Shown here: positions 1 through 64,000 of the stretch, one piece after another
How the letters are laid out: each line of letters starts with the position of its first letter
How positions within the stretch are numbered: position 1 is the stretch's first letter
From: Eubacteriales bacterium
GTDB lineage: Bacteria; Bacillota; Clostridia; Oscillospirales; CAG-382
Assembly (NCBI GenBank): GCA_028702135.1
Contig: JAQVPJ010000001.1
Span: 94,334-158,333 of the forward strand
DNA length: 64,000 nucleotides
Direction of reading: 5' to 3'
Made by a program: the position numbers and the translations under genes
Notes under the pieces: model-generated
Told to the model about the DNA's origin: nothing
The model's database searches: none
What the model saw: only the letters and a program-made list of their open reading frames with translations

Positions 1-332
1 TTTTGATCTCCGCCGCTCTTTATAATAATGCCGTAAAAACTCTCGTTTTTATCAAAACTGACGGAAATTCTATCGTTTGCTTCGGACAAGGCATTAGCGA
101 GCATATACATCAGTTTATTTGCTGGATCGGATTTTATGGCGTTTTCGTCTGCTCCTGATATTATTATTTTGAAATCCCGGTCAACCTTTTCTATTTCACT
201 CTTGACCGCATCGCTCAAATCGAATTTTTCCTCTGTATTTTCGTCATCTGTCTTAAAGAAAATCTGATATACTCCTACAAGAAGCAACGCTACCAAAAGC
301 ACCGTTCCGACAATAATTATTTGCTTCTTCAT
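1..332 (-). CDS. 5' part of a membrane-anchored hypothetical protein; the gene runs off the window start. It sits where DUF4340-type genes usually follow GldG-like genes
   Basis: Not in the ORF track because it is partial. The reverse-strand ATG at 332..330 overlaps the TAA of the upstream gene (TAATG). My translation MKKQIIIVGTVLLVALLLVGVYQIFFKTDDENTEEKFDLSDAV... shows one N-terminal TM helix and stays open to position 1. Confidence 0.5.
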   Translation of the reverse strand, partial: MKKQIIIVGTVLLVALLLVGVYQIFFKTDDENTEEKFDLSDAVKSEIEKVDRDFKIIISGADENAIKSDPANKLMYMLANALSEANDRISVSFDKNESFYGIIIKSGGDQ

Positions 333-1906
333 TATAAATGTCTCCTCTTAAAGAATACAACTAATCCTATAATAATTATCATTGTCGGTAAAATCGCGGA
401 AACCATCCAGGTAAGAGCGGTAGCTGTGCCAAGCTCTATATCCATAGCCTCGTCAACAAAGGTCTTGTACTCAAGGTCGGGAATAACCCTCTCGGTGCTC
501 ATTACCCTTGCGGCTCCCAACAGAACATTGTTGTTGCCGTATTTATTTACAAGATAAGTGTCAGATGCAAAATCTGTGGAGGATACCAGCATGACATATC
601 CGTAAAGCCCGACATTGTTTTCGCCGTAGTCAAAGACTGTCGAAACAAGCATCAGCGGTGTTTCTCCGGCGTCGTTTCTGATCTCGTTGCCTTCGCTGTC
701 CGTATAAACGATTTCGGCGGTGTCATTTGTTGAAATTACCGTTTCTATCGTAACATCCTGATCTGCTTCGTCGGCGTTGTAATAAAGCTCCACGGCGTTC
801 TTAAATACTGTTTTCGATCCCGTTCCGATAGAGGAAGCGGTTTTGTGAATGTTATAGCCTACCGTATTTTCGTTTATTTTTCCTGTTTCTTCGTCAATCT
901 TTGTAATATATTTTCCGACAACGGAGGAGCCGTCGTTTCCTATCGAATGCGAGGTATCTATAATTTGCCGTCCGGCATTATAGCCCAGCCCCCAACTGTT
1001 CAACAAATATTCCTCGAGCGTGGGGAGTTTGGGCGTAGAGCTGTTAACGAGCACAATCATACTGTTGTATCCGTTGCTCCTTCCAAGATATATTCCTATC
1101 TTTTCGGTCTCCGCCATTTCCTCTGCACCGATAATATTGCCCGCGGCAGAATTGTCGGAATCTTCACCGCCGCCTTCATACCTTGTGAAATCCTTGGAAG
1201 GATTGGACACTATCAGGATTCTCGTACGCGAATCGATCTCCTCATATGACAAATCCTTATACTGCAGTTCAAATCCGGCTTCGGTCAGTATATTTTGAAG
1301 CATCTTTGAATAGGTCTCTCCATGACCCTTTGTAAAAGTTATAACCTGGGGCTCAGCGATAGAGCACTGTAAAATAGCGCCTGTAAACTTAACCTCTCCG
1401 TTGAAGGCGTAAAAAGCATTTCCCGCCTCGTTGAGATAGAAAAAGGCGTCTAATGTCAATACTCTCGCGTGATATTTTCCCTTTATTATTACATTGCTGG
1501 GGTTGATGGCTGTAAGGGTTTCATCATAATATTCTTTTACAAACGAAGGATCTCTGACGATGTTCTTATATTCGACTCTTATCTTACCGGGATAAAGCTT
1601 TTCGTATTCCTCGGCAAGCTCACATACCATAAGAGTATATTTATCCGCCGCATAAAGATCCCTGTCAGAAAGAAAATATATGGTTATATCCAAATCGTCG
1701 CCTAAATTATCCACTACCGCCTTTGTCTCGTCGCTGATGGAATACAGCTTCTGCTGTGTCAGGTCCACCGTAAGGTTCACATTAGACGCAATTGCAGTCA
1801 GTATAAGGTTAAGCGCTATAATAACTGCGATAAAGGAAACGGTGAAAATCACGGAAAGAGAGCCGTACCTTACTTTTTTTGATTTTAGTATTTTACGTAC
1901 ATTCAT
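332..1906 (-). CDS. GldG-like auxiliary protein of an ABC-2 transporter, with N- and C-terminal TM anchors
   Basis: Track ORF 332..1942. I prefer the ATG at 1906 (MNVRKILKSKK...) because GGGAGG at 1913-1918 lies 6 nt upstream. The context is an ABC ATPase plus ABC-2 permease. The protein is large and extracytoplasmic between two TM segments. Confidence 0.65.
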   Translation of the reverse strand: MNVRKILKSKKVRYGSLSVIFTVSFIAVIIALNLILTAIASNVNLTVDLTQQKLYSISDETKAVVDNLGDDLDITIYFLSDRDLYAADKYTLMVCELAEEYEKLYPGKIRVEYKNIVRDPSFVKEYYDETLTAINPSNVIIKGKYHARVLTLDAFFYLNEAGNAFYAFNGEVKFTGAILQCSIAEPQVITFTKGHGETYSKMLQNILTEAGFELQYKDLSYEEIDSRTRILIVSNPSKDFTRYEGGGEDSDNSAAGNIIGAEEMAETEKIGIYLGRSNGYNSMIVLVNSSTPKLPTLEEYLLNSWGLGYNAGRQIIDTSHSIGNDGSSVVGKYITKIDEETGKINENTVGYNIHKTASSIGTGSKTVFKNAVELYYNADEADQDVTIETVISTNDTAEIVYTDSEGNEIRNDAGETPLMLVSTVFDYGENNVGLYGYVMLVSSTDFASDTYLVNKYGNNNVLLGAARVMSTERVIPDLEYKTFVDEAMDIELGTATALTWMVSAILPTMIIIIGLVVFFKRRHL

Positions 1907-1919
1907 TTTTTTCCTCCCG

Positions 1920-2627
1920 TTATGACCAGCGTCTTTTTTCATAAACCCTTACGGTAAGGAAGATAAATACCGCCGACAGGCTGATAAAATATACGATTGA
2001 AGTGATGTCGAAAAGCTCGTTGGTAAAAGGAGCGTATCTGTCCATAACCGAAAACCATTTTATAATAACGCGAACAAACTCAAATTTAATCTCATCCGCA
2101 ATAAATTTCAGGGAAATAAGTCCCATCGTCGCTCCGATCGAAGTAATTACAGCGATGAGCTGATTCTCTGTCAGAGATGAAAGAAAAATTCCAATCGCAA
2201 TAAAAGCGCTCCCTATAAGGAACAAGCCGAATATATTGGCAAGAATATTAACTGCATTCGGCTCACCGTATTGAAATAAAAGCACAAAGTTGAAGCTGTT
2301 TACGGCGAGTGTTGCCGTAAAAACGGTCAACGCGGCTAAATACTTGCCCATTACAATTCCGGTTAGCGAAACCGGGGCAGTAAGCAGAACCTGCTCCGTG
2401 CGGCCTCTTCTGTCTTCCGCAAAAAGCCTCATTGTAAGTATCGGAATTATAATCGCAAAAATCCCGATCATTATCATAAAGTAAAACGGCAAGCTGTTTG
2501 TGGATTGTGCAAGCAGCGTAGTAACCGAAAAACTGATACCTGATAAAGCAAGGAATATTCCGCAGAATATATAACCGATAGGTGTCAAAAAGTACGCTTT
2601 CAATTCTCTTTTGTATATGGCGAACAT
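1920..2627 (-). CDS. ABC-2 family transporter permease (GldF-like)
   Basis: 235 aa, about 6 TM helices, directly downstream of the ATPase with a 2-nt gap. Confidence 0.75.
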   Translation of the reverse strand: MFAIYKRELKAYFLTPIGYIFCGIFLALSGISFSVTTLLAQSTNSLPFYFMIMIGIFAIIIPILTMRLFAEDRRGRTEQVLLTAPVSLTGIVMGKYLAALTVFTATLAVNSFNFVLLFQYGEPNAVNILANIFGLFLIGSAFIAIGIFLSSLTENQLIAVITSIGATMGLISLKFIADEIKFEFVRVIIKWFSVMDRYAPFTNELFDITSIVYFISLSAVFIFLTVRVYEKRRWS

Positions 2628-2629
2628 AA

Positions 2630-3598
2630 TTATTTTGCACCTCTCTTTTTCTTTTCGGTTCCCTTTTTCTCCTTGTTGATAAGTCTTATAAAAATGTCCT
2701 CAAGGTTAAGTTCCATACCCTCAAGCCCGACAAGAGGCCATCCGTTTTTGGATAGGTTATAGAACAGGGTTTTTCTGATATCTATCTTATCCTCCGACTC
2801 TATCATATAACTGATACTGTCGGTATCGCGTCTGCCGAGAGATTCTACATATCTTATCCCGCTTGTGGATTTCAGCATTTTGAGAACATCCGCCTCAGGC
2901 CCGACTATCTTTGCCATCAGCTTTCTCGATCCGTCGACAGCCAGAATCAAATCTTCTGTTTTCTCATTGGCAACCAGCTTGCCCTGGTTTATGACCACTA
3001 TCCTGTCACACACTGCCTGAACCTCAGGGAGTATGTGTGTCGAAAGGATTACGGTATGCTCCTTGCCGAGCATTTTTATAAGGTTCCTGATCTCAATTAT
3101 CTGCCTCGGATCAAGTCCGATCGTAGGCTCGTCGAAAATAAGCACCTTTGGATTTCCTATCAGTGCCTGTGCAATGCCAACCCTTTGTCTGTACCCCTTT
3201 GAGAGATTCTTTATAATACGATTGTAAACATCGTCAATTTTTACAACCTCACAGATCTCCCTGAGATGCGGCTCTTTGGGGAACCTGCATTCCTTAAGGT
3301 CATAAATAAAGCCAAGAAATTCTTTGACCGTCATTTCCGGGTACAAGGGCGGTATTTCGGGCAAAAAGCCTATTCTTCTTTTAGCCTCTATCGGATTTTC
3401 CAGAATATCTATCCCATCGATTTTCGCAGTTCCTGTCGTCGCTGACAAATAACCCGTGATAATATTCATCGTGGTCGATTTGCCGGCTCCGTTAGGTCCT
3501 AAAAATCCTAAAATTTCACCCTCGATTACATTAAACGAAAGGTCCTCAACCGCTTTTTTATTGCCGAAACTCTTTGATACATTTAAAATCTCAATCAT
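2630..3598 (-). CDS. ABC transporter ATP-binding protein (GldA-like)
   Basis: Walker A GPNGAGKST, signature LSKGYRQR, Walker B LIFDEP. The start overlaps the aspS stop by 8 nt. Confidence 0.9.
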   Translation of the reverse strand: MIEILNVSKSFGNKKAVEDLSFNVIEGEILGFLGPNGAGKSTTMNIITGYLSATTGTAKIDGIDILENPIEAKRRIGFLPEIPPLYPEMTVKEFLGFIYDLKECRFPKEPHLREICEVVKIDDVYNRIIKNLSKGYRQRVGIAQALIGNPKVLIFDEPTIGLDPRQIIEIRNLIKMLGKEHTVILSTHILPEVQAVCDRIVVINQGKLVANEKTEDLILAVDGSRKLMAKIVGPEADVLKMLKSTSGIRYVESLGRRDTDSISYMIESEDKIDIRKTLFYNLSKNGWPLVGLEGMELNLEDIFIRLINKEKKGTEKKKRGAK

Positions 3599-5390
3599 TT
3601 GGCTGGTCTCCTTTTCGCTCTTGCTTTATACAGAGCCCGAGTTCATCAAGTGCTTTTTCCGAAACTTCAGCGGGGCAATTTGTCATCAGCTCCGAGGCGT
3701 TCTGGACCTTCGGAAACGCCACCACATCTCTTAGGCTGCCTGCACCGAGCATCTGCATTACAAGCCTGTCAAGACCGAGTCCCATTCCCGCATGGGGAGG
3801 CGGTCCAAAACGGAAGGCGTCGAGAAGGTAGCCGAACTTTGCCTTTGCTTCCTCCTCCGACAGTCCTAAAATCCTGAATATTCTTGCCTGAAGAACTTGG
3901 TCGATAATCCTTACTGAGCCACTTGAAAGCTCGGTTCCGTTTAAAACAAGGTCGTACGCCTTTGCGCGGACATTCCCCCTATCTGTTTCAAGATAAGGAA
4001 TACACTCCTCAAGCGGCGCTGTAAACGGATGATGCATCGCAACCCATTCACCGGTATCCTTGTCATACTCAAAAAATGGTATCTCAACGACCCATAAAAA
4101 GCTGTAGCCGCTCCTCTCTATCCCTATGCGGTTGGCCACCTCAACACGGAGCTGTCCGAGCTGTGAAAGGACGTTTGCTGTGTTTCCACCCGATATTATT
4201 AAGAGCACGTCGCCCTCTTTACAGTCTGCTGCCAGGAGCAACGCGTCCATTTCCTCCTGTGTCATGAATTTCGCAAATGAGCTTGAAACCTGTCCGGCTC
4301 TGCGAACCCATGCGAGCCCTTTTGCACCGCAGCTTCTTGCGTATTCGGTGAGTTTGTCTATTTCTTTTCTTGTCAGAATTTCCGCTTTACCCTTTACTGT
4401 AAAGCCCCTTACGCTTCCCCCGTCCGAAACAGCTTCCGTGAAAACCGAAAATCCGCACTTTTTCACTATTTCCGAAAAATCACATATCTCCATTGCAAAG
4501 CGAATGTCCGGCTTGTCCGAACCGAAGCGCTCCATAACCTCACGGTAGGTATATCTGGGAAATGGCAATTGAATATCTTCTCCAAGCGTTTCCCAGAACA
4601 AGCGCTTCATATAGCCCTCGGCAATATCAAGAACATCCTCCTGGTCTACAAAGCTCATCTCAAAGTCGATCTGGGTGAACTCCGGCTGTCTGTCGGCACG
4701 TAAATCCTCGTCCCTAAAGCAGCGCGCAATCTGAATATAACGGTCAAAGCCCGCCACCATAGAAAGCTGCTTATACAGCTGTGGCGACTGCGGCAGAGCA
4801 TAAAACTCACCCTTGTGAATCCTGCTTGGAACAAGATAATCCCTTGCACCCTCGGGTGTAGATTTTATTAAGATTGGTGTTTCTATTTCAATAAAACCGT
4901 TCTCGTTAAAATAATCCCTTGTCACCTTCGCCACCTTGTGCCTGAACAGCAGGTTCTTCTGTAAATCGGCGCGTCGCAAATCAAGGTAGCGGTATTTAAG
5001 CCTAAGCTCCTCATTCGCCTTTGAATTTTCAACAATATCGAACGGCGGCGTTTCGGCGGTAGCAAGCACCTTCAGGCTCTCGACAAAAATCTCTATATTT
5101 CCGGTGGGTATATTCGGGTTCTTGCTGGATCTCTCCCTGATAATTCCCTCAGCTGCAAGAACATACTCACTTCTGACAAAAAAGGCTTTTTCAAAAACGG
5201 ATCTGTCGCTCCACTCATCAAAAGCAAGTTGAATAATTCCCGTCCTGTCGCGGAGGTCGACAAAAATAAGACTTCCGAGATTTCTTTGTTTCTGAACCCA
5301 TCCCATTACACAGGCTCTTTTGCCGATCTCGTTTTCTTTTATCTCTCCGCAATAGTGCGTGCGACGCTCGTTTCCCAATAACTCTATCAT
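3591..5390 (-). CDS. aspS: aspartate--tRNA ligase, bacterial type
   Basis: 599 aa. Contains FRDEDLRADRQPEFTQID and GLGLDRLVM class II motifs and an N-terminal OB-fold region. Confidence 0.95.
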   Translation of the reverse strand: MIELLGNERRTHYCGEIKENEIGKRACVMGWVQKQRNLGSLIFVDLRDRTGIIQLAFDEWSDRSVFEKAFFVRSEYVLAAEGIIRERSSKNPNIPTGNIEIFVESLKVLATAETPPFDIVENSKANEELRLKYRYLDLRRADLQKNLLFRHKVAKVTRDYFNENGFIEIETPILIKSTPEGARDYLVPSRIHKGEFYALPQSPQLYKQLSMVAGFDRYIQIARCFRDEDLRADRQPEFTQIDFEMSFVDQEDVLDIAEGYMKRLFWETLGEDIQLPFPRYTYREVMERFGSDKPDIRFAMEICDFSEIVKKCGFSVFTEAVSDGGSVRGFTVKGKAEILTRKEIDKLTEYARSCGAKGLAWVRRAGQVSSSFAKFMTQEEMDALLLAADCKEGDVLLIISGGNTANVLSQLGQLRVEVANRIGIERSGYSFLWVVEIPFFEYDKDTGEWVAMHHPFTAPLEECIPYLETDRGNVRAKAYDLVLNGTELSSGSVRIIDQVLQARIFRILGLSEEEAKAKFGYLLDAFRFGPPPHAGMGLGLDRLVMQMLGAGSLRDVVAFPKVQNASELMTNCPAEVSEKALDELGLCIKQERKGDQPND

Positions 5391-5409
5391 ATATTACCTC
5401 TGTTTTTTG

Positions 5410-6672
5410 TCACCTTATGACATTATTCATTATATCGTTTATGCTTAAACCAACCTTTATTTTTTCGCCGGTCTTCATACACTGCAAAAAAGCCTCGTTG
5501 ATGTTGATCTCGTTTTCGCCTAAAACAAGCACATACCTTGCACCCGTTTTATCGGCGTATTTCATCTGCGCTTTCAGGGAGCGGTCGCATAAATCCATTT
5601 CTGTTGCTATCCCTCTTTCACGCAGACCGTCCGCTAAAACAAGAGCGGCATCACGTGCGACTTCGCCGAGCGGTGCGATGTAAATATCTGTCAAAGTGCC
5701 CGTTTCGGGTAGAAGATTCTCATCCTTTAAAGACTGCAGGAGCCTTGTCAGTCCCATACCGAATCCAACACCCGGCAGGTGTTGTCCTCCCAGCTCCTCA
5801 ATAAGACCGTCATATCTGCCGCCTCCGCAAACGGTGCTCTGCGCGCCGATGCTGTCATTAACGAACTCAAAAACCGTCTTTGAATAATAATCGAGCCCAC
5901 GGACGATGCTTGTATCTGTTTCGTAAACGATACCGCAACGGTCAAGATAACCCTTGAGTTTGTCAAAATGCGCTCTGCAGTCCCCACAGAGGAAATCCAT
6001 AGTTGCGGGTGCTTCCTTCGCAATATTATGACACGCCGGCGATTTACAATCAAGAATCCGCAGAGGGTTTGTCTCCAGGCGTCCCAAGCAGGTATCGCAA
6101 AGCTCCTTTTTTCGGCTTTCAAAGTGCTTTCTCAGTGCTGCTCTGAAAACGGGTCTGCATTCCGGACATCCGATGGAATTTATTTTAAGCTCTATGTTCC
6201 TTAGCCCGAGTCTTTTAAAAACACTGTTTGCGAGCAGAATAATGGTAGCGTCCGCCTCAGCCCCGCTGCTGCCGTACAGTTCCGCACCGAACTGCCAGAA
6301 CTCACGGCTTCTCCCCGCCTGAGGTCTCTCCCTGCGGAAAAAATTAGAGAGGTAATAGAGCTTAATCGGCATCGCACCCGCATAAAGCCCGTTTTCGAGA
6401 ACGCTTCTCGCAACGCAGGCGGTTCCCTCCGGGCGCAGCGTAAGACTGCTGCCGTCCTTATCTATGAAGGTATACATCTCTTTCTGTACTATATCTGTGC
6501 TTCCACCCACTCCACGGCAAAACAGATCTGTCGATTCAAATGTCGGAAAGCGTATCTGCGAAAAGCCGAAAAGCTCCGCCTGCTTTCTGATTATATCCTC
6601 CACATACAGCCATGCACCGCTTTCGTCGGGAAGAATATCAAGCGTTCCCTTTGGCTTCTGAAAATTTGGCAT
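5410..6672 (-). CDS. hisS: histidine--tRNA ligase
   Basis: 420 aa. Contains KGTLDILP, LTLRPEGT, FRRERPQAGRSREFWQFG and GGGRYDGL motifs. Confidence 0.95.
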   Translation of the reverse strand: MPNFQKPKGTLDILPDESGAWLYVEDIIRKQAELFGFSQIRFPTFESTDLFCRGVGGSTDIVQKEMYTFIDKDGSSLTLRPEGTACVARSVLENGLYAGAMPIKLYYLSNFFRRERPQAGRSREFWQFGAELYGSSGAEADATIILLANSVFKRLGLRNIELKINSIGCPECRPVFRAALRKHFESRKKELCDTCLGRLETNPLRILDCKSPACHNIAKEAPATMDFLCGDCRAHFDKLKGYLDRCGIVYETDTSIVRGLDYYSKTVFEFVNDSIGAQSTVCGGGRYDGLIEELGGQHLPGVGFGMGLTRLLQSLKDENLLPETGTLTDIYIAPLGEVARDAALVLADGLRERGIATEMDLCDRSLKAQMKYADKTGARYVLVLGENEININEAFLQCMKTGEKIKVGLSINDIMNNVIR

Positions 6673-7097
6673 TAGATTCTTTTCCTCTCTCTTTTGTCTC
6701 TGACAAGAGTTCTCCAGTCAAGATCTCCTCTGTCAAGCGCAAGTATAAGAGCCTCAGCGGTTGCGATATTGGTTGCAACCGGGACATTGAGCTTGTCACA
6801 AAGCTGTACCAACCCAAGTTCGGTGTCCACATATTCGGTGTCCGAGGAAGTGTCCCTTAGCAAAATCAGAATATCAACCTCGTCATAAGCGATTTTAGAG
6901 GCCATCTGCTGCGTTCCGCCGTGTGTCCCCGAAAGCAGCTTCTCAATATTAAGGCCGGTAGCTTCGCTGATATATTTGCCCGTTATTGCGGTCGCACAGA
7001 GCTTATGCCTGCTTAAAACACCGCAATAAGCCATGCAGAATTCAGTGATTAATTCCTTTTTCTTATCATTTGCAATTATCGCAATGTTCATATCCAA
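6672..7097 (-). CDS. methylglyoxal synthase-like protein with the catalytic residues replaced
   Basis: 141 aa. It aligns by eye to MgsA (IAxDKKK, ATxxTG, SGxxGGxQQ, PVATN). The E. coli H19, D71, H98 and D101 equivalents read N, T, Y and T. The stop overlaps the hisS ATG (TAATG). Confidence 0.7.
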   Translation of the reverse strand: MDMNIAIIANDKKKELITEFCMAYCGVLSRHKLCATAITGKYISEATGLNIEKLLSGTHGGTQQMASKIAYDEVDILILLRDTSSDTEYVDTELGLVQLCDKLNVPVATNIATAEALILALDRGDLDWRTLVRDKRERKRI

Positions 7098-7110
7098 ATC
7101 CTTCCTCGAC

Positions 7111-7905
7111 TTATTTTTTCAAATAGTGCTTCTTCCTTTTTGGTTTGTATACATCCTCAAACAAAGGCACTCTCTCGCCACATATTCTCTTTGCGATATT
7201 AAAAAAAGCTGCCTCGTATCTTTTTATTTTTTTATCGTATTGACCCGTAAATGCTAAGTATCCGGATTCCTGATCGCAGGGAAGACTGTCTTCAAACGGG
7301 ACTACTCCCAATAGACTTATCGCCGAGCGATTTATAATATCGAGTATTGACGGGAGCTTGTTTTTTTGCGCATATTCTGCGTGGTATCCGTTTACAACAA
7401 GCCTTAGATTCTTAAAGCCCATTTCCGTGAGTTTTAACGCTGTTTTCTCCGACGCTCTTATCGCTGTCGACTGATGCAGAGTTACCACTATCGCATCGTC
7501 TGCTGCTGCCGCAAAGGATAGATAATACGGCGATGGGTCGGCGGAGCTGTCAATAAGGCAATAATCGAACCTTTTCCTTAACTGTGCGAACAGCTCAATA
7601 AAGCGTCCGGTCGGAATCTCTTCTTTGTTGTAGTTAAGCGGTGCGGGCATAAAATACAGACCTTCTTCGCCCGTTATCGCACTTTCGGGCTCGCACCTTC
7701 CGAGAAGAACGTCAAAACAGTTGAACACGGTATCGTTTTCATAACCCAGAACAATATCCATACAACGCATTCCGAAATCCCCGTCAATAATAAGCACCCG
7801 CTTTTCCATCGCTTTCAGGGCAGAAGCGATATTAGCGGTCACCGTTGTCTTTCCAACGCCGCCTTTGAAGCCTGTTATAAATATTACTCTTCCGGAATTG
7901 CTCAA
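7111..7905 (-). CDS. MinD/ParA-family P-loop ATPase
   Basis: Deviant Walker A GFKGGVGKTT and the LIIDGD motif. Track ORF starts at TTG 7920. I prefer the TTG at 7905 because GGAGG at 7914-7918 lies 8 nt upstream. Confidence 0.8.
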   Translation of the reverse strand: MSNSGRVIFITGFKGGVGKTTVTANIASALKAMEKRVLIIDGDFGMRCMDIVLGYENDTVFNCFDVLLGRCEPESAITGEEGLYFMPAPLNYNKEEIPTGRFIELFAQLRKRFDYCLIDSSADPSPYYLSFAAAADDAIVVTLHQSTAIRASEKTALKLTEMGFKNLRLVVNGYHAEYAQKNKLPSILDIINRSAISLLGVVPFEDSLPCDQESGYLAFTGQYDKKIKRYEAAFFNIAKRICGERVPLFEDVYKPKRKKHYLKK

Positions 7906-7943
7906 GAGGCAGTCCTCCAAAGTACAATTATAGATACTAAATT

Positions 7944-7972
7944 ATAGTACCACTTTTTGAATAGGATGTCAA
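7944..7972 (-). promoter_or_regulatory. sigma-A-type promoter for the minD-like to ABC operon
   Basis: On the reverse strand: TTGACA (7972-7967), 17-nt spacer, TACTAT (7949-7944), preceded by TGg. Confidence 0.5.
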
Positions 7973-8112
7973 GAAAAAAAGCCTCTTATAAAACTCATGG
8001 AAAACCTGAATAAGTGCTTTTATACAGCGTTTTCAAGAAGGTTTTCGTACGCTGAAATATTGAGATGCATTCTAAGTTTAGTAAATTCATTCAATTTTTC
8101 AGAAAAAAGTAT

Positions 8113-8140
8113 TGCAAAGACACCTTTGCTGTGATATAAT
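8113..8140 (+). promoter_or_regulatory. sigma-A promoter of rplS, followed by an ~80-nt leader that may be an L19-type leader
   Basis: TTGCAA 8113-8118, 16-nt spacer, TGaTATAAT with the -10 at 8135-8140. Confidence 0.6.
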
Positions 8141-8221
8141 TAGATGTATTTTTATCGGAGCGGTCCTCTGTGGCTCGACACGAACGCTTCGTAAATCCAA
8201 AATCTAAGGAGGAAAAGCTTT

Positions 8222-8563
8222 ATGAACACGCTTGAAGCTTTTGTAAATGAGCAGATCAAAAAGGAGATTCCCTCTTTCAACGTGGGTGACACCGTAAAGG
8301 TTTACCAGCGCATAGTCGAGGGCTCCAGGGTAAGAACTCAGATTTTTGAGGGCGTCGTTATTTCTAAGAAAAATGGCGGAATTTCCGAGACCTTTACCGT
8401 AAGACGCGTGTCTTTCGGTGTCGGCACAGAGAAGACCTTCCCGCTCCATTCTCCCAACGTACAGAATGTTGAGGTTATCAGACACGGTAAGGTTCGCAGA
8501 GCGAAGCTGTACTACCTGCGTGACAAGATAGGCAAGTCTGCCAAGGTTAAAGAGAAAATCTAA
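8222..8563 (+). CDS. rplS: 50S ribosomal protein L19
   Basis: 113 aa. Contains [26 protein letters not shown]...HSP...RRAKLYYLR. Confidence 0.97.
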
Positions 8564-8578
8564 GTCTTTGCAACAAAC

Positions 8579-8606
8579 AAGTGTCTGTTATGCAGACACT
8601 TTTGTT
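8579..8606 (+). terminator. rho-independent terminator after rplS
   Basis: AAGTGTCTG-ttatg-CAGACACTT followed by TTTGTT. Confidence 0.7.
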
Positions 8607-8643
8607 CTAAAATGAACCGAAAAAGGAACAGTGACTGTTTTAT

Positions 8644-9288
8644 ATGCCAGAGATCAACCCTAATCCAAATAACGAAAATAAAGAGACTACCGTCGAAATA
8701 TTAACGACACAGGAAGATGCTTTGGAAAACGAAGCCGGAGAAACCTCAGCACTTAAGCCCCGGAGCTTTCTAAAGGAGCTTTACGAATATGTTGAGACCT
8801 TTTGTTATGCTCTTGTGCTGATGATTCTGTTGTTTATGTTTATTTTCCGCTATGTTTCCGTTGACGGGGAATCTATGAGGGATACCCTTCAGGATAATGA
8901 CAAGCTCGTTATTTCCAATCTCGCCTATACACCGCAAACCGGTGATATAGTAGTCCTTAAGCACTCTCCCAAGCCGCTTATTAAGCGGGTTATCGCAACC
9001 GGCGGTCAGACCGTGAAAATTAATTACGAGAACTGGGAGATTTTTGTCGACGACGTACTGCTCGACGAGCCTTATGTGTTGCGTACCAGTGAGATTATGG
9101 ACAGCGTCGGCGGAAAACTTTACGAGGAGTTTGTAGTTAAAGAAGGCGAGGTCTATGTTATGGGAGACAACCGGAACAACTCGTTGGACAGCCGTGCCTT
9201 CGGCTCTTTCTCCGCGGAGGATATTCTCGGCAGGGTCATTTTCCGGGTTTTCCCCCTCTCTCAATTCGGAAACGTGGATAATCAGTAA
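8644..9288 (+). CDS. lepB: signal peptidase I
   Basis: Contains GESMRDTL (catalytic Ser box), IKRVIATGG and GDNRNNSLDSR. Confidence 0.9.
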   Translation: MPEINPNPNNENKETTVEILTTQEDALENEAGETSALKPRSFLKELYEYVETFCYALVLMILLFMFIFRYVSVDGESMRDTLQDNDKLVISNLAYTPQTGDIVVLKHSPKPLIKRVIATGGQTVKINYENWEIFVDDVLLDEPYVLRTSEIMDSVGGKLYEEFVVKEGEVYVMGDNRNNSLDSRAFGSFSAEDILGRVIFRVFPLSQFGNVDNQ

Positions 9289-9306
9289 ACGGATATAAAA
9301 GAAAAG

Positions 9307-10149
9307 ATGGATGATAAAATAGTTTGGTATCCCGGACATATGGCAAAAGCGAAGCGAAAGATGAAAGAGAGTCTTTCGCTTGTCGACATTGTGATTGAGC
9401 TTTTGGATGCAAGACTTCCGCAATCAAGCAGGAATCCCGATTTTGCCGATATTTTTTCGGGTAAACCCCGCCTCACGCTGTTGACAAAAAGCTCGCTTGC
9501 TGATGACAGCGCAACGGAATATTGGATAAGAACACTATCTGCGGACGGCAGCGCTGTTATTGCCATCGATTGCAAAACAAAAAAAAATATTAATAAAATC
9601 ATGCCTGCTATACGTGTTTTGTTAAAAGAAAAGCTTGAAAGATATGAGCAAAAGGGTATGAACAAGACGGTCAAGGCAATGGTTGTGGGTATTACAAATG
9701 TCGGAAAATCAACCTTTATTAACACCCTTTCGGGTAAAAGAACGGCAAAAGCCGAGGACCGTCCCGGCGTTACCCGCAAAAACCAGTGGATTCCAACCGA
9801 TTTCGGCATGGAATTTTTAGATACACCCGGAGTACTTTGGCATAAGTTCGAAGAAAAAGAAGTCGCAATCAAACTCGCCTGCACCGGTGCTATCAGAGAC
9901 GAAATTCTCGATACGCTTGGTCTTTCTTTAAGGCTGCTGGAAATGCTGTGTAAGAAATATCCGCATCTTTTAGCCGAGCGTTATAAGGTCGAACCGCTTG
10001 CGGATGAGAGTCCTTACGAGCTGTTTTTAAAAATCGGTGTGAAAAGAGGCTTTTTGATGTCCGGCGGTGTCGTTGATGAGGACAGATGTGCTTCCGTACT
10101 GCTCGACGAGTTCCGTGGCGGAAAAATAGGGAAGATAACATTAGACTGA
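9307..10149 (+). CDS. rbgA: ribosome biogenesis GTPase A (YlqF)
   Basis: WYPGHMAKA start, circularly permuted GTPase motifs (LLTKSSL, GITNVGKST, DTPG). Confidence 0.9.
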   Translation: MDDKIVWYPGHMAKAKRKMKESLSLVDIVIELLDARLPQSSRNPDFADIFSGKPRLTLLTKSSLADDSATEYWIRTLSADGSAVIAIDCKTKKNINKIMPAIRVLLKEKLERYEQKGMNKTVKAMVVGITNVGKSTFINTLSGKRTAKAEDRPGVTRKNQWIPTDFGMEFLDTPGVLWHKFEEKEVAIKLACTGAIRDEILDTLGLSLRLLEMLCKKYPHLLAERYKVEPLADESPYELFLKIGVKRGFLMSGGVVDEDRCASVLLDEFRGGKIGKITLD

Positions 10150-10248
10150 CGCTGGTTAGTTGACTTTCTATGATTATAAATATTTCTGTTACTTGGCTTA
10201 ATGTATCTCACTTTCGGTATTATCGAATATATGGAAAGGGGTATCTAT

Positions 10249-10884
10249 ATGCTAACATGGGAAATACAGAACGCTTTTTACAATGACAATGTAAAAGTAA
10301 TATGCGGATGTGACGAGGCAGGCAGAGGTCCTCTTGCCGGTCCCGTCTTCGCCGCGGCTGTTATATTGCCAAAAGGGCATGTCATCGAAGGGCTTTATGA
10401 CTCAAAAAAGCTCAGCAGGAAAGTTCGGGAGGCTCTCTTCGATTCAATAAGGCGTGAGGCGGTAGCATACGCCATAGCTCATGCCGAGGTTTATGAGATA
10501 GAAGCGATAAATATCCTTAACGCTTCGATGCTTGCGATGAGAAGAGCGGTGGAAATGCTCGATATCAAGCCCGACCTTGCTTTAATCGACGGCAATATAG
10601 CAAGAGATTTTCCTTTTCCGACTCAGCCCATTGTAAAAGGTGATGGAAAAATCCCCTCTATTGCGGCGGCATCAATACTCGCAAAGGTGGCAAGAGACAG
10701 GTTCTGCAGTGAGATGGACCGATTCTACCCGGGGTATAATTTCACTAAAAACAAAGGCTATGCAACGAAAGAACATAAAGAGGCAATACTAAGGTTAGGC
10801 CCGTGTCCGGTTCACCGCAGGAGCTTTCTGAAAAAAACACTTGGTGATAATTTTGAGCAGCGTGACTTTTGGCAAGGCTGGTGA
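10249..10884 (+). CDS. rnhB: ribonuclease HII
   Basis: CGCDEAGRGPLAGPV motif. Track ORF begins at 10201. The ATG at 10249 has AAGGGG 7 nt upstream. Confidence 0.9.
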   Translation: MLTWEIQNAFYNDNVKVICGCDEAGRGPLAGPVFAAAVILPKGHVIEGLYDSKKLSRKVREALFDSIRREAVAYAIAHAEVYEIEAINILNASMLAMRRAVEMLDIKPDLALIDGNIARDFPFPTQPIVKGDGKIPSIAAASILAKVARDRFCSEMDRFYPGYNFTKNKGYATKEHKEAILRLGPCPVHRRSFLKKTLGDNFEQRDFWQGW

Positions 10885-11260
10885 GAAAGCCGCCCGTAAG
10901 CGTTTGTTGCAAACGGGGTATAAAATTCTGACCGATAACTACATAGCCGGCGCGGGCGAGCTCGATATCGTAGCTTTCAAAAGAGGTGTTTTAATATTTG
11001 CCGAGGTAAAAACACGTTCCGGCGACAGGTACGGGACGCCTGCGGAAGCGGTTGGCGAAAAAAAGATAGCCTGCCTTCGCTCAGCCGCCTCCGCATTTAT
11101 CAGGGAGCAATGCAAAAACGGCAGGGTGAGGGTTTTTTATCCGTTCGGAATCAGCTTAAAAAGACGTTACAAACGGACAAGAAACGATATAATTGAGGTT
11201 TACGCCGATAGGAAAACATTGAGAATCAGTAAGATCAACCACATAAAAGATGCGTTTTAA
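10841..11260 (+). CDS. YraN-family (UPF0102) endonuclease-like protein
   Basis: Contains GEKAARKRLLQTGYKILTDNY...GELDIVAF...FAEVKTRS. It overlaps the rnhB 3' end, and the exact start is uncertain (ATG 10841 or GTG 10862). Confidence 0.8.
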   Translation: MVIILSSVTFGKAGEKAARKRLLQTGYKILTDNYIAGAGELDIVAFKRGVLIFAEVKTRSGDRYGTPAEAVGEKKIACLRSAASAFIREQCKNGRVRVFYPFGISLKRRYKRTRNDIIEVYADRKTLRISKINHIKDAF

Positions 11261-11274
11261 AGGAACTTTTCGTT

Positions 11275-12768
11275 ATGAACTATATCAGCACAAGAGGCGG
11301 AGTAAAAGGGAAAAAAACAAGTGCATATGTAATAAAGCAGGGGCTTGCAGATGACGGGGGACTTTATGTTCCGGAACAAATACCCGCACTCTCCGAGGTT
11401 GAAATGTGCGCACTTTCAAAAATGAATTATATACAAAAAGCGTCGTATATCCTCGGCTTGTTCCTTACGGATTACACCGAAGAGGAACTGAACTCCGCTG
11501 CGGCAGCCGCATACGGAAGCCGCAAATTTCCTTCTTTGCCGGTCGGACTCTCGCAGGTAAACGGCGACTTCATACTCGAGCTCTGGCACGGGCCTACAAG
11601 CGCATTTAAGGATATGGCACTGCAGATAATGCCGCACCTTTTGTCCCTTGCTCTAAAAAAGACCGGGGAGGATAAAAACGCTCTGATCCTTGTGGCAACC
11701 TCCGGCGACACCGGAAAAGCCGCTCTTGAAGGTTATGCCGATGCCGACAGAGTGAGCATACAGGTCTTTTATCCAATAGAAGGTGTCAGCGGCATCCAAA
11801 AAAAGCAAATGGCATGCCAGCGCGGTAAAAATGTGATGGTTACGGCGATAAAAGGGAACTTTGACGATGCTCAAAGCGGCGTTAAGGAAATTTTCGCAGA
11901 TAGGGACACCGAGGCTCTTCTAAGCGAAAAAGGTTTGTTCCTATCGAGTGCAAATTCGATTAATTGGGGCAGACTCGCTCCGCAAATCGTTTATTATATT
12001 TCAGCCTATTGCGAACTTATGAGGCTTAAAAGAATAAAATACGGTGATTTAGTCAACGTAACCGTGCCTACAGGTAATTTCGGAAATATACTTGCCTGCT
12101 ATATTGCAAAAAAAATGGGAGTTCCGATAGGAAAGATAATTTGTGCGTCCAACTCCAACAATGTTCTGACCGACTTCTTAAATACAGGCGTTTATGACAA
12201 GCGGCGCACCTTTTACACAACAATATCCCCGTCGATGGATATTCTAATATCGAGCAACCTTGAACGCCTTTTGTTTATGACTGCAGGTGCAAAACGCTGT
12301 TCTTCATATATGAAAAACCTGTCTGAGAAAGGCTTTTTTGAGGTTGATAATGATGTTATTGAGGTGATCCGCGCGGATATTTGCGGTTTTTACTGTGGTG
12401 AGGAAAACACAAAAAGCACGATAGCATCTTACTTCAATAAATATAACTACCTTCCCGACACGCATACCGCAGTAGCGCTTTTCTGCGCCGGGGAATATAA
12501 GAAAAAGAGCGGCGACGACTCCGTTATGCTCATCGCTTCTACCGCGTCGCCGTATAAGTTCGCACCTGCGGTGCTGACCTCTCTCGGAGCTGCGGGACAG
12601 GAGAACGATTTTGAAGCGATAAGAAAGCTGAACGAAATAAGCGGTATAAAAATACCCACACGTCTTGCCGCGCTTGAGAGTAAAAAGCCGCGTTTTAATA
12701 CGGTAATAGAAAAAAGCGACATGAAGCGCGAGGTACTTCGTTTCGCATCTGAACAAAGTAAGAGTTGA
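11275..12768 (+). CDS. thrC: threonine synthase (long form)
   Basis: 497 aa. Contains YISTRG, DGGLYVP, and the PLP lysine context FKD. Confidence 0.9.
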   Translation: MNYISTRGGVKGKKTSAYVIKQGLADDGGLYVPEQIPALSEVEMCALSKMNYIQKASYILGLFLTDYTEEELNSAAAAAYGSRKFPSLPVGLSQVNGDFILELWHGPTSAFKDMALQIMPHLLSLALKKTGEDKNALILVATSGDTGKAALEGYADADRVSIQVFYPIEGVSGIQKKQMACQRGKNVMVTAIKGNFDDAQSGVKEIFADRDTEALLSEKGLFLSSANSINWGRLAPQIVYYISAYCELMRLKRIKYGDLVNVTVPTGNFGNILACYIAKKMGVPIGKIICASNSNNVLTDFLNTGVYDKRRTFYTTISPSMDILISSNLERLLFMTAGAKRCSSYMKNLSEKGFFEVDNDVIEVIRADICGFYCGEENTKSTIASYFNKYNYLPDTHTAVALFCAGEYKKKSGDDSVMLIASTASPYKFAPAVLTSLGAAGQENDFEAIRKLNEISGIKIPTRLAALESKKPRFNTVIEKSDMKREVLRFASEQSKS

Positions 12769-12772
12769 TTAC

Positions 12773-12800
12773 AAAAGCGTGCCTTCAACGACACGCTTTT
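12773..12800. terminator. bidirectional hairpin terminator between thrC and the DUF1540 gene
   Basis: AAAAGCGTG-ccttcaacga-CACGCTTTT, with an A-run on one side and a T-run on the other. Confidence 0.65.
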
Positions 12801-12804
12801 GGCA

Positions 12805-12993
12805 TTATTGGTCTTCTTCCTTCATCTTGAATGTCGCGCAAAGAGTATCCTTGCATGCCGTCGCGGACGAGGGACCTACCGCGATTTTTCCCGCTAAGCA
12901 CAATGTGTTTCCGTCGTGATAATGGCAGTTTGACACAGAACAGCTTATGCCCTTTATCGGCTTCGGAACGTCGTCTATTTTTATCGGGTCCAT
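12805..12993 (-). CDS. DUF1540 domain protein (Cys/His-rich, sporulation-associated family)
   Basis: 62 aa. Contains ISCSVSNCHYHDGNTLC...ATACKDTLCATF. Confidence 0.7.
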   Translation of the reverse strand: MDPIKIDDVPKPIKGISCSVSNCHYHDGNTLCLAGKIAVGPSSATACKDTLCATFKMKEEDQ

Positions 12994-13112
12994 AATATTA
13001 TCCTTTCATATATTAAAAAGCTGATTTTCAGCTTTCGATATGTTTATTTTTGCAACTATGAGCTTTTTTATACCATTATTTTAAGTAACCGCTGTGAGGG
13101 GAGAGATGATAT

Positions 13113-13820
13113 ATTTCTGTTTTTGTAATCGGAGACCTTCACCTTTCGCATGGGAGTGACAAACCCATGGATGTTTTCGGCGATAAATGGAGTAACCACA
13201 CCGAGCGTATAAGGGAAAACTGGGTAGCAACCGTTAGCAACGACGACACGGTTGTAATCCCCGGTGATGTTTCATGGGGTATGAAAACCGATGATGCCGT
13301 ACAGGATTTTCTGTTTTTGGATTCGCTGCCGGGTAAGAAGATAATATCAAAGGGCAACCACGATTACTGGTGGCAGTCCATGAAAAAGCTGGGAGAATTT
13401 TTGCAAAAGCACAGTATAACAACAATCTCGTTTTTATACAATAACGCTTATGTATGCGAGGATTTCATAATTTGCGGAACAAGAGGATGGTTTGTCGAGA
13501 ACTCCTATTCTCCACAGGACGAAAAAATCGTCAACAGGGAGTCAGAAAGGCTAAGGCTCTCCCTCAATGAGGGAGTAAAACTACGGGAAGAAAACCCGCA
13601 CAAAGAAATAATCTGTTTTTTGCATTATCCTCCGGCTTACGGCGGAGTAGAGTGTAAAAAAATAACCGATATCCTTAAGGAATACAAAATAGACCGTTGT
13701 TTTTACGGGCACCTGCATACATCGACATACGATAGGCTTACGCCTGCGGTTGGTTCGACTAAACTTAAACTGATCTCTGCGGACAGCTTAAGCTTTGCAC
13801 CTTATAAAATAAGACCGTGA
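13113..13820 (+). CDS. metallophosphoesterase (calcineurin-like); start codon ambiguous
   Basis: Track ORF 13167..13820 contains GDVSWG and GNHDYWW. The same frame stays open upstream to 13110 and encodes the first metal-binding motif, VFVIGDLHLSHG. There is no in-frame ATG, GTG or TTG. An ATT at 13113 lies 7 nt after GGGGAGAG. Confidence 0.7.
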   Translation: MSVFVIGDLHLSHGSDKPMDVFGDKWSNHTERIRENWVATVSNDDTVVIPGDVSWGMKTDDAVQDFLFLDSLPGKKIISKGNHDYWWQSMKKLGEFLQKHSITTISFLYNNAYVCEDFIICGTRGWFVENSYSPQDEKIVNRESERLRLSLNEGVKLREENPHKEIICFLHYPPAYGGVECKKITDILKEYKIDRCFYGHLHTSTYDRLTPAVGSTKLKLISADSLSFAPYKIRP

Positions 13821-14214
13821 AAAAGACAGCAGACATTCACATAGTTCAATATGAACCTGGTACATGAACTCTAAAAGCAAATTTAATAAATACACTTGTC
13901 TCAGCGTTGGAAGTTTCACCGCAGGTACTGTCTGTTCCTGATATATATAGCTATAATTGCAAAATCTGCGTATTGATAGTATTGACGGGGAAGTATGCAT
14001 ACGTTTTGATAAGGGCAGAGGTACAAATTACATTACTATTTTCTATATGTTTTCTGCTCGGCAGAATGATGATTGAAGAGCTCAAAAATGGTGAGATTAG
14101 CAAAGAAGTATATGATCAATTGAGATATAACTACCCAAATATTTAGTCTGAGCACACAGGTGTACGACTTTATAAAATGCGAAATAAATCTCATAACATT
14201 CAGGAGGAAGAGTA

Positions 14215-14745
14215 ATGGGACTTTCATGGAGTGCAATGCGTAAATTATTAGAACAAGATTATATTTGTGATTCCCTTAAAGGCAGAATACAATATTTTGC
14301 CACCCAGTATAGAAAGTCACATGACCAAGAAGGTCGCGTGGCTGTGCGTTTAGATGGCAAGGAGATTCTTAAATCCTGCTTTTATGATTGGGATATAAAG
14401 CGTCACAAAGCATGGAACGAAATAGATATAGACAAGAGCAGGAAAACAAGTTATTCAGAATCAGCTGACCAGATGGAGCTTGAAGCATTAAATAAGGGTG
14501 GATTTGACCAATATAGTTTTTACAACGCTTTTCATGTCTACTTTAACAGCAGTATTGACAGCAGTTTAATATCTGCAGACCCGGTTGTCAGACTTTTTGC
14601 AATCATGGACAAACGCGTCGGGAAAAGACGATTGCATCAGTTGCTTGCCGACATGGACTCTCAACCTGAATGGCTGCAGATATTTTACAGACTGCGCTTA
14701 GAATCAGATGGAATTATTAAAATACATACAAAAAGAGCTAATTGA
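14215..14745 (+). CDS. conserved hypothetical cytoplasmic protein
   Basis: 176 aa, with RBS AGGAGGAAG upstream. I can assign no domain with confidence. Confidence 0.5.
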   Translation: MGLSWSAMRKLLEQDYICDSLKGRIQYFATQYRKSHDQEGRVAVRLDGKEILKSCFYDWDIKRHKAWNEIDIDKSRKTSYSESADQMELEALNKGGFDQYSFYNAFHVYFNSSIDSSLISADPVVRLFAIMDKRVGKRRLHQLLADMDSQPEWLQIFYRLRLESDGIIKIHTKRAN

Positions 14746-14976
14746 TTAGAAAAAAACAGTTAGCTCTTTATTATAAAGAATTCAAATGTTGACATAACGT
14801 TGCCTCAAGACACTTTTAAGCTTAAGACTCAGTGCTTGTATGGGTTTACAGCTTTTCATTTTTTATTCCCACTCGCCTGATAAGAATGTGTTTTAAACGA
14901 CTTTTTAAATTTGTTATACATATTCTATTGATTGTTTTGATTATCTGCAATTCCTCAATATGTGTAAGATTTTTTT

Positions 14977-15006
14977 CATGCTGTTATCAACCTTGATAAC
15001 AGCATG
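14977..15006. repeat. 30-bp perfect palindrome
   Basis: CATGCTGTTATCAAccTTGATAACAGCATG, with 14-bp arms, a T7 run on its 5' side and ATTATTG on its 3' side. Confidence 0.9.
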
Positions 15007-15097
15007 ATTATTGTTAATGGATAACAATTTGGGTTTTTTACCTGATAAGTATTATACATAAAATTACTTAATCCAAGACGAATACGGAAACAAATTT

Positions 15098-16084
15098 TTA
15101 TCTATTTGGTTGTCTTCTTTCTGGGTGTATTAACCAAAAAATCAAAGCTGTCACACATCCTGACGTTATGATTATCAATATGTTAATCGGAGCAACAATG
15201 ATTCCCGGTATACTTTCAAATAGGAATCCGGTGCCGAAACTATACAAATGCCCATGGAGAAGGATCATCTCACCAACATACATAAGGGTGGTCATTATTG
15301 CCGATACAATTGCCGAAATTCCTACTGTGACAAATTTACGCTTGCCGAGAAGGAAGGAACCGACATATATTCCAACCGTTACACCTAAAAGAATGAAAAA
15401 TATGGCCATAAGCGTAGCGGACAAGGGTGATACCTGAATGTTTCCGTCGCGCCAAAAAGCAGTGAAGCAAGCAAGAATGCACAATCCGAGGAAGACGAGA
15501 GATGATATCGATTGCAAAACGAGCGCTTTCAAACGCTTTTTATCACCGTTTCGTATCATCTGAGCAAATCCGTACAGACAGTTCAATACCGAAAGGATAA
15601 GGACAATAGAAATAATGTAGAAATGCAATTTAAAAGCAGGGTTATAGTTGCCCATTAATATATCAACTGGCGTTTGTGTCTTGTATGTAGTAACAGTTTT
15701 ACCCCATCCTTCGGGGGGAATATAACACATATACATTTGCCAATCTTCAAGTTTTGTAACCGTTTCCGCTGTTGTAACCACCACTTTTTTTTCAAACAGT
15801 GTTTCGAGAGCAAAGAAGGTACTGACGGCTAATGCCGATCCGCCGATTAATGCAAAACGCTTGAACAGTTTCATGCATAAGGGCAAGACTAATACGCCGA
15901 CAAGCAGCGCAACGGCAATCGGTGTATATGGGATGATGTACTTCGGGTAATTCTCTTTCATAACCGTACCGTCTGAAATCATATCCCAAACGACTCTCGT
16001 TCCCATATACAGCGGATAAAACGAAGCAATGAGGACGCCGTGGCATGTGAATAGATAATACCTGATAAAGCGCTTGTTTTTCAT
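15098..16084 (-). CDS. polytopic membrane protein of unknown function; last gene of the BlaI/BlaR1-like operon
   Basis: 328 aa, about 8 TM helices. It begins 12 nt after the M56 gene stop. Confidence 0.6.
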   Translation of the reverse strand: MKNKRFIRYYLFTCHGVLIASFYPLYMGTRVVWDMISDGTVMKENYPKYIIPYTPIAVALLVGVLVLPLCMKLFKRFALIGGSALAVSTFFALETLFEKKVVVTTAETVTKLEDWQMYMCYIPPEGWGKTVTTYKTQTPVDILMGNYNPAFKLHFYIISIVLILSVLNCLYGFAQMIRNGDKKRLKALVLQSISSLVFLGLCILACFTAFWRDGNIQVSPLSATLMAIFFILLGVTVGIYVGSFLLGKRKFVTVGISAIVSAIMTTLMYVGEMILLHGHLYSFGTGFLFESIPGIIVAPINILIIITSGCVTALIFWLIHPERRQPNR

Positions 16085-16096
16085 AACAGATTCCTT

Positions 16097-17020
16097 TCAT
16101 CCCGTATTTGTCAGTAGTACATAGAAGATTGTAGCAATCAATGTGAGAAACCCAAATAACGATAACCTTGTCATTTTTTTAAATGAGAGAATATTTTCAA
16201 CTCTAGTGCGGATTTTCGCTCCGCCGAACGACGATGCGAATATGCTCCGGCTGCTCGCGCTTTCGAGCAGTGTCCGTGCATAATCCTTTGCATTGTTTTT
16301 CCCGATTTTCAGAAGCACGCACTCATCGCAGGACAGCTCAATATCGGCAAGAAACGATTTAAGAAATATCCATGCTAATGGGTTGAACCAATGCACCGTG
16401 ACAATCAGAAACGCCATGATCCGCCACAGATTATCCGCTCGGTGGATGTGCATATTTTCGTGCATCAGGATAAATTCGACATCATCTCCGGCCATTCTCT
16501 CAGGCAAAATTATCTTTGGCTTAAATATTCCGTAGACTGCGGGCGATTGAATTTTATCTGAAAAATAAATGTTATCGTGAGATTTCCGTGCATCTTTCAG
16601 CTCGTGAAGCGTTGTAAAATACAGCACAGCAAGTGTTATAAGTATTGCCAAAAGCACCGTAATCCATATTGCAGAAGCAGTTTTGAAAACCTGTTCGAGG
16701 ATATTAACCTTATATGTAATTGGGAAATAACTTTTTGCCGCCGTAATGCTGTTCATCATTGAAAAGGCACTGTCGTCGGCGGGCTGATATACAACAACGG
16801 TTTTTGTAGTGATTTTTGACATCAGAGACATTAAGCTATAGGGACTGCTTAATCCAAACGGTATTATCATTCTGGAAAAAGGAATAATCCAAAATAATAC
16901 CGCGATTCTCCTGGGAATTTTCCGTATCATCCGTACCAGCATCACGATGGCTCCAGCAATTACAGCGGTTATGCTCATATTGAATATCCAGTAGAACACT
17001 TCATCCGGCATATCGTTCAC
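16097..17020 (-). CDS. M56-family (BlaR1/MecR1-like) membrane metalloprotease, short form without a sensor domain
   Basis: 307 aa. HEXXH as HENMH within LMHENMHIHRADNLWR, multiple TM helices. The start overlaps the blaI-like stop by 4 nt. Confidence 0.8.
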   Translation of the reverse strand: MNDMPDEVFYWIFNMSITAVIAGAIVMLVRMIRKIPRRIAVLFWIIPFSRMIIPFGLSSPYSLMSLMSKITTKTVVVYQPADDSAFSMMNSITAAKSYFPITYKVNILEQVFKTASAIWITVLLAILITLAVLYFTTLHELKDARKSHDNIYFSDKIQSPAVYGIFKPKIILPERMAGDDVEFILMHENMHIHRADNLWRIMAFLIVTVHWFNPLAWIFLKSFLADIELSCDECVLLKIGKNNAKDYARTLLESASSRSIFASSFGGAKIRTRVENILSFKKMTRLSLFGFLTLIATIFYVLLTNTG

Positions 17021-17373
17021 CTGCGTTCGATCAGCTTGCGTAGCTCGTCGATCTCACCATCAGACAATGACTCATCCTCAAGCAGAGCCGAAAACAGCGC
17101 TTTTCGCGATCCACCGAACATCTTTTTCAAAAGCGATTCCGCCTCGGTTTTACGGATTTCATCCTTCGAAACAAGCGCCGTGCAGATAAATCCGGGATCG
17201 TCTCGCCGGATAAATCCCTTTGCTTCAAGTTTTTTTAATACGGTATAGGTGGTATTCTTGTTCCATCCGATTGAATCCGCCGCAATCAGGCTGATCTCTT
17301 TTGCGGAGATCGGGCTGTTTTGCCAGATAATCTCCATTACCTTGATCTCGCTGTCAAAAATTTTTTCCTTCAC
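17017..17373 (-). CDS. BlaI/MecI/CopY-family transcriptional repressor
   Basis: 118 aa winged-helix protein: EIKVMEIIWQNSPISAKEI...TTYTVLKKLEAKGFI. GTG start with GGAGG 6 nt upstream. Confidence 0.85.
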   Translation of the reverse strand: MKEKIFDSEIKVMEIIWQNSPISAKEISLIAADSIGWNKNTTYTVLKKLEAKGFIRRDDPGFICTALVSKDEIRKTEAESLLKKMFGGSRKALFSALLEDESLSDGEIDELRKLIERR

Positions 17374-17405
17374 AAAAAACCTCCGCCGGACTATTACTGT
17401 AGTCT

Positions 17406-17434
17406 ATACTATCATAACAGTCTGTACTTGTCAA
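17406..17434 (-). promoter_or_regulatory. promoter of the blaI-like operon with overlapping TACAG/CTGTA-type repeats that may be an operator
   Basis: On the reverse strand: TTGACA (17434-17429), 17 nt, TAGTAT (17411-17406). The spacer and downstream region contain GTACAGACTGT and AGACTACAGTA. Confidence 0.5.
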
Positions 17435-17651
17435 TAGGTTTTAAAATAAAGAGGCGAGAAATATACTACGCTACTCTACTTTATGCATATATCTGTTCCG
17501 TATTGGCGATTTCTCTTCCCCGTTCAGCTATTGTCACAAACCGTTGTGGTTAAAATGTATGATAATGTTTACGGAACACGATTCTAAAAAAGGGCGACAA
17601 TATCTATGATGTGATGATAAGAGTAAACAGTAATTAAAGTTAATAAGTAAT

Positions 17652-17698
17652 TATAAACACTAAAGGACGGGTTTGATGACCATCCTTTAGTGTTTATA
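17652..17698. repeat. inverted repeat or hairpin, 16-bp perfect arms with a 15-nt loop
   Basis: TATAAACACTAAAGGA-cgggtttgatgacca-TCCTTTAGTGTTTATA. Confidence 0.9.
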
Positions 17699-17724
17699 CA
17701 AATAGATATGGAGGAGTTAAAGCA

Positions 17725-17830
17725 CTGTGTGAAAGTAATACGCATCTTCAACGGTATGTACGCCCGTGATCTATCCCGAAAGGTAAAAGCCGCTAAACGA
17801 CAGCTTGCTGAAAAAGCAGACTATGCCGAT
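17725..17830 (+). pseudogene. short fragment resembling the E-helix region of a large serine recombinase
   Basis: Part of track ORF 17690..18004. The segment IRIFNGMYARDLSRKVKAAKRQLAEKADY resembles the xxYARDxSxKxxxA motif of resolvase-type recombinases. No catalytic domain is present. Confidence 0.35.
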
Positions 17831-17871
17831 CAACAGCGAAGTAATGCAGGCAATCACCATTATTTGGCGGT

Positions 17872-18138
17872 TTATAGGATTTTGAGTAAAATATCAATAA
17901 TAAGAAAAACAGTTATAGCTATACTCAAAATATCAAAATGGAGATTGTTAATGCTCTTTGCTTTTTTGTCTTCTATTACTCCTGATTTAACCAGTGCAAT
18001 ATAACAGCCAAATAGTATTAACAGCGCAAAAAATATATTTAACCATGCAAAATCCTTAATAACAATCCATACTGCTGTTACTAAATATGTGATAATGAAT
18101 GTTAGTCTCACAACAGGATTCTTATTCAAAAAAATCAT
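17872..18138 (-). CDS. small 2-3 TM membrane protein, candidate immunity protein of the decayed toxin cassette
   Basis: 88 aa. RBS AGGTGA; the start lies 8 nt after the toxin-frame stop. Confidence 0.5.
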   Translation of the reverse strand: MIFLNKNPVVRLTFIITYLVTAVWIVIKDFAWLNIFFALLILFGCYIALVKSGVIEDKKAKSINNLHFDILSIAITVFLIIDILLKIL

Positions 18139-18146
18139 AAAATCAC

Positions 18147-18730
18147 CTAAAATCTTATATATCCGCTTTTACCATCACGATCTAAACAGTCAATGATCCA
18201 TGCAATACCATAACCAATTGAGAAATTGAGTACATTCCCAACCCAAGTTTGTATTCGTGCTAAAGTAAAAGCTCTCGTGGCCGCATTGGCAGCTTTCCCC
18301 ATAATTTTGTATAAAATTCTGTCCATAGAATTGAAAATCAGTTTGGATATTCCCTTTATTGCTTTTTCATATAATTCTTTAAACCATCGGGAAGTTTTTG
18401 CCCAAGTTACTAATTTCGTTGCTTTGAAAGCAGTAAAGATATACGGTAAAAAACTGTTATAAAGAAATCAAGCGCAACGCCTGACCAAAATGTACTAATG
18501 CTAATTGCCCAAAGTCCTGAAAGATCAATATTCATAACTGGATTGTTTACACAATACGCAAATAAATTTGAACCCAACAGTTCACCTTGAGCAAGCATTA
18601 AAACACTTGCATCATCCGCATTAATAAAGCGACCTATTTCCGGATCATAATATCTCTATTGTAACGAATAGAAGCCCGTCTCTACATCACAATAATACAT
18701 ACGATAACGGTAGGGGTTAAATTTACCGAC
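18147..18730 (-). pseudogene. orphan Rhs/YD-type core-end plus C-terminal toxin cassette, disrupted
   Basis: My reverse-strand translation reads GKFNPYRYRMYYCDVETGFYSLQ*RYYDPEIGRFINADD...NLFAYCVNNPVMNIDLSGL, the Rhs core-end DPxGL-type motif. There is an in-frame TAG at 18656-18658. The frame switches near 18410-18465 into ...WFKELYEKAIKGISKLIFNSMDRILYK...DRDGKSGYIRF*. Confidence 0.7.
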
Positions 18731-18751
18731 AGTCTTTGCAAGGGTTTTAGA

Positions 18752-18870
18752 GGTTGAAAGTAAATTTTTTCATACCGCAAATGAACATACTTTTACACGA
18801 ATATTATAAATTATTTTACATATATTGTCAAGCTGAATAATTCCTGTTGTTTTTGTAATATGTTACAATT
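18752..18870. repeat. copy A of a 119-bp dispersed promoter/leader repeat
   Basis: Ungapped manual alignment with 46024-46142 gives 98/119 identical positions. Confidence 0.85.
18803..18831 (-). promoter_or_regulatory. consensus sigma-A promoter inside repeat copy A
   Basis: On the reverse strand: TTGACA (18831-18826), 17 nt, TATAAT (18808-18803). Confidence 0.65.
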
Positions 18871-18926
18871 TTTCAGAATAGGTTATAACCAAACCGTTAT
18901 GTTGTGCTGAAAAAAGCAAAAAACAC

Positions 18927-18955
18927 TTGACAATTTATACAAATGTCATTATAAT
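18927..18955 (+). promoter_or_regulatory. consensus sigma-A promoter driving the long leader of the fusion-gene operon
   Basis: TTGACA 18927-18932, 17-nt spacer, TATAAT 18950-18955. Confidence 0.7.
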
Positions 18956-18961
18956 CGAACT

Positions 18962-19300
18962 ATCTTAAAAAAAGCATTGAAGGGGAATAAGCATTTGCAG
19001 TTTTGCGCTTTAAGAGAGTCGCCGGTCGGTGCGAGGCGATACGCAGGCATTTCGCGAGCTCGCCCCGGAGCTGTCCGCTGAACACAAGAATCGCATTTTG
19101 TTATGTGATTTGTTGCAAGTAGGCGAGAACGGGTTTCTCACCGTTATCAAAGAGGCGATGTTGACTGACATTGTAACATATGATAATACGACGATACCTT
19201 TTACGGCTCATATTATGCTTAGCAACTTTAAGTATATTTGAACCGGTTTTTTATACTTAATTCAAATTCCCGCTTTCGGTGGTTTTCACCCTCAAGGAAA
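18962..19300 (+). ncRNA. T-box-like 5' leader with a non-canonical 3' part
   Basis: AGAGA at 19013-19017. Helix GUCGCC/GGCGAU encloses GGUCGGUGCGA, which carries the distal-loop GGUGNRA motif. GAA-CAC-A at 19080-19086. AGUAGG at 19118-19123. F-box CCGUUA at 19141-19146. No GGGUGGNACCGCG and no GC-rich terminator were found. Confidence 0.5.
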
Positions 19301-19314
19301 GGTTGGTTATATTT

Positions 19315-21855
19315 ATGAAAATTGCTTTTTCCACATTGGCGTGTCCGGATTTCAGCTTTCCGGAGATATACTCAATGGCGACAGACCTCGGTTTTGACGG
19401 CATTGAGGTCAGAGGCCTGGGCCTTGATATTTTTGACGGAAGGACGCTCCCGTTCTCTGAAAATCAACTACCGCAAACAGTAAAGAAGCTGAAATCCCTG
19501 AATCTTGAGATATCCTGCCTTTCCTCCGGATGCTGCTTGAAATATGCAGATAAGGCGGAAACGAACATTTCCGAAATAAAGAAGTATATAAAGCTTGCAG
19601 GCGTGCTTGGAACTAAGTATATAAGGATTCTCGGCGACCTTAATCCCGCGCCTTCCGATGATGAACAGCCGGTGGACGATGATGTCGTTTATTCACAGCT
19701 CTCGGAGCTTATACCATTTGCGGAACAGAATAATGTAACCCTGCTTGTAGAAACGAACGGGGTTTACAGCGATACGGGACGCCTCAAGGAACTGCTTGAC
19801 CGTCTTAAAAGCGATTATGTCGGCGCGCTCTGGGATGTTCACCATCCTTACAGGTATAAAAACGAAACTCCCGAAAAAACTGTTCAGAATCTCGGTATGT
19901 ATATACGTTATGTGCATGTAAAAGACAGTGTTGTGGTTGACGGTAAGGTAAAATACCGCCTTATGGGCGAGGGCGACCTGCCTGTTTCCGAAATGATTGC
20001 AGCTTTGGCTTCAATTAATTATGTCGGCTATTTGTCGCTCGAATGGGTTAAAAGATGGGCTCCAGATCTTGAGGACGCCGGAATCGTTTTCCCACATTAT
20101 GTAAACTTTATGTCCAAATACACCGGCAAAGGACAATATTCGGGGACTCTCATAAGCAATATGAGGGGCGACGGAAAATATATATGGGAAAAGAACCTGC
20201 TTATCGACCTCACATTTCCTCAGGTACTTGACCGGGTATGCGAGGCTTTTCCGAATCAATATGCTTTCAGATATACCACCTGCGACTACACCCGTACTTA
20301 TGTACAGTTCCGCGACGATGTGGACCGCTTCGCACGCGCTTTGATTTCCATCGGTGTAAAAAGAGGGGATCATGTGGCAATCTGGGCGACAAACGTACCC
20401 GAATGGTTCATAACCTTTTGGGCGACTACAAAGATCGGTGCGGTTTTGGTTACGGTCAACACCGCTTATAAAATTTACGAAGCGGAATACCTTTTGCGCC
20501 AGTCCGATACCCATACCCTCGTTATGATAGACGGTTATAAGGACAGCGATTATGTTTCTATTATTAAAGAACTCTGCCCTGAGCTTGAAAATACAGAGCC
20601 GGGAAAACCTCTGTATTCAAAGCGTTTACCGTTTCTGCGCAATATAATTACCGTAACCAGCAAGCAAAAAGGATGCTTAACCTGGGATGAGGCGATGGAA
20701 TATGCCGAAAAAACCCCGATTGAGGAGGTTCACCGCAGGGCTGCTTCCATAGGTAAATTCGATGTCTGCAATATGCAGTATACCTCCGGAACTACCGGAT
20801 TTCCGAAGGGTGTTATGCTCACGCATTACAATGTAGTAAACAACGGCAAATCCATAGGCGATGGTATGGATTTAAGCACTGCCGACAGAATGATGATTCA
20901 GGTGCCGATGTTCCATTGCTTTGGAATGGTGCTTTCCATGACGGCGTGTATGACACACGGTACGACTATGTCGCCAATACCGTATTTCAGAACTAAGGAT
21001 TCGCTCGAATGTATAAACAAGGAAAAGATAACTGCGTTCAACGGTGTTCCAACAATGTTTATCGCAATGATGGAGCATGAGGATTTTGAAAAGACAGATT
21101 TTTCTCACATAAGGACCGGCATAATGGCAGGCTCTCCCTGCCCCGTCAAGGTAATGCAGGATGTTGTCGATAAGATGAATATGACTGAAATCACTATAGT
21201 TTACGGACAGACCGAATCCTCTCCCGGTGATACTATGAGCACAACTACCGACAGCGTAGAGGTTCGGGTAAACACAGTAGGAAAAGCGATGTTCGGGGTG
21301 GAGTGCAGGATAGTCGATCCCGAAACGGGGAAGGTTCTGCCCGACAACACAGACGGCGAGCTTGTTGCAAGAGGATATAATATTATGAAAGGCTATTATA
21401 AAATGCCCCAGGCAACGGCAAACGCAATCGATGCCGATGGCTGGCTCCACACCGGGGATCTTGCGCGCAGGGACGAAAACGGTTATTATAAGATTACCGG
21501 CAGGATAAAGGATATGATAATCCGCGGAGGCGAGAACATTTATCCAAAGGAGATAGAGGATTTTATATACACGCATCCAAAGGTAAGAGATGTTCAGGTT
21601 ATAGGCGTTCCCGACAAACAATACGGCGAGGAGATTATGGCCTGTGTCATTCTGAGGGAAGGACAGACGATGACAGAGGACGAACTCAAGGATTATGTCC
21701 GCACTCATATGGCAAAGCATAAAACTCCGCGTTATGTTGATTTTGTAGCCGAGTTCCCCATGAATGCGGCGGGTAAAATACTGAAGTATAAAATGCGTGA
21801 AAACGCCGTTGAAAAGTTAGGTTTGCAGACGGAGAGCAAAATAGTTACCGCTTAG
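19315..21855 (+). CDS. fusion protein: N-terminal sugar-phosphate isomerase/epimerase-type TIM barrel, C-terminal AMP-forming acyl-CoA ligase
   Basis: Track ORF starts at GTG 19279; I prefer ATG 19315 (MKIAFSTLACPDF). TIM-barrel motifs: LVETN, WDVHH, VHVKD, SLEW. Ligase motifs: YTSGTTGFPKGV, GWLHTGD, RGGENIYPKEIE, GKILK. Confidence 0.8.
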   Translation: MKIAFSTLACPDFSFPEIYSMATDLGFDGIEVRGLGLDIFDGRTLPFSENQLPQTVKKLKSLNLEISCLSSGCCLKYADKAETNISEIKKYIKLAGVLGTKYIRILGDLNPAPSDDEQPVDDDVVYSQLSELIPFAEQNNVTLLVETNGVYSDTGRLKELLDRLKSDYVGALWDVHHPYRYKNETPEKTVQNLGMYIRYVHVKDSVVVDGKVKYRLMGEGDLPVSEMIAALASINYVGYLSLEWVKRWAPDLEDAGIVFPHYVNFMSKYTGKGQYSGTLISNMRGDGKYIWEKNLLIDLTFPQVLDRVCEAFPNQYAFRYTTCDYTRTYVQFRDDVDRFARALISIGVKRGDHVAIWATNVPEWFITFWATTKIGAVLVTVNTAYKIYEAEYLLRQSDTHTLVMIDGYKDSDYVSIIKELCPELENTEPGKPLYSKRLPFLRNIITVTSKQKGCLTWDEAMEYAEKTPIEEVHRRAASIGKFDVCNMQYTSGTTGFPKGVMLTHYNVVNNGKSIGDGMDLSTADRMMIQVPMFHCFGMVLSMTACMTHGTTMSPIPYFRTKDSLECINKEKITAFNGVPTMFIAMMEHEDFEKTDFSHIRTGIMAGSPCPVKVMQDVVDKMNMTEITIVYGQTESSPGDTMSTTTDSVEVRVNTVGKAMFGVECRIVDPETGKVLPDNTDGELVARGYNIMKGYYKMPQATANAIDADGWLHTGDLARRDENGYYKITGRIKDMIIRGGENIYPKEIEDFIYTHPKVRDVQVIGVPDKQYGEEIMACVILREGQTMTEDELKDYVRTHMAKHKTPRYVDFVAEFPMNAAGKILKYKMRENAVEKLGLQTESKIVTA

Positions 21856-21915
21856 AAAAATCGGAGAGGATTTTGCTTTAAAACTTTGATTGATGAATAG
21901 TGATAGGGTGATGTA

Positions 21916-22848
21916 ATGAAGATTCTAATCATAAACGGGCCGAATTTGAACCTGCTCGGTCTGAGAGAACCTGCTGTTTACGGCAGCAGAACATATTCGG
22001 ATTTATGCACTTTCATCGGGGATGTGTGCGTAGAGCATAATATTGAGTATAAGCTGTTTCAATCTAACAGTGAGAGCGCTATTATTGATGAGATTCAAGC
22101 TGCATACGGCGTTTTTGACGGTATTGTCATCAATCCTGCGGCTTATACTCATACGAGTATCGCCATTCCCGACGCTATCAAAGCGGTTGGAGTTCCGGCG
22201 ATAGAGGTACATATTTCTAATATATACGAAAGAGAGGAGTACAGGCATCGGTCCTTTACCTCTCAGGCCTGTATCACAACGATCTATGGGCTTGGTTTCG
22301 ATGGTTACAAAAATGCGCTTATTTTACTGAAGGATTATTTGACAAAGGGCATAAAGCCCGAACAGGGAAAAGCGCCGGACGGCAGGAAAATTGCCGGATT
22401 TTTAAAAGTGAGCAGGCAGAATTACCAGCCTGCAGAGCATTACGGGGATATAAAGCTTCCGCTAAGAGCGACTGAAGGTTCCGCTGGTTATGATTTTTTC
22501 GCACCTTATGACATAGCGCTTGAACCGCACCAGACGGTTACTGTTCCCACGGGTATCCGTGCAAGGATAGACAAAGGCTGGGTGTTGATGATTTTTCCAC
22601 GCTCCGGGCTTGGATTCAAGTACCGTCTTATGCTTAACAATACAGTCGGCATAATTGATTCGGATTATTTTTATTCCGATAACGAAGGCCATATTTTTAT
22701 TCGTTTTACCAATGGTGACTCTCCTCTTTGCATAAGAAAAGGCGATGCTTTCGCTCAGGGTGTTTTCGTTCCGTATGGTATAACGTCGGATGACTGCACC
22801 GATGCGGTCCGCAACGGCGGCTTCGGGAGTACAGATATAAAAAAGTAA
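21916..22848 (+). CDS. fusion protein: type II 3-dehydroquinate dehydratase (N-terminal) and trimeric dUTPase (C-terminal)
   Basis: 310 aa. N-terminal part: MKILIINGPNLNLLGLREPAVYG, NPAAYTHTSIAIPDA, EVHISN. C-terminal part: AGYD, PRSG, GIIDSDY, KGDAFAQ, GGFGST. Confidence 0.8.
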   Translation: MKILIINGPNLNLLGLREPAVYGSRTYSDLCTFIGDVCVEHNIEYKLFQSNSESAIIDEIQAAYGVFDGIVINPAAYTHTSIAIPDAIKAVGVPAIEVHISNIYEREEYRHRSFTSQACITTIYGLGFDGYKNALILLKDYLTKGIKPEQGKAPDGRKIAGFLKVSRQNYQPAEHYGDIKLPLRATEGSAGYDFFAPYDIALEPHQTVTVPTGIRARIDKGWVLMIFPRSGLGFKYRLMLNNTVGIIDSDYFYSDNEGHIFIRFTNGDSPLCIRKGDAFAQGVFVPYGITSDDCTDAVRNGGFGSTDIKK

Positions 22849-22861
22849 ACGCTTACTATTA

Positions 22862-22891
22862 AAAAACGTCTGCTCGTTTGCAGACGTTTTT
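22862..22891. terminator. bidirectional rho-independent terminator
   Basis: AAAAACGTCTGC-tcgttt-GCAGACGTTTTT. Confidence 0.8.
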
Positions 22892-22905
22892 GTTATTTGC
22901 TGTAA

Positions 22906-23382
22906 TTATGCCTGGATATCCAGTATACCTTCCTGCTTTTCACCGCTCAAAAATTTCCCGTATCGTTTTTTACCGGAGTTTCTGTCCTTTCCTTGATTAT
23001 CCTCATCCTGAGAATAATATTCAAAATAATCGTTGCTTACGGTGGACAATGCTATGAGTCTGCTGAAAATTCCGGACAAACCGGTAGTGCCGGTAACTAA
23101 GCTGCTTATTGGTTTTTCCGAGGAATCGATCAGCCTTTTGTAATAATCGGACTGGCTCAGTTTAAGGTTGCTTTTCGCATATGCAGCGACATTTCCGATA
23201 GCATAAAATTCGGTTGATACTGTTTTGTCCACAGCGTCGAAAGCACTTGCAAGGCTTGAAATATTATAGGAATCCTTTATTGCCGATACCGCACTTTTTT
23301 CGGTGCCCGGATCGCCTTTTGTGTTTTGGTACTCATATACCTTATAATAATATGACGCTTGATTTGAAACCGAAATGCCCAA
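22906..23382 (-). CDS. hypothetical protein
   Basis: 158 aa. TTG start with AAGGAGGG 8 nt upstream. No recognisable domain. Confidence 0.45.
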   Translation of the reverse strand: MGISVSNQASYYYKVYEYQNTKGDPGTEKSAVSAIKDSYNISSLASAFDAVDKTVSTEFYAIGNVAAYAKSNLKLSQSDYYKRLIDSSEKPISSLVTGTTGLSGIFSRLIALSTVSNDYFEYYSQDEDNQGKDRNSGKKRYGKFLSGEKQEGILDIQA

Positions 23383-23583
23383 GTTTATCCCTCCTTAAGA
23401 GCAGACTTTCACCTGTTCGCATTATATATCGGCGGATTTTACGGAATGATTAGCTATAAACATAAAATTTAGAAAATTTATCGCATAAATCTCCTTAATA
23501 AACAATCAAACAATGTATTTGTCTTAAATTTTTACCAAATATTTTTCACCTGACGTAAAAAGAACAAAATTATATATTCAGCC

Positions 23584-23590
23584 TTCGACA
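23584..23590 (-). promoter_or_regulatory. candidate Spo0A box upstream of spoIIE
   Basis: The reverse complement reads TGTCGAA, matching the 0A-box TGNCGAA. It is a single 7-mer, so the evidence is weak. Confidence 0.3.
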
Positions 23591-23728
23591 AGGACATCCC
23601 CGCAGCAGGGGATATAATGATTTCCCGGCTTGAAAATGCAGTAGAGCTAATTAAGAAATGCATTTATACAGGCAGCCCGTGCGGAAAAAACAGATTCCGC
23701 TGACGGGGATGTTCATAATGCGAAAGGA

Positions 23729-25927
23729 ATGGATAAAAGCATGGATACCGCTATCTCAGGAAAAAAAGTCAGGATTACAAAAAAGAATCTGCTCGCCTTC
23801 GTCGTCTCATTTGCATTCTCGATGAGCCCGCTAACTGCGGGAGTTTACCCATTCGGAATAAGCCTGCTGATAGCCTCAGCAAAAGAACGCACTTTTCTCC
23901 TTTACGGTCATCTGCTCTCAATCGCACTGACCGGCAGCAGCAAACTTCTGCCGGCGTGCCTTGCGTTGTTTATCTTTTTTGCCGCCCGCGCTTATGAAAA
24001 GGAAAAACCCTGTCCGCTGCATCTTAAGCTGATATTTGCTATCGTCAGCTCCATTTTACACGGTGCGAAAATTATTATCGACGGTATAACGGTATTTCCC
24101 GAAGCTTTAATGTTAATATCAACAATAATATCCATACCTTTGTTTACCTTCCTTTTTTCTGTCTGCCTTGATAAAAGAAACGGAGTATTTTCGAAACCGG
24201 TAATCGACTATTTCCGACTTGCGTTCGCGCTCCCAATCACGAAATTCTTTGGACTTTTTATAATAGCAGGCGTTCCGCTTTCCCTTTTCGCAGGTGCGTT
24301 GATAACATTGATTATCTCCAAAACCAAAGGTTTTCTGCTCGGAGGATTATTTGGTTTTGTATGTGGTATTGCCTGCAATGTTCCGGCGATAGCGGCGCTC
24401 GGTATACTCGGGATTACATACGGGCTTTTAGTTCCGAACAGCCCCGTCGCCGCCTCGATTCTGTCATTTATGTTATCGCTTTCCGGCTACGCATACCTTT
24501 CCGATTTCGCTCCCGTATTCGTACCGGGCGGAATGCTGCTGGCTGCTATTCTGGTCTTTATACCCGTAAGTAAGCTGCTCTCAAATATGGAAACAGGGTT
24601 TACACAATCTGTTCTGCCGTTATCAAGGGATATTAAGCTAAAAAAACTCGCCTCAGCTTTTTCCGCGCTTTCCGGAGTGTTTTTCACTATCAGCGACAGC
24701 GCAGCGGTCAGCAGTATTACCAAGACAAGCCGCAGTATCCGTAAAAACGTGGAGATGTACTGTGATCGATGCAAGGGCTGTAAACTGGATCGGAATGATT
24801 TTTGCAACCATCTCACAACCGAGATGAGATGCAAGGGAATGGTCAGCAGTGAAAACCTGCCTCTGCATATAAAGCAGGGCTGCGCACACGCTGAGCAGAT
24901 AATCCGTTCTGTAAACAAGCTTGCCGTTATGAAGGACGAGGAATGCGAAAAAGGCTTAAGGACGATGGCTGAGGAATATTATGCTTTTTCGTCTCTTTTG
25001 AATACCGCCGCGAAGAAGCAGGAGGACAACATTGTCGAGGATAGGCAGCTTGCCAAGGAGATAAAAAATGTACTTTTCCAAAACAAAATAACCTGCGACA
25101 GAGTTCGCGTAGTTGGAATGCGGCAAAAGGTTGTTGAGGTTTTTGGTATAAAGCCTGATAAAATGGAAATCTCGTCAAATCGGCTAACGGCGATTTTATC
25201 CGATGCCGCACGAATAAAACTATCTATGCCTGAGTTTATTATCAACGATGATTATGTTATTTTGAGGATGACAACCCTGCCTAAGCTGCATATCGAGTAT
25301 GCGAAAACCACGCTTGCCAAAAACGGAGAACCTGTCTGTGGCGATACCGTCAGTTTTTTTGAAAACGAAGATAAGTATTTTTACAGCCTTATCTCAGACG
25401 GGATGGGTAGCGGAAGGGATGCGTCTCTTACCTCCCGGCTTTCTGCTATCATGCTCGAAAAGCTGCTTACTATCGGTGCGGAGAAAAAAGTTGCTCTGCA
25501 AATGGTAAACAAGATGCTTACTCAAAAAAACGAGGAGGTGTTTGCAACCATAGACCTGCTTGAAGTCGACAGAATCACAGCGCAAGCCACTCTTTTCAAA
25601 GTCGGTGCAGCTCCGACATTTTTAGTCCGGGGCAACGAGTGTCACAGAATAGAGGCAAAAACTCCGCCCGCAGGAATAATGAAGGAGGTTATTGCCGAGA
25701 AAATCAGCATTACTCTGCGCAAGGGTGATTATATTATCATGGTTTCCGACGGTGTTGTTCAAACCGATACCGAATTTTTCGATATTGTACCCTTAATAAA
25801 AAGCGGGTGCTGTAAAAGCGCACACACAATGGCGGCGCGAATACTTGAAGAGGCGAGGAACTGCGCAGGGTATTCCGACGATATTTCCGAAGATGACATG
25901 TCGGTATGTGCGATGAGATTTTATTGA
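23729..25927 (+). CDS. spoIIE: stage II sporulation protein E (PP2C phosphatase with a polytopic N-terminal domain)
   Basis: 732 aa, about 10 N-terminal TM helices. The C-terminal PP2C region contains YSLISDGMGSGRDAS and SDDISEDDMSV. Confidence 0.85.
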   Translation: MDKSMDTAISGKKVRITKKNLLAFVVSFAFSMSPLTAGVYPFGISLLIASAKERTFLLYGHLLSIALTGSSKLLPACLALFIFFAARAYEKEKPCPLHLKLIFAIVSSILHGAKIIIDGITVFPEALMLISTIISIPLFTFLFSVCLDKRNGVFSKPVIDYFRLAFALPITKFFGLFIIAGVPLSLFAGALITLIISKTKGFLLGGLFGFVCGIACNVPAIAALGILGITYGLLVPNSPVAASILSFMLSLSGYAYLSDFAPVFVPGGMLLAAILVFIPVSKLLSNMETGFTQSVLPLSRDIKLKKLASAFSALSGVFFTISDSAAVSSITKTSRSIRKNVEMYCDRCKGCKLDRNDFCNHLTTEMRCKGMVSSENLPLHIKQGCAHAEQIIRSVNKLAVMKDEECEKGLRTMAEEYYAFSSLLNTAAKKQEDNIVEDRQLAKEIKNVLFQNKITCDRVRVVGMRQKVVEVFGIKPDKMEISSNRLTAILSDAARIKLSMPEFIINDDYVILRMTTLPKLHIEYAKTTLAKNGEPVCGDTVSFFENEDKYFYSLISDGMGSGRDASLTSRLSAIMLEKLLTIGAEKKVALQMVNKMLTQKNEEVFATIDLLEVDRITAQATLFKVGAAPTFLVRGNECHRIEAKTPPAGIMKEVIAEKISITLRKGDYIIMVSDGVVQTDTEFFDIVPLIKSGCCKSAHTMAARILEEARNCAGYSDDISEDDMSVCAMRFY

Positions 25928-26030
25928 GCCGCTTTTTCCCTTGTCGTATTGACAAAACCGTCGCAAGATGCTAATATTACTGAGATAATTCATAATTTTT
26001 AAACAAAACAGGAAAAAAGGAAGTATTGGT

Positions 26031-26972
26031 ATGTACAGAATCGGCACGGTTAATATTGACACCTCACACGCACCCTCTTTTGCGGGGATATTGTTAAAAG
26101 ATAACATTGCCCGCTATTCTGCGGTTTATAACGACGCTTTCAGAACCGATGAGGAAGTAAATGCGTTTATTGAAAAATACGGCTTGGAAAAGCGGTATTA
26201 TTCACTTGAAGAGATGGCAAAGAATATAGACATTGCGTTCATTCAGGGATGCAATTGGGACAGACACATTGAATGTATGCTTCCCTTCGTTAGAGCAGGA
26301 GTGCCGGTTTTTGTAGATAAACCGCTTGTCGGAAACGTAAAGGACCTGAATAAGATTCAGGAGCTTTCTGATAACGGCGCGGCTATTCTGGGTACAAGCG
26401 CGCTTCGCTACACTTATGAGCATGACGGCTTTTTTGCCATTGCACCCGAGAGCAGAGGCGATATCGTACATGTTTCCACTATGGTCGGAGTGGATGAATT
26501 CAATTATGCCATACATTCAGTCGAAAGCATTATGGGCTTTATAAAGGATTCAGCACCCGAATCGGTAAGATATATCGGCACCTCAAAAGTCGGCGATACT
26601 CCCTGCGACAGTTACTATATACTCTTCAAAAACGGTGCGTCCGCGTGCTATCATATATGCTTGAAGGGCTGGCAGCCAAGCACCGCTCTTGTAATGACTA
26701 CAAAAACAAGTTTTGCTTATAGAATTGATATAAACAAGGTATATGAGGCTATGCTCAAGCAGGTCTGCAACTGGCTTCTGGGTAAAGAAAACAATCTCTG
26801 CTCTGTCAGCCAGATGTGTGACAGCATAAGAATTATGCTCGCCGGCAAAAAAAGCAAAACCAACGGCGGAACGAATGAGCTGATCTCAGATTTGAACGAG
26901 AGCGACGAGGGATTTGACGGTGCACAGTTTGAGATCGAATATGCAGCACAGCAAAGAGCTTCAAAGAAATAA
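26031..26972 (+). CDS. Gfo/Idh/MocA-like oxidoreductase, divergent
   Basis: 313 aa. VFVDKPL resembles the EKP motif of the family, but there is no clear GxGxxG. Confidence 0.4.
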   Translation: MYRIGTVNIDTSHAPSFAGILLKDNIARYSAVYNDAFRTDEEVNAFIEKYGLEKRYYSLEEMAKNIDIAFIQGCNWDRHIECMLPFVRAGVPVFVDKPLVGNVKDLNKIQELSDNGAAILGTSALRYTYEHDGFFAIAPESRGDIVHVSTMVGVDEFNYAIHSVESIMGFIKDSAPESVRYIGTSKVGDTPCDSYYILFKNGASACYHICLKGWQPSTALVMTTKTSFAYRIDINKVYEAMLKQVCNWLLGKENNLCSVSQMCDSIRIMLAGKKSKTNGGTNELISDLNESDEGFDGAQFEIEYAAQQRASKK

Positions 26973-27074
26973 AAAAAGGATGCCTATTAAAAACCCATCC
27001 TTCGCCTGAAAATCGTTTTTTATACTCAAACAGAATATATGTCATATTTTGTATTTTAATCGTTACTTACAAGG

Positions 27075-27184
27075 AAATGTTTTTTTAATGTTAGTATAAT
27101 TATCCGCAAATACGAATAAACGGGAGAGTAAATGTTTTTTTAATGGTAGTATAATTATCCGCAAATACGAATAAACGGGAGAGT
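27075..27184 (+). repeat. tandem duplication, 2 x 55 bp, of a promoter/RBS/mini-ORF unit
   Basis: Units 27075-27129 and 27130-27184 differ at one position (27091 T vs 27146 G). Each unit holds TATAAT, GGGAGAG and ATGTTTTTTTAA. Confidence 0.95.
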
Positions 27185-27186
27185 AA

Positions 27187-28656
27187 ATGAAAAAAAAGCT
27201 TTATTTGATCGCTCATATTTCGGTATGGATATTGGGAACCGCTGTTTTGGTTTCAGGTGCATTCAATAATAATATATGGTTTGATGAAAGCTATACTGTC
27301 GGGCTTGTTAAACACAGTCTGTCAGAAATAATAAAGATAAGCTCAGCAGATGTACATCCCCCTTTTTATTACATAATCTTAAAGCTGTATTCCATGGTAT
27401 TTGGAACAAGTATTATATCATTACGTATGTTCTCAGTATTATGCGCATCTCTGTTGGGTGGATTAGGTTTTACTCATCTGAGAAAAGATTTTGGCGAAAA
27501 GATCGGTTTTTATTACACACTTTTTACGTTTTTATTTATTGCTACCTTCAATTATGCAGTCGAAATAAGAATGTATACATTAGCTCCGTTGCTTGTAACG
27601 CTTATGTGTATTTACGCATACCGTTTTTATAAATCCGAGATGGCCGACAAAAAGAGCGGCATTCTTCTTATGTTTTTCTCGGTATTAAGTGCATATACAC
27701 ACCATTATGGACTTGCTGCTGCGGGTGCTGTGAATTTTATGCTTCTTATTTACAGTAAAAGAAACAAGCAGCTCAAGAAATGGTTTTTAATGGCGGCCAT
27801 ACAAATTGCCGCATACGGATACGGCTTATTTTTAATTTTACAACAGTTTCTTTCAGTAAAAGGTGGTTTCTGGATTTCGATGAACTATCCGGATATCGCT
27901 TATCAGGCGGTTTCCTTCTTCCTGCTTGGTGATATTACAGCCGACGGATTTTCCAAAACCACGTTAAATATTTATTATTTAGTTTGCTTTACATTCTGGA
28001 TTGCTTTTATAACTTTCGGATACAAATATAACAAAAAGCATCCTGATGAAATGCAACCTGTCACACTTACAATGAAAACTATCGGACTTGTAATTGGTTT
28101 CTTCTTTGTAGCATCACTTAAACAACCATTATATTATATTCGATATGTAATGGTATTATGGGGACTGATTATATTTGTTCTTGCGTTTCTTTACGATAAA
28201 ATTCGTTATAAGACGGCAAAAACATTCGTTCAGTTTTTCTTGGTTGCTTTACTTATTATTAGAATCGTTCCTTTTTGTCAGGATATGTATTCCCCGAAAA
28301 CCGCAGAATTAGATAGTTTTATTGAGGAGAGTATAAAAGAAGGCGATATTGTAATCAGTGAAAATGTAATTCTCATCCCCGTTGTTGCTGTCAAGCACAC
28401 CGATAAACAAATGGTTTTCTATAATATAGATTGCTGGGGCGTTGAAGAAGCATATGAGGCGTTCCAACCCAATATGCTTACTCTGCGTGATATCAGTGGT
28501 GTTATTAACGAGAACAGCCGTGTCTGGATAATCGACGCTTCCGACGAGCTGTGTGAATACATAACTGAAAAATCAGGAAAAACAATTACGAATATATATG
28601 ATGTGATTGAATTGCCTTATCATGATTTAAGATATGTCTTTACACTTATGGAATAA
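27187..28656 (+). CDS. GT-C-fold membrane glycosyltransferase-like protein (PMT_2/ArnT-like), paralog 1
   Basis: 489 aa, about 11 TM helices. First-loop WFDESY motif; soluble C-terminal domain. Confidence 0.6.
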   Translation: MKKKLYLIAHISVWILGTAVLVSGAFNNNIWFDESYTVGLVKHSLSEIIKISSADVHPPFYYIILKLYSMVFGTSIISLRMFSVLCASLLGGLGFTHLRKDFGEKIGFYYTLFTFLFIATFNYAVEIRMYTLAPLLVTLMCIYAYRFYKSEMADKKSGILLMFFSVLSAYTHHYGLAAAGAVNFMLLIYSKRNKQLKKWFLMAAIQIAAYGYGLFLILQQFLSVKGGFWISMNYPDIAYQAVSFFLLGDITADGFSKTTLNIYYLVCFTFWIAFITFGYKYNKKHPDEMQPVTLTMKTIGLVIGFFFVASLKQPLYYIRYVMVLWGLIIFVLAFLYDKIRYKTAKTFVQFFLVALLIIRIVPFCQDMYSPKTAELDSFIEESIKEGDIVISENVILIPVVAVKHTDKQMVFYNIDCWGVEEAYEAFQPNMLTLRDISGVINENSRVWIIDASDELCEYITEKSGKTITNIYDVIELPYHDLRYVFTLME

Positions 28657-28739
28657 CTTAAAGGATGTATCTTAAACAGGTACATCCTCTATTAAATCAT
28701 ATTTATAAGGCAACTACGTTATTCCTTGAAAGGAATTAT

Positions 28740-30221
28740 ATGAAAAAAAGACTTTTGTTTATAGCACATATAGCGGTCTGGTTATTGGGAACTGCTTTTT
28801 TGATGGTCGGAATGTTTCACAATAATGTTTGGTTTGATGAGAGCTATTCGGTTGGTATCGTCAATCACAATCTGTTTGATGTTTGCATAATCAGCGCTGC
28901 GGATGTGCACCCTCCGTTTTATTACATAGTACTAAAGCTGTATTCCTTGCTTTTTGGAAACAGTATCACATCATTGCGTTCGTTTTCAGTTTTATGTGCT
29001 TCTTTATTGGCTGGGTTAGGCATAACACACATACGGAAAGACTTTGGTGAAAAAGTCGGTTTCTGGTATACCACGCTGACATTTTTGTTTTGTTCCACTT
29101 TTAAATATGCTAATGAAATAAGAATGTATACGCTGGCACCTTTGCTTGTTACGCTTATGTGTATTTACGCATATCGTTTTTATAAGTCGGGATTGACAGA
29201 TAAAAAAAACAGGATTTTATTTTTAGTATTCTCGATTCTGGGGGCTTACACACATTACTATGCACTCGCTGCCGCCGGTGCGGTAACCTTTTTGTTCCTC
29301 CTATATTGCAGGAAGAATGACCTGATGACTTTGTGGAAAAAGTTAGCCAAAATGCAAATGTTATTTTATATTCCCGGTTTTATATGTCTGTTTGCACAAT
29401 CCTTACATGTTGTAAGCTCTTTTTGGATAACGATGTTATATCCGGAATTTATATATAAATCGCTGTCTTTCTTTTTGATAGGCGATGTTCCGGGTGATGC
29501 GGTAAACCTTACGAAAATTACTGCTACAATTTATGATGCGATAGCCGTAGTAATATGGGGTGTGTGTGCATTTTTCGTTGTATCGGATTATAGAAAAAAT
29601 CGAGATAAAAACACAACGGTGCTACTTGTTCTCAAGGTTATCGGTCTTGTTATCGGCTTCTTCCTTGCAGTATCGCTAATACGTCCCCTCTATTATGTTC
29701 GGTATCTGACTGTTTTGTCCGGACTTGTTGTACTTTTCTTTGCTTTCGCGTTGGAAAAAATCAATAAGCCTTTTGTCAAGCCCGCTTTAATTCTTTTATT
29801 GGTTGTTGTTCTTATTTTAAGAGTTGTTCCTTTATATAAGGTAATGTATGCGTCTAATAACGATAATTTAAACGCTTTTATGACCGAGAATGTAAAAGAC
29901 GGGGATATCATCATAAGCGAAAATGTTTTAATTCTGACAGTAATTTCCGTAAAATATCCTAATGTGAAAATGTATTTCTACAACAGCGAGGATTGGCATG
30001 TAAAGACAGCCTATAAAGCTTATATGCCGGGCATGGAAACCATTACCGAGCTGTCGGAGGTCGATGAAACCGATAGAAGAATCTGGGTTTTAAATAATGA
30101 TCACGATGCTTCGGTATGCGATGAGATCTCTGCAAACACTGACAAGGAAATAACTATGATTTACCCTAAATTCGTTGTTCCATATCATAATATTGAATTT
30201 ACTTTTACCCTTATGGAATAG
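28740..30221 (+). CDS. GT-C-fold membrane glycosyltransferase-like protein, paralog 2
   Basis: Track ORF starts at 28665. The ATG at 28740 (MKKRLLFIAHI) aligns with the paralog 1 start and has AAAGGA upstream. About two-thirds identical to paralog 1 over the N-terminal half, by eye. Confidence 0.6.
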   Translation: MKKRLLFIAHIAVWLLGTAFLMVGMFHNNVWFDESYSVGIVNHNLFDVCIISAADVHPPFYYIVLKLYSLLFGNSITSLRSFSVLCASLLAGLGITHIRKDFGEKVGFWYTTLTFLFCSTFKYANEIRMYTLAPLLVTLMCIYAYRFYKSGLTDKKNRILFLVFSILGAYTHYYALAAAGAVTFLFLLYCRKNDLMTLWKKLAKMQMLFYIPGFICLFAQSLHVVSSFWITMLYPEFIYKSLSFFLIGDVPGDAVNLTKITATIYDAIAVVIWGVCAFFVVSDYRKNRDKNTTVLLVLKVIGLVIGFFLAVSLIRPLYYVRYLTVLSGLVVLFFAFALEKINKPFVKPALILLLVVVLILRVVPLYKVMYASNNDNLNAFMTENVKDGDIIISENVLILTVISVKYPNVKMYFYNSEDWHVKTAYKAYMPGMETITELSEVDETDRRIWVLNNDHDASVCDEISANTDKEITMIYPKFVVPYHNIEFTFTLME

Positions 30222-30228
30222 CTATACA

Positions 30229-30268
30229 AAAAACACAGGATGCACCGCAATCGGTACATCCTTTTTTC
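30229..30268. terminator. bidirectional terminator between the GT-C paralog and the MFS gene
   Basis: A-run, then GGATGCACC-gcaatc-GGTACATCC (one mismatch), then TTTTT. Confidence 0.7.
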
Positions 30269-30276
30269 GTATTCAT

Positions 30277-31620
30277 TTAATCGTTTTTATCGGGCGTCAG
30301 GTGTGGTATAAGCCTGAGAACCACTACCGCAAGCAACGCAAGCAGAGTTCCTGTGCAGAGCATCAATATCTGAACGCTGTCGAACTGTCTTCCCGGCAGA
30401 TTTAGCTTCCTGTCCCCGAACCAGCCGACAAAGCCCGTACCAAGCAGCATTGCAAGAAGTGAAGCGGTGTTTACGAAAACAACATAGAAGGACATATAAT
30501 TCGTGCGATCACCGACGGGAAGGTTTATGTAAGGAAAATTTGAGTAAGTAAGCGTTATCATAATGCTAAGAGTGTGCTGAGTTAGTCTGACTATAAGCAT
30601 TAGCCATCTGTAATTGCTGCTGTCGACAAAGGCGTACAGAACATATGTAATAAAAAGCGGAAAAACAGCGTAAGCGAAAGTTTTGAACCATGCATAACGG
30701 GCTATCATCCTTTTTGCAAGCCAGCCGAAGGCTATGAAAAATAAAAAATACGAAGCGTTGATTGCGGTAACAAAGGAATATGATACTCCGATCCTGCCTA
30801 ACAAATAGGTGTTGATTACAGAGGCAGACAGGTTGGACGCAAACGTATACCCAAACATAATCCACATTGTAAGCATAAACTTCTTCTGGCTGAATGCGAG
30901 GCGTATAGTGTCATAAAGCCGGGGTTTTTTGTTAGAAGTGCGCTCGTACACGCCCTCCTTAGGCAGGCTTATGACGATTACATCAATTATTGATACGATA
31001 AATCCTATTATATAAAGTGCGGTTATTATCTGCAAACGGTGCGCGCTGCCTGTGAATGTGTCGGCAATAACAGCGCTTATCAGCGTTGTCGAGCCGACGA
31101 TAAAGTTGACGATGATATTTGAAACATTGAAATAATCAGCGCGTATGCTCTCGGGTAAAAAGTTAATATGCCATACCGAATAACCGGATGAGAACAGGGA
31201 ATTAATCGCACTCGCGGTAAAAACGATTATTGCGAACCCGATATTTCTTCCGTTCTCGCTGTGTACTATCATAGGCAGCAGTATCATGCCTAAGATTTTT
31301 ATGGTATATGAAGTCGCTCTGCTTGCCGCAAGTACCCACTTTCTTTTGGGGATACGCTCCAATATCATGGGTGAGAGCAGGCTGAACCCTGTTGCTATAA
31401 ACGGAATAAAGGTCAGAATACCTATGCTTGTTATCGTTATGCCGTATTCAAGAAGATAACCGGAGTAAAAAATTCCGCCGGTTATGTTCGTAACGATTCC
31501 GCTTAACGCCGAGGATGCGAGCATACAGCTGCGTCCCTTAGCTTCCTCCGAATTATGGTTGAAAAGTCTCTTTAAGGTCGAGTTTCGCCATGCCGACTTT
31601 ATTTTCATCACAATCTCCAC
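30277..31620 (-). CDS. MFS-type transporter
   Basis: 447 aa, about 12 TM helices. Confidence 0.65.
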   Translation of the reverse strand: MEIVMKIKSAWRNSTLKRLFNHNSEEAKGRSCMLASSALSGIVTNITGGIFYSGYLLEYGITITSIGILTFIPFIATGFSLLSPMILERIPKRKWVLAASRATSYTIKILGMILLPMIVHSENGRNIGFAIIVFTASAINSLFSSGYSVWHINFLPESIRADYFNVSNIIVNFIVGSTTLISAVIADTFTGSAHRLQIITALYIIGFIVSIIDVIVISLPKEGVYERTSNKKPRLYDTIRLAFSQKKFMLTMWIMFGYTFASNLSASVINTYLLGRIGVSYSFVTAINASYFLFFIAFGWLAKRMIARYAWFKTFAYAVFPLFITYVLYAFVDSSNYRWLMLIVRLTQHTLSIMITLTYSNFPYINLPVGDRTNYMSFYVVFVNTASLLAMLLGTGFVGWFGDRKLNLPGRQFDSVQILMLCTGTLLALLAVVVLRLIPHLTPDKND

Positions 31621-31772
31621 CTATGATGCACGGATAAAACCTCAATCGCTCATAAAAAACAAAGCTGCAGTTTTCCAACATACAGCTTCATTATATCGCA
31701 AATGCTTTTTATATCAATGGCAAGTTTAACAGAATATATCTCAACTGAATACGGAATTATAGTTCGTTTTTA

Positions 31773-32675
31773 CTATAAAGGATCTATCTCATCGGGATCA
31801 TATTTGTAAAGCCATCTGCCGTCGGCATCCTTTTCAAAACAGAAATCGTAAAAATACGTAAAATCGGATTCACCCGGCTGTTTATATGCTCTTATCTCAA
31901 GGTAATCATCGGTTTTGACCACCTGTCTTGCTGTTTCGGGCAAAATGACCGCAACGTTTTCGGTCGTATTATCGATGAGCATGAATAAAAGATTGTCTTT
32001 TTCGTAATATACGGGCAAATTACCGCCTGTCAAATCGGAATAGATATCGCCTGCACTGTCCCGCGTCAGAAATGAATACAGATACTCCTTTATATCCTTC
32101 AGGCTCCCGAACCTCTCATCGTCAACAGGTGCATATCCGTTATAATACAAATCGCTGTCGTATTTCAGATTCGCATATGCAAGCGTTTGAAATACAGAGT
32201 ATTCCTCCGCAAATGTAGTAAAGAACAACGCATCCTGCTCGGAAAGCTCGGTTGTATGCTCAACAACCACACTCTCTCCGCTCGGCTGCCTGCTCCAGTC
32301 ATCGGTTTCTTCGCTTTCATCTCCGCAGGAAACGGTGCTTTCGCTTAAATCCTCGTCTGCCATGCTATCACACGGCGAGCTGTTTGAGAATAATGTTGAT
32401 TCCTCTACGATATCTGAACTACAAAATTTCATCGGCGTGATTTTATCACTACCGTAAAGGTTCGCCAAACCGTATACGCCCATGGAGGTTATAAGCAGTA
32501 AAGATAAGACCAGCGCCCCTCTTCTCAACCAGATTCCGTGCAATACTTCGGAGGACTTTTTAGTTTCGGCGGTAAGTGCCCTTGCTTTGAGGTTATTAAG
32601 CACAGCTTTGTGGTCAACAATATTCTCTTCTATGCTTTTTTTTATAAAATCTTTATTTTTCATAACGCCCCTCAC
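31773..32675 (-). CDS. single-pass membrane protein, probable anti-sigma factor
   Basis: 300 aa with one TM (GALVLSLLLITSMGVYGL). The start overlaps the sigma gene stop by 4 nt. Confidence 0.5.
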   Translation of the reverse strand: MRGVMKNKDFIKKSIEENIVDHKAVLNNLKARALTAETKKSSEVLHGIWLRRGALVLSLLLITSMGVYGLANLYGSDKITPMKFCSSDIVEESTLFSNSSPCDSMADEDLSESTVSCGDESEETDDWSRQPSGESVVVEHTTELSEQDALFFTTFAEEYSVFQTLAYANLKYDSDLYYNGYAPVDDERFGSLKDIKEYLYSFLTRDSAGDIYSDLTGGNLPVYYEKDNLLFMLIDNTTENVAVILPETARQVVKTDDYLEIRAYKQPGESDFTYFYDFCFEKDADGRWLYKYDPDEIDPL

Positions 32676-33259
32676 TTCTCCACTGTTCCCGAACCACTCT
32701 TGTAAAGCATCTCGTCTCTTAAAATCTTCAACCCTCTGTATAGACGGTTTTTGGCGTTGGAGGGTGTGATTTTCAATTCCTTAGCTATCCTTTCAAGCGT
32801 AAGGTCATAGACGAATCGCAATGTGAAAATTTTTGTTGTAAGTTCGCCAAAACTCTCAATCCTGTCCCATAATTCAATCGAAATCCCTTCGTCTGTCTTA
32901 AACTCCTGCTCAAGAAATTCGTCAAGAGCACCCCCCGGGAGCTCGCTACCCCCGCTTTCGGCACTCTCTATGTAATTTTCATCATCGATCGACATCGAAA
33001 AGGTACTGTTTTTCTTGTTTGAAAGCTCGTAGTATTTTGCAAGCTCTCTTTTCGCAATCCTTAAAAGGTAGTGCTTTGGGTTGAACACGCTTGTTATGCC
33101 GTTTCTTGTAACCGAATCAATAAATCTGAGGTAGGTGTTCTGCAATATATCCTGTATATCCTCCGTATGACTGCATTTTACTGTTATGTACTTAATCAGA
33201 TATGAACTGGTTTCCGCATAGACATGTTCGATATACTGATTTATGTCTTTACGGTCCAT
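32672..33259 (-). CDS. sigma-70 family (ECF-like) RNA polymerase sigma factor
   Basis: Region 2 DILQNTYLRFI. Region 4 LERIAKELKITPSNAKNRLYRGLKILR. Confidence 0.8.
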   Translation of the reverse strand: MDRKDINQYIEHVYAETSSYLIKYITVKCSHTEDIQDILQNTYLRFIDSVTRNGITSVFNPKHYLLRIAKRELAKYYELSNKKNSTFSMSIDDENYIESAESGGSELPGGALDEFLEQEFKTDEGISIELWDRIESFGELTTKIFTLRFVYDLTLERIAKELKITPSNAKNRLYRGLKILRDEMLYKSGSGTVEK

Positions 33260-33385
33260 CGACCTATCCTCCTAATTCAATAGTGGCGATTTTCTGCTGT
33301 TTTGTTTCATACTTGACTAATTTTTTTCAATAAATAATTACAGCCCAAAAAGCATACGCCTTACTGCTTTTCGGGCTTGTATTTT

Positions 33386-36007
33386 TTACAGCTTTTTAAG
33401 TGCTTCGAGCACTTTGTCACGAATCGAGGTATATTTTGAAATCTTTTCTTTTTCAGCGTTTACTACCTTTTCGGGAGCCCTGCTTATAAAATCGGCGTTA
33501 TCAAGCTTGCTCTGCGCGCGTTCAAGCTCTTTCTCAGCCGTTTCAAGCTCCTTTGTCAGGCGTTCTCTCTCCGCTTCGTTATCCACGATATCGTTCATTG
33601 GTATAAAAATCTCTGCGGAATCGGTTATTATCCGAACCGTGTTATCTAAATTTACGCTGTTTGTGATAACAACCTGTGATGCGCCGGCCAAACGCAGGAA
33701 AAAGCCCTCTTTTTTGTTAAAATATTCCGGTTTTGTGGTTTTAATATATAACTTTGCTTTTCTTGACGGAGGGACATTCATCTCGGCGCGGCGGTTTCTT
33801 ATAGCGCGGATAGAGTCGATAATAACCCTCATCCCCTCCTCCGCGAGGGGGAAATCATGCTCCTTAATATTTACGGGGAATTCGGAAATCATTATTGAAT
33901 CGCCCTTATGCGGGAGTGTCTGCCAAATCTCCTCGGTTATAAAAGGCATGAACGGATGGAGCAGCTTAAGCGTGCCGGACATCACATAAACAAGCGTATT
34001 CTGCGCCGCTTTGTTAGATACACTCCCTTTTTCATTAAGTCTGGTTTTTACCAACTCTATATACCAATCACAGAAAATGCTCCAGATAAAGTCATATAGC
34101 TTTGAAACGGCGATACCCAGCTCATATTTATCAAGATTTTCCCGAACCTCCGTAATAAGACAGTTGTACTGCGACAGAAGCCATTTATCCTCGTCTTCGA
34201 GTACGGAAATGTCTATTTCATCGGCGCTTACGTCGTTTTCGATATTCATCAGTATAAAGCGCGCGGCGTTCCATAGCTTGTTCGCAAAGTTCCTCGACGC
34301 TTCCACACGCTCATTAAAGAAGCGCATATCATTTCCGGGACTGTTCCCGGTTGCAAGCGTAAACCTGAGAGCGTCTGCGCCGTATTTTTCGATGATTTCG
34401 AGCGGATCCGTTCCGTTGCCGAGTGACTTTGACATCTTTCTGCCCTGCGAATCCCTGATAAGTCCGTGGATAAGAACGTCTGAAAACGGCTTTTTGCCCG
34501 TATATTCAAGCCCCGAGAAAATCATCCTCGAAACCCAAAATGTTATTATATCATATCCTGTAACAAGCACGCTTGTGGGATAAAAGATACTCATATCCTC
34601 GGTGGACTTTGGCCACCCCAATGTGGAGAAAGGCCATAATGCGGACGAAAACCATGTGTCGAGTGTATCAGGGTCCTGCCGCATAGGTACGCCGCATTTT
34701 TTGCATACGGGATTTTCCTCTTTTGTTACGATAACCTCCCCGCAGCCATCGCAATAGAATGCGGGTATCCGGTGCCCCCACCAGAGCTGGCGGGAAATGC
34801 ACCAGTCGCGGATATTCTCCATCCAATGCAGGTAGTTTTTCTCAAACCTTTCGGGGATAAATCTCACATCCCCGTTCCTGACCGCTTCGATTGCAGGTTT
34901 TGCAAGTGGCTCCATTTTTACAAACCATTGCTTTGAAGCTCTCGGCTCTATCGTAGTTCCGCAGCGATAGCAGATACCGACGCTGTGCTCGTGTTCCTCG
35001 GTTTTTACGAGGAAGCCTCCCTCCTCAAGGTCCCTTACAATCGCTTTTCTGGCCTCGTATCTGTCCATTCCGGCATATTTCGGGTAGGCGTCGGTAATCC
35101 TGGCGTCATCGGTCATCACATTTTCAAGCGGCAGGTTATGACGGCTCCCGACCTCGAAGTCGTTAGGATCATGTGCAGGAGTGATCTTTACAACTCCCGT
35201 ACCGAAATCCATCTCTACATATTCGTCGGAAACAATCGGGATCTCCCTGCCGACGAGTGGCAGAATAACCTTCTTGCCTATTATGCTTTTATATCTTTCG
35301 TCGTTCGGGTTGACGGCGACTGCCGTATCTCCGAGCATTGTCTCGGGGCGTGTGGTAGCAAGAAGTACATATCCGCTGCCATCCGAAAGCGGATATCTGA
35401 TATGCCAGAAATGCCCATTTTGGTCCTCATATTCAACCTCCGCGTCGGAAATCGTAGTCAGACAGTGGGGACACCAGTTAATTATCCTGATACCTCTGTA
35501 TATAAGTCCTTTTTCATAAAGTCGGACAAAAACCTCTTTAACAGCCTCAGAGCAACCTTCATCAAGCGTAAAGCGGGTTCTGCTCCAGTCGCAGGAAGAA
35601 CCCATTTTTTTAAGCTGCTCAATAATCCTTGCACCGTAAACTCTGTTCCATTCCCAGGCTCTTTGCAAAAAACCCTCTCTGCCGATATCATCCTTGGTTA
35701 AGCCCTCTTTTTTCATCGCCTCGACGATCTTTGCCTCGGTTGCGATAGAAGCATGGTCAGTTCCGGGTACCCATAGGGTGTTGAAACCGCACATACGCTT
35801 GTATCTCGTCAGAATATCCTGAAGCGTGTTGTCGAGCGCGTGTCCCATATGGAGCTGTCCGGTTATATTAGGTGGCGGCATTACTATAGAGAAAGCGGGT
35901 TTGCTTTTATCTCCACTCGGCTTGAAATAACCCTTTTCCTCCCATTCTGAATAGAGCTTATCCTCAAAATCCGATGGATTGTATTTTTTATTTAATTGCT
36001 TTTGCAT
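33386..36007 (-). CDS. valS: valine--tRNA ligase
   Basis: 873 aa. HIGH as [17 protein letters not shown] present, C-terminal coiled coil. Confidence 0.95.
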
Positions 36008-36016
36008 ATTGTCGAT

Positions 36017-37303
36017 TCATCCCCTCTGATTGAGTTGGTTCATAACGAGCCCCGTTTTAAGTTTCGGATAAAAGTATGTACTCTTCTGCGGCATCTTATC
36101 GCCTGCAAGCGATACATCCTTTATCTCGTTTATTTGTGTCGGATTGATTATAAAGGCAAGCGAACACTCGCCCTTTCTCACTCGCTCGACCGCCTCTTCC
36201 GATGAACGCGTATAACGCAGATTTATCTGATTCGCCATATTCTGTTTGTCTATACCAAGCCCATTTTCAAGTATAAGCGAATGTAAAACCGTAACATCAA
36301 GGCTGCTGTAGGCTTTTGACCTGCTCTCAAAAACCATATCATCCACCTGTGGCTTTGCACTCAGCAGCGTAAAGCCCTCTCCGCCGTCATACATCGCAAA
36401 GACGTGCTTGTTTCTGAATTTCTCAAGAATCTCTCCGGCCTTTGATACATCGGGATACTCCTGTATATCAAAATACCCGGAAATTTTTTCGAGAAGTTCC
36501 TGTTTGTCTATGTCAAGTCCCGTTACCAGTCTGTGAGTGGGAAAAATAACCAGACCTTCGTCATCCATATCGACGAGAGTCATCATCATGCAATCAGCGG
36601 TAGTTCCGCTCAGCTTTTTTTGATTTTCAAGATGCTTTTTAAAGTTGAGCGCAGTCTCGTATCTGTGATGGCCGTCGGCGATAAAAAGCTGTTTGTCGGA
36701 AAACGCTCTTATCAGCGTATCAAGCTCGTTCTCATCCTCAATCTTCCATAACAGGTGGGTAACTCCCTCTTCATCCGTGAATTCCTTTTCGGGTTTTGAT
36801 TCGACAGCTTTTAAAAGCACGCGTTTAATTGTTCCCGCCGGATCGAGATAAAGCGAATACACCGATGAAAAGTTGCAATATGTGGCGTTCATCAGATTGA
36901 ATCTGTCTGTTTTTGCTTTAGACAGCGTTTCCTCATGCGGGAGTACGATTTTTTCGGAAAAATCATAGAGCTTTACAAGGCAGATAAGTCCTGTGACGGT
37001 ATATTCCCTGCCTTTCACGGAGAACTTCTCCCTATACACGAACATTCCCTCTTTACTGTCACGTCCGAGTATGCCGGTTTGTATCCATTCAGACAGTTTT
37101 TTCCCTGCTTCGTCATACCTGTCGCACGAATCCGGAAAAGTATCGACGGGCAGCTCTAAATTAACTAAATTATAGGGGCTTCTCTTAATGAGTCTTTCCC
37201 TTTCCTCTCCCGAAATTATATCATAGGGAGGGCATACGTTATCCTCAAGCCTTCCGGCCTTTTCAGTATATAAAAGCGCTTTGATTTTCCTGACTTCTGC
37301 CAT
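36017..37303 (-). CDS. DUF1015 domain protein
   Basis: 428 aa. Contains LFIADGHHRYETAL. It ends 9 nt before the valS start. Confidence 0.8.
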   Translation of the reverse strand: MAEVRKIKALLYTEKAGRLEDNVCPPYDIISGEERERLIKRSPYNLVNLELPVDTFPDSCDRYDEAGKKLSEWIQTGILGRDSKEGMFVYREKFSVKGREYTVTGLICLVKLYDFSEKIVLPHEETLSKAKTDRFNLMNATYCNFSSVYSLYLDPAGTIKRVLLKAVESKPEKEFTDEEGVTHLLWKIEDENELDTLIRAFSDKQLFIADGHHRYETALNFKKHLENQKKLSGTTADCMMMTLVDMDDEGLVIFPTHRLVTGLDIDKQELLEKISGYFDIQEYPDVSKAGEILEKFRNKHVFAMYDGGEGFTLLSAKPQVDDMVFESRSKAYSSLDVTVLHSLILENGLGIDKQNMANQINLRYTRSSEEAVERVRKGECSLAFIINPTQINEIKDVSLAGDKMPQKSTYFYPKLKTGLVMNQLNQRG

Positions 37304-37341
37304 ACAGTAATACCTCTGTAAAATGAATTTTTTAATAATGC

Positions 37342-39714
37342 CTATATTTCCGTAAGCTTTGCGAAAGTCGCCATAAGACGTTTTTTAGAACCGTTGTCAA
37401 ACTCTATCTCATAAAGCACATCCGATGCCATTTTCTCTGCCGAAAGTACCGTTCCGGTGCCGAAAATAATATGGGAAATCCGTTGCCCGGCTTTGAAAAC
37501 CTTTAACTTTTGGTCCTCACGGGGATCCTGAGAGTAACCAACATTCCTTAAAAATGATTTCTGAGAGCTCTTATACTTCTTTTTCGCCTCGCTGATCGTT
37601 GTTACGGGAGGTTGCGGTTTGTTGTCCTCGACCTTGCATTCGGCGGGTATCTCTCCAATAAACCGGGAAGCGGGGTTTGACGATGTACGACCGAACAAAA
37701 GCCTTGTATTGGCGTGCAGAATAATCAGCTTCTTTTTTGCTCTTGTAATCGCCACATACGCAAGCCTTCGTTCCTCCTCAAGCCCTTTGTCACTCTCCGT
37801 AATCGCCTGCACGCTCGGGAAAATACCCTCCTCAAAGCCGGGAATAAATACGACGGGGAACTCTAAACCCTTTGCGGAATGCACGGTCATAAGAGTGACG
37901 GCATCCGTATCCTTGTCGTAATTATCCGTATCGCTGACAAGTGCAATATCCTCAAGGAACAAAGAAAGCGTAGGCTCCTGAGTGCTTTCCTCAAATGCAA
38001 CTGCTGACGAGACGAACTCATCAAGGTTCTCCGCCTTGCTTGTATCAATCTCATCCTCTAAAAGCATTTCCTTATATCCCGTTCTTATGATAACCTCTTT
38101 TACAAGCTCGGATAACGTATTTGTTTTCGAAAACTCGCTTAAGTCGGCGATCAGAGCATAAAACCGTTCGAGCTTAGTATAGCTCTTTTGCAGTTCGGGA
38201 TAATCAAAAGCTTTCTTTATTACCTCAAAAAACGATATGTTGTTTTTCTGCGCCAGTTCTCCGATCGCGGCTATGGTGTTGGTTCCGATACCTCTGCGCG
38301 GAGTGTTTATTATCCTCTTAAGTCTTGTATCGTCACTCGGATTGTTTATTACCGAAAGATAAGCGATGATGTCCTTTATCTCCTTGCGCTCGTAAAACCG
38401 TATTCCCCCGAAAACCCTGTAAGGTACCTTGCTTTTTGAAAAAATTATCTCAAGTGCGTTTGACTGTGCATTCATACGGTAAAGAATTGCAAAATCGTTA
38501 TAAGTATATTCATGTGACAATACCGCACTTTTTATGTTGTTAATTATAAAGGTTGCCTCGTCGCTTTGAGTCGATTGCCTTTTGATAAGCACGGGTTCGC
38601 CATCGCCTGCGTCTGTCCAGAGATTCTTACCCTTTCTCTCTATGTTGTTTTGTATCAGTCCGTTCGCAGCGGTAAGTATATTCTGTGTTGAGCGGTAGTT
38701 CTGTTCAAGACGTATGATTTTTGCTCCCTTAAAGGTTTTGTCAAAGGACAGAATATTCTCGACCGTCGCACCTCTGAAAGCGTATATGCTCTGATCGTCA
38801 TCCCCCACTACACAAACATTCTTCTTTTCACCCGCTAAAAGCGATATAAGCCGGCTTTGAGAGGGGTTGGTATCCTGATACTCATCCACAAGTATATAAT
38901 CGAACTGTTCCCTGTATTTTGCGAGCACATCCGGGTTTTTTGTAAAAAGCGTATTCGCAAGCATTATGATATCATCGAAATCAAGAGCGTTTGCACGCCT
39001 CAGACTGCTCTGGTACTCTGAATATACCGCCGATAGCTTCTGCATACGGGTATCTTTCTCGGAGTCTGCTTTAAAGTCATCCGGCGTTTGTCCCTTCTCC
39101 TTGGCTCTCGAAATGGTGTTTATCACAGTACGCACAGCGAGCAGATTCTCGTCAATATTCATTCTTTTTAAAATATACGTTATCAGTTTCTTAGTGTCTT
39201 CCGAATCATAAATCGTAAAGCTGCTGTCATATCCGAGATGACCGATATGCCTTCTTAATATTCTTACACATACCGAATGAAAGGTTCCCGCCCAGATGTC
39301 CCCGGCAGATTCGCCGAGCAGGGAGTTAAGTCTTTCCTTGAACTCACTTGCAGCTTTGTTTGTAAAGGTAATGCATAAAATTTTGTATGGTTTTGCCGGG
39401 GTCTCGGCAAAACACGTTAAAAATTCCCCTATTTCCTCACGGGTCCCCCTGTCTGCAAGCTCCGTCATCCGCTCATACAGAGCGTCCGCTTCCTTTGGTA
39501 TGGCCTCCGAATTATATGCGTTTCCGTAACGGATGATATTGAAAATCCTGTTTACAAGCACGGTAGTTTTTCCGCTGCCCGCGCCCGCAAGCACAAGCAG
39601 AGGCCCGTTTACGCTGTAAACAGCGCTGCGTTGCATCTGATTCAGGTGTCCGTAATATTTGTCAAAAAGCTCTCTCTTTAAACTAATAAACCCTTCTCTT
39701 TTCACCAAGTTCAC
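37342..39714 (-). CDS. pcrA: ATP-dependent DNA helicase PcrA (UvrD family)
   Basis: 790 aa. Contains AGAGSGKTT, DEYQDTN, QNYRST, VTLMTVHSAKGLEF. Confidence 0.9.
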   Translation of the reverse strand: MNLVKREGFISLKRELFDKYYGHLNQMQRSAVYSVNGPLLVLAGAGSGKTTVLVNRIFNIIRYGNAYNSEAIPKEADALYERMTELADRGTREEIGEFLTCFAETPAKPYKILCITFTNKAASEFKERLNSLLGESAGDIWAGTFHSVCVRILRRHIGHLGYDSSFTIYDSEDTKKLITYILKRMNIDENLLAVRTVINTISRAKEKGQTPDDFKADSEKDTRMQKLSAVYSEYQSSLRRANALDFDDIIMLANTLFTKNPDVLAKYREQFDYILVDEYQDTNPSQSRLISLLAGEKKNVCVVGDDDQSIYAFRGATVENILSFDKTFKGAKIIRLEQNYRSTQNILTAANGLIQNNIERKGKNLWTDAGDGEPVLIKRQSTQSDEATFIINNIKSAVLSHEYTYNDFAILYRMNAQSNALEIIFSKSKVPYRVFGGIRFYERKEIKDIIAYLSVINNPSDDTRLKRIINTPRRGIGTNTIAAIGELAQKNNISFFEVIKKAFDYPELQKSYTKLERFYALIADLSEFSKTNTLSELVKEVIIRTGYKEMLLEDEIDTSKAENLDEFVSSAVAFEESTQEPTLSLFLEDIALVSDTDNYDKDTDAVTLMTVHSAKGLEFPVVFIPGFEEGIFPSVQAITESDKGLEEERRLAYVAITRAKKKLIILHANTRLLFGRTSSNPASRFIGEIPAECKVEDNKPQPPVTTISEAKKKYKSSQKSFLRNVGYSQDPREDQKLKVFKAGQRISHIIFGTGTVLSAEKMASDVLYEIEFDNGSKKRLMATFAKLTEI

Positions 39715-39932
39715 ATCTTTCTTTTATTATACATATCAAATTATTATACAACATTTTCGTGCGAAAATCAAGGGTAAATAGTCTAAAGGCTTTTTGTTCC
39801 GGATTGTTTCGACAAAAATATTTTTAATATGTATATATTTATTTAAAACTACATGAAATTAAACAAATATATGTTGACTTACAGGCAAAAATAGGCTAAT
39901 ATTATTATAATTAATTTTGGGAGGATGAAAGA

Positions 39933-42518
39933 ATGAAAAAAACCATAAGGCTTATGTCCTTTGTGCTGATATTATTAGTACTTACAAGCATTTTCCCGCT
40001 TGCAGGTTTTGCATACGGTACAGACGACAGTAAGCTTATCGTTACACATCTGAACACAAGCAGCCCCGAGGGCGCAGGAGTTATACTGACGCCGCTTACA
40101 GGGACAACCGTAGGGTCGGGATTTGATTGGTGGGTTCTTGTTACCTTCGATTGGAGCGAAGCGGATTCCTGCTACAAAGTAACGAATGTACAACCGGAAA
40201 TGAATGTTAACAAATCCTCAACGGTGATACCGGAAACCGGTTTTGTTTATGCGGTAAATACAGGTAATAATTACCCCTATCTATATAATCAAGACCCTGT
40301 AAAATACGCCGTTCACAAAAACAAACCTAATTATAGAACAACAAGAACCGACAACTCTTTCAACTATGCAAAAGCACTTACAGTCGGTACAAAAGCATAT
40401 CTGTATAATACCGATATAACAAATCTTGTAGTTCTTGATAACGGTCACAATTGGTATGCGGAGGATTATGTTTCGGAGTCATACATAAAGATCGGAACGC
40501 CTGATTCCACCGGAGTTTTATACGATCCGAACAATGTAGAAAAACTTATTAAGCAGTACACGCTCGAGCCTACCGACATAAACTCCGATGTTTATACGAA
40601 AGGCAAGTCAGTTCTGTTTACAAAATCGTACGGAACAAATATTTATGGCAACGGTACAGCCCCAAAGTATCAATGGTGGAAGACGGTTGTCTTTGATTGG
40701 AACGATGTCGACGACTGTTATGTCATAACGAGCATAAACACGACTATGGACAACAACTCAGCAAAGCAGCCCGTAATACCCGAGAATGGTTTTGTTTTGG
40801 CAGTTTGCACTGACACTGCAGACGCAAACGATCCCACTGCGGTAACATATTCGAACATCAGTAAATTGGAGTTGGGCTCAAAGGCGTATTTATACGACAT
40901 AAATATTGCGGCGGGAACGCTCGGAACATCGCCTAAAATTTGTGTAAACAAGCCCGACGGGGATTTGACCGCATATACCCCGACGCTTGCGGGAACAAGA
41001 CTTCAAGCGCCGGTCCTTACTAACATGACAGAAAAAAGAACGCTTACTTCCAACACCAATTTTGAAGTTAAGTGGTCTGCTGTTGAAGGGGCTACCGGTT
41101 ATGTGATAAACGTCAATAATTCCACTTATGTAACCGACGGTGTTCTTACCGTCAGCAACGCCTCAGTAACAGGAACCTCGTATACAATAAGCGGCAGTCT
41201 GCTTGAGATAGGAAACACCTACACCGTTTCCGTTTATGCTACCGGCACGGGAAAAGCTCCCAGCATGATAAGCAGAGCAAGGCTCGCGGTTATCAGCGAG
41301 GACGCATTGAACAGCAGTCTACGCACAAAAACCATTGTCGCCTTCGGTGACAGTTTAACCGCAAAATCCGGTTGGGTCGGCCTTCTCGGCGGACGCTTCG
41401 GTGCCGAAGTAATAAATGCCGGTGTCGGCGGTGACTCTACATTTAACGCAAGGTCAAGGTTTGCAAATCATGTCGTCGCACGTGAACCTGATATTGTTTT
41501 AATTAATTTCGGTATGAACGACCAGTCGATGGGAATAACAACCAAAAAACCTATAATCGCTCTGGATATTTACACCGAAAACCTTGAATATTTCGCCACG
41601 GAACTAACGGAATCCGGTGTGGATGTTGTTTTTGTCACGCCCAACCCCGTCTGCACCGCCGAGGGTTATTATTCGCCGGGCGGATACGGACTGAACTACG
41701 GCACAGACAATATGCTCAAGTATTGCGAGGCAATGAGAAAAGTAGCGTTGAAGTACGGCTGCGGTTTAGTCGATATAAACGCCGAGTGTGGAAAAGAAGA
41801 CCTCACGAAATTCTTAAACGCCGGCGACGGAATACATCAGTCCGCTTACGGTCATCAGAGATACGCCGAGCTTATCGGAGATTATCTCGTAGCTGCTTAT
41901 GACGACAATAATGCTTCCACCGTCGAGATAAGATATCTCGATGACAAAGACGCTTTACTGGCGGATTCCGTTACTCTTAAGGGTGCGATAGGCTCGACTG
42001 TTCTTATCCCCTGTGCAGATATTGACGGTTATGTCTCTGCAACAAAGTCGAAGAGCTTTACATTCACATCCTCAGCTCAGACCGTGACCTTTATGTATTC
42101 CGAGGCTGATAAGACGATAGAATTGGATGGACAAAGCGGTTTTACAATAAGCGAAGACTTTCTGTTTATAAACAGCGCAAAACTTTCGGTAGCCGATGTT
42201 CTGGCTCAGATTAAGACAGCCGGAGTAACCTGCACCCCGAAAAGCGGTTCTTTCGTCGGAACAGGCAGCGTGTTGCAGCTTAAATCGGGCGACACAGTCA
42301 TTGACGAGCTTACTGTTATTTTAAAGGGAGATGCTTCCGGTGACGGAGACATTACCGCAAAGGATTATTTGTATGTAAAACGCAGCTTCCTCGGAACTCT
42401 AAATTTAAATGACGATGCCCTTGCCGCCGGCGATATTGATGGCAACGGAAGCATAACATCGATGGATTATCTGAAGCTCAAGCGCCACGTTATCGGAACT
42501 TACGATATATTCGGATAA
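39933..42518 (+). CDS. secreted multidomain SGNH/GDSL hydrolase with a C-terminal dockerin
   Basis: Signal peptide, two related N-terminal modules, an Fn3-like segment, the GDSL blocks (FGDSLT, GVGGDS, NFGMND, DGIHQS), and two dockerin Ca-binding repeats (GDASGDGDITAKD, GDIDGNGSITSMD). Confidence 0.8.
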   Translation: MKKTIRLMSFVLILLVLTSIFPLAGFAYGTDDSKLIVTHLNTSSPEGAGVILTPLTGTTVGSGFDWWVLVTFDWSEADSCYKVTNVQPEMNVNKSSTVIPETGFVYAVNTGNNYPYLYNQDPVKYAVHKNKPNYRTTRTDNSFNYAKALTVGTKAYLYNTDITNLVVLDNGHNWYAEDYVSESYIKIGTPDSTGVLYDPNNVEKLIKQYTLEPTDINSDVYTKGKSVLFTKSYGTNIYGNGTAPKYQWWKTVVFDWNDVDDCYVITSINTTMDNNSAKQPVIPENGFVLAVCTDTADANDPTAVTYSNISKLELGSKAYLYDINIAAGTLGTSPKICVNKPDGDLTAYTPTLAGTRLQAPVLTNMTEKRTLTSNTNFEVKWSAVEGATGYVINVNNSTYVTDGVLTVSNASVTGTSYTISGSLLEIGNTYTVSVYATGTGKAPSMISRARLAVISEDALNSSLRTKTIVAFGDSLTAKSGWVGLLGGRFGAEVINAGVGGDSTFNARSRFANHVVAREPDIVLINFGMNDQSMGITTKKPIIALDIYTENLEYFATELTESGVDVVFVTPNPVCTAEGYYSPGGYGLNYGTDNMLKYCEAMRKVALKYGCGLVDINAECGKEDLTKFLNAGDGIHQSAYGHQRYAELIGDYLVAAYDDNNASTVEIRYLDDKDALLADSVTLKGAIGSTVLIPCADIDGYVSATKSKSFTFTSSAQTVTFMYSEADKTIELDGQSGFTISEDFLFINSAKLSVADVLAQIKTAGVTCTPKSGSFVGTGSVLQLKSGDTVIDELTVILKGDASGDGDITAKDYLYVKRSFLGTLNLNDDALAAGDIDGNGSITSMDYLKLKRHVIGTYDIFG

Positions 42519-43231
42519 TGGGCAGAACGGATAAAAACGCAGTTAATCCGCACAAAAATCACCGCCAACGGTTGAAAGCGCGTTTTGTCAGCGAGGGAGC
42601 AAACAGCCTTGATGACAAAACGCTGCTCGAACTGCTTTTATCCTTTGCTCTGCCTCGTATCGACACACGTCCGCTTGCCGCCGAGCTAATCGAGCGGTTC
42701 GGAACGATTACGAGAGTTTTTGACGCATCAATAAAAGAGCTGACTCAAATAGAAGGAATCAGGCAGCATACAGCTATTCTTATAGTTATGCTGCCTGAGC
42801 TTTCACGCCGGTATCTTTCGGGAAAGACAGATAGCTGCCTATCGTTCCATGAAGAAAAAGTTGCCGCGGAGTACCTAAAGAACTGTTTTTCCGGGCTTAA
42901 GGAGGAACGCGTAATGCTCCTTTGCCTCGATGCTTACGGCGGCTTGATCGAAAGAAAAGAGCTCCATAGAGGAAGCATTAATTCTGCGGCTTTTTCAATG
43001 CGTATGATTACAGAAACGGCAATAACAAGCTCCTGTGCTTTCGTTATTCTTGCACATAACCATCCGAACGGCTCAATAATACCTTCAAATGAGGACATCT
43101 ACACAACCCAGCGTGTTGCGGCGGCGCTGCTTATAAACGATATCGAACTTATCGAGCACTATATTATTGCGGGCGATAAGTACACGCCTATTATGAAAAA
43201 TATGCCCGAACGGTACGGAAATAAAGCGTAA
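42518..43231 (+). CDS. radC: RadC-family JAB/MPN domain protein
   Basis: Contains ILAHNHPNGSIIPSNEDI. The ATG overlaps the upstream TAA (TAATG). Confidence 0.85.
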   Translation: MGRTDKNAVNPHKNHRQRLKARFVSEGANSLDDKTLLELLLSFALPRIDTRPLAAELIERFGTITRVFDASIKELTQIEGIRQHTAILIVMLPELSRRYLSGKTDSCLSFHEEKVAAEYLKNCFSGLKEERVMLLCLDAYGGLIERKELHRGSINSAAFSMRMITETAITSSCAFVILAHNHPNGSIIPSNEDIYTTQRVAAALLINDIELIEHYIIAGDKYTPIMKNMPERYGNKA

Positions 43232-43327
43232 TATGGTGAAAACGGGAACTTGATTAAGATAAAAACAAGTGCTTTATTGCCTTTTGCTTGGAAACCCGTG
43301 ACATGCTGAATAACATTTTTGAATAAC

Positions 43328-43377
43328 AATAAGGCATTACTGATTTATGCAGTCAGAAATGCCTTATTTTGTTTTTT
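43328..43377 (+). terminator. rho-independent terminator after radC
   Basis: AATAAGGCATT...AATGCCTTATT followed by TTGTTTTTT. Confidence 0.7.
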
Positions 43378-43403
43378 AAAATAATTGCACCTGCAATTAT
43401 TTT
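43378..43403. repeat. 26-bp palindrome at the edge of the low-GC patch
   Basis: AAAATAATTGCAccTGCAATTATTTT. Confidence 0.85.
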
Positions 43404-43698
43404 GCTATCAAATCGGGGTTTTCGAAGTTGTAAAACCGCTGTTTTAGATAAATTGATTATCCCTCGAAACAAAAACCTATTATAAAACAAGGTTTTGCTT
43501 CGACAAAACACAGGATTTGATTTGCCCTTGTTAACCGATCACCCCCCAAAAAGAATATGTTTATTCACTTTTACACAAAATTTTCTGCGGACTCTTTCTA
43601 GATCTTTTTAATTAATTTGGTTAATCATAAAAATTATATTATTAATTAATATGATTCTTTAATAGAATGAGTTCCTAATTTCAAGATATAGATTATTT

Positions 43699-44334
43699 TC
43701 ATTCTGCATCACCTTTACTATTTCTAAAAATGTCAATTAAAATATCTTTTATAAATCCTTTAATATTTTTTATATTGTTTAAAATACTACCGATTTCATC
43801 TTTAAATATTTTGACAAACCTATCAAACGCAATAAATGCAACAACTACTTGTAAGATATAGGGTTTTATTTCAAGCCAAAAGGCTGCATCAATAATGTTT
43901 TTACCATATATTAATTCTAAAGAAGAAATAAATGTAAAAATAAATGCAATTAAATAAACCCATGATTTTATTTTTATTGATTTCACAAATATAGAGTAGA
44001 ATCTTGATAGTTTAAATTTTTTATTAAATTTTGACAGAAAGTTTAGAAAATGCATTCCAAGTTTATCTGGTAAGTATGTACATAATGACAACGTTAAAAA
44101 CAGTGATACAAATATAGCTATTTTTTCATTTAATATATTTGAAAGAATTAAATCTAAAATATCATAAATAGAAACAAATGTATAAATCAACAAAAATAAA
44201 AAAAGTGTAATTAATAGAAATATTGCTAATAATACAACAATAAACATAAGTATATTGTTAATTAATTGTAAGAATTTTCTATTAATTTTTTTATTAATTA
44301 AATAAATCACAATATTAATTAATAAAGTGAACAT
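43699..44334 (-). CDS. very AT-rich polytopic membrane protein, unknown function
   Basis: 211 aa, 4-5 TM helices with a K/N/I-rich composition. Sampled lines are about 17-23% G+C. Confidence 0.5.
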   Translation of the reverse strand: MFTLLINIVIYLINKKINRKFLQLINNILMFIVVLLAIFLLITLFLFLLIYTFVSIYDILDLILSNILNEKIAIFVSLFLTLSLCTYLPDKLGMHFLNFLSKFNKKFKLSRFYSIFVKSIKIKSWVYLIAFIFTFISSLELIYGKNIIDAAFWLEIKPYILQVVVAFIAFDRFVKIFKDEIGSILNNIKNIKGFIKDILIDIFRNSKGDAE

Positions 44335-44569
44335 TAGTACAAGTGAAGTATAAATGAAAGCATTCTCAATAAATAATTTAATATTAATACCACCTAATAA
44401 ATAATTAATTTAGTAATTTTACTTCTTTAAATCCCTGTCAACAGTATCATAATAGTTCAACAACATATGTTTGCTTATAGATTTATAAAAGGAATGGGGA
44501 CTGTTGAAGAAAGCACCGTACACATTTGGTATAAAAATACGAACAAATACATTTCCTTTCTCGTTTTTA

Positions 44570-45892
44570 TTAATTTTTCGCTCTGTTTTCGCACAGCATA
44601 AATTCCAACTCGGAGACTTTTGGGTTTGATATAATCTTTTCATCTTCATTTCCAAAATACAGGGTTAAAACACGGCTATAAGTGTCTTTCCCGGAAATGC
44701 CGTTTTCGGTGTAAATTAATGCTATCGGGTGGCTCTGTTCTGAAAGACTGCTATCAAGTCTTAAATCCCTTAACACAAGAGAAGCGTTTTTATCCCTTAC
44801 CAGTGTCATATCAGTATCTGAATTCTCATCGACCCGGAAATCCTCATCATATATAAATTCCTCTCCGAGGAGCGTTGATACAATCCCGTTTACATCATCT
44901 TCAAAACTTACTCCTTCGGGCAGTGGCAGACCGACAAGTGCACATTTGGTATAAAAGCTAACCTTTACAGTTGATCCTCCTTTTTTATGTGCTTCATAAT
45001 CATGGAGATATCCCAACTTGTCACCTGAAGCAAGCACTCCGCCACCTTTTTCACTATCGTAGTACATGAAATCCGGCGCAATTCCGCTTTCCTGGAGTGA
45101 CTTTCCCTCATATGTAAGCGAATCTACAAAGTCGATGAGAGACATTTGAGTCATTGCCGTCTTGATTCCTTTGCTATCAAGGGTTGACGAAAACTTCGCA
45201 AGGACAGTACTGGCAACTATGGGAGATGGCTCAGTATTTTCCGACACGTCAAAAGTTTTATGTACGCTATCTTTGAGGATGTTTTGAAATTCGTCTTTGA
45301 GTATAAAGCATCTGTATTGTAAATTGCTATCCACCAAATCTTCAAATGCAATATAAACCAATTGTCCGTTTATATTACCGCAGACACCGATTTTATCTGT
45401 TCCTACCGGGCAATTTCCATATCCGACAAAGATTTCTTTAGTAGCATTATATATATCTGTTTCGTTATCATTGATAATTGCAAAATCCCCTGCAAAATCA
45501 TGCTTTATAATTGACTCTACCATAGACCATTCCGGTCCATCGGTAACTCGCTGTTCCCCGATATATGCGACATTAACATCACCAGAAGGTATATCATAGG
45601 ACTTTTTTACGATAGTCCAATTCTCAAGGAAGCTTCTTACTGCGAGGAAATTTTTCTCACTATCCTCGGTAATTTCCATAATGTTAAAATTGGCCGCCTT
45701 TGCTATAGTCTTGCCTTCTTCTGAAAAGCCTATATCCATGGACACATATTCCTCGCCTTTTATGATAAAGCTGCCTTCCTGGCCACGCTCGGCTGTTCTG
45801 TCAATAGAAAAATTCCTTATCAATAAAACCGAGCCAAAGATAAATACAACAACTAATAAGCTCAAGCTGATTATTTTACGTCTGTTTTTCAT
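44570..45892 (-). CDS. N-terminally anchored exported protein, unknown function
   Basis: Track ORF starts at 45910. The ATG at 45892 (MKNRRKIISLSLLVVVFIFG) has GAGG 7 nt upstream. No recognisable domain. Confidence 0.55.
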   Translation of the reverse strand: MKNRRKIISLSLLVVVFIFGSVLLIRNFSIDRTAERGQEGSFIIKGEEYVSMDIGFSEEGKTIAKAANFNIMEITEDSEKNFLAVRSFLENWTIVKKSYDIPSGDVNVAYIGEQRVTDGPEWSMVESIIKHDFAGDFAIINDNETDIYNATKEIFVGYGNCPVGTDKIGVCGNINGQLVYIAFEDLVDSNLQYRCFILKDEFQNILKDSVHKTFDVSENTEPSPIVASTVLAKFSSTLDSKGIKTAMTQMSLIDFVDSLTYEGKSLQESGIAPDFMYYDSEKGGGVLASGDKLGYLHDYEAHKKGGSTVKVSFYTKCALVGLPLPEGVSFEDDVNGIVSTLLGEEFIYDEDFRVDENSDTDMTLVRDKNASLVLRDLRLDSSLSEQSHPIALIYTENGISGKDTYSRVLTLYFGNEDEKIISNPKVSELEFMLCENRAKN

Positions 45893-46023
45893 TACTAAAC
45901 CTCGTTTCAACTTTGATGTGCGAAATATATACCGATTGAAAGATAGCTATTACGGAATCATATTAATAGTTATTATAACGAAAGGTGATCAATCTGTACG
46001 ATTTTTATTGAAAGGGTTCCTAT

Positions 46024-46142
46024 GGTTTAAAGTAACTTTTTTCATGTTACAAATGAACATACTGTTACACGGATATTGTAAATCATTTTTTATGAATTGT
46101 CAAGTTCAATTATTCCTGTTATTTTTGTAACATATTACATTT
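46024..46142. repeat. copy B of the 119-bp dispersed promoter/leader repeat
   Basis: 98/119 identical positions, ungapped, with 18752-18870. Confidence 0.85.
46075..46103 (-). promoter_or_regulatory. sigma-A promoter inside repeat copy B
   Basis: On the reverse strand: TTGACA (46103-46098), 17 nt, TACAAT (46080-46075). Confidence 0.6.
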
Positions 46143-46278
46143 CGGGTATAAAAAAACAGCTTATTCGGTTAAAAATAGGCAGTTTTTTGACATGTTTGAA
46201 AATTGTGTTCTTAATGAGTGTTTGTGAGCTGTTATGATGTTTTGTTTTATCATTTTCCGCAGACCTATAGATTTACGC

Positions 46279-46407
46279 TTATCTATTTTCACCATATGGA
46301 ATAATCTGTAATCTCGACTTTAAGATAGGTTGTGGTGAGTCCATATAGTCAGATAATAAATCATTTATCTGTTCGGGTATGGCAGTTTTAAGACATAAAT
46401 AAGTCAT
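46279..46407 (-). CDS. possible 42-aa ORF translationally coupled to the CPCC gene
   Basis: Not in the track (under 60 aa). ATGA overlap with the CPCC stop. My translation: MTYLCLKTAIPEQINDLLSDYMDSPQPILKSRLQIIPYGENR. Confidence 0.25.
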   Translation of the reverse strand: MTYLCLKTAIPEQINDLLSDYMDSPQPILKSRLQIIPYGENR

Positions 46408-46655
46408 ATCGTCTCTTCTGGCAAGGGTTTTCTTACATATTTTATAAATCGTTCTTCTACAGCATTGAATCTTTGATAATTGATTTTCGATTGATTGAGA
46501 CTTAAATCATTAGCACCACCTAAATAATCAGGTTTTTCATTTTGTAATGGATCATTTCCCCAAAAACAAACCGGACAAATTTCTAATGTCGGATCCTCCG
46601 GGTTATGTTCCAAAGTTCGAAAGCCGCAGCAAAAACACTTATATTTCATCATCAA
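46404..46655 (-). CDS. CPCC-family cysteine-rich small protein
   Basis: 83 aa. Contains CFCCGFRTL...EICPVCFWGNDPLQ...GGANDLSL. Confidence 0.7.
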   Translation of the reverse strand: MMMKYKCFCCGFRTLEHNPEDPTLEICPVCFWGNDPLQNEKPDYLGGANDLSLNQSKINYQRFNAVEERFIKYVRKPLPEETI

Positions 46656-46804
46656 ACCTACTTATAATTTCTGACTTTATGATTAGAAACTATACTCTGA
46701 TCATTACTGTAAATGCTATCGGCTATGTCGCCATAAATTTTTGAGATTTTGTTTACCCGCCCGCAATTATTGTTTTTGCAAAATTTTTTCTGTTTTAACA
46801 ACAC

Positions 46805-47998
46805 TTAGAGCGAGCTTACGATTTCATCTGTATCACAGGCGATAACAAGTTCCTCGTTTGTCGGAATCACAAAGACCTTAACCCTTGAATCGTCGGCACT
46901 GATTAAACAGGGGTTTTTTTCGTTGTTTTTGGCTTTGTCAACCTTTATGCCGAAAAACTCCATATCGGAAAGTGAATCCTCACGCAAGCGTGGAGTGTTC
47001 TCACCGATACCGGCGGTAAATACGATGCAATCAAGACCACCCATTGCCGCAGTATATGAGCCGATATATTTTTTTATCTGATAGCATAATATATCATATG
47101 CAAGTCTTGCTCTGTCGTTGCCCTTGCCGATTGCCGCAGTTATCTCCCTCATATCGCTCGAAACGCCCGAAACGCCCAGAAAGCCGCACTTTTTGTTCAT
47201 CCAGCTGCCCATTTCGGAAACGGGAATACCCTCTTTTTCCATCAGAAACGGAATGATTGCGGGGTCAACGGCACCGCAACGCGAGCCCATGATAACACCC
47301 TCAAGCGGTGTAAATCCCATGCTTGTGTCTATGATCTTGCCGCCTTTTACGGCGGAAATAGACGATCCGTTTCCGAGGTGGCAGGTAACAATTCTCGTGT
47401 CCTCGGCCTTTTTCCCCAGCAGTTCTATCGCTTTGCCCGAGACATATCGGTGGGAGGTTCCGTGGAAGCCGTAGCGGCGAACCTTATATTTTTCATAAAG
47501 TTCATAGGGAATCGGATACATATAGGCGTAATCCGGCATTGTCTGGTGAAACGCGGTATCTATAACGAGTACCTGCGGCGTTTTTGGCATTACCTGCATA
47601 CAGCCTCTTATTCCGAGCAGATGTGGTACGGTATGGAGCGGTGCGATATCGCAGCATTTTTCAAGGTCGGCGATAACGGCGTCGTTTACAAGAACGCTTT
47701 TTGTCAGCCATGGTCCACCGTGCACAACCCTGTGACCCACGGCAGAAATCTGGCTCATATCGGAAATACAACCGTATTCCTTGTCAGTAAGACTATCGAC
47801 CAGCGCTGAAACCGCCTGCGCATGTGTGGGCATGGGGATACTCTTTTCTACCTTTTCCATGCCTGTGGTCTGATGCTTCAGTTTACCGTCAATTCCAATC
47901 CTTTCGCAGAGTCCTTTTGCCATAACAACTTTGTTTTCCATATCGAAAAGCTGATATTTCAGCGACGAGCTCCCCGCGTTTACAACTAAAACAAACAT
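46805..47998 (-). CDS. ackA: acetate kinase
   Basis: Track ORF starts at 48070. The ATG at 47998 (MFVLVVNAGSSSLKYQLF) has AAGGAG upstream. Contains HRVVHGG and GFHGTSH. Confidence 0.92.
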   Translation of the reverse strand: MFVLVVNAGSSSLKYQLFDMENKVVMAKGLCERIGIDGKLKHQTTGMEKVEKSIPMPTHAQAVSALVDSLTDKEYGCISDMSQISAVGHRVVHGGPWLTKSVLVNDAVIADLEKCCDIAPLHTVPHLLGIRGCMQVMPKTPQVLVIDTAFHQTMPDYAYMYPIPYELYEKYKVRRYGFHGTSHRYVSGKAIELLGKKAEDTRIVTCHLGNGSSISAVKGGKIIDTSMGFTPLEGVIMGSRCGAVDPAIIPFLMEKEGIPVSEMGSWMNKKCGFLGVSGVSSDMREITAAIGKGNDRARLAYDILCYQIKKYIGSYTAAMGGLDCIVFTAGIGENTPRLREDSLSDMEFFGIKVDKAKNNEKNPCLISADDSRVKVFVIPTNEELVIACDTDEIVSSL

Positions 47999-48168
47999 TT
48001 TTATCTCCTTTTGCGTGGTGTTGACTTTTTTCACAAAGTCCATTATACTACCCATATATACAAAAAGCAAGCAAATATCGCCTGTTTTTGCTATGTTTTC
48101 ACTATATTAATAAACAAATAAGTTTTTTGCTTTTTACTGAAAGGTTGGTTTTTCCGAAAGGCAGATAT

Positions 48169-49335
48169 ATGACAAAAAAGCGATATTCCGCTATTATTTG
48201 TGAGTACAATCCTTTTCATCACGGACATCTGTACCAAATAGAAGCTCTGAAAAAAGAATATGACGGCATTATTTGCATTATGAGCGGTAATCTCGTCCAG
48301 CGCGGTGAGGTTGCGGTTGCGGAAAAATATCTGCGGGCGAAAGCCGCGGTTATGTGCGGCGCAAACCTTGTCGTTGAGCTGCCTTTTCCGTTCTGTATGC
48401 TCTCTGCGCGTGATTTTGCCTCGGCAGGAGTATATATAGCTGCCATGTTAGGCGCGGATTCTCTCGCTTTTGGTTGTGAGGATGATTTTTCGCTTCTCAG
48501 CTCCATAGCTGAAAAAACCGGCAGCGGTGTTTTTGAAAAAAGCGTTGTCGAGTTGATAAAATCCAATAAAAACCTTTCGTATCCAAAGGCGAAGAAAGCC
48601 GCTGTGGAACAGATTTTCGGAGAAAAAGCCGCCGTTATAAAAAAACCGAACAACATTTTAGCCCTCGAGTACCTGTCTGCAATAAAAAACGGCGGATATG
48701 AAATAAAACCGCACCCGATAAAAAGAAACCAGTCGTTTTTATCCTCCTCGGCCATACGAAAAAGCGTTGATTTAGATGAGTTTTTATCTTTTTTGCCGGA
48801 AAGGAGCGCTGCAGTTTACGGCGCCGTCGGAGAAGGGGAGTTGCCCCGCCTGACCGAAAAAATGTCACAGTATATAATTGCGACCTTGCGGATGTTTAAA
48901 GTAAAAAGCTCCGGTTCGGATATGGATATTTATGGTACGCCGCCCGATTTGTTCAACAGCATTATGTCAACTTCGCTTTCCGTGTCTTCATTTTCCGAGC
49001 TTGTTCAGAAATGCCAGAACAACATATATACAGAGGCAAGAGTCCGCAGAAGCGTGCTATCCGCTGTTTTTGGCGTAACCGCATCCGACGCATTATGTAA
49101 ACCTAACTATGCTCTTTTGCTCACAGCGGATTCTACAGGATGCGATTTTTTGAGAAACCGTAAGGATAAAATCGCTCTGCCTGTGATAACAAAACCCTCT
49201 CACATCAATAGACAACCGGCTGCGGTTGCCCGTGCTTTTATGCGAGAGTGCTGCATAGACAATGTAATCTCCCTGTTTACACCCGGGGAAAGAGCGGATA
49301 AGCCGTTTTGTAAAACGCCTTTTATACTGCAATAA
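48169..49335 (+). CDS. tmcAL: tRNA(Met) cytidine acetate ligase (YlbM/UPF0348 nucleotidyltransferase)
   Basis: Track ORF starts at 48088. The ATG at 48169 gives MTKKRYSAIICEYNPFHHGHLYQ, which aligns with the B. subtilis YlbM N-terminus. Confidence 0.8.
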   Translation: MTKKRYSAIICEYNPFHHGHLYQIEALKKEYDGIICIMSGNLVQRGEVAVAEKYLRAKAAVMCGANLVVELPFPFCMLSARDFASAGVYIAAMLGADSLAFGCEDDFSLLSSIAEKTGSGVFEKSVVELIKSNKNLSYPKAKKAAVEQIFGEKAAVIKKPNNILALEYLSAIKNGGYEIKPHPIKRNQSFLSSSAIRKSVDLDEFLSFLPERSAAVYGAVGEGELPRLTEKMSQYIIATLRMFKVKSSGSDMDIYGTPPDLFNSIMSTSLSVSSFSELVQKCQNNIYTEARVRRSVLSAVFGVTASDALCKPNYALLLTADSTGCDFLRNRKDKIALPVITKPSHINRQPAAVARAFMRECCIDNVISLFTPGERADKPFCKTPFILQ

Positions 49336-49372
49336 CGCAAAGATTTTTATAACACAAAGAGGAAATGCGATT

Positions 49373-50311
49373 ATGCAAAAGCACTTATTCATCATCAATC
49401 CCGTAGCCGGAAAAAAAGATCGCTCGGGCATAATTAGAAAAGCAGTGGAACGCCTGCTCCTTACAGATCCTTATGAGATTGTAATAACAAGCTGCGTCAG
49501 GGATGCCACTGAGATTGTAAAAAACCATCTTGCATCAGCTTCTAAGGATTGTTTCCTGCGTATATATTCCTGCGGCGGCGACGGCACTTTGTGTGAGATA
49601 ATAGACGGTGTCTATCGCTCCGAAAACAAAAACTGCGCTGTAGGCGTCGTTCCTATAGGCTCGGGAAATGATTTTGTAAAATATTTTTCAGATATTCCGG
49701 CGGAAAAATTCCGTTCGCTGGCCGATATGGTCAGGGGCAAAACCGAAAACTGTGATATTCTCTCAGTCAAAGACAGCGCAAGCGATAACAACAGGGTAAG
49801 CATAAACATAGTTTCAGCGGGCTTTGATGCTGCAGTCGCCAAGGGAATGGGTAAATACAAGCGATTGCCTTTTATAAACGGAAGCGGTGCTTATAGTCTG
49901 TCCGTTATAGAATGTTTTATTTCAAAGATGAAGCACAGCTTTACGCTTATTGCGGACGGAGCCGAGATAAAGGATGACAATAACGAATATTTGTTTACGA
50001 TAGCGGCAAACGGGAGTTATTACGGCGGTGGCTTCAAAGCCTCGCCAATAAGCGATATCCGTGACGGTATGCTTGACTTTATCCGGATAAAACCAGTTTC
50101 GCGCCTGACTTTTGCCACCTTGATAGGGGCATTTAAAAGGGGAGAGCACCTTTCGAAAATGGGGAAGTTCGTTACACATATGCGTTGCAGGGAACTGGCT
50201 ATTCTCGCAGATGAAAAGATAGATGTTAACATCGACGGCGAGATTGTACCTATGACAAACCCGGTCATATCCGTTTTGCCGGAAGAGATCAAGCTGATTC
50301 TGCCTGAATAA
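49373..50311 (+). CDS. diacylglycerol/lipid kinase family protein (YegS/DagK-like)
   Basis: Contains FIINPVAGK, GGDGT, GSGNDF. Confidence 0.85.
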   Translation: MQKHLFIINPVAGKKDRSGIIRKAVERLLLTDPYEIVITSCVRDATEIVKNHLASASKDCFLRIYSCGGDGTLCEIIDGVYRSENKNCAVGVVPIGSGNDFVKYFSDIPAEKFRSLADMVRGKTENCDILSVKDSASDNNRVSINIVSAGFDAAVAKGMGKYKRLPFINGSGAYSLSVIECFISKMKHSFTLIADGAEIKDDNNEYLFTIAANGSYYGGGFKASPISDIRDGMLDFIRIKPVSRLTFATLIGAFKRGEHLSKMGKFVTHMRCRELAILADEKIDVNIDGEIVPMTNPVISVLPEEIKLILPE

Positions 50312-50328
50312 CAAAACGCAGAAAAAAC

Positions 50329-50365
50329 ACTTGCACAGGGAGTACCCGTGCAAGTCTTTTTTTTT
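50329..50365. terminator. bidirectional terminator between the lipid kinase gene and tpiA
   Basis: ACTTGCACaGGG-agta-CCCGTGCAAGT followed by T9. Confidence 0.8.
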
Positions 50366-50394
50366 GAGACATTCTCAGTAAATATACTTTGTAG

Positions 50395-51168
50395 TTACTG
50401 TGCTGCTTCGATGATAACAGCGAAGTCCTCTGCTTTTAGCGATGCGCCGCCTATAAGCCCGCCGTCCACATTGACCATCGAGAGCAGTTCTTTTGCGTTC
50501 TTGGCGTTCATAGACCCGCCGTACTGTATTGTTGTGGCCTGAGCGACTTTATCGGAGTAAAGGCTCGCAATAACGTTCCTTATGATGCCGCATACCTCGT
50601 CCGCCTGCTCACAGGTAGCCGTTTTGCCCGTTCCGATAGCCCATACCGGCTCGTAAGCGATGATGATATCGGACATTTGATTTTCGTTTATTCCCATAAG
50701 TGCGATTTTCGTCTGCAGGGATACTATTTCCGAGGTAATGCCCTGTTCGCGCTGTTCAAGCAGCTCGCCAACGCATAATATAACCTTAAGTCCTGCTTCA
50801 AGCGCTGCTTTTACTCTCTGATTTACGGTTACGTCCGTTTCACCGAAATACTGTCTTCTCTCGCTGTGTCCGATAATAACGTATTCAACGCCGCAGGCTT
50901 TAAGCATATCGGCGCTTATCTCGCCGGTAAACGCGCCGGATTTTGCCCAGTGGCAGTTTTCCGCGCCGATTTTGACAACGCTACCCGCCGCTGCTTTTAC
51001 CGCCGCATCGATATCCACATAGGGTACACAGGCTACGATTTCACATCCGGAGGTTGATTTTCCCGAAACGGCGGTTAAAATCTCTCCGATAAGCTGCTCT
51101 GCCTCTGACGGTGTTTTGTTCATCTTCCAGTTGCCTGCGATTACTGTTCTTCTTGTTGTTTTGTTCAT
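50395..51168 (-). CDS. tpiA: triose-phosphate isomerase
   Basis: Contains AGNWKMN, IGHSERR, AYEPVWAIGTG. Confidence 0.95.
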   Translation of the reverse strand: MNKTTRRTVIAGNWKMNKTPSEAEQLIGEILTAVSGKSTSGCEIVACVPYVDIDAAVKAAAGSVVKIGAENCHWAKSGAFTGEISADMLKACGVEYVIIGHSERRQYFGETDVTVNQRVKAALEAGLKVILCVGELLEQREQGITSEIVSLQTKIALMGINENQMSDIIIAYEPVWAIGTGKTATCEQADEVCGIIRNVIASLYSDKVAQATTIQYGGSMNAKNAKELLSMVNVDGGLIGGASLKAEDFAVIIEAAQ

Positions 51169-51210
51169 TGTATATATGACCTTTCTTTTGTATGGAATAC
51201 AGTCTTGTCG

Positions 51211-52401
51211 TTAATTTTTCTCGTTTAAGCAGGCAATTCCGGGAAGCTCGAGCCCCTCAAGGAACTCCAGAGATGCTCCGCCGCCTGTGGAAATATGCGT
51301 GATTTTATCCGCGAACCCGAACTTCTCGACAGCTGCGGCACTGTCACCGCCGCCTATAATGGAGATCGCGCCGCTTTCCGCAACCGCTTGTGCAACCGCT
51401 TTCGTACCATTTGCAAAATTGTCAAACTCGAAAACACCCATCGGTCCGTTCCACACTATCGTTCCTGCGCCCTTCAGGGCATCCGAAAAGGCTTTTATTG
51501 TTTTAGGACCTATATCGAGGCCCATCCAGTCGTCGGGTATATCGTTTGTGTTATAGATAGCCTGTTCTGCTTCATTTGCAAACTCCTTTGCACAGACCGT
51601 ATCTATCGGAAGCAGGAAGTTTACACCATTTTTCTTTGCTTTTTCGAGCAAATCCTTTGCCATATCGAGCTTATCAAGCTCACACAGGGATTTTCCGATA
51701 TTGCCCCCTGTTGCTTTTTCAAAGGTATAAGCCATACCTCCGCCCACAATAATAGTATCAACCTTCTCGAGCAGGTTGTTGATAACGCCGATCTTGTCAG
51801 AAACCTTTGCCCCGCCCAAAATAGCGACAAAAGGACGCTTTGGGTCAGATAGTGCTTTTCCCATAACAGCGATTTCCTTTTGAATCAGATAACCGCAGAC
51901 GGCGGGAAGATAATCCGCAACTCCGGCGGTTGAAGCGTGCGCCCTGTGTGCCGTTCCGAAAGCGTCGTTTACATAGATCTCCGCAAGAGAGGCGAGCTCT
52001 TTTGAAAAATCGGGATCGTTTTTCTCCTCCTCCTTGTGGAATCTGACGTTTTCAAGAAGCAGTATTTCGCCGCTTTTAAGCGCCGCTGCTTTTGATTTTG
52101 CATCTTCGCCGATTACATCAGCTGCAAGCGTCACCTTTACACCGAGAAGCTCGGCAAGTCTTCCCGCTACCGGCTCAAGAGTATATTTCATATTGAATTC
52201 GCCCTTGGGTCTACCCATATGCGAACATAAAATAATCTTTGCTTTTTTTGAAAGCAGATGCTTTATAGTCGGCAACGCGCCGACGATTCTGTTGTCGTCT
52301 GTGATTTTGCCGTCCTCGAGCGGCACATTAAAATCACATCTAACCAGAACTTTCTTACCCGTAACATCGATATCCTCGATGCCTTTTTTGTTATACGTCA
52401 T
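51211..52401 (-). CDS. pgk: phosphoglycerate kinase
   Basis: Contains RCDFNVP, SHMGRP, GGGDS, and the [12 protein letters not shown]-terminus. Confidence 0.95.
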
Positions 52402-52542
52402 AAAAACATATCCCTTCCCGGCGTTTTACGCCGATTGCGGTTTTTCTCTGACCCGCTGTTGAGTATTATACAAAATTTCAAATTATTTTAGCATAAAGAC
52501 ATTTCAAAATCAATACTTTTTATATTATTTCCAAAACCGCCG

Positions 52543-53997
52543 TTACTTGAACTTTTCTTGTGAAAACTTTGTAAAGCCGGGTAATTTATCGGAAATAGGT
52601 CTGTCGATAACACCATTTTCCGCAATCGCTCCGATAATCAGATTTGTTGAAATATCCGCCACCGTGCTCATCGCGCTTCCGTACAGCGCCGCCATGTCAA
52701 AATGCTTTGTGTCCATAACCGTTTCGAGCAGAACAGTCGAGGTGTTGTTCTGAAAAAACAGATTTACATACTTGTCATACACCGCTTTTTTTATAGCTCC
52801 GCCCGAAGCGGCACAGAAGGCATTGAGCATAGTGATGCTTTTCTGCGGGTCGGAAACATTAGAGGGTATTGAAATCGCATATGCGTTCACATCGATAAAG
52901 GAACAGAATTTTTTCTGTTGAACGTTTAGCTTGGGAAGGGGAAGCAAGCCCCATTCCCTTTGGTATCTCGTGTTTTCCGAATTCGGTGTCGGTTCCATCG
53001 CCTCGGTCAATTCCGCAGAAAATTGCAGTGTTCCGATAAAAAAGGCGAGCCTGCCCTCTAAAAACGCTTTTTTTACATTTGTTCCGGCAAGGGGATAAAG
53101 ACTTTTGCTTGTATATATACTCTCAAGATTATCAAGCTTTTCCTTCACTCCTGTAAGATCATCCGTCAGCTTAACCTCGTTTTTATAGGTGTCTTTAAAC
53201 ATCGGAATTCCGCCGCTCTCCCACATAGCCAGCGGCAGCTCCCTGTCGTTGTCATATGCACCGAATCCGAAAATATCTGTCGCAAGGTCCGGAGAGCCTT
53301 TATTCATCACTTTTTCGGCTATCGTTTCCGAATAAAAAAGAAACTTCTCCCATGTCCATTCTCCCGTAGCTGCAAGCATTGCGGGATCGGTAAGACCTCG
53401 ATCTGTTATAAGCTTTTTATCATAAAAAACCACCCAGCTCTGCTCGTAATACTGTGTCGTGCTGTCGTAAAGCATATAAAGAGAATTGTTGGTTGTTATG
53501 CTTTTTGCGCTCTCTGTATCAATATACTCGGCGTTTATATCAAAATGCGGCGAGGATAATAGGTTTAATAAAAATCCCTGATCCGCAAGCGAGACGGTCG
53601 TGCTTCCGGGGAAGCAGAGCATATCGGCGAATTGCATTCCGGCTGTTTCTGCGTCTTTCATATATTCCGATATTTTACCCGCAGAAACGCTTTTTGTGTC
53701 AATGTTTATGCCGTATTTATTTATTATCAGTCTGTTCCTTTCGTAAACCGCCGTCTTTACAATGCTTTCGCTGTCCTCCTCGGAAGAAAACAGCGGCTTT
53801 CTATCCTCCGGAACGGCTATAATAAAGTCCGTCCCTTCATACGCGGGCGATTCCGGCAGTTCTGTAACCCGCTCCTCCTCGATGTTCTTTTCCGAAGTCT
53901 CCGCATTTGAAATCCCGGAAACATTCTCGCAGGAAACAAGCATGGTGAGCAGTATTGCACCGCAAAGTAAAGTAACTGTTATTTTTTTATAACTCAT
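52543..53997 (-). CDS. ABC-transporter extracellular solute-binding lipoprotein (sugar type)
   Basis: Track ORF starts at 54075 by reading through the parS sites. The ATG at 53997 gives MSYKKITVTLLCGAILLTMLVSC, a lipobox signal. Confidence 0.7.
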   Translation of the reverse strand: MSYKKITVTLLCGAILLTMLVSCENVSGISNAETSEKNIEEERVTELPESPAYEGTDFIIAVPEDRKPLFSSEEDSESIVKTAVYERNRLIINKYGINIDTKSVSAGKISEYMKDAETAGMQFADMLCFPGSTTVSLADQGFLLNLLSSPHFDINAEYIDTESAKSITTNNSLYMLYDSTTQYYEQSWVVFYDKKLITDRGLTDPAMLAATGEWTWEKFLFYSETIAEKVMNKGSPDLATDIFGFGAYDNDRELPLAMWESGGIPMFKDTYKNEVKLTDDLTGVKEKLDNLESIYTSKSLYPLAGTNVKKAFLEGRLAFFIGTLQFSAELTEAMEPTPNSENTRYQREWGLLPLPKLNVQQKKFCSFIDVNAYAISIPSNVSDPQKSITMLNAFCAASGGAIKKAVYDKYVNLFFQNNTSTVLLETVMDTKHFDMAALYGSAMSTVADISTNLIIGAIAENGVIDRPISDKLPGFTKFSQEKFK

Positions 53998-54019
53998 ACG
54001 ACCGACCTCCCGTCGCGGA

Positions 54020-54035
54020 TGTTTCACGTGAAACA
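54020..54035. other. parS site (ParB/Spo0J binding site), perfect consensus
   Basis: TGTTTCACGTGAAACA, a 16-bp perfect palindrome matching the Firmicute parS consensus TGTTNCACGTGAAACA. Confidence 0.85.
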
Positions 54036-54058
54036 ACAACACTAATGTTGTGATAAAA

Positions 54059-54074
54059 TGTTTCACGTGAAACA
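54059..54074. other. parS site, second copy
   Basis: TGTTTCACGTGAAACA; the palindrome extends to 18 bp (ATGTTTCACGTGAAACAT, 54058-54075). Confidence 0.85.
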
Positions 54075-54229
54075 TTCAGTAATGCTGTCTTATGATGGTC
54101 ATTTTAAACGCTTTATTGCAATTATTCAATAATAAAATGTAACAATTACCTTTTGCAGAGATTTCTTCTTGCGTTTTACTTGACGCGATGTTATAATTGC
54201 CTGATTAAATAAAAAAAGGTGATTTCCGA

Positions 54230-54892
54230 ATGCCCTGTCCTGTTTGTACCGATACTGTCAAATATATATACGTTGCTTTCCTTACCACGCCGACAAAAAT
54301 CGGTAAGGCTATACGGAAGTTTACAAAAAACAAATACAGCCATGTCGTTCTGTCATTTAACGAGGACCTCAGAACTATGTATTCCTTTGCCCGTTACAAT
54401 GTTAACAGCCCGTTAGTCGCCGGATTTGTTGAGGAATCTGCGTTGAGGTATTATTATTTTAAGCAAAAGGATATCCCTGTAAAAATATGTAAAATCCCGC
54501 TTACTCCGCAAAAGCACACGGAAGTTCTCGATTATATCTCGTCTGTCAGGAATAATTCGGAACAATATGTATACAATTTATTCGCTCTCGCCGCCGCTTC
54601 GATACATAAAAAGGTACAGATAGAAAAATCCTACACCTGCCTTGAGTTCGTTTACAGCGTGCTTTACAGCTGCAAAATCGAAACAAGCATTGATATAAAC
54701 AGCTATTATTCAATCGTCGATTTGGAAAATGCTCTTTCAAAGTATGTCGTATACGAGGGAAATTTCCTTACTCTGACGTCTTCTCTGAACTGGGGAAACG
54801 ATTTGTTCTATTACAGAAAGAGCGTGAGAAAGGTAATAACCGGTTCGTTAAGACAATGTGGCACGCTGATAAAGCGTTCATTTATAAGTTGA
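54230..54892 (+). CDS. hypothetical protein, possibly a permuted papain-like (YiiX/YaeF-type) hydrolase
   Basis: 220 aa. His context KYSHVVLSF precedes Cys context SYTCLEFV, the order seen in permuted NlpC/P60-like enzymes. Confidence 0.4.
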   Translation: MPCPVCTDTVKYIYVAFLTTPTKIGKAIRKFTKNKYSHVVLSFNEDLRTMYSFARYNVNSPLVAGFVEESALRYYYFKQKDIPVKICKIPLTPQKHTEVLDYISSVRNNSEQYVYNLFALAAASIHKKVQIEKSYTCLEFVYSVLYSCKIETSIDINSYYSIVDLENALSKYVVYEGNFLTLTSSLNWGNDLFYYRKSVRKVITGSLRQCGTLIKRSFIS

Positions 54893-54963
54893 TTTGCCTG
54901 TATGACAAAAAACGGCAAAAAACCGGACGTATTGCTTGCGTTTTGCAATACGCCCTTTTTTCA

Positions 54964-56397
54964 TTAATACGCTTTTGCCCAAACGACAAGATGTTTTGCC
55001 GGTTTTCCGCAGCATACGCATTTGCCGGCTGCTTTTTCTTCCTCCAAAATACAGCGTGAACCGACTCCGGTCTTTTCCTTAACCCCGTCCTCGCACTCCT
55101 CTTCACCGCACCACATCGCCTTTACGAAGCCGTCTCCGTTTTTACTGAGAGTTTCGATGATTTCATCGGTGTTGGTGCAGAAGTAGATCCGGTTCTCGCG
55201 ATTTTTAAGAGCGTTCTGATACAATCCGCAATGAACCTCCTGAAGCTTTTTCGAGACCATTTCGGTGATGTTTACAAGAGGGACTGTCTCTTTTTGTCTA
55301 TTGTGCCTGGTGACGATTACGCACTGACCTGCCTCTATGTCCTTTGGTCCTATCTCGATTCTGATCGGCACGCCTTTCATCTCATACTCCGAGAACTTCC
55401 AGCCGGCGGAATTATCGGAATCGTCAAGCTTTATTCTAAAGTTATTTTCAAGTGCCGCTTTGATCTCCCGGCACTTTTCGAGAACACCCTGCTTGTGCTG
55501 TGCTATCGGTATGATTACCGCCTGAATCGGAGCTACGGCAGGGGGAAGGACAAGCCCGTTGTCGTCACCGTGCGTCATTATAATCGCACCTATAAGCCGT
55601 GTTGTTACTCCCCAGGAGGTCTGATGGGGATATACCTTCTTATTTTCTTTGTTGGTATACATAATGTCGAACGCTTTTGCGAACCCGTCGCCGAAATAAT
55701 GACTTGTACCCGCCTGAAGGGCTTTTCCGTCGTGCATAAGCGCTTCTATCGCATAAGTTGCCTCCGCACCTGCGAATTTGTCGTTTTCCGTTTTTCTGCC
55801 CTTAATTACAGGCATTGCCAGGCTTTCGGTGCAGAAATCTGCATATAAATCAAGCATCCTCTTCGTTTCCTCAACGGCTTCCTCGGCAGTGGCGTGAATG
55901 GTGTGCCCCTCCTGCCACAAAAACTCTCTGGAACGAAGGAAAGGACGTGTTGTTTTCTCCCAGCGAACAACGCTTACCCATTGATTATAAAGCTTCGGCA
56001 GGTCGCGGTAGGAATGAACGATATTTGCATAATGCTCGCAAAAAAGAGTCTCGCTTGTAGGGCGGACGCAAAGTCTGTCCTCTAAAATCTCGTTGCCTCC
56101 CATTGTAACCCACGCAACCTCGGGAGCAAATCCCTCGACATGGTCCTTCTCCTTTTGAAGCAGGCTTTCCGGTATGAACATAGGCATACAGACGTTCTCG
56201 TGCCCAGTATCCTTGAACATCTTATCGAGAATTTTTTGTATATTCTCCCAAATTGCAAAACCATAGGGGCGTATTACCATGCACCCCTTTACGCTCGTGT
56301 ATTCTATCAGCTCTGCTTTTTTTACGATGTCCGTATACCATTTGGCAAAGTCCTCTTCCATTGAGGTTATTTCCTCAACGAGCTTCTTTTCAGCCAA
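54964..56397 (-). CDS. proS: proline--tRNA ligase (archaeal/eukaryote-like short type)
   Basis: 477 aa. Contains [21 protein letters not shown], and a C-terminal Zn-binding Cys cluster. Confidence 0.93.
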
Positions 56398-56489
56398 AAA
56401 TCGTCACTCCTTCCATATTTTTTAATCAATTTTTCTTTTATCTGTATTGAAATGTCTTGTATTTCGTGTATAATGGTTAGTATTGAGAA

Positions 56490-56518
56490 AGTATATCAGA
56501 AAATATGTCCTAAGTCAA
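56490..56518 (-). promoter_or_regulatory. sigma-A promoter of proS
   Basis: On the reverse strand: TTGACT (56518-56513), 17 nt, TATACT (56495-56490). Confidence 0.55.
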
Positions 56519-56552
56519 TTCTTTTATTCGGAATGAATTTTTGGAGGTTTTT

Positions 56553-58769
56553 ATGAATTTCAAAAAGAAGTTTTCTGCATTTTTGCTTCTTATTATGCTG
56601 ATTATGCTGATTTTTTCAACGCTCACAATATCTGTGGCGGCAGAGTTGGAGACTTTTGAGGTTAAACTCATGCATCCTACAGGAGCGACGGTCTCCTTCA
56701 ATCCCGAGCCTGATTTCTCGGTACCGTCTGATAGTTATACTACATATACCTTTAAAACAGGAAGCGTGGTCACGATGAGTGTTTCCGCCGCGACTGGATA
56801 TAAGGTGGATTCGGTTAAAATCGGCACGGTAACGCTTCCTTATCAGTCCAGTTACCAGCTATATTCCGCCACAGAAATCACCATAAACACATCTCAGGTG
56901 CAAATGGCGGCAATTACAGTTAATTCGGGTTCGTTCACAACCGTTTTTGAGGGCGCAGACGGGGGCTCGGCTGAGATCGGTTCAAGCGTTACCCTCAGAA
57001 TAACACCCAACGAGGGATATACCGTCACAAAAATACTTTACAACGATGTGGAGGTCGGCGCAGGAAACGAATATACCTTTACGGTTGGGGAAACCAATAA
57101 TTTCGAGATAATTACAGAGGGTGCTTCTATTGTTTATGCATCTCTCGAAGTTGTTGTCAGCGAAGGTGGAAATGTTTCCGTTTCCCCCGAGGGAAGCACT
57201 TATCCTGCGGGGACATCCTTAGAGCTTACCTTTGCCGCAAGCGCTTCCTACACCCTTGCTTCGGTTACAATAAACGGAGTGGAAATCGCACCGGGGCAAA
57301 TTTCCGGCAACAAATATTCTTTTATTATAAACTCGGATACGGTAGTAACCGTTGTCTATAAAAAATCATATACAATCACAACCACGGTAGGCGTGGGGGG
57401 AAAAATATCCATAAACGGCGAGACAGTCAGCGGAAGTTCGACCGTAAAGGTTGCCGAGGGAACCGATGTGGTTTTAGTCGTAACGCCCAATCTCGGTTAC
57501 AAAGTCGCATCCGTAAGGATTGACAACATCACAGTTGCACTTAATGAGGAAAGCAGTTATACGATACCCTCTGTTTCGTCAGGCGCTAAAATACAGGTTT
57601 CGTTTGAAGCGACGACCGAAACACAATATAACATTGTCGCAACCGCGGGACCGGGCGGCACTATTTCGCCCTCAGGAAACACAAATCCCGTTGAGTCGGG
57701 TAAAAGCAAATCCTTTGAGATTTATCCCAACTCCGGATACGAAATTGATACCGTTACTGTAGACGGTAATGCGGTCGCAATATCCAATAACAAATATACC
57801 TTCAGCGGTGTTATTTCAAACCACACCATACACGCAACCTTCAAAGCCGTTTCCCCCACCTCGGACTTTATAGAACCGGAAGACATAGACTGGGCCACAA
57901 CCGGCACGATTACGATAGACATTTCGAAGCAGACAAAAGTTTCGGCAGAAGTCTTTCAAAAAATAAAAACGGATTATTCGGACAGAAAAGTCGTATTCGA
58001 ATCCGGGAGCTATAAATGGATTATACCTGAGAGCGGAGAGATAACCTGTTCATCAGCCGCAGGGGATTTTGCCATTACAGTAAACGGAGGCAGCAACTAT
58101 AATAACATCGCCAGCCTGATAAATATGAAGGTAGAGTCGTTGAACTATAAGGTTGTTACTTACGGAAGAAGCATTATTTTCCCCAAAGGCACTGAACTTG
58201 TCTTTTATATGGGCGGCGATTATAGCAACAAGCCCGTTCAGCATCTTATTTATAATGGTGCGGAAAATAAGCTGGTCAATCCGATAAACTCCTCGGGAGT
58301 ATCGGAAGTCAGCGTACAGACTGCGACCTCAGACGGTTGGGTTACCGTGATTTACAACAACGATTCTGACATTATTTTTTCCGAGGAGCTGCAAGGTTAT
58401 TATAAAATAGCCGCATCAGCTTCCGCCGGCGGAACCATTAACCCCGCGGGCAACCAGACGATTGAAACAGGCGGCGAAATTGTCTTTGAAATAAAGGCTA
58501 ATGAGGGCTATGTTATAAGCTCCTTAAAGGTTGACGGCGTTGAGGTTTCGGACGCTTTGGGTCAGACAAGTTACACATACTCTGCATTTAAAAACGTTTC
58601 GCAGGATCATACTATATCCGCCGAGTTCCTAATGCAGGAGGATTATGAGCAATCTCTGGAAAACGGTGGAAAAAATTCCGCTCTTATTGTTTCCCTGATC
58701 ATAGTTTTCCTTGCTCTTGCTTGTGCGGCAACCCTGTTTATAGTCAAGTGGCGTCAGGAAAAGTATTAA
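56553..58769 (+). CDS. cell-surface protein made of repeated InlB B-repeat-like Ig-type modules, with a C-terminal TM anchor
   Basis: Track ORF starts at 56541; the ATG at 56553 lies 7 nt after GGAGG. Signal peptide present. Modules recur with the pattern GG.I(S/N)P.G....G....F.I.PN.GY.I..V.VDG. Confidence 0.7.
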   Translation: MNFKKKFSAFLLLIMLIMLIFSTLTISVAAELETFEVKLMHPTGATVSFNPEPDFSVPSDSYTTYTFKTGSVVTMSVSAATGYKVDSVKIGTVTLPYQSSYQLYSATEITINTSQVQMAAITVNSGSFTTVFEGADGGSAEIGSSVTLRITPNEGYTVTKILYNDVEVGAGNEYTFTVGETNNFEIITEGASIVYASLEVVVSEGGNVSVSPEGSTYPAGTSLELTFAASASYTLASVTINGVEIAPGQISGNKYSFIINSDTVVTVVYKKSYTITTTVGVGGKISINGETVSGSSTVKVAEGTDVVLVVTPNLGYKVASVRIDNITVALNEESSYTIPSVSSGAKIQVSFEATTETQYNIVATAGPGGTISPSGNTNPVESGKSKSFEIYPNSGYEIDTVTVDGNAVAISNNKYTFSGVISNHTIHATFKAVSPTSDFIEPEDIDWATTGTITIDISKQTKVSAEVFQKIKTDYSDRKVVFESGSYKWIIPESGEITCSSAAGDFAITVNGGSNYNNIASLINMKVESLNYKVVTYGRSIIFPKGTELVFYMGGDYSNKPVQHLIYNGAENKLVNPINSSGVSEVSVQTATSDGWVTVIYNNDSDIIFSEELQGYYKIAASASAGGTINPAGNQTIETGGEIVFEIKANEGYVISSLKVDGVEVSDALGQTSYTYSAFKNVSQDHTISAEFLMQEDYEQSLENGGKNSALIVSLIIVFLALACAATLFIVKWRQEKY

Positions 58770-58794
58770 TGCTCATTTATAAATAGTACGAGAA

Positions 58795-58820
58795 AAAGCG
58801 GAGCCGATTAGCTCCGCTTT
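58795..58820. terminator. bidirectional terminator
   Basis: AAAGCGGAGC-cgatta-GCTCCGCTTT. Confidence 0.75.
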
Positions 58821-58860
58821 AATTGTTTCCCGAAATTCCACCTTTTCTGATGAAAATGTC

Positions 58861-61023
58861 TTATCTTGACACATAAATACAGCTGCTGTCTATGTTCTCT
58901 ATCTTTGCTTTTGCAACATGCTGATAACGAAACACATTGAATTGCCTGTCCTTAAACACTTCAAGAAACGAACGAAGGCTACTGATTACCAAAGCCTGTG
59001 TATACACGTCGGTTTGTGGTGCGAAACGGACGACTATCGCTGTTGTAAACAAGTCGTCGCTTATTGTTTTGCGGACGACATATATGTTTTTTACCTTTCC
59101 GCAGCCCGCGCTAACAGCAATGTTTAATAAATTTTCACTCATTTTCGCGGGAAGTCTTTCCGCTGAAATACGATCCTTTTTTCTGAGTATCTTAAGCTCT
59201 TTGTCGATATCTATGTTTCTTTGAAGAATTTTTGCTGATTCTGTCAAGTACTTATTTAATTCTGCTTCGTTTCCGGAATAACGACAGAACATTTTTATTT
59301 CTTCCAGTCCCTCTGCGGCATACATTCTGTTTAAACCAATTGCACGATAAACATATTCTATTCCCGTTTCGTCATATTCGTGTAGCATCCTGTAGCCGGT
59401 TAAAAGCGTTGCGTAAGCGGCTTCCTTTTCGGAAAGTGTTTGTATTGCGGTGTTTAATATACTATTTGCATCGCTGATCCTGCCGAGTAACCTGAAATAA
59501 TATGAAATTTCGGCGTAATTATGCGTATAGATCGGTTTTCCGCCTGCTTCCCAGCTCTCGATTTTGCTTTTTGGATCAAGGAACAACGCTTTGCGATTTT
59601 TCTCATAATTAACAAGTCTGTTTCGGTAAGTAATATCCTCAGCGAGCAACAACGCTTGTGAGTACTCTTTTAAATATCGCTCGGAAGGATTTCTTTGTAA
59701 GATTGTGTATTCTGAAATCCCGAGAGCTTCTATACGCGTTTTTAGTAACGGATGTGTTTCTCCCGGTAAAGATATTTCTCTTTTAATAAGCTTGTTCCAC
59801 TCGTCTTTGCGTTGTTTGAGCGAATCTTCAAACAGCTTTATGCTTTTTTTAAAGAAAAGGTTGTCGGGTTTTTCCAACGAGTAAATCGATTCATAATCGA
59901 CGTTTGTACTTTCCCATGAATAGTAATAATAATAACTGATTTTTAAAAGGAACGATGCCGCCGATGATGCGTTGCCGTATTTGATCATCGCTTCGTCTGC
60001 CGAACGTTCCATACGCTGTGAAGAGATAAAATAGAATAAGTTATAATGATAATAGTAAGCCGTATCAAGGAAAATCAATGCTGTGTTGAAAAAGCTTTTC
60101 GGTATACTGTTAATAAATAGAGCGTATTTAAACTCCACTTCGGGTATTGAGCTTTCATCGGAGCAGTGTGCGAATTCGTGAAGAAAAACATTGTATAACT
60201 CATCTTCCGAAACCTGACTAAGGAAAATAATTCCGATAAAAACCATATACATATCGTTTATTTTTACAATTTTTACGCCGCAGTCATTATCCAAAGCGAG
60301 CCGAAATGTGCCCTTGTAGCCCGTTGCTTCGGACGCTTTTTCGGCTATGCTGTATAATAGAGGATATTCGGTTTCGGACAAAACACTTTTACGTTCTGCA
60401 AAATCCTTGTCCGGCTTTCCGAATCTTTTGCGCATCAACGACGCACGGGCGGGGATCAGAGCTATAACCGCAAAAAGTAAGTATAACAAAAAATTGTTTG
60501 CAAAACCGGCATTTGACGATAATGACAATCCAAGTACCACACTAAAATATAAACTGCCTATAGCTATTGCTCCCGTTAGGGACAGGGTAAAAGCAGATAT
60601 AGCCAGTGCGAGCAAAAAGAGACCTCCGCAATTAACGCCCGCTGCGAAAGAGATTGCAAAAGCAAACGCACCCAAAGCTACCGTGCACACATAAGATATA
60701 CGCCGGATCAGCTTAATAAGAGCAAGCTCTTTAGCCGAGATTTTCTCCGCCGACTCCAAAAGCGACAAATAAAATCGATCGTTCTCCTCAATGGTTGTTT
60801 TTTTTCTGCGTTTTGTAAAATGCTTTTTGGCAATATGTCCGAAAAGGAACATAACAGCGGTTATCAGTATACAGCACCATACGATATGATTTAAAACCGG
60901 TTTTACCTCATCCGAAAAGTACCGTGAGGTAATTATTCCGCAAACCCCGCCTGCGACGACGAGCAAATACGATAAAAAGGCGATAGTGTAGCGGCGTTTC
61001 TTTTCTTTGTCCAACTTTTTCAT
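58861..61023 (-). CDS. polytopic membrane protein with an HEXXH (M48-like) metalloprotease core and a helical-repeat C-terminal region
   Basis: 720 aa. N-terminal TM helices and HEFAH within NVFLHEFAHCSDES. Confidence 0.55.
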   Translation of the reverse strand: MKKLDKEKKRRYTIAFLSYLLVVAGGVCGIITSRYFSDEVKPVLNHIVWCCILITAVMFLFGHIAKKHFTKRRKKTTIEENDRFYLSLLESAEKISAKELALIKLIRRISYVCTVALGAFAFAISFAAGVNCGGLFLLALAISAFTLSLTGAIAIGSLYFSVVLGLSLSSNAGFANNFLLYLLFAVIALIPARASLMRKRFGKPDKDFAERKSVLSETEYPLLYSIAEKASEATGYKGTFRLALDNDCGVKIVKINDMYMVFIGIIFLSQVSEDELYNVFLHEFAHCSDESSIPEVEFKYALFINSIPKSFFNTALIFLDTAYYYHYNLFYFISSQRMERSADEAMIKYGNASSAASFLLKISYYYYYSWESTNVDYESIYSLEKPDNLFFKKSIKLFEDSLKQRKDEWNKLIKREISLPGETHPLLKTRIEALGISEYTILQRNPSERYLKEYSQALLLAEDITYRNRLVNYEKNRKALFLDPKSKIESWEAGGKPIYTHNYAEISYYFRLLGRISDANSILNTAIQTLSEKEAAYATLLTGYRMLHEYDETGIEYVYRAIGLNRMYAAEGLEEIKMFCRYSGNEAELNKYLTESAKILQRNIDIDKELKILRKKDRISAERLPAKMSENLLNIAVSAGCGKVKNIYVVRKTISDDLFTTAIVVRFAPQTDVYTQALVISSLRSFLEVFKDRQFNVFRYQHVAKAKIENIDSSCIYVSR

Positions 61024-61171
61024 GTAGATTTCTCCGCATAAAAAATCCTGCGGTTACTCCTTGATTTATTGTTCTTAATATTATATACACTTCCGATAAA
61101 CGCTATAAAATCCGCCCTTTTAAGCGGATTTTTCTGTTTGGTACAGAGCATCCTGCGCTTTTCCTGATCCC

Positions 61172-62233
61172 TTATGATAAAGGATTCAGCTTGTGTGCTT
61201 CGTTAATGATTGCTATCTGCTGCCGCACCTGGTAAAGCTTTATGTCGTGCTCTCTGCCCTCTGTAAAAAGAGAGTAGATTTGGTCGTAATATGTCTCAAC
61301 TGCGGCTATGAAGGGCGCTTGCGGGTCGCCGTCCCAGCTCTCCTCATACCATTTAAGCTGTTCGGAGCAGTATGCGGGCAGTTTTTCTGCGCCGGAGGTC
61401 AAAGTTTCCCTTACAAGGACCTGCTTCGGTGCTTCTTCTTCCTTAAAGTATTTCCAGTCTATGTGAGCCATTGTCCCCTTAAGCGTTCCTCTTGTTCCCT
61501 CGACCTTGTAGGTGTAGCTCGGATAAGCGTCGCAGGAGGAAATGTCAAGGTCTATAAGCGGACGGTCGGGGGCGGTCAGTATCAGCTTTACATAATCCTC
61601 GGCGTTTCCGAAGGTGTTGCATCTGTCCATTTTGCAGAATACACTCGGCATTCCGTTATAATAATCCAAAATATTCAACGCTTGATCGAGCGGATGAGGG
61701 CCAGTGTTTGCAAGGTTTCCGCCGTTATTCTCAAGCAGGCACTGCCAGTCCCAGCGTCTTGCAAAGCCGTTGAACTGCACCCCTACATGAACTATGCGTC
61801 CCAGATTTCCGGATGCGATTACCTCCTTAACTTTAACAAAGTAGTTCGCAAACCGCGACTGCTGGAAAACGAGGAGTATGCGGTTGTTTTTCTTTGCGGT
61901 TTCACAGAGTATGTCAAATTCCTCGACGGTGGGAACGCAGGGCTTTTCGCACAGCACATTGAAGCCGTGCTCAAGCAGATCCTTTGTAATTGTGAAGTGC
62001 AGGTTGCTCGGTGTGGAATTGATTACAAGGTCTATGTCCGTTCTGCCGAATAACTGCCTGTAATCAGTATAAGTATCGCAGCCGAACTCCAACGCAGCCC
62101 TTTCGCGACGCTCCTTCAAGGGTTCAACCACTCCGACGACATGAAACCTTTCGGTGTCCTTTTTAAGGTGCAGACCGTGAATATCCCGTCCGCTTCTGCC
62201 CTGACCCATAATTACCACTCTAAGTTGATTCAT
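61172..62233 (-). CDS. Gfo/Idh/MocA family oxidoreductase
   Basis: Track ORF starts at 62263. The ATG at 62233 gives MNQLRVVIMGQGRSGRDIHG. EKP motif as CEKP. Confidence 0.75.
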   Translation of the reverse strand: MNQLRVVIMGQGRSGRDIHGLHLKKDTERFHVVGVVEPLKERRERAALEFGCDTYTDYRQLFGRTDIDLVINSTPSNLHFTITKDLLEHGFNVLCEKPCVPTVEEFDILCETAKKNNRILLVFQQSRFANYFVKVKEVIASGNLGRIVHVGVQFNGFARRWDWQCLLENNGGNLANTGPHPLDQALNILDYYNGMPSVFCKMDRCNTFGNAEDYVKLILTAPDRPLIDLDISSCDAYPSYTYKVEGTRGTLKGTMAHIDWKYFKEEEAPKQVLVRETLTSGAEKLPAYCSEQLKWYEESWDGDPQAPFIAAVETYYDQIYSLFTEGREHDIKLYQVRQQIAIINEAHKLNPLS

Positions 62234-62334
62234 TTGTGTGAACATCCTTTCACAAGCCGGCATCAGCGTGATTTTTTGCTCCTACCAGCTCTTTATTAAT
62301 GACATTATAACATGCCGTAAGCAAAAGTAAAGTA

Positions 62335-62997
62335 TTATACCGAGATTTTAATCAACTTTTTTTCAACAAGATCATATATTGCCACATAAAACACCTTAAC
62401 GCCCTGCTTTGCTCCCAACCTGTTTGCCGGATAATAAAAGGCAACCGCTTTGTCTGTGAAATAGAAATTATTGTCGGTAAAGAAGCGTTTCAAGTTTTTT
62501 CGGTATTCCTCTGTGGGAAGAACGCCCGAATTTCCCTCGGCAGAAAATCGGCTGAATAAATACTCTCTTGTTTCCGGACGAAAAACATCATTAAAAGAAA
62601 GTATAAAGCCCTTGTCCTTGTTCCAGAACTGTGATGTCCTGAGCTGGTTCTGCCCATTCTCACCGTCAAATACGCTTATATCTGTGTAAACAGATAAAAA
62701 CCGCTTGTTTTCAAATGAATTTGTATACCTCATAACTGCGCCGAGCGGACGGAAATTTTCTTTTTTGGCAAGAGTTTTTGCCCTCTCGCATAATTCTCCC
62801 TCGGCAAAGCGCAAAAAGTTATTCGCACTTTTCTCGTAAAACGGCTGTGCGTTTGTTTTCAATTTGTCCTTGTCTTTTAATATAAAACTCGGGTATGTAA
62901 TGTTTATGTGCAGCAAAACCCTGCCGTCCTCGCCGCTGATTGCTTTTTTGATTTCTTCCTGTTTTATAACCGTATTCTCGTTTCTTGTGAAAAACAT
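62335..62997 (-). CDS. DUF3298/DUF4163-type (RsiV/PdaC-like) domain protein
   Basis: 220 aa. Pattern LLHINITYPSF...VYTDISVFDG...AFYYPANRLG. Confidence 0.55.
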   Translation of the reverse strand: MFFTRNENTVIKQEEIKKAISGEDGRVLLHINITYPSFILKDKDKLKTNAQPFYEKSANNFLRFAEGELCERAKTLAKKENFRPLGAVMRYTNSFENKRFLSVYTDISVFDGENGQNQLRTSQFWNKDKGFILSFNDVFRPETREYLFSRFSAEGNSGVLPTEEYRKNLKRFFTDNNFYFTDKAVAFYYPANRLGAKQGVKVFYVAIYDLVEKKLIKISV

Positions 62998-63087
62998 AAT
63001 AAAGCCTTCCTTCTGTAAAAAAGGTTTTGTAAAACGGTATTTTTTATGCTACAACCTATTCGCAAAAGGTGATAAATATTACTCCGG

Positions 63088-63786
63088 TTATTGTCTTGTG
63101 TCAGTGCTGCCGTTGCGGTCGATAGTTTCACGGCTCGGTAAAAATGTTTCTTTTATTAACAGCATTTCCGCCGAAATTATAAATGGCGCAATAAAAGTAA
63201 GTGCGAGGTTTTTGAAAAACGCCGAATCAAATAGGGAAAAGCACACTGTTATCAAAACCGAGCTGACAAAAGCAGGCCAGATTTTTTTAAAACGACAGCG
63301 ATGCATGAAATTTAACGCAAGCGCTGTAGAGGGCGGGGATATGAATGTGAATATATACTGGTATAGGTTGCCGCTCCAAAGCGGAATCTGAGCCGTTTTA
63401 AACCCGAGTACAGAAATGAGCGCAAAAACAGCCAAAAGAAAAAAAACAGGTACCGACATCAACGTAACTGCGTTTATTCCAGAGATTTTTCTGTTCCCGA
63501 AGCACATAAATCCGCACACAATAAGCAAAAGAGCGCATAACACCCAAATGCTGACATTTTTTATATATTTATTGGTCTGCTCCAGCAGAAAAAAGACTAT
63601 GTGCATACTAAGTGAAAGTGTTACGAGCGGCATAAAAACCACCGTTTTTGTGCAGCAGCGGAAGTATACGGAAAAAAGGTACAAAAACAGCACAGTGAAA
63701 AGGAGCGTTAAAACAAAGCAAACTGCTGATAATTCCGCATAAACAAGAAATGATGCCGTCAGAACGGTCGAGAACAGAAAATACAT
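63088..63786 (-). CDS. polytopic membrane protein directly coupled to the GerA-family gene
   Basis: 232 aa, about 6 TM helices. The ATG immediately follows the upstream stop. Confidence 0.45.
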   Translation of the reverse strand: MYFLFSTVLTASFLVYAELSAVCFVLTLLFTVLFLYLFSVYFRCCTKTVVFMPLVTLSLSMHIVFFLLEQTNKYIKNVSIWVLCALLLIVCGFMCFGNRKISGINAVTLMSVPVFFLLAVFALISVLGFKTAQIPLWSGNLYQYIFTFISPPSTALALNFMHRCRFKKIWPAFVSSVLITVCFSLFDSAFFKNLALTFIAPFIISAEMLLIKETFLPSRETIDRNGSTDTRQ

Positions 63787-64000
63787 TTACGGTTTTTCCT
63801 TTCTGCCAAGAGTTTTCCGGGGCTCGGCATAAATGAAATCCTCCATACCCGCTTTGTCAAACGGCGCAATCGGGGACATATACGAAGATCCGTAACTATT
63901 TGTCGTGCTCATAATATATAACACCATAAGAGTTGCAAGAATTAATCCGTAAAAGCCTAATGTATTAGCGATAAACGAAAAAACAAACCTGAGAATCACC
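63787..64000 (-). CDS. 3' end of a GerA-family (GerAA/GerKA-like) spore germination protein; the gene continues beyond the window
   Basis: The C-terminal segment ...LGFYGLILATLMVLYIMSTTNSYGSSYMSPIAPF... is typical of GerAA C-termini. Confidence 0.6.
   Translation of the reverse strand, partial: VILRFVFSFIANTLGFYGLILATLMVLYIMSTTNSYGSSYMSPIAPFDKAGMEDFIYAEPRKTLGRKEKP

Follow-up and report, generated by a model that had tools for sequence, protein, structure and literature searches.

A probable orphan Rhs immunity gene beside an inactivated toxin remnant in an uncultured Clostridiales bacterium

The minus strand of the window, by which we mean the whole 64 kb stretch of DNA analysed here, carries a solitary orphan Rhs-CT/immunity module, whose host, an uncultured member of the Clostridiales, is represented by MAG GCA_003511265.1 and relatives. 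We consider it probable that the locus represents an orphan immunity gene retained beside a recently inactivated toxin remnant. The end of an Rhs core and a C-terminal toxin domain (18769–18147) are followed by an ORF encoding 88 amino acids (17872–18138), with a T-box-regulated gene on one side of the cassette and a BlaI/BlaR1 operon on the other. In this reading, an rhs fragment truncated at its 5′ end, which retains the core end and the toxin domain, is accompanied by the cognate immunity gene. An initial annotation had described a decayed orphan Rhs toxin cassette with an intact candidate immunity gene; each element of this description was tested and held, and only details had to be corrected.

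The Rhs core-end remnant (18512–18769, minus strand) is truncated at its 5′ end and comprises the last ~85 codons of the core through a DLSGL junction. It matches TIGR03696 (RHS repeat-associated core) at 63.4 bits (curated cutoff, 32.5; E 2e-17) over profile positions 13–76 of 76, and a custom profile of relatives scores 115 bits. At the sequence level, similarity to Rhs core ends is far above chance, in agreement with the Rhs/YD core end that had been placed on the reverse strand. Minus-strand frame A reads KNLLSTSKTLAKTVGKFNPYRYRMYYCDVETGFYSLQ, followed by the stop codon TAG at 18656–18658, then RYYDPEIGRFINADD and, further on, NLFAYCVNNPVMNIDLSGLWAISISTFWSGVALDFFITVF. Conserved core positions carry the off-consensus changes G/S24M, Y27C, Y35S and S38stop. 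The junction, NIDLSGLW, aligns with the DPxGxW of homologues (D in 43/46, G in 42/46), and, as in Rhs toxins, a variable C-terminal domain comes after this DPxG(L/W)-type junction.

The profile alignment begins at 18769 rather than at 18730, where the Rhs segment had been thought to start, and a TGA (18770–18772) lies directly 5′ of this boundary. A hidden upstream continuation of the gene was considered and rejected: tblastn seemed to reach 18823, but the profile alignment starts only after the TGA. A YD-repeat body, already reported as missing upstream, was found nowhere in the 64 kb, where tblastn with YD-bearing relatives matched only 18823–18150. Since no YD-repeat shell lies upstream and the homology stops at 18769 beside the TGA, the locus holds a fragment and not an rhs gene. 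The initial annotation had also suggested looking for a full-length Rhs gene elsewhere. A search of 5.8 billion proteins yielded no parent with a matching core end, the best being 66% identical, although the incompleteness of the MAG limits this conclusion. That collection takes in the proteins of the NCBI MAG, because the immunity protein was found in it.

Production of the toxin part is precluded by the absence of a start codon, a TGA at the 5′ edge, a TAG within the core motif and a 1-nt deletion within the toxin domain. The sole in-frame ATG ahead of the TAG would give a 14-aa peptide, and the fragment thus has the lack of translation initiation signals and the retained junction that characterise orphan modules. 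The TAG (18656–18658), which had been assigned to a position of Ser or Asn, stands in place of the Ser of LQSRYYDP, a near-invariant column with Ser in 49/52 homologues. The second lesion, described earlier as a frame switch around 18410–18465, could be refined to a T6 run short of one nucleotide at 18448–18453. In this run the window has ACAGTTTTTTACCG and L002 has ACAGTATTTTTACCA, which encodes TVFLP; the closest relative reads GTATTTTTA at the frameshift site, compared with GTTTTTTA in the window. After the frame change, the sequence continues as LPYIFTAFKATKLV and ends in DRDGKSGYIRF, with the stop at 18147–18149. Intact homologues read ITVFLPYIFTAFKATKLV across this junction, which validates the conceptual repair of the frameshift.

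Comparing strains for intact versions, as had been proposed, showed both breaks to be identical in 10/10 assemblies (ENA ERZ724xxx and ERZ27283xxx, JGI 3300029825, Logan SRR1561994, NCBI DOHR01 and DAIUFF01). These originate from several (at least four) projects and are 100% identical over 17600–19000 but for one promoter SNP. Identical lesions in ten assemblies mean that the breaks are real, and sequencing error is ruled out as their cause. For annotation purposes, 18147–18769 should be treated as a pseudogene fragment, and the 59-aa and 62-aa ORFs called by some pipelines should not be retained as genes.

The C-terminal toxin domain comprises ~121 aa after DLSGL and lies in two frames (18147–18511, minus strand), with homologues that are 60–80% identical. 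The alignment of its family is marked by TAFKAT...GKAANAAT...IDxxDxDGKSGYIRF, the last motif forming the C-terminal end. The family is rare, with 21 representative clusters (50% identity) recovered by an exhaustive profile search of 1.84 billion representatives. In P0017 (718 aa), P0012, P0009 and P0008 the domain is fused to YD-repeat bodies, and in L019, which is annotated RHS_repeat/TEN_YD-shell, it lies as an orphan behind an Rhs protein of 1704 aa and that protein's immunity gene, on their downstream side. By these sequence relationships, the domain is genuine Rhs cargo. As the initial annotation had stated, it resembles no family that can be named: no match was found in Pfam, NCBIfam, PHROG or PDB, and a profile search of PDB sequences gave 0 matches at E ≤ 10.

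Structure prediction with a deeper alignment gave a low-confidence, all-helical model of four helices (pLDDT 62; first AF2 model, pLDDT 47), for which Foldseek returned only non-specific helical matches in the PDB (E ≥ 2). Kyte–Doolittle hydropathy indicates one TM-like span at residues 15–37, and residues 43–90 form an amphipathic basic region (muH 1.3–2.0) in a domain of net charge +8. The toxin is probably membrane-depolarising, a mode of action suggested by this helical, hydrophobic or amphipathic and cationic composition together with the membrane nature of the immunity protein. The predictions thus combine a helical domain carrying transmembrane or amphipathic helices with an integral-membrane immunity protein; similarity to a characterised pore-forming or ionophoric toxin was found neither in sequence nor in motif or fold.

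Related cassettes place the toxin domain next to a small membrane protein gene as well. In L001–L006, L018 and L021, the toxin domain is succeeded by an ORF of 85–102 aa, whose identity to the 88-aa ORF is 75–81% or lower, and this pairing is conserved. L018 was the one additional locus contributed by a scan of species-representative genomes, which did not recover the window's own genome. In L019, whose toxin domain belongs to a distant subfamily, the small multi-TM ORF that comes next is non-homologous. At the DNA level, the closest cassette (83% identity, 18519–17852) is homologous precisely between the junction and a point 20 nt beyond the immunity stop. L002–L005 and L007 share the same abrupt 5′ truncation, and L001, L007 and L019 stand in arrays downstream of Rhs genes. 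Compared with L002, dN/dS is 0.23 for the toxin domain, which shows no excess of non-synonymous change, and 0.21 for the 88-aa ORF. These sequence comparisons indicate purifying selection on both genes over most of the divergence. The window's toxin domain moreover retains positions that are invariant across close homologues, which together with the low ratios points to recent decay.

The 88-aa ORF begins with an ATG 8 nt past the toxin stop, in the arrangement AGGTGA-N6-ATG, and the AGGTGA Shine–Dalgarno sequence overlaps that stop. All coordinates given initially for this intact ORF, its spacing and its ribosome-binding site were verified, and the 2–3 TM segments expected of its product correspond to three hydrophobic spans, predicted to be three transmembrane helices. 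A protein 100% identical to the product (P0027) occurs on at least 23 contigs. The role of immunity gene that had been expected for it is supported, at the sequence level, by its conservation as the downstream partner of the toxin domain in unrelated metagenome contigs. The locus accordingly offers what orphan modules provide, a small downstream ORF with its own Shine–Dalgarno sequence and start that is co-conserved with the toxin domain.

A consensus sigma-70-type promoter, TTGACA-17 nt-TATAAT, faces the cassette at 18803–18831 (minus strand, 12/12 consensus match), ~35 nt upstream of the Rhs-homology boundary; the promoter repeat had earlier been described as abutting at 18752. Two such perfect sites occur in the 64 kb, with 0 expected by chance, and the second (18927–18955, plus strand) drives the T-box leader. 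From its sequence, we infer that the promoter at 18803–18831 serves the cassette; it may predate the cassette or serve something else. Downstream, ~175 nt past the immunity stop and between the cassette and the BlaI operon, a strong hairpin with 19-bp arms and a 9-nt loop (17652–17698, minus strand; inverted repeat I2) folds at –26 kcal/mol (z = –7.4) and is unique within the window. Its sequence is that of a possible transcript end or stabiliser with a weak U-tail. An Rfam scan of the cassette region returned nothing relevant on the minus strand, and a weak mir-968 match on the hairpin was taken as chance.

The G+C content of 32–36% in the cassette, compared with 43–47% in the flanks, marks it as a foreign insertion. 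Among 80 metagenome loci with BlaI homologues (38–82% identity), the BlaI–BlaR1–membrane operon and its promoter/operator (17383–17450) are common to all, and none (0/80) has the upstream region, the AMP-binding gene or the cassette. No orthologous empty site was obtained from these loci, and the boundaries of the insertion (about 17452–18900) are therefore approximate only. DUF4368 recombinase genes adjoin the cassette in L002 and L004, which led us to consider 17708–17870 (plus strand) as a serine-recombinase remnant; Pfam, PHROGs, tblastn against the L002 and L004 loci and tblastn against plasmids gave no support for this.

For the immunity gene retained at this locus, we propose transcription, probably from the promoter at 18831–18803 and through the dead toxin sequence, and translation from its own ribosome-binding site and start codon. 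The resulting three-helix protein of 88 aa would reside in the cytoplasmic membrane and, as an orphan immunity or acquired defence factor, counteract toxins of this family that reach the cell from its neighbours. Where relatives are intact, the D-x-x-G junction is most likely the point at which the Rhs shell lets go of the toxin domain. Hydrophobic helices and cationic amphipathic ones would next bring the domain into the membrane of the target cell, whose potential it would dissipate.

The strongest competing explanation, which we regard as unlikely though by no means negligible, is that the whole module including the immunity gene is a functionless relic of a past insertion, the ORF having stayed intact only by virtue of its shortness and the recent onset of decay. 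At a density of two lesions in 207 toxin codons, about 0.85 would be expected in 88 codons, and none at all with a probability of ~0.43; the intactness of the ORF is compatible with chance and is not itself statistical evidence of selection. The sampled strains, being near-clonal (~99.95% identical), are silent on selection acting on the immunity gene. A relic would also fit the foreign base composition and the fact that neither a cognate attacker nor a parent rhs gene was found. Against this, a promoter with a full consensus match leads into the cassette, the Shine–Dalgarno sequence and ATG of the immunity gene are intact, and no lesion falls outside the portion that the cell can lose without harm or with benefit. 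In orphan modules, initiation signals for the toxin are missing, and the immunity genes are often expressed and protective (PMC3150448).

Quite improbable, in our assessment, is a silent reservoir that recombines through core-end homology onto a full-length rhs gene elsewhere in the genome and thereby changes the toxin/immunity type of the strain. Such a role was classically proposed for orphan modules (PMC3150448; PMC3482391), and it would suit both the about 260 nt of core-end sequence kept by the cassette and the arrays in which L001, L007 and L019 lie. However, the toxin is doubly broken, and a recombinant could function only if the exchange took place downstream of the TAG and the frameshift was undone. 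Moreover, no Rhs gene lies within the 64 kb, the 66% identity of the most similar core end leaves no visible recombination partner, and conserved core residues have already drifted. Hardly credible, finally, is a toxin–antitoxin-like pair in which low-level toxin arises from an internal ATG at 18598 (MLAQGE...) and a –1 slip on GUU UUU UAC that restores ITVF-LPYIF: the slip on the U6 run does give the exact homologous V-F-L-P-Y, the toxin domain shows no non-synonymous excess and internally expressed orphan Rhs toxins have a precedent as TA modules in Salmonella, for which such a pair has been proposed (PMC7043789), but no Shine–Dalgarno sequence lies ahead of this ATG, the phase of the U-run is not the canonical X XXY YYZ, no stimulatory structure was recognised downstream of it, the product would lack an Rhs shell and with it any means of export, and the closest relative has no T-run there (GTATTTTTA), so that the site looks like a simple deletion.

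The architecture of the locus is textbook polymorphic-toxin biology and ordinary in kind; the toxin/immunity family is new. The locus defines a rare, unannotated Rhs toxin domain with a co-evolving small membrane immunity protein, the domain being probably a new membrane-targeting toxin of anaerobic Firmicutes, in which interbacterial antagonism is, to our knowledge, poorly charted. More tentatively, and with somewhat less confidence than doubt, we suggest that the toxin domain and its 85–102-aa three-helix partner form a previously undescribed membrane-depolarising family confined to uncultured gut/rumen-type Clostridia, of which this species would have retained just the immunity gene, driven by a consensus promoter, as a protection in its own right against Rhs attack. 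Acquired orphan-immunity islands are known from Bacteroidales and Proteobacteria, and such a defence, if real, would be their Gram-positive counterpart. Bacteroidales collect immunity genes; as a clear-cut case of an orphan immunity gene that stands alone, with its own promoter, beside a freshly inactivated toxin, the locus should be useful for asking whether gut Clostridia gather them in the same way.

The organisation of the cassette is reminiscent of the orphan rhs-CT/rhsI and cdiA-CT/cdiI modules (Poole et al. 2011, PMC3150448; Zhang et al. 2012, PMC3482391). Both contain a 5′-truncated toxin fragment that has kept the junction motif and lacks initiation signals, immediately followed by a small immunity gene with its own Shine–Dalgarno sequence and ATG, and in both the homology between cassettes runs from the junction to just past the immunity gene. 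However, the present locus is solitary, without a main-rhs array or any Rhs gene within 64 kb; a place downstream of a main rhs or cdi locus is a typical, not an obligatory, feature of such modules. Its neighbours are instead a T-box-regulated gene and a BlaI/BlaR1 operon, and it is equipped with a consensus promoter of its own in place of read-through from rhs. It also carries inactivating mutations in the toxin part and resides in an uncultured Gram-positive-type Clostridiales, not a proteobacterium.

When comparing the toxin domain with known membrane-active toxins, similarities are confined to general design. Tox-WTIP, a pore-forming domain of RHS and PVC toxins (Zhang et al. 2012, PMC3482391), is likewise non-enzymatic, with membrane-spanning helices at the C-terminus of RHS-repeat proteins. 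Tox-WTIP is proteobacterial, and its hallmarks are RxxR and Wx[ST]IP, located in two TM helices (PMC3482391); neither motif is present in the alignment of our family, whose host here belongs to the Clostridiales. The CDI ionophore toxins of the CdiA-CT EC93 group (PMC11630599) are polymorphic, act on membranes as helical bundles and are paired with a small membrane immunity protein of high specificity, the polytopic CdiI; they too occur as orphan modules. Yet they are known from proteobacteria only, are borne by a CdiA carrier with a VENN junction, have a two-domain CT with receptor-dependent entry and form five-helix bundles, compared with about four helices predicted here, and no sequence similarity was detected.

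Tse5 (PA2684) of P. aeruginosa differs in the absence of detectable sequence or fold similarity (PDB profile search, none at E ≤ 10; Foldseek best E = 2) and in its delivery context, as our clostridial locus has no T6SS/PAAR. In both cases, however, an Rhs C-terminal domain of about 120–150 aa without enzymatic signature is predicted to contain transmembrane and amphipathic helices and begins immediately after a DPxGL-type junction. Tse5-CT forms pores and is countered by Tsi5 (PMC9637101), which, like the predicted product of the 88-aa ORF, is a small integral membrane protein, with 2 TM helices in Tsi5 and three predicted here.

The Rhs part of the cassette is read in two minus-strand frames. 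The first reads KNLLSTSKTLAKTVGKFNPYRYRMYYCDVETGFYSLQ*RYYDPEIGRFINADDASVLMLAQGELLGSNLFAYCVNNPVMNIDLSGLWAISISTFWSGVALDFFITVF, its stop being a TAG at 18656-18658, and the second takes over with LPYIFTAFKATKLVTWAKTSRWFKELYEKAIKGISKLIFNSMDRILYKIMGKAANAATRAFTLARIQTWVGNVLNFSIGYGIAWIIDCLDRDGKSGYIRF and ends at a stop at 18147-18149. The repaired 207-aa product, with the frames joined across the frameshift, scored 63.4 bits with the NCBIfam model TIGR03696 (RHS repeat-associated core domain), whose curated cutoff is 32.5 bits, and the match spans positions 13-76 of the 76 in the profile; in Pfam, no model matched it. This search bears out the Rhs core end proposed in the initial annotation, whose statements on the two frames, both stops and the 88-aa ORF were all correct, and whose interpretation as a decayed orphan Rhs toxin with a candidate immunity gene is supported overall. 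A profile built from the relatives' Rhs parts begins to align at residue K (18769; 115 bits), with nothing farther upstream, and the codon directly 5' of this point is a TGA (18770-18772). Searching the 64 kb by tblastn with YD-repeat-bearing relatives, the core piece, the toxin and the immunity protein gave no second match. With the profile starting beside the TGA, this rules out an overlooked upstream part of the gene, and the Rhs part is a 5'-truncated fragment.

Both breaks are genuine. P0027, a protein identical to the 88-aa product, occurs on at least 23 contigs, including two NCBI MAGs, GCA_003511265.1 and GCA_036844745.1, that both bear the label Clostridiales bacterium. Over 17600-19000, TAG and T-run included, ten of these loci, taken from assemblies in ENA, JGI, Logan and NCBI, match the window at 100% identity, which excludes sequencing or assembly error; none of the ten has an intact version. 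The sole polymorphism among them is a T>G change at 18831 in a single strain (locus L014), in base 1 of the -35 box of a minus-strand promoter. As the available strains are ~99.95% identical over 4-8 kb, this population sample is uninformative on selection.

The frameshift is the loss of one base: the window reads ACAGTTTTTTACCG, with a T6 run at 18448-18453, and the closest relative reads ACA GTA TTT TTA CCA (T V F L P). Intact homologues read ITVFLPYIFTAFKATKLV uninterrupted over the frame junction, which validates the conceptual repair. The TAG stands in place of a Ser that 49 of the 52 homologous core ends share; three conserved positions near it also depart from the consensus (G/S24 to M, Y27 to C, Y35 to S), and the core end agrees with the consensus from RYYDP on. 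The toxin domain retains the positions that are invariant across close homologues, its pairwise dN/dS against the closest cassette is 0.23 (the immunity gene gives 0.21), and no excess of non-synonymous change was seen on the window lineage relative to an outgroup. Taken together, these comparisons indicate that inactivation happened recently, measured against the time since the cassettes diverged.

Among 5.8 billion proteins, a word-indexed search returned only seven clusters with the C-terminal domain, all short pieces, and exhaustive searching of 1.84 billion representatives with a profile returned 21 (E <= 1e-3). In several of the 21, namely P0017 (718 aa), P0012, P0009 and P0008, the toxin domain is preceded by YD repeats and an Rhs core. 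In locus L019, the 718-aa version occupies the classical orphan position, downstream of a 1704-aa Rhs protein, made up of DUF6531 and RHS repeats, and of that protein's 138-aa partner. In all relatives with sufficient upstream sequence (L002-L005 and L007), Rhs homology begins abruptly past stop codons; in L001, the Rhs part is a longer truncated piece behind another YD-shell gene. Except in L007, a small hydrophobic ORF always comes after the toxin domain. In L001-L006, L018 and L021 it is a homologue of the 88-aa protein. In L019, where the domain is a distant subfamily member, it is a small multi-TM ORF that is non-homologous to the 88-aa protein. L007 (2363-2709) is a further decayed copy of the same toxin family, with an IS transposase (HTH_Tnp_1) where the immunity gene would be and the conserved C-terminal GYIRF altered to GGVIS.

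Nucleotide homology to the closest cassette (83% identity) extends from 18519, at the D-x-x-G junction, to 17852, 20 nt past the immunity stop; polymorphic-toxin cassettes are expected to have their modular limits at just these points (cf. PMC3150448). L002 (1-2884) and L004 (1-2488) carry the toxin-domain/immunity cassette, with identical P0001, on either side of one gene block (a 233-aa ORF, a 73-aa ORF, DUF7878 and, on the opposite strand, DUF4368, a serine-recombinase C-terminus), suggesting either two cassette copies flanking the block or a small circular/mobile element.

The 88-aa ORF (18138-17872, minus strand) is intact, as initially annotated: its ATG lies 8 nt beyond the toxin stop and is preceded by an AGGTGA that overlaps the toxin stop codon. 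The protein has three hydrophobic spans, and the basic residues at its N-terminus and second loop suggest an N-in, C-out topology. Converging on this gene is a short plus-strand open frame (17708-17870; MEELKHCVKVIRIFNGMYARDLSRKVKAAKRQLAEKADYA...), for which a reading as a serine-recombinase segment found no database support and which may be non-coding.

G+C is 32-36% in the AT-rich region of the cassette and 43-47% in the flanks. Downstream lies a minus-strand three-gene operon (15098-17450) encoding a repressor similar to BlaI, an M56 peptidase similar to BlaR1 and a polytopic membrane protein of 328 aa; the unit and its ~60-nt promoter/operator stretch (17383-17450) are conserved in dozens of related metagenome loci, more than 40 for the latter. 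Since none of 80 related loci has an Rhs piece, toxin domain or immunity gene near this operon, the cassette is an insertion specific to this lineage; the 80 yielded no orthologous empty site. Perfect TTGACA-17-TATAAT sites number just two in the 64 kb (0 expected by chance), and both lie upstream, back to back. One (18831-18803, minus strand) faces the cassette and ends ~35 nt before the Rhs homology. The other (18927-18955, plus strand) precedes a T-box leader (RF00230; 18968-19188, plus strand), matched over its full length at 67.9 bits (E 4.5e-14) where the gathering score is 93, and an 858-aa ORF (19279-21855, plus strand) fusing AP_endonuc_2, a xylose-isomerase-like TIM barrel, to an AMP-binding enzyme, an unusual gene to be under tRNA-sensing control. 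A 310-aa ORF at 21916-22848 (plus strand) is an odd fusion in which Pfam recognises a type II 3-dehydroquinase domain (DHquinase_II) and a dUTPase domain. A minus-strand hairpin (17698-17652; -26 kcal/mol, z = -7.4) lies ~175 nt past the immunity stop, and on the simplest view a putative transcript would start at ~18796 and extend over the inactivated toxin sequence and then the immunity gene.

We consider it fairly probable that the cassette is a solitary orphan module with a recently inactivated toxin remnant, whose retained immunity gene would be made from the cassette-facing promoter and would shield the cell against neighbours' Rhs toxins. The chief alternative, that the module is wholly a relic, its short immunity ORF simply unhit so far, seems unlikely to us; the lesion density is compatible with such an ORF (P ~0.4). 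A role as a recombination reservoir is less likely still, weakened by the double disruption of the toxin part and by a database in which no core end is more than 66% identical. Residual toxin expression is highly improbable: a -1 slip on the U-run at the frameshift site (GUU UUU UAC, 18448-18456, minus strand) would exactly restore the homologous V-F-L-P-Y, but this is probably a coincidence, because the site does not have the phasing of a canonical slippery heptamer and the T-run is missing from the closest relative.

How the toxin might once have acted is suggested by its composition. Searches of Pfam, NCBIfam, PHROGs and PDB sequences found no match to the domain, in agreement with the initial annotation, which could name no family. 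The better AlphaFold model, built on a 23-sequence alignment, has four helices (pLDDT 62, pTM 0.43), and Foldseek against the PDB returned just non-specific helical matches (E >= 2). Hydropathy analysis reveals one TM-like span (residues 15-37), a moderately hydrophobic second helix and a strongly amphipathic, lysine/arginine-rich stretch (residues 43-90); distant family members have two clear TM-like spans. The net charge is +8, and a C-terminal IDxxDxDGKSGYIRF motif is the family hallmark. By analogy, the domain may be a membrane-inserting, depolarising toxin neutralised within the membrane. Tse5-CT, an Rhs pore former with the 2-TM immunity protein Tsi5 (PMC9637101), and the CDI ionophores (PMC11630599) are analogues of this mode of action, to neither of which the domain was found to belong; nor is it a Tox-WTIP member, whose RxxR and Wx[ST]IP motifs it lacks. 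The kind of system is ordinary for polymorphic toxins; new here are the toxin/immunity family and its arrangement, in an uncultured Clostridiales lineage, as a solitary cassette equipped with a promoter.

Follow-up and report, generated by a model that had tools for sequence, protein, structure and literature searches.

The leader analysed here lies in a 64-kb stretch of DNA (64,000 nucleotides, hereafter the window), ahead of a gene encoding an 846-aa protein in which a xylose-isomerase-like TIM barrel (aa 22–248) is fused to an AMP-forming acyl-CoA ligase (aa 306–821), as identified by matches to Pfam PF01261, PF00501 and PF13193. The best NCBIfam match of this fusion protein was PRK12583, the fatty acid CoA ligase family, at 712 bits and below the cutoff of 832, and a search of solved structures with the TIM-barrel domain returned only distant, uninformative matches. 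A fusion of AroQ (type II 3-dehydroquinase) and dUTPase, recognised from its domain matches and referred to here as aroQ-dut, is encoded next and is likely the second gene of an operon; no terminator was found between the two genes, and one is located after aroQ-dut. Linkage to aroQ-dut is conserved only in the nearest relatives of the window, with the downstream genes otherwise varying. The gene following aroQ-dut encodes SpoIIE, which indicates that the DNA comes from a spore-forming member of the Clostridia. Relatives of the fusion protein are widespread in this class, being encoded in at least 586 places in the genome collection, and in 129 of the 160 loci examined the protein is about 843 aa long. 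No tRNA genes were found in the window.

A preliminary description of this DNA had placed a promoter at 18927–18955 and a series of T-box-like motifs behind it, and both stood up to inspection. The promoter agrees with the consensus at 12/12 positions, with a promoter at a comparable position in the related loci L081 and L161, and the motifs AGAGA (19013–17), GGUGCGA (19028–34) with its helix GUCGCC/GGCGAU, GAACACA (19080–86), AGUAGG (19118–23), CCGUUA (19141–46) and GGUGG (19278–82) were verified in the sequence at these coordinates. The 350-nt leader and the genes behind it comprise the following features.

18927–18955, + strand: sigma-70-type promoter, TTGACA-17-TATAAT
18970–19073, + strand: T-box Stem I, from the RF00230 alignment and the Stem I covariance model R1 (86.5 bits, E 3.5e-24)
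18978–80 (UGA) and 19067–70 (GGAG), + strand: K-turn within Stem I
19013–17, + strand: AG bay AGAGA of Stem I, from the RF00230 alignment
19018–23/19035–40, + strand: distal helix of Stem I with loop GGUCGGUGCGA, including GGUGCGA at 19028–34, from the RF00230 alignment
19059–19062, + strand: predicted Specifier codon CUC (Leu) with the conserved 3' purine G, from the RF00230 and R1 alignments
19074–19128, + strand: Stem II with S-turn (GAA 19080–82, AGUA 19118–21), from the RF00230 alignment; region kept in L081 and L082
19090–19109, + strand: apical extension hairpin of Stem II
19129–19154, + strand: Stem IIA hairpin, F-box CCGUUA (19141–46) and IIB 3' strand AGAG (19151–54), from the RF00230 alignment
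19143–19187, + strand: predicted clade-specific helix P-F, GUUAUCA (19143–49) with UGAUAAU (19181–87), from structure prediction
19155–19174, + strand: Stem III, from the RF00230 alignment; predicted in all members of the clade described below
19204–19252, + strand: intrinsic-terminator-like hairpin (19204–19245), then G and UUUUUU (19247–52), from folding and conservation in the clade
19261–19292, + strand: window-specific insertion with GGUGG (19278–82) and a small GGUG/CACC hairpin, outside the conserved element
19294–19317, + strand: Shine-Dalgarno sequence (SD) AAGGAAAGG (19294–19302) and ATG start codon (19315–17), from sequence and translation
19315–21855, + strand: TIM-barrel/acyl-CoA-ligase fusion gene
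21916–22848, + strand: aroQ-dut
22862–22891: operon terminator after aroQ-dut

In a permissive Rfam scan of 18800–19450, the T-box model RF00230 gave a single strong match, at 18968–19188 (67.9 bits, E=1.4e-14, model positions 1–219), a likeness that chance cannot account for. Good alignment extends over Stems I, II and III and the IIA/F-box element. Model positions 103–182 take in the S-turn of Stem II, the F-box CCGUUA with the rest of the IIA/B element, and Stem III, all of them conserved in the clade, where ACGGGUUUCUCACCGUUAUCA of the IIA/F-box region is near-invariant throughout; read by eye, the pairing between the IIA loop and GAGA varies on both sides together in L009 (UCCC/GGGA). The search with this model that had been proposed earlier therefore returned a strong match, although one that falls short of the curated gathering score of 93 bits because 26 antiterminator/T-box positions of the model are deleted, and a scan of the 64-kb window at curated thresholds matched no Rfam family at gathering level. 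The proposal of a T-box-family leader preceding a gene other than an aminoacyl-tRNA synthetase was nonetheless borne out.

The proposed Specifier was not. GAA-CAC-A had been read as a His Specifier, an assignment that the preliminary description itself tied to CAC lying within a Specifier loop. The covariance model instead puts this string in the Stem II S-turn loop and CUC, a Leu codon, at the Specifier, so the assignment fails on its own terms. The 3' side of the Specifier loop reads GAG-CUC-G, with CUC at 19059–61; next come the CCCC strand of the lower helix and the K-turn GGAG. CUC is invariant at this position in 13 leaders of the clade that lacks a T-box sequence, and wherever the Specifier could be read among 101 Stem I matches upstream of orthologous genes it was CUC or, occasionally, the synonymous CUG. 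Canonical orthologs carry UGGU, fitting an A73 discriminator, which is expected for tRNA-Leu, whereas UGGG would suit the C73 of tRNA-His. In TBDB, CUC is also the Leu specifier seen most often, in 74% of Leu T-boxes (PMC7778990). We conclude that the predicted Specifier of the window leader is leucine CUC and not histidine. That the leader is a His-specific T-box with CAC (19083–85) as its Specifier is hardly conceivable: the string does occur, but its CAC is assigned to the S-turn loop, the bases after GAA are variable or missing among relatives, the actual Specifier position is occupied by the invariant CUC, and the canonical orthologs have UGGU rather than UGGG. The alignment to the covariance model and the comparison with relatives together rule out His, Asn and Thr specifiers inside GAACACA.

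The comparison set consisted of 160 loci, 80 from genomes and 80 from metagenomes. Complete T-boxes at the Rfam gathering level (96–120 bits) were detected directly upstream of the orthologous gene in 7 of the 17 loci tested; orthologs with T-boxes above this score carry GAA-CUC-R and GUGGUACCGCG, and in the ortholog alignments shown the Specifier loop reads GAA/GGA-CUC-R and the T-box GUGGUACC. The Stem I covariance model R1, built from 28 leaders, detected 101 Stem I elements across the window and the 160 loci, of which 100 lie immediately before the gene. The covariation that had been suggested as a check on orthologous leaders is present in Stem I, with 95% of cells paired and 13 pairs changed on both sides in the 28 sequences, and the observed value reached in 0/500 shuffles. 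About 89–90 leaders in the 160 orthologous Clostridia loci are predicted to be canonical Leu T-boxes with a CUC/CUG Specifier and GAGUGGUACC(G/A)CG, and on this comparative evidence the TIM-barrel/acyl-CoA-ligase gene family has a conserved and widespread place in the Leu T-box regulon of Clostridia. Canonical leaders of the same gene family (such as L024, L010, L003 and L163) share with the window leader the Specifier and the Stem I–IIA/B sequence family; they also carry AGAGUGGUACC(G/A)CGGAAG...GCUUUCGUCUCU and pass the Rfam threshold, whereas the clade of the window does neither.

At least 13 distinct leaders have a Stem I and are without UGGNACC before the start codon. This group comprises the window, L081, L082 (= L083, L149), L161, L011, L021, L023, L167, L063, L064, L073 (with L166 near-identical to it), L118 and L164, and L165 also belongs to it, its Stem I being cut off by the end of the contig. 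A neighbour-joining tree built on the N-terminal domain places all T-box-less leaders, together with L001 and L091, in a single clade, which shows, as far as the protein phylogeny can tell, that the variant has common ancestry in one monophyletic group. RF00230 scored 40–81 bits in the seven other clade leaders tested, and the alignments shown lack the antiterminator positions. Clade proteins can be as little as 59% identical to that of the window, a distance at which alignment of neutral non-coding DNA should fail; yet the 13 clade leaders show little or no variation in AGAGAG, the distal loop, AAGC, GA-CUC-R-CC and GAGCU. Stem I likewise covaries within the clade, with 97.7% of cells paired, 10/19 pairs changed on both sides and 0/500 shuffles reaching this result, in an alignment that was fitted to the model and includes the second T-box of L118 as one extra row. 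The five further relatives listed by a second protein search, P0001, P0003, P0019, P0106 and P0125, were too few for decisive covariation. L001 (77% protein identity) has lost Stem I–III and is left with a hairpin, a linker and the terminator behind a new promoter, and L091 is without any leader, while L167, 95% identical in protein, retains the full leader. These losses indicate that the element is dispensable.

The T-box mechanism is a double reading of tRNA, in which Stem I reads the anticodon and the T-box bulge reads the free 3' end. The absence of the 14-nt T-box from the window leader, noted in the preliminary description, was confirmed: the leader has no UGGNACC, and a search for TGGNACC across the window found none within 9 kb, the nearest being at 29134, about 10 kb off. 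In place of the 26 antiterminator positions of RF00230 that include UGGNACC the window has 3 nucleotides. There is likewise no UGG between Stem III and the U-run of the leader, which means that the one known means by which a T-box distinguishes charged from uncharged tRNA is absent. A hidden T-box further downstream or elsewhere was searched for and not found. UGG in the Stem III loop of L011, L021, L023, L063/64/73 and L118 was rejected as a relocated acceptor site, since it lies partly within the stem, is followed by C, G or A rather than U, and is missing from the window, L081 and L082 (by-eye reading).

Compared with canonical leaders, the clade lacks the AGAG strand, the UGGUACC bulge and the A2 hairpin, which make up the 5' half of the antiterminator, as well as the second AG box and the extra hairpin between the F-box and Stem III. 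The place occupied by AGAGUGGUACC in canonical orthologs is taken in the clade by the predicted P-F helix, which is not found in those orthologs. This helix encloses the IIB strand and Stem III, using a UGAUAAU box just 3' of Stem III, and is predicted in 12/14 clade leaders; its partners change together in L063/L064 (CGUGAUC/GGUUACG), in L165, and in L118 (GUUAAC/GUUGAC). On the 3' side of the P-F helix, clade leaders have a short U/C-rich linker and then a hairpin with a U-run.

The preliminary description had found no terminator, which proved to be wrong. An AU-rich, imperfect hairpin at 19204–19245 is followed by G and U6 (19247–52) and is conserved in relatives; a simple terminator scan overlooked 19204–19252 because such a scan demands short GC-rich stems. 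The window hairpin has a predicted dG of -12.5 kcal/mol (z -3.39), with 1/200 shuffles equally stable, and hairpins with a U-run at the corresponding site in the clade leaders range from -12 to -25 kcal/mol. In L021, L063 and L064, where automatic searching for the U-run put the hairpin in the wrong place, it was located by eye, as were those of L165 and L167. The 5' strand of the terminator bears the conserved boxes CGGCUC and UAUGCUU, and in canonical leaders the counterpart by homology of the clade boxes GGCUCUGU..UAUGC is CGUCUCUUGCAGAAAUGC, the 3' half of their antiterminator/terminator. The window terminator is modest, with its CUCUG box mutated to CUCAU.

Alternative helices were sought by folding transcripts truncated before the 3' strand of the terminator and by scanning the leader for partners of the 5' strand. 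The most recurrent partner of this strand was the 3' basal strand of Stem I including the K-turn, with CGGAGCUG:CGGCUCUG (8 bp) in L081, L082 and L161, CACC-ACAGAGCU:AGCUCUGU-C-GGUG (12 bp) in L063/64/73, UGAGCUGUC:GACAGUUUA (9 bp) in L118, and GAGCUG (19068–73) with CGGCUC (19204–09), 6 bp, in the window. Against shuffled sequences this pairing gave p = 0.11 in the window and 0.04–0.5 in most others, and p ≤ 0.002 only in L063/64/73. An antiterminator formed by the 3' base and K-turn of Stem I is attractive in L063/64/73, L081, L082, L161 and L118 and weak in the window, L011, L021 and L023, and for us it is no more than a hypothesis. Because they too contain GAG, the AG bay and the IIB strand are rival partners for the terminator 5' strand. 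Read by eye, two sub-groups also allow UAUGCUU(UU) to pair, in shifted registers, with AAAAGCAU on the 5' side of the Stem I base; this pairing is absent from the L063 and L118 groups. States in which the terminator 5' strand is paired upstream are predicted to lie 0–8 kcal/mol from the terminator state and are the minimum free energy structure in L081 and L023. The UGAUAAU box or the linker could pair as an antiterminator over 6 bp in the window and 8 bp in L001; in the other leaders the pairing is weak, and it was rejected as a general mechanism. Across the clade leaders no alternative helix was found that is consistently supported against the conserved terminator.

The preliminary description had also pointed to the GGUGG beside the SD and to a possible translational expression platform. 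Under such an arrangement GGUGGU (19278–83) would bind the tRNA acceptor end as part of an anti-sequestrator and so release the SD AAGGAAAGG; its UGGU would match the A73 expected for tRNA-Leu, and CUUUC (19273–77) is able to pair with the GAAAG of the SD. However, in the alignment ~19261–19292 corresponds to a gap in the closest relatives L081, L082 and L001 and the segment is absent from the rest of the clade too, the local GGUGG/SD fold (-7.7 kcal/mol) is less stable than its shuffles (z +1.33), the UGG sits inside the GGUG/CACC stem and not in a bulge, and the whole GGUGG stretch lies downstream of the conserved terminator. With an insertion private to the window and a weak fold, a translational T-box built on GGUGG and the SD was rejected, and we regard it as very improbable.

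Comparison of the leaders shows, at the level of sequence, T-box homology, predicted Leu specificity, loss of the T-box bulge, and conservation of the tRNA-contact motifs and of a putative terminator. The reading that we prefer, with a probability of roughly 0.55, is that the leader is a working, tRNA-Leu-binding transcription attenuator that derives from a T-box and has a non-canonical read-out. The leader retains the full anticodon-reading half of a T-box: Stem I, Stem II and its S-turn, the F-box-bearing IIA/B pseudoknot and Stem III. What has been deleted is the antiterminator's 5' half together with the UGGN bulge, the partner of the tRNA 3' end, and a predicted helix between the F-box tail and UGAUAAU stands in its stead. 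The element would most likely still bind tRNA-Leu(GAG), and we infer that conditional termination attenuates transcription of the fusion gene and, in the window, of aroQ-dut. The terminator at 19204–19252 would be the default state, with read-through set by alternative pairing of its 5' strand, for which the best candidate partners are the basal strands of Stem I (GAGCUG 19068–73 with CGGCUC 19204–09, and AAGCAU 18973–78 with AUGCUU 19215–20). Pairing with the base of Stem I would presumably be disfavoured by tRNA binding, so that binding would lead to termination, the opposite sign to the canonical orthologs. An intact protein of ~843 aa in nearly all loci would make an unconditional terminator paradoxical, and the conservation of the loops, the covariation of Stem I and the retention of the terminator favour a tRNA-Leu-binding attenuator. 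Against a working attenuator stand the loss of the charge sensor, the weak pairing statistics, this reversed sign, the modest terminator of the window, and the loss of Stem I in L001 and of the leader in L091.

Much of the same evidence bears on a decaying relic, which we consider possible and, on balance, rather unlikely. Here, tRNA control would have been lost when the bulge was deleted in the ancestor of the clade, Stem I–III would persist by inertia or in a generic role such as 5' stabilisation, and the hairpin with its U-run would be a leaky constitutive attenuator of a gene regulated otherwise or not at all. The absence of the feature that defines a T-box speaks for such decay, as do the failure to find a consistent antiterminator, the losses of Stem I in L001 and of the entire leader in L091, and the weak, imperfect terminator of the window. 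However, the protein tree indicates that the loss of the bulge was old and single, and the bases of the tRNA-contact loops (CUC with its purine, AGAGAG, the distal loop, and GAA/AGUA of the S-turn) are the best conserved of all, across lineages with proteins about 59–63% identical to that of the window, while stems show compensatory changes within the clade. A purely structural role would hold the helices and leave the loops free to drift, and tRNA contact is, to our knowledge, the only known role of these best-conserved loop nucleotides. Of the three readings left standing in the preliminary description, a look-alike is excluded, a new regulon member holds for the gene family by virtue of its canonical Leu T-boxes, and between a decaying T-box and a non-canonical platform the clade-wide conservation favours a variant that still functions.

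The preferred attenuator reading could extend to the clade as a group of T-box descendants that do without the acceptor-end module, with the anticodon/elbow module coupled to the terminator through a new read-out. The latter might be, for example, occupancy by tRNA-Leu, with the base of Stem I competing against the 5' strand of the terminator, or an unseen partner. We offer this only tentatively and would sooner bet against it; if true, it would be the first class of T-box to work without the T-box sequence. Either way, the clade has kept the anticodon reader under apparent purifying selection long after deletion of the second reader, and represents either a natural experiment in riboswitch decay or a new coupling of tRNA binding to termination.

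Set against known systems, the leader shares Stem I–III, a promoter-proximal position and an intrinsic terminator before the gene with the transcriptional T-boxes of Bacillota (RF00230, Leu class with Stem II and IIA/B, at leuS or ilv-leu). It differs from them in having no T-box sequence, UGGN bulge, 5' strand of A1 or A2 hairpin, in lacking the second AG box and the extra hairpin between the F-box and Stem III, and in its new GUUAUCA:UGAUAAU helix. With the translational T-boxes of Actinobacteria (ileS type) it has in common a non-canonical expression platform. However, the latter keep the bulge, in an anti-sequestrator, and have a shortened Stem I (PMC7778990, PMC11297988 and general knowledge), whereas the window leader has a full-length Stem I, no bulge, a terminator, and an SD-proximal GGUGG that is not conserved. 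It is a T-box-derived variant shared by its clade, which we do not file as a T-box riboswitch because the family-defining feature fails. Sub-threshold leaders of this sort are missed by automatic pipelines.

In the papers searched we found nothing specific on this member of the Leu regulon, on T-boxes without the T-box sequence, or on ligases leading from isovalerate to leucine. The presence of the fusion enzyme in a leucine T-box regulon is a strong functional clue to a protein that is uncharacterised, and one may speculate that its ligase activates a branched-chain acid, such as isovalerate, for the supply of leucine.

Across the window and ~160 loci from Clostridia, the TIM-barrel/acyl-CoA-ligase protein is very uniform in length, at ~843 aa, and a Leu T-box is the usual control of its gene. 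Its putative role, which is speculation on our part, would be activation of branched-chain acids to supply leucine. At two of the fetched loci, L161 (1944-4478) and L163 (1559-4091), the fusion gene is split into two called ORFs, of 382 aa and 443 or 470 aa, which is a frameshift or assembly error.

The window belongs to the T-box-less clade, in which 13 distinct leaders retain Stem I but lack UGGNACC. In clade member L118, a second Leu-type Stem I was detected directly downstream of the fusion gene (5610-5715), where it is cut by the contig end; this scored 70 bits with R1, the Stem I covariance model built here, and 37.9 bits with the Rfam model RF00230, the latter as a truncated match. In addition, the fusion proteins of clade members L091 and L167 are 95% identical, but their upstream regions are wholly different, with a complete T-box-less leader in L167 (1240-1500) and a short 5' UTR only in L091 (2840-3000), which indicates that leader loss was very recent. 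L091 and another clade member, L081, have the following gene in common upstream of the fusion-gene locus, which points to shared synteny, and it has no relation to the Leu specifier:

L081 1250-1341 and L091 1086-1177, tRNA-Ser(GGA) gene

Returning to the window leader, we observed partial complementarity between 19266-19277 within the insertion (AUUCCCGCUUUC) and the 5' side of Stem I at 18980-18989 (GAAGGGGAAU), and these segments are paired in the predicted whole-leader minimum free energy fold. The insertion is specific to the window and there is no comparative support for this pairing.

Further features were identified on either side of the leader and the fusion gene:

16097-17020, - strand, M56 peptidase (BlaR1-like; Pfam)
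17017-17373, - strand, penicillinase repressor (BlaI-like; Pfam)
18803-18831, - strand, second sigma-70 promoter (12/12 consensus match)
18867-18880, AATTTTTCAGAATA, loosely like a CodY box
21916-22848, AroQ (type II 3-dehydroquinase) and dUTPase in one fused ORF (profile matches)

The second promoter is divergent to the leader promoter and ~100 bp from it, and between the two lies AATTTTTCAGAATA, a candidate CodY box; CodY is a repressor that responds to branched-chain amino acids. The 1.4 kb that the - strand promoter faces (17400-18800) holds nothing but short ORFs of <105 aa on either strand, which are possibly degraded genes. Beyond this, still upstream of the leader, the BlaI/BlaR1-like pair is followed by a 328-aa ORF without a Pfam match (all within 15098-17373, - strand). 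Apart from the window, an AroQ and dUTPase pair downstream of the fusion gene is confined to the loci most closely related to it (L081, L001, L082/83/149 and L161).

Follow-up and report, generated by a model that had tools for sequence, protein, structure and literature searches.

In-frame fusion of a type II 3-dehydroquinate dehydratase and a divergent dUTPase in an Eubacteriales bacterium

Why would an enzyme of the shikimate pathway and an enzyme of dUTP sanitation be encoded as one polypeptide, and what does the union mean for either? The question is raised by an open reading frame in a 64,000-nucleotide stretch of DNA from an Eubacteriales bacterium (GCA_028702135.1 JAQVPJ010000001.1:94334-158333), a member of the Clostridia from a gut or digester; this whole stretch is called the window below. 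The frame (21916..22848, + strand) starts with ATG, encodes 310 aa and has no internal stops. A sequence-only reading had described it as an AroQ-type dehydroquinase joined in frame to a complete dUTPase, and matches to both Pfam families bear this description out. Three segments can be distinguished: an AroQ domain of residues 1-142 (21916..22341, + strand), a linker of residues 143-157 (TKGIKPEQGKAPDGR; 22342..22386, + strand) and a dUTPase of residues 158-310 (22387..22845, + strand). The G+C content is even across both halves. The window contains one aroQ and one dut, with no second copy of either, and no other aro genes and no nrdDG were found within its 64 kb.

The AroQ domain is delimited by profiles, PDB chains, a fold model and catalytic residues. 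The Pfam DHquinase_II model (PF01220) matches residues 2-136 with an E-value of 7.9e-54 and 181.6 bits (cut-off 23.3), spanning profile positions 1-135 of 138, and the NCBIfam aroQ model TIGR01088 scores 181.9 bits, which passes its trusted cut-off of 169.85. Residues 1-143 match type II dehydroquinases in the PDB with E-values down to 6.5e-40. The stand-alone enzymes of Butyrivibrio crossotus (6HS8) and M. tuberculosis (1H05/2DHQ) are matched over their full length, with 54% identity to 6HS8, and all the catalytic residues that were checked are shared. In an alignment of five fused proteins with identity down to 52%, residues N10, R17, Y22, N73, H79, D86, E97, H99, S101, R106 and R110 are invariant; their counterparts in M. 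tuberculosis AroQ, at a numbering offset of +2 taken from the 1h05 alignment range, are Asn12, Arg19, Tyr24, Asn75, His81, Asp88, Glu99, His101, Ser103, Arg108 and Arg112, which we take to be catalytic or substrate-binding. The fusion differs from the usual AroQ in having P85, instead of Arg or Leu, before the catalytic-site Asp, and from the stand-alone enzymes in its 168-aa C-terminal extension, which is made up of the linker and the dUTPase. In the AlphaFold2 model the pLDDT is about 90-99 across residues 1-140. When the AroQ domain of this model is compared by Foldseek with AroQ chains of the PDB, the target-normalised TM scores are 0.9-0.97 and the rmsd is 0.9-1.6 Å; the predicted fold of the N-terminal half, which superposes on the stand-alone enzymes at about 1 Å, is the flavodoxin-like fold of AroQ.

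The dUTPase part begins with a subfamily-specific N-terminal extension (residues 158-178), followed by a core with motifs I-V. The Pfam dUTPase model (PF00692) matches residues 179-305 (E 7.2e-19; 68.3 bits against a cut-off of 22), spanning profile positions 3-127 of 129. The NCBIfam dut equivalog and superfamily models score below their cut-offs (PRK13956, 98.8 against 223; TIGR00576, 89.4 against 102.55; PRK00601, 86 against 103), indicating a divergent dUTPase subfamily, so that membership is claimed at the level of the Pfam family only. A dCTP deaminase-like identity was considered and rejected, as the DCD model PF22769 scores 17.8 bits, under its cut-off of 27. The motifs AGYD (190-193), PRSG (228-231), GIIDSDY (245-251), AFAQ (278-281) and RNGGFGST (299-306) are matched in alignments with E. 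coli Dut and with Streptococcus mutans 3H6X. Among PDB matches of residues 178-306, 3h6x is the best (E 4.8e-23), followed by E. coli Dut (E 5.9e-17). Comparison with 3H6X gives the five motifs in common, plus a YS-DNEGH insertion after motif III; compared with E. coli Dut (1DUD), the fusion half has an N-terminal extension of ~21 aa which the E. coli enzyme lacks. Invariant in the fused set are AGYD 190-193, PRS 228-230, G245, D248, D250, Y251, A280-Q281, R299 and GGFGST 301-306, and these take in the catalytic Asp (motif III), the Tyr that discriminates for deoxyribose, and the Arg/Phe arm (motif V). The motif V arm, at the C-terminus, is a low-confidence region of the AlphaFold2 model, as is usual for dUTPases. 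All of the AroQ strings and all five dUTPase motifs singled out by the sequence-only reading are present in the frame. Judged by its residues and profiles, the C-terminal half is unmistakably a divergent dUTPase.

Stand-alone homologues of this half are found on the chromosomes of Clostridia as proteins of 153-176 aa, 60-82% identical, which start at the position of K158. They begin 'M(Q/K)(K/R)IA(Q/K)F.KVS' (for example 'MQKIAQFFKVS'), corresponding to K158-S166 of the fusion; the fused half, in contrast, has no start codon of its own and its N-terminus is tethered to AroQ. On chromosomal contigs the stand-alone genes of this subfamily lie directly after nrdG, and once after nrdD-nrdG, which marks the subfamily as a housekeeping dut.

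As the protein from K158 onward aligns to the N-terminus of the stand-alone dUTPases, the linker measures 15 aa. It had previously been put at ~35 aa; that figure has to be shortened to ~15 aa (T143-R157), since 'KIAGFLKVS...' from K158 is already the dUTPase N-terminus. AlphaFold2, run on an alignment of 88 sequences, returns two confident domains with block pLDDT mostly 88-99, and a pLDDT below 50 for residues 148-154; the linker is predicted to be disordered. The single-chain model has no confident inter-domain contact, and its pTM of 0.54 indicates that a fixed orientation of the two domains is not predicted. No single solved PDB chain with both AroQ and dUTPase domains was found. Among homologues the linker is variable and takes in-frame indels, the reading frame being kept. 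A hairpin followed by a T run (CGGCAGGAAAATTGCCG GATTTTT) is located inside the linker-coding stretch, at 22380-22396 (+ strand). It was considered as an attenuator and rejected: it is absent from the related locus L001, and the count of terminator-like sites equals the shuffle expectation. The hairpin is probably there by chance.

It is extremely improbable that the fusion is an assembly chimera or a sequencing error, or that the locus amounts in effect to two genes with an internal start for the dUTPase. An internal start finds some support in the NCBI annotation of assembly GCA_028704985.1, in which only a 152-aa 'dUTP diphosphatase' (MDD4163705.1) is called, from an ATT codon (I159), on identical DNA (L053 5527-6459), the AroQ gene being left unannotated. 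However, the DNA of that assembly agrees with the window at every base of the aligned stretch (21850-22860 of the window; 100% identity), with no stop or frameshift; another NCBI record (HBR30762.1) annotates the frame whole, at 310 aa, as 'type II 3-dehydroquinate dehydratase'; and the junction has no ATG, GTG or TTG behind a properly spaced Shine-Dalgarno sequence. The exact 310-aa protein occurs on 9 contigs (NCBI, ENA, Logan), and a one-residue linker variant, D155V, on 2 more. Fused homologues are found at 73%, 71%, 54%, 52% and 51% identity. In the 71%-identical homologue the frame survives a 3-nt indel in the linker, and at 71%, 54% and 52% it is kept despite saturated synonymous change and linker indels. 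The identical independent assembly, together with the frame kept in diverged homologues, rules out an assembly artefact or frameshift, and the earlier statement that the halves are joined without stop or frameshift holds in every independent assembly.

Codon analysis distinguishes the three segments further. Between the window and L001, pS is about 0.8, indicating that synonymous sites are saturated, and pN is 0.175 in AroQ, 0.109 in the dUTPase core and 0.375 in the linker. For L002 compared with L054, dN/dS (the ratio of the computed dN and dS values) is about 0.27 for AroQ, about 0.16 for the dUTPase and about 0.85 for the linker. The pN/pS values are 0.5-0.9 in the linker as against 0.14-0.43 in the domains. 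Both enzymes thus appear to be under purifying selection, with the linker near neutral.

The closest stand-alone AroQ proteins, 70-73% identical, are encoded at loci L057/58, L059/60 and L062. Their neighbourhood is also that of L001 and the window: first a GFO/IDH/MocA gene, on the opposite strand, and then the TIM-barrel/AMP-ligase gene, aroQ and dut. At these split loci, aroQ (145-150 aa) and its neighbour dut (153-155 aa) are two separate frames, in different phases, which overlap by 13-26 nt. In global alignment with the window's halves, the split pairs, all in MAGs of Clostridia (L057-L060, L062; e.g. GCA_003452915.1), are 69-71% identical in AroQ and 74-80% in the dUTPase, and the pairs lack the 15-aa linker present in the window; compared with L057 and L059, the window has ~40-45 nt extra, exactly at the site where the aroQ stop and the dut ATG overlap. 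In L057, an AAGGAG Shine-Dalgarno sequence for dut is found inside the 3' end of aroQ. The overlap in that locus (L057 6420-6445) reads TGC AAA AAA TAG against ATG CAA AAA ATA, with dut in the -1 frame; its A6 run, considered as a programmed -1 frameshift site that would give a fusion product, is absent from L059 and was rejected on that ground. In neighbour-joining trees of each half, fused proteins (window, P0002, P0003) and split ones (L057, L059) are interleaved in one clade, so that the junction appears evolutionarily labile and the covalent link close to neutral. In other species-representative genomes aroQ-dut adjacency is absent. It seems clear that the fusion derives from overlapping aroQ-dut neighbours, which are still split in the nearest relatives.

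A second clade of fused proteins (P0004, P0005, P0421 and P0288) has about 50% identity to the window in AroQ and about 60% in the dUTPase. In clade 2 the fusion closes a complete aromatic operon, which encodes DAHP synthase, prephenate dehydrogenase, DHQ synthase, EPSP synthase, chorismate synthase, chorismate mutase/prephenate dehydratase and shikimate dehydrogenase-kinase. The sole dehydroquinase of this operon is the fused gene, and this is the strongest indication that the AroQ half is the biosynthetic enzyme. In a Ruminococcaceae relative the same operon ends in an unfused aroQ; an Amidohydro_2 gene comes next, its frame overlapping that of aroQ, and dut is absent. Amidohydro_2 genes recur in the company of aroQ, as at L002 (1123-1929), L057 (7845-8654, - strand) and L061 (5429-6217). 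An Amidohydro_2 orthologue lies near the loci of both clades, with 59% identity between them, and this shared neighbour hints at one inherited neighbourhood, not two independent linkages.

One clade 2 protein, P0288 (L054-L056, 10001-11443), is longer still: its 480 aa comprise AroQ, dUTPase and an AAA_18 P-loop kinase. It is listed in 439 index blocks, indicating that it is abundant in metagenomes. Within its 90% cluster there are members that stop at 306 aa, the kinase (167 aa) being encoded separately. The P0288 gene is followed by a paralogous 163-aa kinase gene.

How rare the combination is can be judged from several searches. Among 5.8 billion proteins, both Pfam domains co-occur in only 8 clusters at 90% identity, all from the two clades. 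A phmmer search of 1.84 billion 50%-identity representatives gave no AroQ+dUTPase protein in the top 150 matches listed; where a hit matched in two stretches, it was either an AroQ-AroQ tandem or an internally duplicated dUTPase. A scan of GTDB species representatives with peptide patterns derived from the query found single-domain genes only, and the patterns are query-specific, so that distant fusions could be missed. The phmmer and GTDB scans contradict the idea of a common architecture, and full-text literature searches found no description of the fusion or of an aroQ-dut gene pair. Both enzymes are well known, and what is new is the domain architecture that combines them. The joining of adjacent or co-expressed enzymes in one chain is as such familiar: the fungal AROM protein, the plant DHQase-shikimate dehydrogenase, the bifunctional dCTP deaminase-dUTPase and the retroviral protease- or nucleocapsid-dUTPase fusions are examples, and the clostridial shikimate dehydrogenase-kinase, another such fusion, is present in the same clade 2 operons. 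All of these, however, combine members of one pathway or polyprotein, whereas the pathways joined here are unrelated. Rare dUTPase architectures were also seen among P0130, P0146, P0170, P0144, P0122 and P0123, with a coiled-coil, an unclassified domain or an HTH-like N-terminal region; the same set includes an AroQ with a C-terminal region that by eye is GNAT acetyltransferase-like, and tandem AroQ-AroQ proteins.

The fused gene lies, as had been noted before, after a TIM-barrel/ligase gene and behind a T-box-like leader. The gene (19279..21855, + strand) encodes an 858-aa protein with a xylose-isomerase-like TIM barrel and an AMP-binding acyl-CoA ligase, and precedes aroQ/dut in all clade 1 relatives. 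The ligase part is best matched by fatty-acid CoA ligase models, and the best NCBIfam model, PRK12583, scores 712 bits, which is under its cut-off; the matches of the TIM domain, to sugar epimerases and MJ1311, are all weak. The leader (18968..19188, + strand) matches RF00230 with 67.9 bits and an E-value of 1.2e-14 in a 551-nt search. This is below the gathering score of 93, so that no T-box is called at that threshold, and the 3' antiterminator part of the model is largely unmatched; the E-value nevertheless indicates a real resemblance, for which 'T-box-like' is a fair description. Read from the cmscan alignment, its specifier could be CUC (Leu), which would fit an isovalerate-type acyl-CoA ligase. 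Upstream, a sigma-70-type promoter (TTGACA-17-TATAAT; 18927..18955, + strand) has 12/12 consensus matches and is likely to be the start of the transcription unit; it comes from a consensus scan only, in which promoter-like sites overall are no commoner than in shuffles. A strong intrinsic terminator (22862..22891, + strand), with a 12-bp stem and then a T run, is located 14 nt past the stop codon; between the ligase gene and aroQ::dut the scan gave none. Given the promoter, the leader, the terminator at the end and none in between, the two genes look like one transcription unit. Convergent to it is a 158-aa frame (22906-23382, - strand) with no Pfam match; a frame of the same size is kept at the same spot in L001 and L053.

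We consider it likely that the product is a bifunctional enzyme with two independent activities, formed by the merging of an overlapping aroQ-dut pair and made tolerable by the flexibility of the linker and by three-fold symmetries that are compatible. The AroQ domain would convert 3-dehydroquinate to 3-dehydroshikimate, the third step of the shikimate pathway, and the dUTPase domain would hydrolyse dUTP, yielding dUMP and pyrophosphate; each active site would work independently of the other, with no common intermediate. In forming the fusion, translationally coupled and overlapping aroQ and dut would have lost the aroQ stop and the dut start and gained a short flexible linker. It would be tolerated because the linker is flexible. 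AroQ enzymes assemble as a tetramer of trimers, a dodecamer, and dUTPases as homotrimers, and the three-fold symmetry common to both families would also help.

It is also possible, but unlikely, that the association has been selected: whether fused or split, the two enzymes would form a complex in which dUTPase trimers are docked at the three-fold axes of the AroQ dodecamer. The outcome would be a stable 12-mer particle, or else a link, regulatory or moonlighting, of nucleotide sanitation with aromatic biosynthesis, and the fusion would hard-wire a complex that already exists. In its favour, the overlapping pair is kept across at least 5 clade 1 lineages, the genes are fused also in clade 2, at only about 50% identity and in a different operon, and one lineage adds a third, nucleotide-kinase domain; other Clostridia have dut by nrdG or nrdDG and not by aroQ, so that the pairing is specific to these lineages. 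Yet fused and split states interconvert among close relatives, suggesting a covalent link that is almost neutral; the linker lacks conservation, disorder is predicted for it, and no inter-domain contact is confidently modelled at a pTM of 0.54. The Amidohydro_2 orthologue near both clades' loci (59%) suggests that the pairing descends from one inherited neighbourhood, and we know of no biochemical link between the shikimate and dUTP pathways. The corresponding structural proposal is similarly doubtful: a tetrahedral AroQ dodecamer, its three-fold vertices capped by four dUTPase trimers, would form a symmetric particle, with a gain in, for example, stability, co-regulation or localisation.

The apparent transcription unit with the TIM/ligase gene allows a different function to be imagined, in which AroQ would serve a side pathway from dehydroquinate through dehydroshikimate and protocatechuate to a CoA or AMP ester, and not amino-acid biosynthesis. 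The TIM/ligase-aroQ synteny kept in clade 1 and the lack of any other aro gene in the 64-kb window are consistent with this, and the dehydroshikimate dehydratases AsbF and QuiC share the TIM-barrel fold. Sequence support for an AsbF/QuiC-type dehydratase that uses the AroQ product is nil, however, the TIM domain matching only epimerases and MJ1311, and weakly; the ligase fits best with fatty-acid CoA ligase models; and the AroQ orthologues of clade 2 and of the Ruminococcaceae relative are the biosynthetic enzymes of their aro operons. Such a pathway is very unlikely.

With the merged, bifunctional enzyme as the favoured reading, the fusion is real and rare and biologically modest: it opens no new mechanism and answers no long-standing question. 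For genome interpretation it has a practical side. Besides the two NCBI records, JGI labels one homologue 'dUTP pyrophosphatase'; automated annotation keeps the name of one half and drops the other, so that metabolic reconstructions of MAGs would be distorted and would seem to miss either the shikimate step or dut. As a union of two oligomeric enzymes with three-fold symmetry in common, the fused protein would lend itself well to the study of symmetry-matched natural assemblies and might serve as a scaffold in protein engineering; the symmetric particle, if true, would be nature's equivalent of designed two-component protein cages. The locus offers a clean and datable case of overlapping, translationally coupled genes merging into a multidomain protein, with split and fused states coexisting among close relatives.

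Follow-up and report, generated by a model that had tools for sequence, protein, structure and literature searches.

Two identical 16-bp palindromes, centred 39 bp apart upstream of a solute-binding lipoprotein gene in a Clostridia bacterium, are very probably (roughly 0.88 by our own estimate) chromosomal parS sites, the sequences onto which the CTP-dependent clamp ParB/Spo0J would be loaded, as judged from their sequence and setting. Because they lie close to the origin and nothing else resembling parS occurs in about 85 kb there, the pair probably serves as the principal, or at any rate the nearest, centromere and site of SMC loading on the rpmH-side arm of the chromosome. It adds one more case to a well-known kind of element, and is notable only as a conserved tight doublet away from parAB.

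Two perfect parS sites share one intergenic region

The window, by which we mean the whole 64-kb stretch of DNA that was analysed (64,000 nucleotides), contains TGTTTCACGTGAAACA twice, at 54020-54035 (parS-1) and at 54059-54074 (parS-2), with 39 bp from centre to centre, in an intergenic gap of 232 bp flanked by divergent genes. Each copy is a perfect 16-bp palindrome that agrees at 16 of 16 positions with the parS consensus, TGTTNCACGTGAAACA / TGTTTCACGTGAAACA, as given in PMC7022226 and PMC10197239; no strand is assigned to either site or to the spacer between them. The earlier note on this DNA had described two perfect parS sites 39 bp apart in one intergenic region, exactly matching the Firmicutes ParB/Spo0J consensus, and both the coordinates and the match are confirmed here. 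It had also called the second copy palindromic over 18 bp, which is right as to the symmetry and wrong as to the length: the parS-2 palindrome reaches 20 bp (54057-54076, AATGTTTCACGTGAAACATT). The exact direct repeat shared by the two sites is 17 bp long (ATGTTTCACGTGAAACA), and the 23-bp spacer (54036-54058, ACAACACTAATGTTGTGATAAAA), whose sequence relatives do not share, contains a short inverted repeat, ACAACA/TGTTGT. By eye, the sequences that follow each copy (CACTAATGTTGTG and CAGTAATGCTGTC) are weakly alike, a likeness that hints at an old tandem duplication.

Given the base composition of the window, 2.3e-5 perfect copies are expected by chance in 64 kb, in keeping with the note's remark that a perfect 16-mer is not expected at random in a stretch of this length. 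A search for the 16-mer with mismatches, which the note had proposed for the whole genome, returned just these two sites in the window, with no further parS even at three mismatches or fewer. Solely as an estimate of background parS density, we used proS-anchored family-level relatives (the best 80 listed), whose nearest ProRS sequences, 69-82% identical, belong to Acutalibacteraceae, Ruminococcus and Oscillospiraceae MAGs. None of these 80 relatives shares gene order with the window, and the 1.31 Mb that they provide contains two perfect parS, both in a single locus (L038). The Noc-binding site, whose palindrome we take to be ATTTCCCGGGAAAT, was considered as an alternative identity for the two sites and rejected: the central CACGTG core and the TGTTTC arms match parS and not the Noc-binding site.

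The pair precedes a lipoprotein gene on an ordinary chromosome

The nearer site, parS-1, lies 22 nt upstream of the start codon of a gene on the minus strand (52543-53997) for a solute-binding lipoprotein of 484 aa, recognised by the Pfam family SBP_bac_1, by gene calls and by its signal peptide. The gene's real start codon is ATG 53997: GGAGG stands upstream of it, translation from it gives MSYKKITVTLLCGAILLTMLVSC, which has a lipoprotein signal, and the resulting 484-aa product is the one called in public assemblies. The longest open reading frame (52543-54075, minus strand) instead begins at an ATG inside parS-2, crosses both sites and runs to 510 aa, starting MFHVKHF. This N-terminal extension is spurious and is created by the parS pair, as had been proposed from the sequence along with the placement of the pair just upstream of the lipoprotein gene. 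The pair therefore sits in the upstream or leader region of that gene, after which come pgk and then tpi on its strand. A consensus scan found a promoter-like sequence facing the lipoprotein gene (TTGAAT-17-TAAAAT, 54101-54129, minus strand), a weak call at two sites against 1.2 expected; if it is real, both parS would be part of the 5' leader, roughly from +20 to +75.

Across the gap, a divergent gene on the plus strand (54230-54892) encodes a conserved hypothetical protein of 220 aa, which served as our synteny anchor. This protein has no Pfam or NCBIfam match; its 50 homologues share 64 invariant alignment columns, including H38 and C137, and it is conserved across the clade and beyond. Elsewhere in the window are aspS, hisS, valS, pcrA, spoIIE, ackA, tpi, pgk, proS, a partial GerA gene and a gene for a dockerin protein, and the window is ordinary chromosome of a spore-forming Clostridia bacterium. 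Exact look-ups of its proteins placed the locus in MAGs and metagenome assemblies of fermenter and digester origin, and nowhere else. For the DNA to the left of the window, the protein of 332-1942 was looked up and gave no public record.

The pair lies near the replication origin

The earlier note had suggested that the window is origin-proximal, and three observations bear this out: firstly, the species' dnaA (P0055, 15029-13689) shares a contig with the parS pair (36134-36188 of DHQS01000055.1, from the MAG GCA_002411095.1), about 21 kb from it, with rpmH-rnpA-yidD-yidC-jag in between; secondly, the dnaA-dnaN spacer holds two DnaA boxes; thirdly, GC skew flips sign at dnaA. In window coordinates dnaA would start at about 75 kb, some 11 kb past the right end, and the order rightward from the window's last complete gene is GerA, M23 peptidase, nrdR, several small genes, Band_7, jag, yidC, yidD and rnpA. 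A search at three mismatches or fewer found no parS between the window and yidD (L217, L219 and L220), and none in the 10 kb beyond dnaA, a stretch with dnaN, recF, remA, gyrB and gyrA. Over some 85 kb spanning oriC there is thus no parS besides the pair.

The distance from dnaA to the block that carries the pair differs between lineages, from 10-11 kb in L215 and L216 through 21 kb in the source species to 32 kb in Firmicutes bacterium HGW-Firmicutes-21. In this last genome (L234 and L213, PGZT01000001.1) the whole block, with the M23 peptidase gene at one end and the SBP gene at the other, is found on the dnaN side of the origin, 32 kb from dnaA, and in the source species the same block is on the rpmH side of oriC. 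The arrangement in HGW-Firmicutes-21 looks like an inversion across oriC, one that kept the block origin-proximal and its genes co-directional with replication.

The doublet is conserved in related lineages

Homologues of the 220-aa protein led us to syntenic loci in five other lineages, in which that protein is 62-79% identical. Four of the five have a parS pair, with no or one mismatch per site, just upstream of the same lipoprotein gene, and the fifth has one site; conservation of the pairing in relatives, which had been put forward as a check, is therefore found. The four pairs are GGTTTCACGTGAAACA and TGTTTCACGTGGAACA at a spacing of 61 bp (L211), two copies of TGTTTCATGTGAAACA at 38 bp (HGW-Firmicutes-21, L213), a perfect site and AGTTTCACGTGAAACA at 44 bp (Clostridiales bacterium GWF2_36_10, L215 and L228), and a perfect site and TGTTTCACGTGGAACA at 37 bp (L216); the single site (L225) is again TGTTTCACGTGGAACA. 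The orthologous gene-proximal site is present in L211, L213, L215 and L216, and relatives keep the distal site too. Overall, 154 of 160 parS positions (96%) agree with the consensus; identity between the spacers of different lineages is 0.45, as against 0.45 for shuffled spacers. The distal variant TGTTTCACGTGGAACA, with G at position 12, is common to L211, L216 and L225, which suggests that the pair is ancestral and was not remade in each lineage. With the source species included, the spacings are 37, 38, 39, 44 and 61 bp, or 3.5 to 5.8 helical turns, and this variability (37-61 bp) argues for two independent sites, additive or redundant, over a phased cooperative unit.

A metagenome scan with the alignment of the 220-aa protein added one informative locus, L228, of the same lineage as L215. 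Two more remote homologues, P0014 (43% identity with the 220-aa protein) and P0070 (75% identity with the DnaA of L216, the query), were dropped as not syntenic or without parS within 10 kb. In HGW-Firmicutes-21 both copies (L213:8299 and 8337) read CATGTG in place of CACGTG, an asymmetric change that has one and the same orientation in each; it may stem from concerted evolution, from parallel mutation of the CpG type or from a shifted ParB preference.

The gap itself has been remodelled. Between the parS pair and the 220-aa gene, three relatives have a gene of about 500 aa with an RNB domain (RNase II/R-like; L211:8302-9849, L213:8356-9852 and L216:8311-9915); two short open reading frames stand there in L215, and from the corresponding interval of the source species (window 54076-54229) the RNB gene is entirely absent. 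The source species has lost the RNB gene yet kept both parS. A tight parS doublet can thus outlast gene loss and move to the other chromosome arm, and its persistence through both fits selection on parS position near the origin.

Within the source species, both copies are found in 8 of the 10 contigs listed. In one of the others (L008) a stretch of N covers the first copy. The second, L005 (Logan assembly of SRR8925756; L005:3434-3695), has a clean 39-bp deletion that leaves one parS, and is elsewhere 100% identical to the window over 13.4 kb. The 17-bp repeats may have recombined, or the palindrome, which is a difficult one, may have given rise to an artefact; taken at face value, the single copy in L005 indicates that two copies may not be required.

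Partition genes in the window and its relatives

A tblastn search of the window with Spo0J gave no match, and the Soj query gave just a weak one at 7549-7893, as expected from the earlier report of neither parB nor soj in this stretch. The same report had mentioned a MinD/ParA-like gene that might be unrelated to the pair. That gene (7111-7920, minus strand) encodes a MinD-like P-loop ATPase that scores 159.8 bits to TIGR01968, below the equivalog cut-off of 212.9; being MinD-like and not Soj, it is unrelated to the parS pair, and it is probably an orphan paralogue of the MinD/ParA family. It adjoins hisS-aspS, and minC and minE were not seen nearby. Beyond the window, we found no ParB or Soj in 521 kb of partly redundant clade loci covering the origin region, and no ParB in the readable ~85 kb of the source genome. 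parAB adjoins jag in many Firmicutes; in the clade studied here it is not beside jag. By itself, conservation of the sites implies that a cognate reader should exist. In gut Oscillospirales, ParABS has been demonstrated, and clusters of parS mark the apex of the origin structures seen by Hi-C (PMC10197239).

The family-level relative L038, an Oscillospiraceae MAG, has soj-spo0J, a second ParB-family gene and two single perfect parS, at 11601 and 15852. Its proS directly adjoins this partition cluster (ParB-like gene, spo0J and soj), with genes at 14256-15479 (plus strand) and 17620-19335 (minus strand), and the linkage of proS to par genes may be older than the clade studied.

A probable ParB-loading doublet and the alternatives to it

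From established ParB biology (PMC7022226, PMC5815017 and PMC4536313) we infer the following course of events. Each palindrome would bind one ParB dimer; CTP binding would then close ParB as a clamp, and the clamp would slide onto flanking DNA; ParA would act on the resulting ParB complex, which would also recruit SMC-ScpAB. ParB is accordingly only predicted to be present, to bind the pair and to load SMC there, and the close pair may form an especially strong point of nucleation and SMC loading. The doublet is most simply read as redundancy. For the uncultured Clostridia lineage concerned, known only from fragmented MAGs, the pair offers a reliable marker of the origin; the understanding of parS is unchanged by it, model organisms needing just one site.

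A role beyond segregation, in which the pair is a centromere and ParB at both sites also blocks or represses the lipoprotein gene and perhaps the downstream pgk-tpi, appears unlikely, although there is precedent in the intergenic parS3 and parS4 of P. aeruginosa, which repress PA0011 and PA0013 (PMC7022226). In its favour, 22 nt separate parS-1 from the ATG, L211, L213 and L216 have their gene-proximal site comparably near the called SBP start, and the upstream promoter-like site would place both parS in the 5' leader; however, that promoter is a weak consensus match (2 sites versus 1.2 expected), the sites in L215 lie more than 100 bp from the gene start, and in L225 the site is still present although the gene that follows has no SBP family on record. 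A bolder form, to which we would give quite low odds, holds that the doublet itself is under selection, as the sole origin-side centromere far from parAB and as a ParB roadblock in the lipoprotein-pgk-tpi leader; if true, a transport and glycolysis unit would have its expression tied to how far ParB occupies the sites. At its most extreme, this idea becomes that of a clade without canonical ParB, in which another protein would read the sites.

Three further readings were weighed. Two palindromes between divergent genes could be a cooperative operator pair for a dedicated transcription factor that controls both genes, a very improbable explanation: a 16/16 parS match would have to arise twice by coincidence, no regulator gene is adjacent, the spacing ranges from 37 to 61 bp without helical phasing where a fixed one would be expected, and in relatives the sites are downstream of the RNB gene and not in a divergent promoter region. 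Just as improbable is an RNA element, in which the identical palindromes would pair in the 5' leader as a long hairpin affecting mRNA stability or translation. The leader does fold at -38.4 kcal/mol (z-score -5.4 against shuffles), but any two identical palindromes would pair in this way, so that the fold is no independent evidence; an RNA role leaves the identity to parS unexplained, an Rfam scan of the window has no matches, and the relatives show no compensatory changes that break parS, all variants being within one mismatch of it. Finally, we attach next to no weight to a leftover phage or plasmid centromere. Such elements often have close parS arrays, and perfect parS commonly stand in close pairs or arrays on viral contigs (at least 120 loci, spacings 23-55 bp); against this origin, the neighbours here are housekeeping genes (pgk, tpi, proS and ackA), synteny is kept across five other lineages, and neither mobile-element genes nor a composition anomaly occurs at the site.

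Comparison with known parS systems

The parS of B. subtilis are dispersed single sites, and its parAB is beside the origin. The arrangement here is unlike it in having one tight intergenic doublet as the sole site in ~85 kb and no parAB near the origin. Of the 10 B. subtilis sites, with the consensus TGTTNCACGTGAAACA, 8 are in the origin domain (PMC7022226 Table 1); the present sites resemble those of B. subtilis and other Firmicutes in their identical 16 bp, their closeness to the origin and the same expected role, ParB nucleation and SMC loading (PMC7022226 and PMC4536313). In Caulobacter crescentus, the strong parS sites 3 and 4 lie within a 260-bp segment ~8 kb from ori and form the core centromere (PMC5815017). 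Here too, two sites are close together near the origin, but C. crescentus, an alphaproteobacterium, has five further weaker sites and parAB nearby, and no extra sites were seen around our pair. Pseudomonas aeruginosa parS1-4 are likewise origin-proximal, and any single one of them is reported to suffice for segregation (PMC4368675); they serve as a model of redundancy and also of a regulatory side effect that may occur here, with four sites there as opposed to two here.

Phage phi29 has five parS sites and depends on Spo0J for its entrapment in the spore (PMC2731898). Phages of this family carry the same host consensus, and metagenomic phi29-like contigs have pairs 34 bp apart; unlike these sites, which belong to a phage genome exploiting host ParB, our pair sits on a chromosome and keeps its synteny from species to species. 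In IMG/VR contigs (L091-L210), perfect parS commonly come in close pairs and arrays, at no fewer than 120 loci (for example L091:6545-6594, 9223 and 9574). Among the matches listed, 71 of 120 loci have three to five perfect sites, spacings cluster at 24, 26, 30, 34 and 42 bp, and a Spo0J-like gene is absent from the examined stretch in 119 of 120. The L091 family, with contigs of 12-14 kb, is phi29-like, with genes for the capsid protein Phi29_MCP and the packaging ATPase Gp16. Such viral arrays agree with what is known of phi29, which uses the host's Spo0J to become entrapped in the spore (PMC2731898), and extend it to metagenomic relatives.
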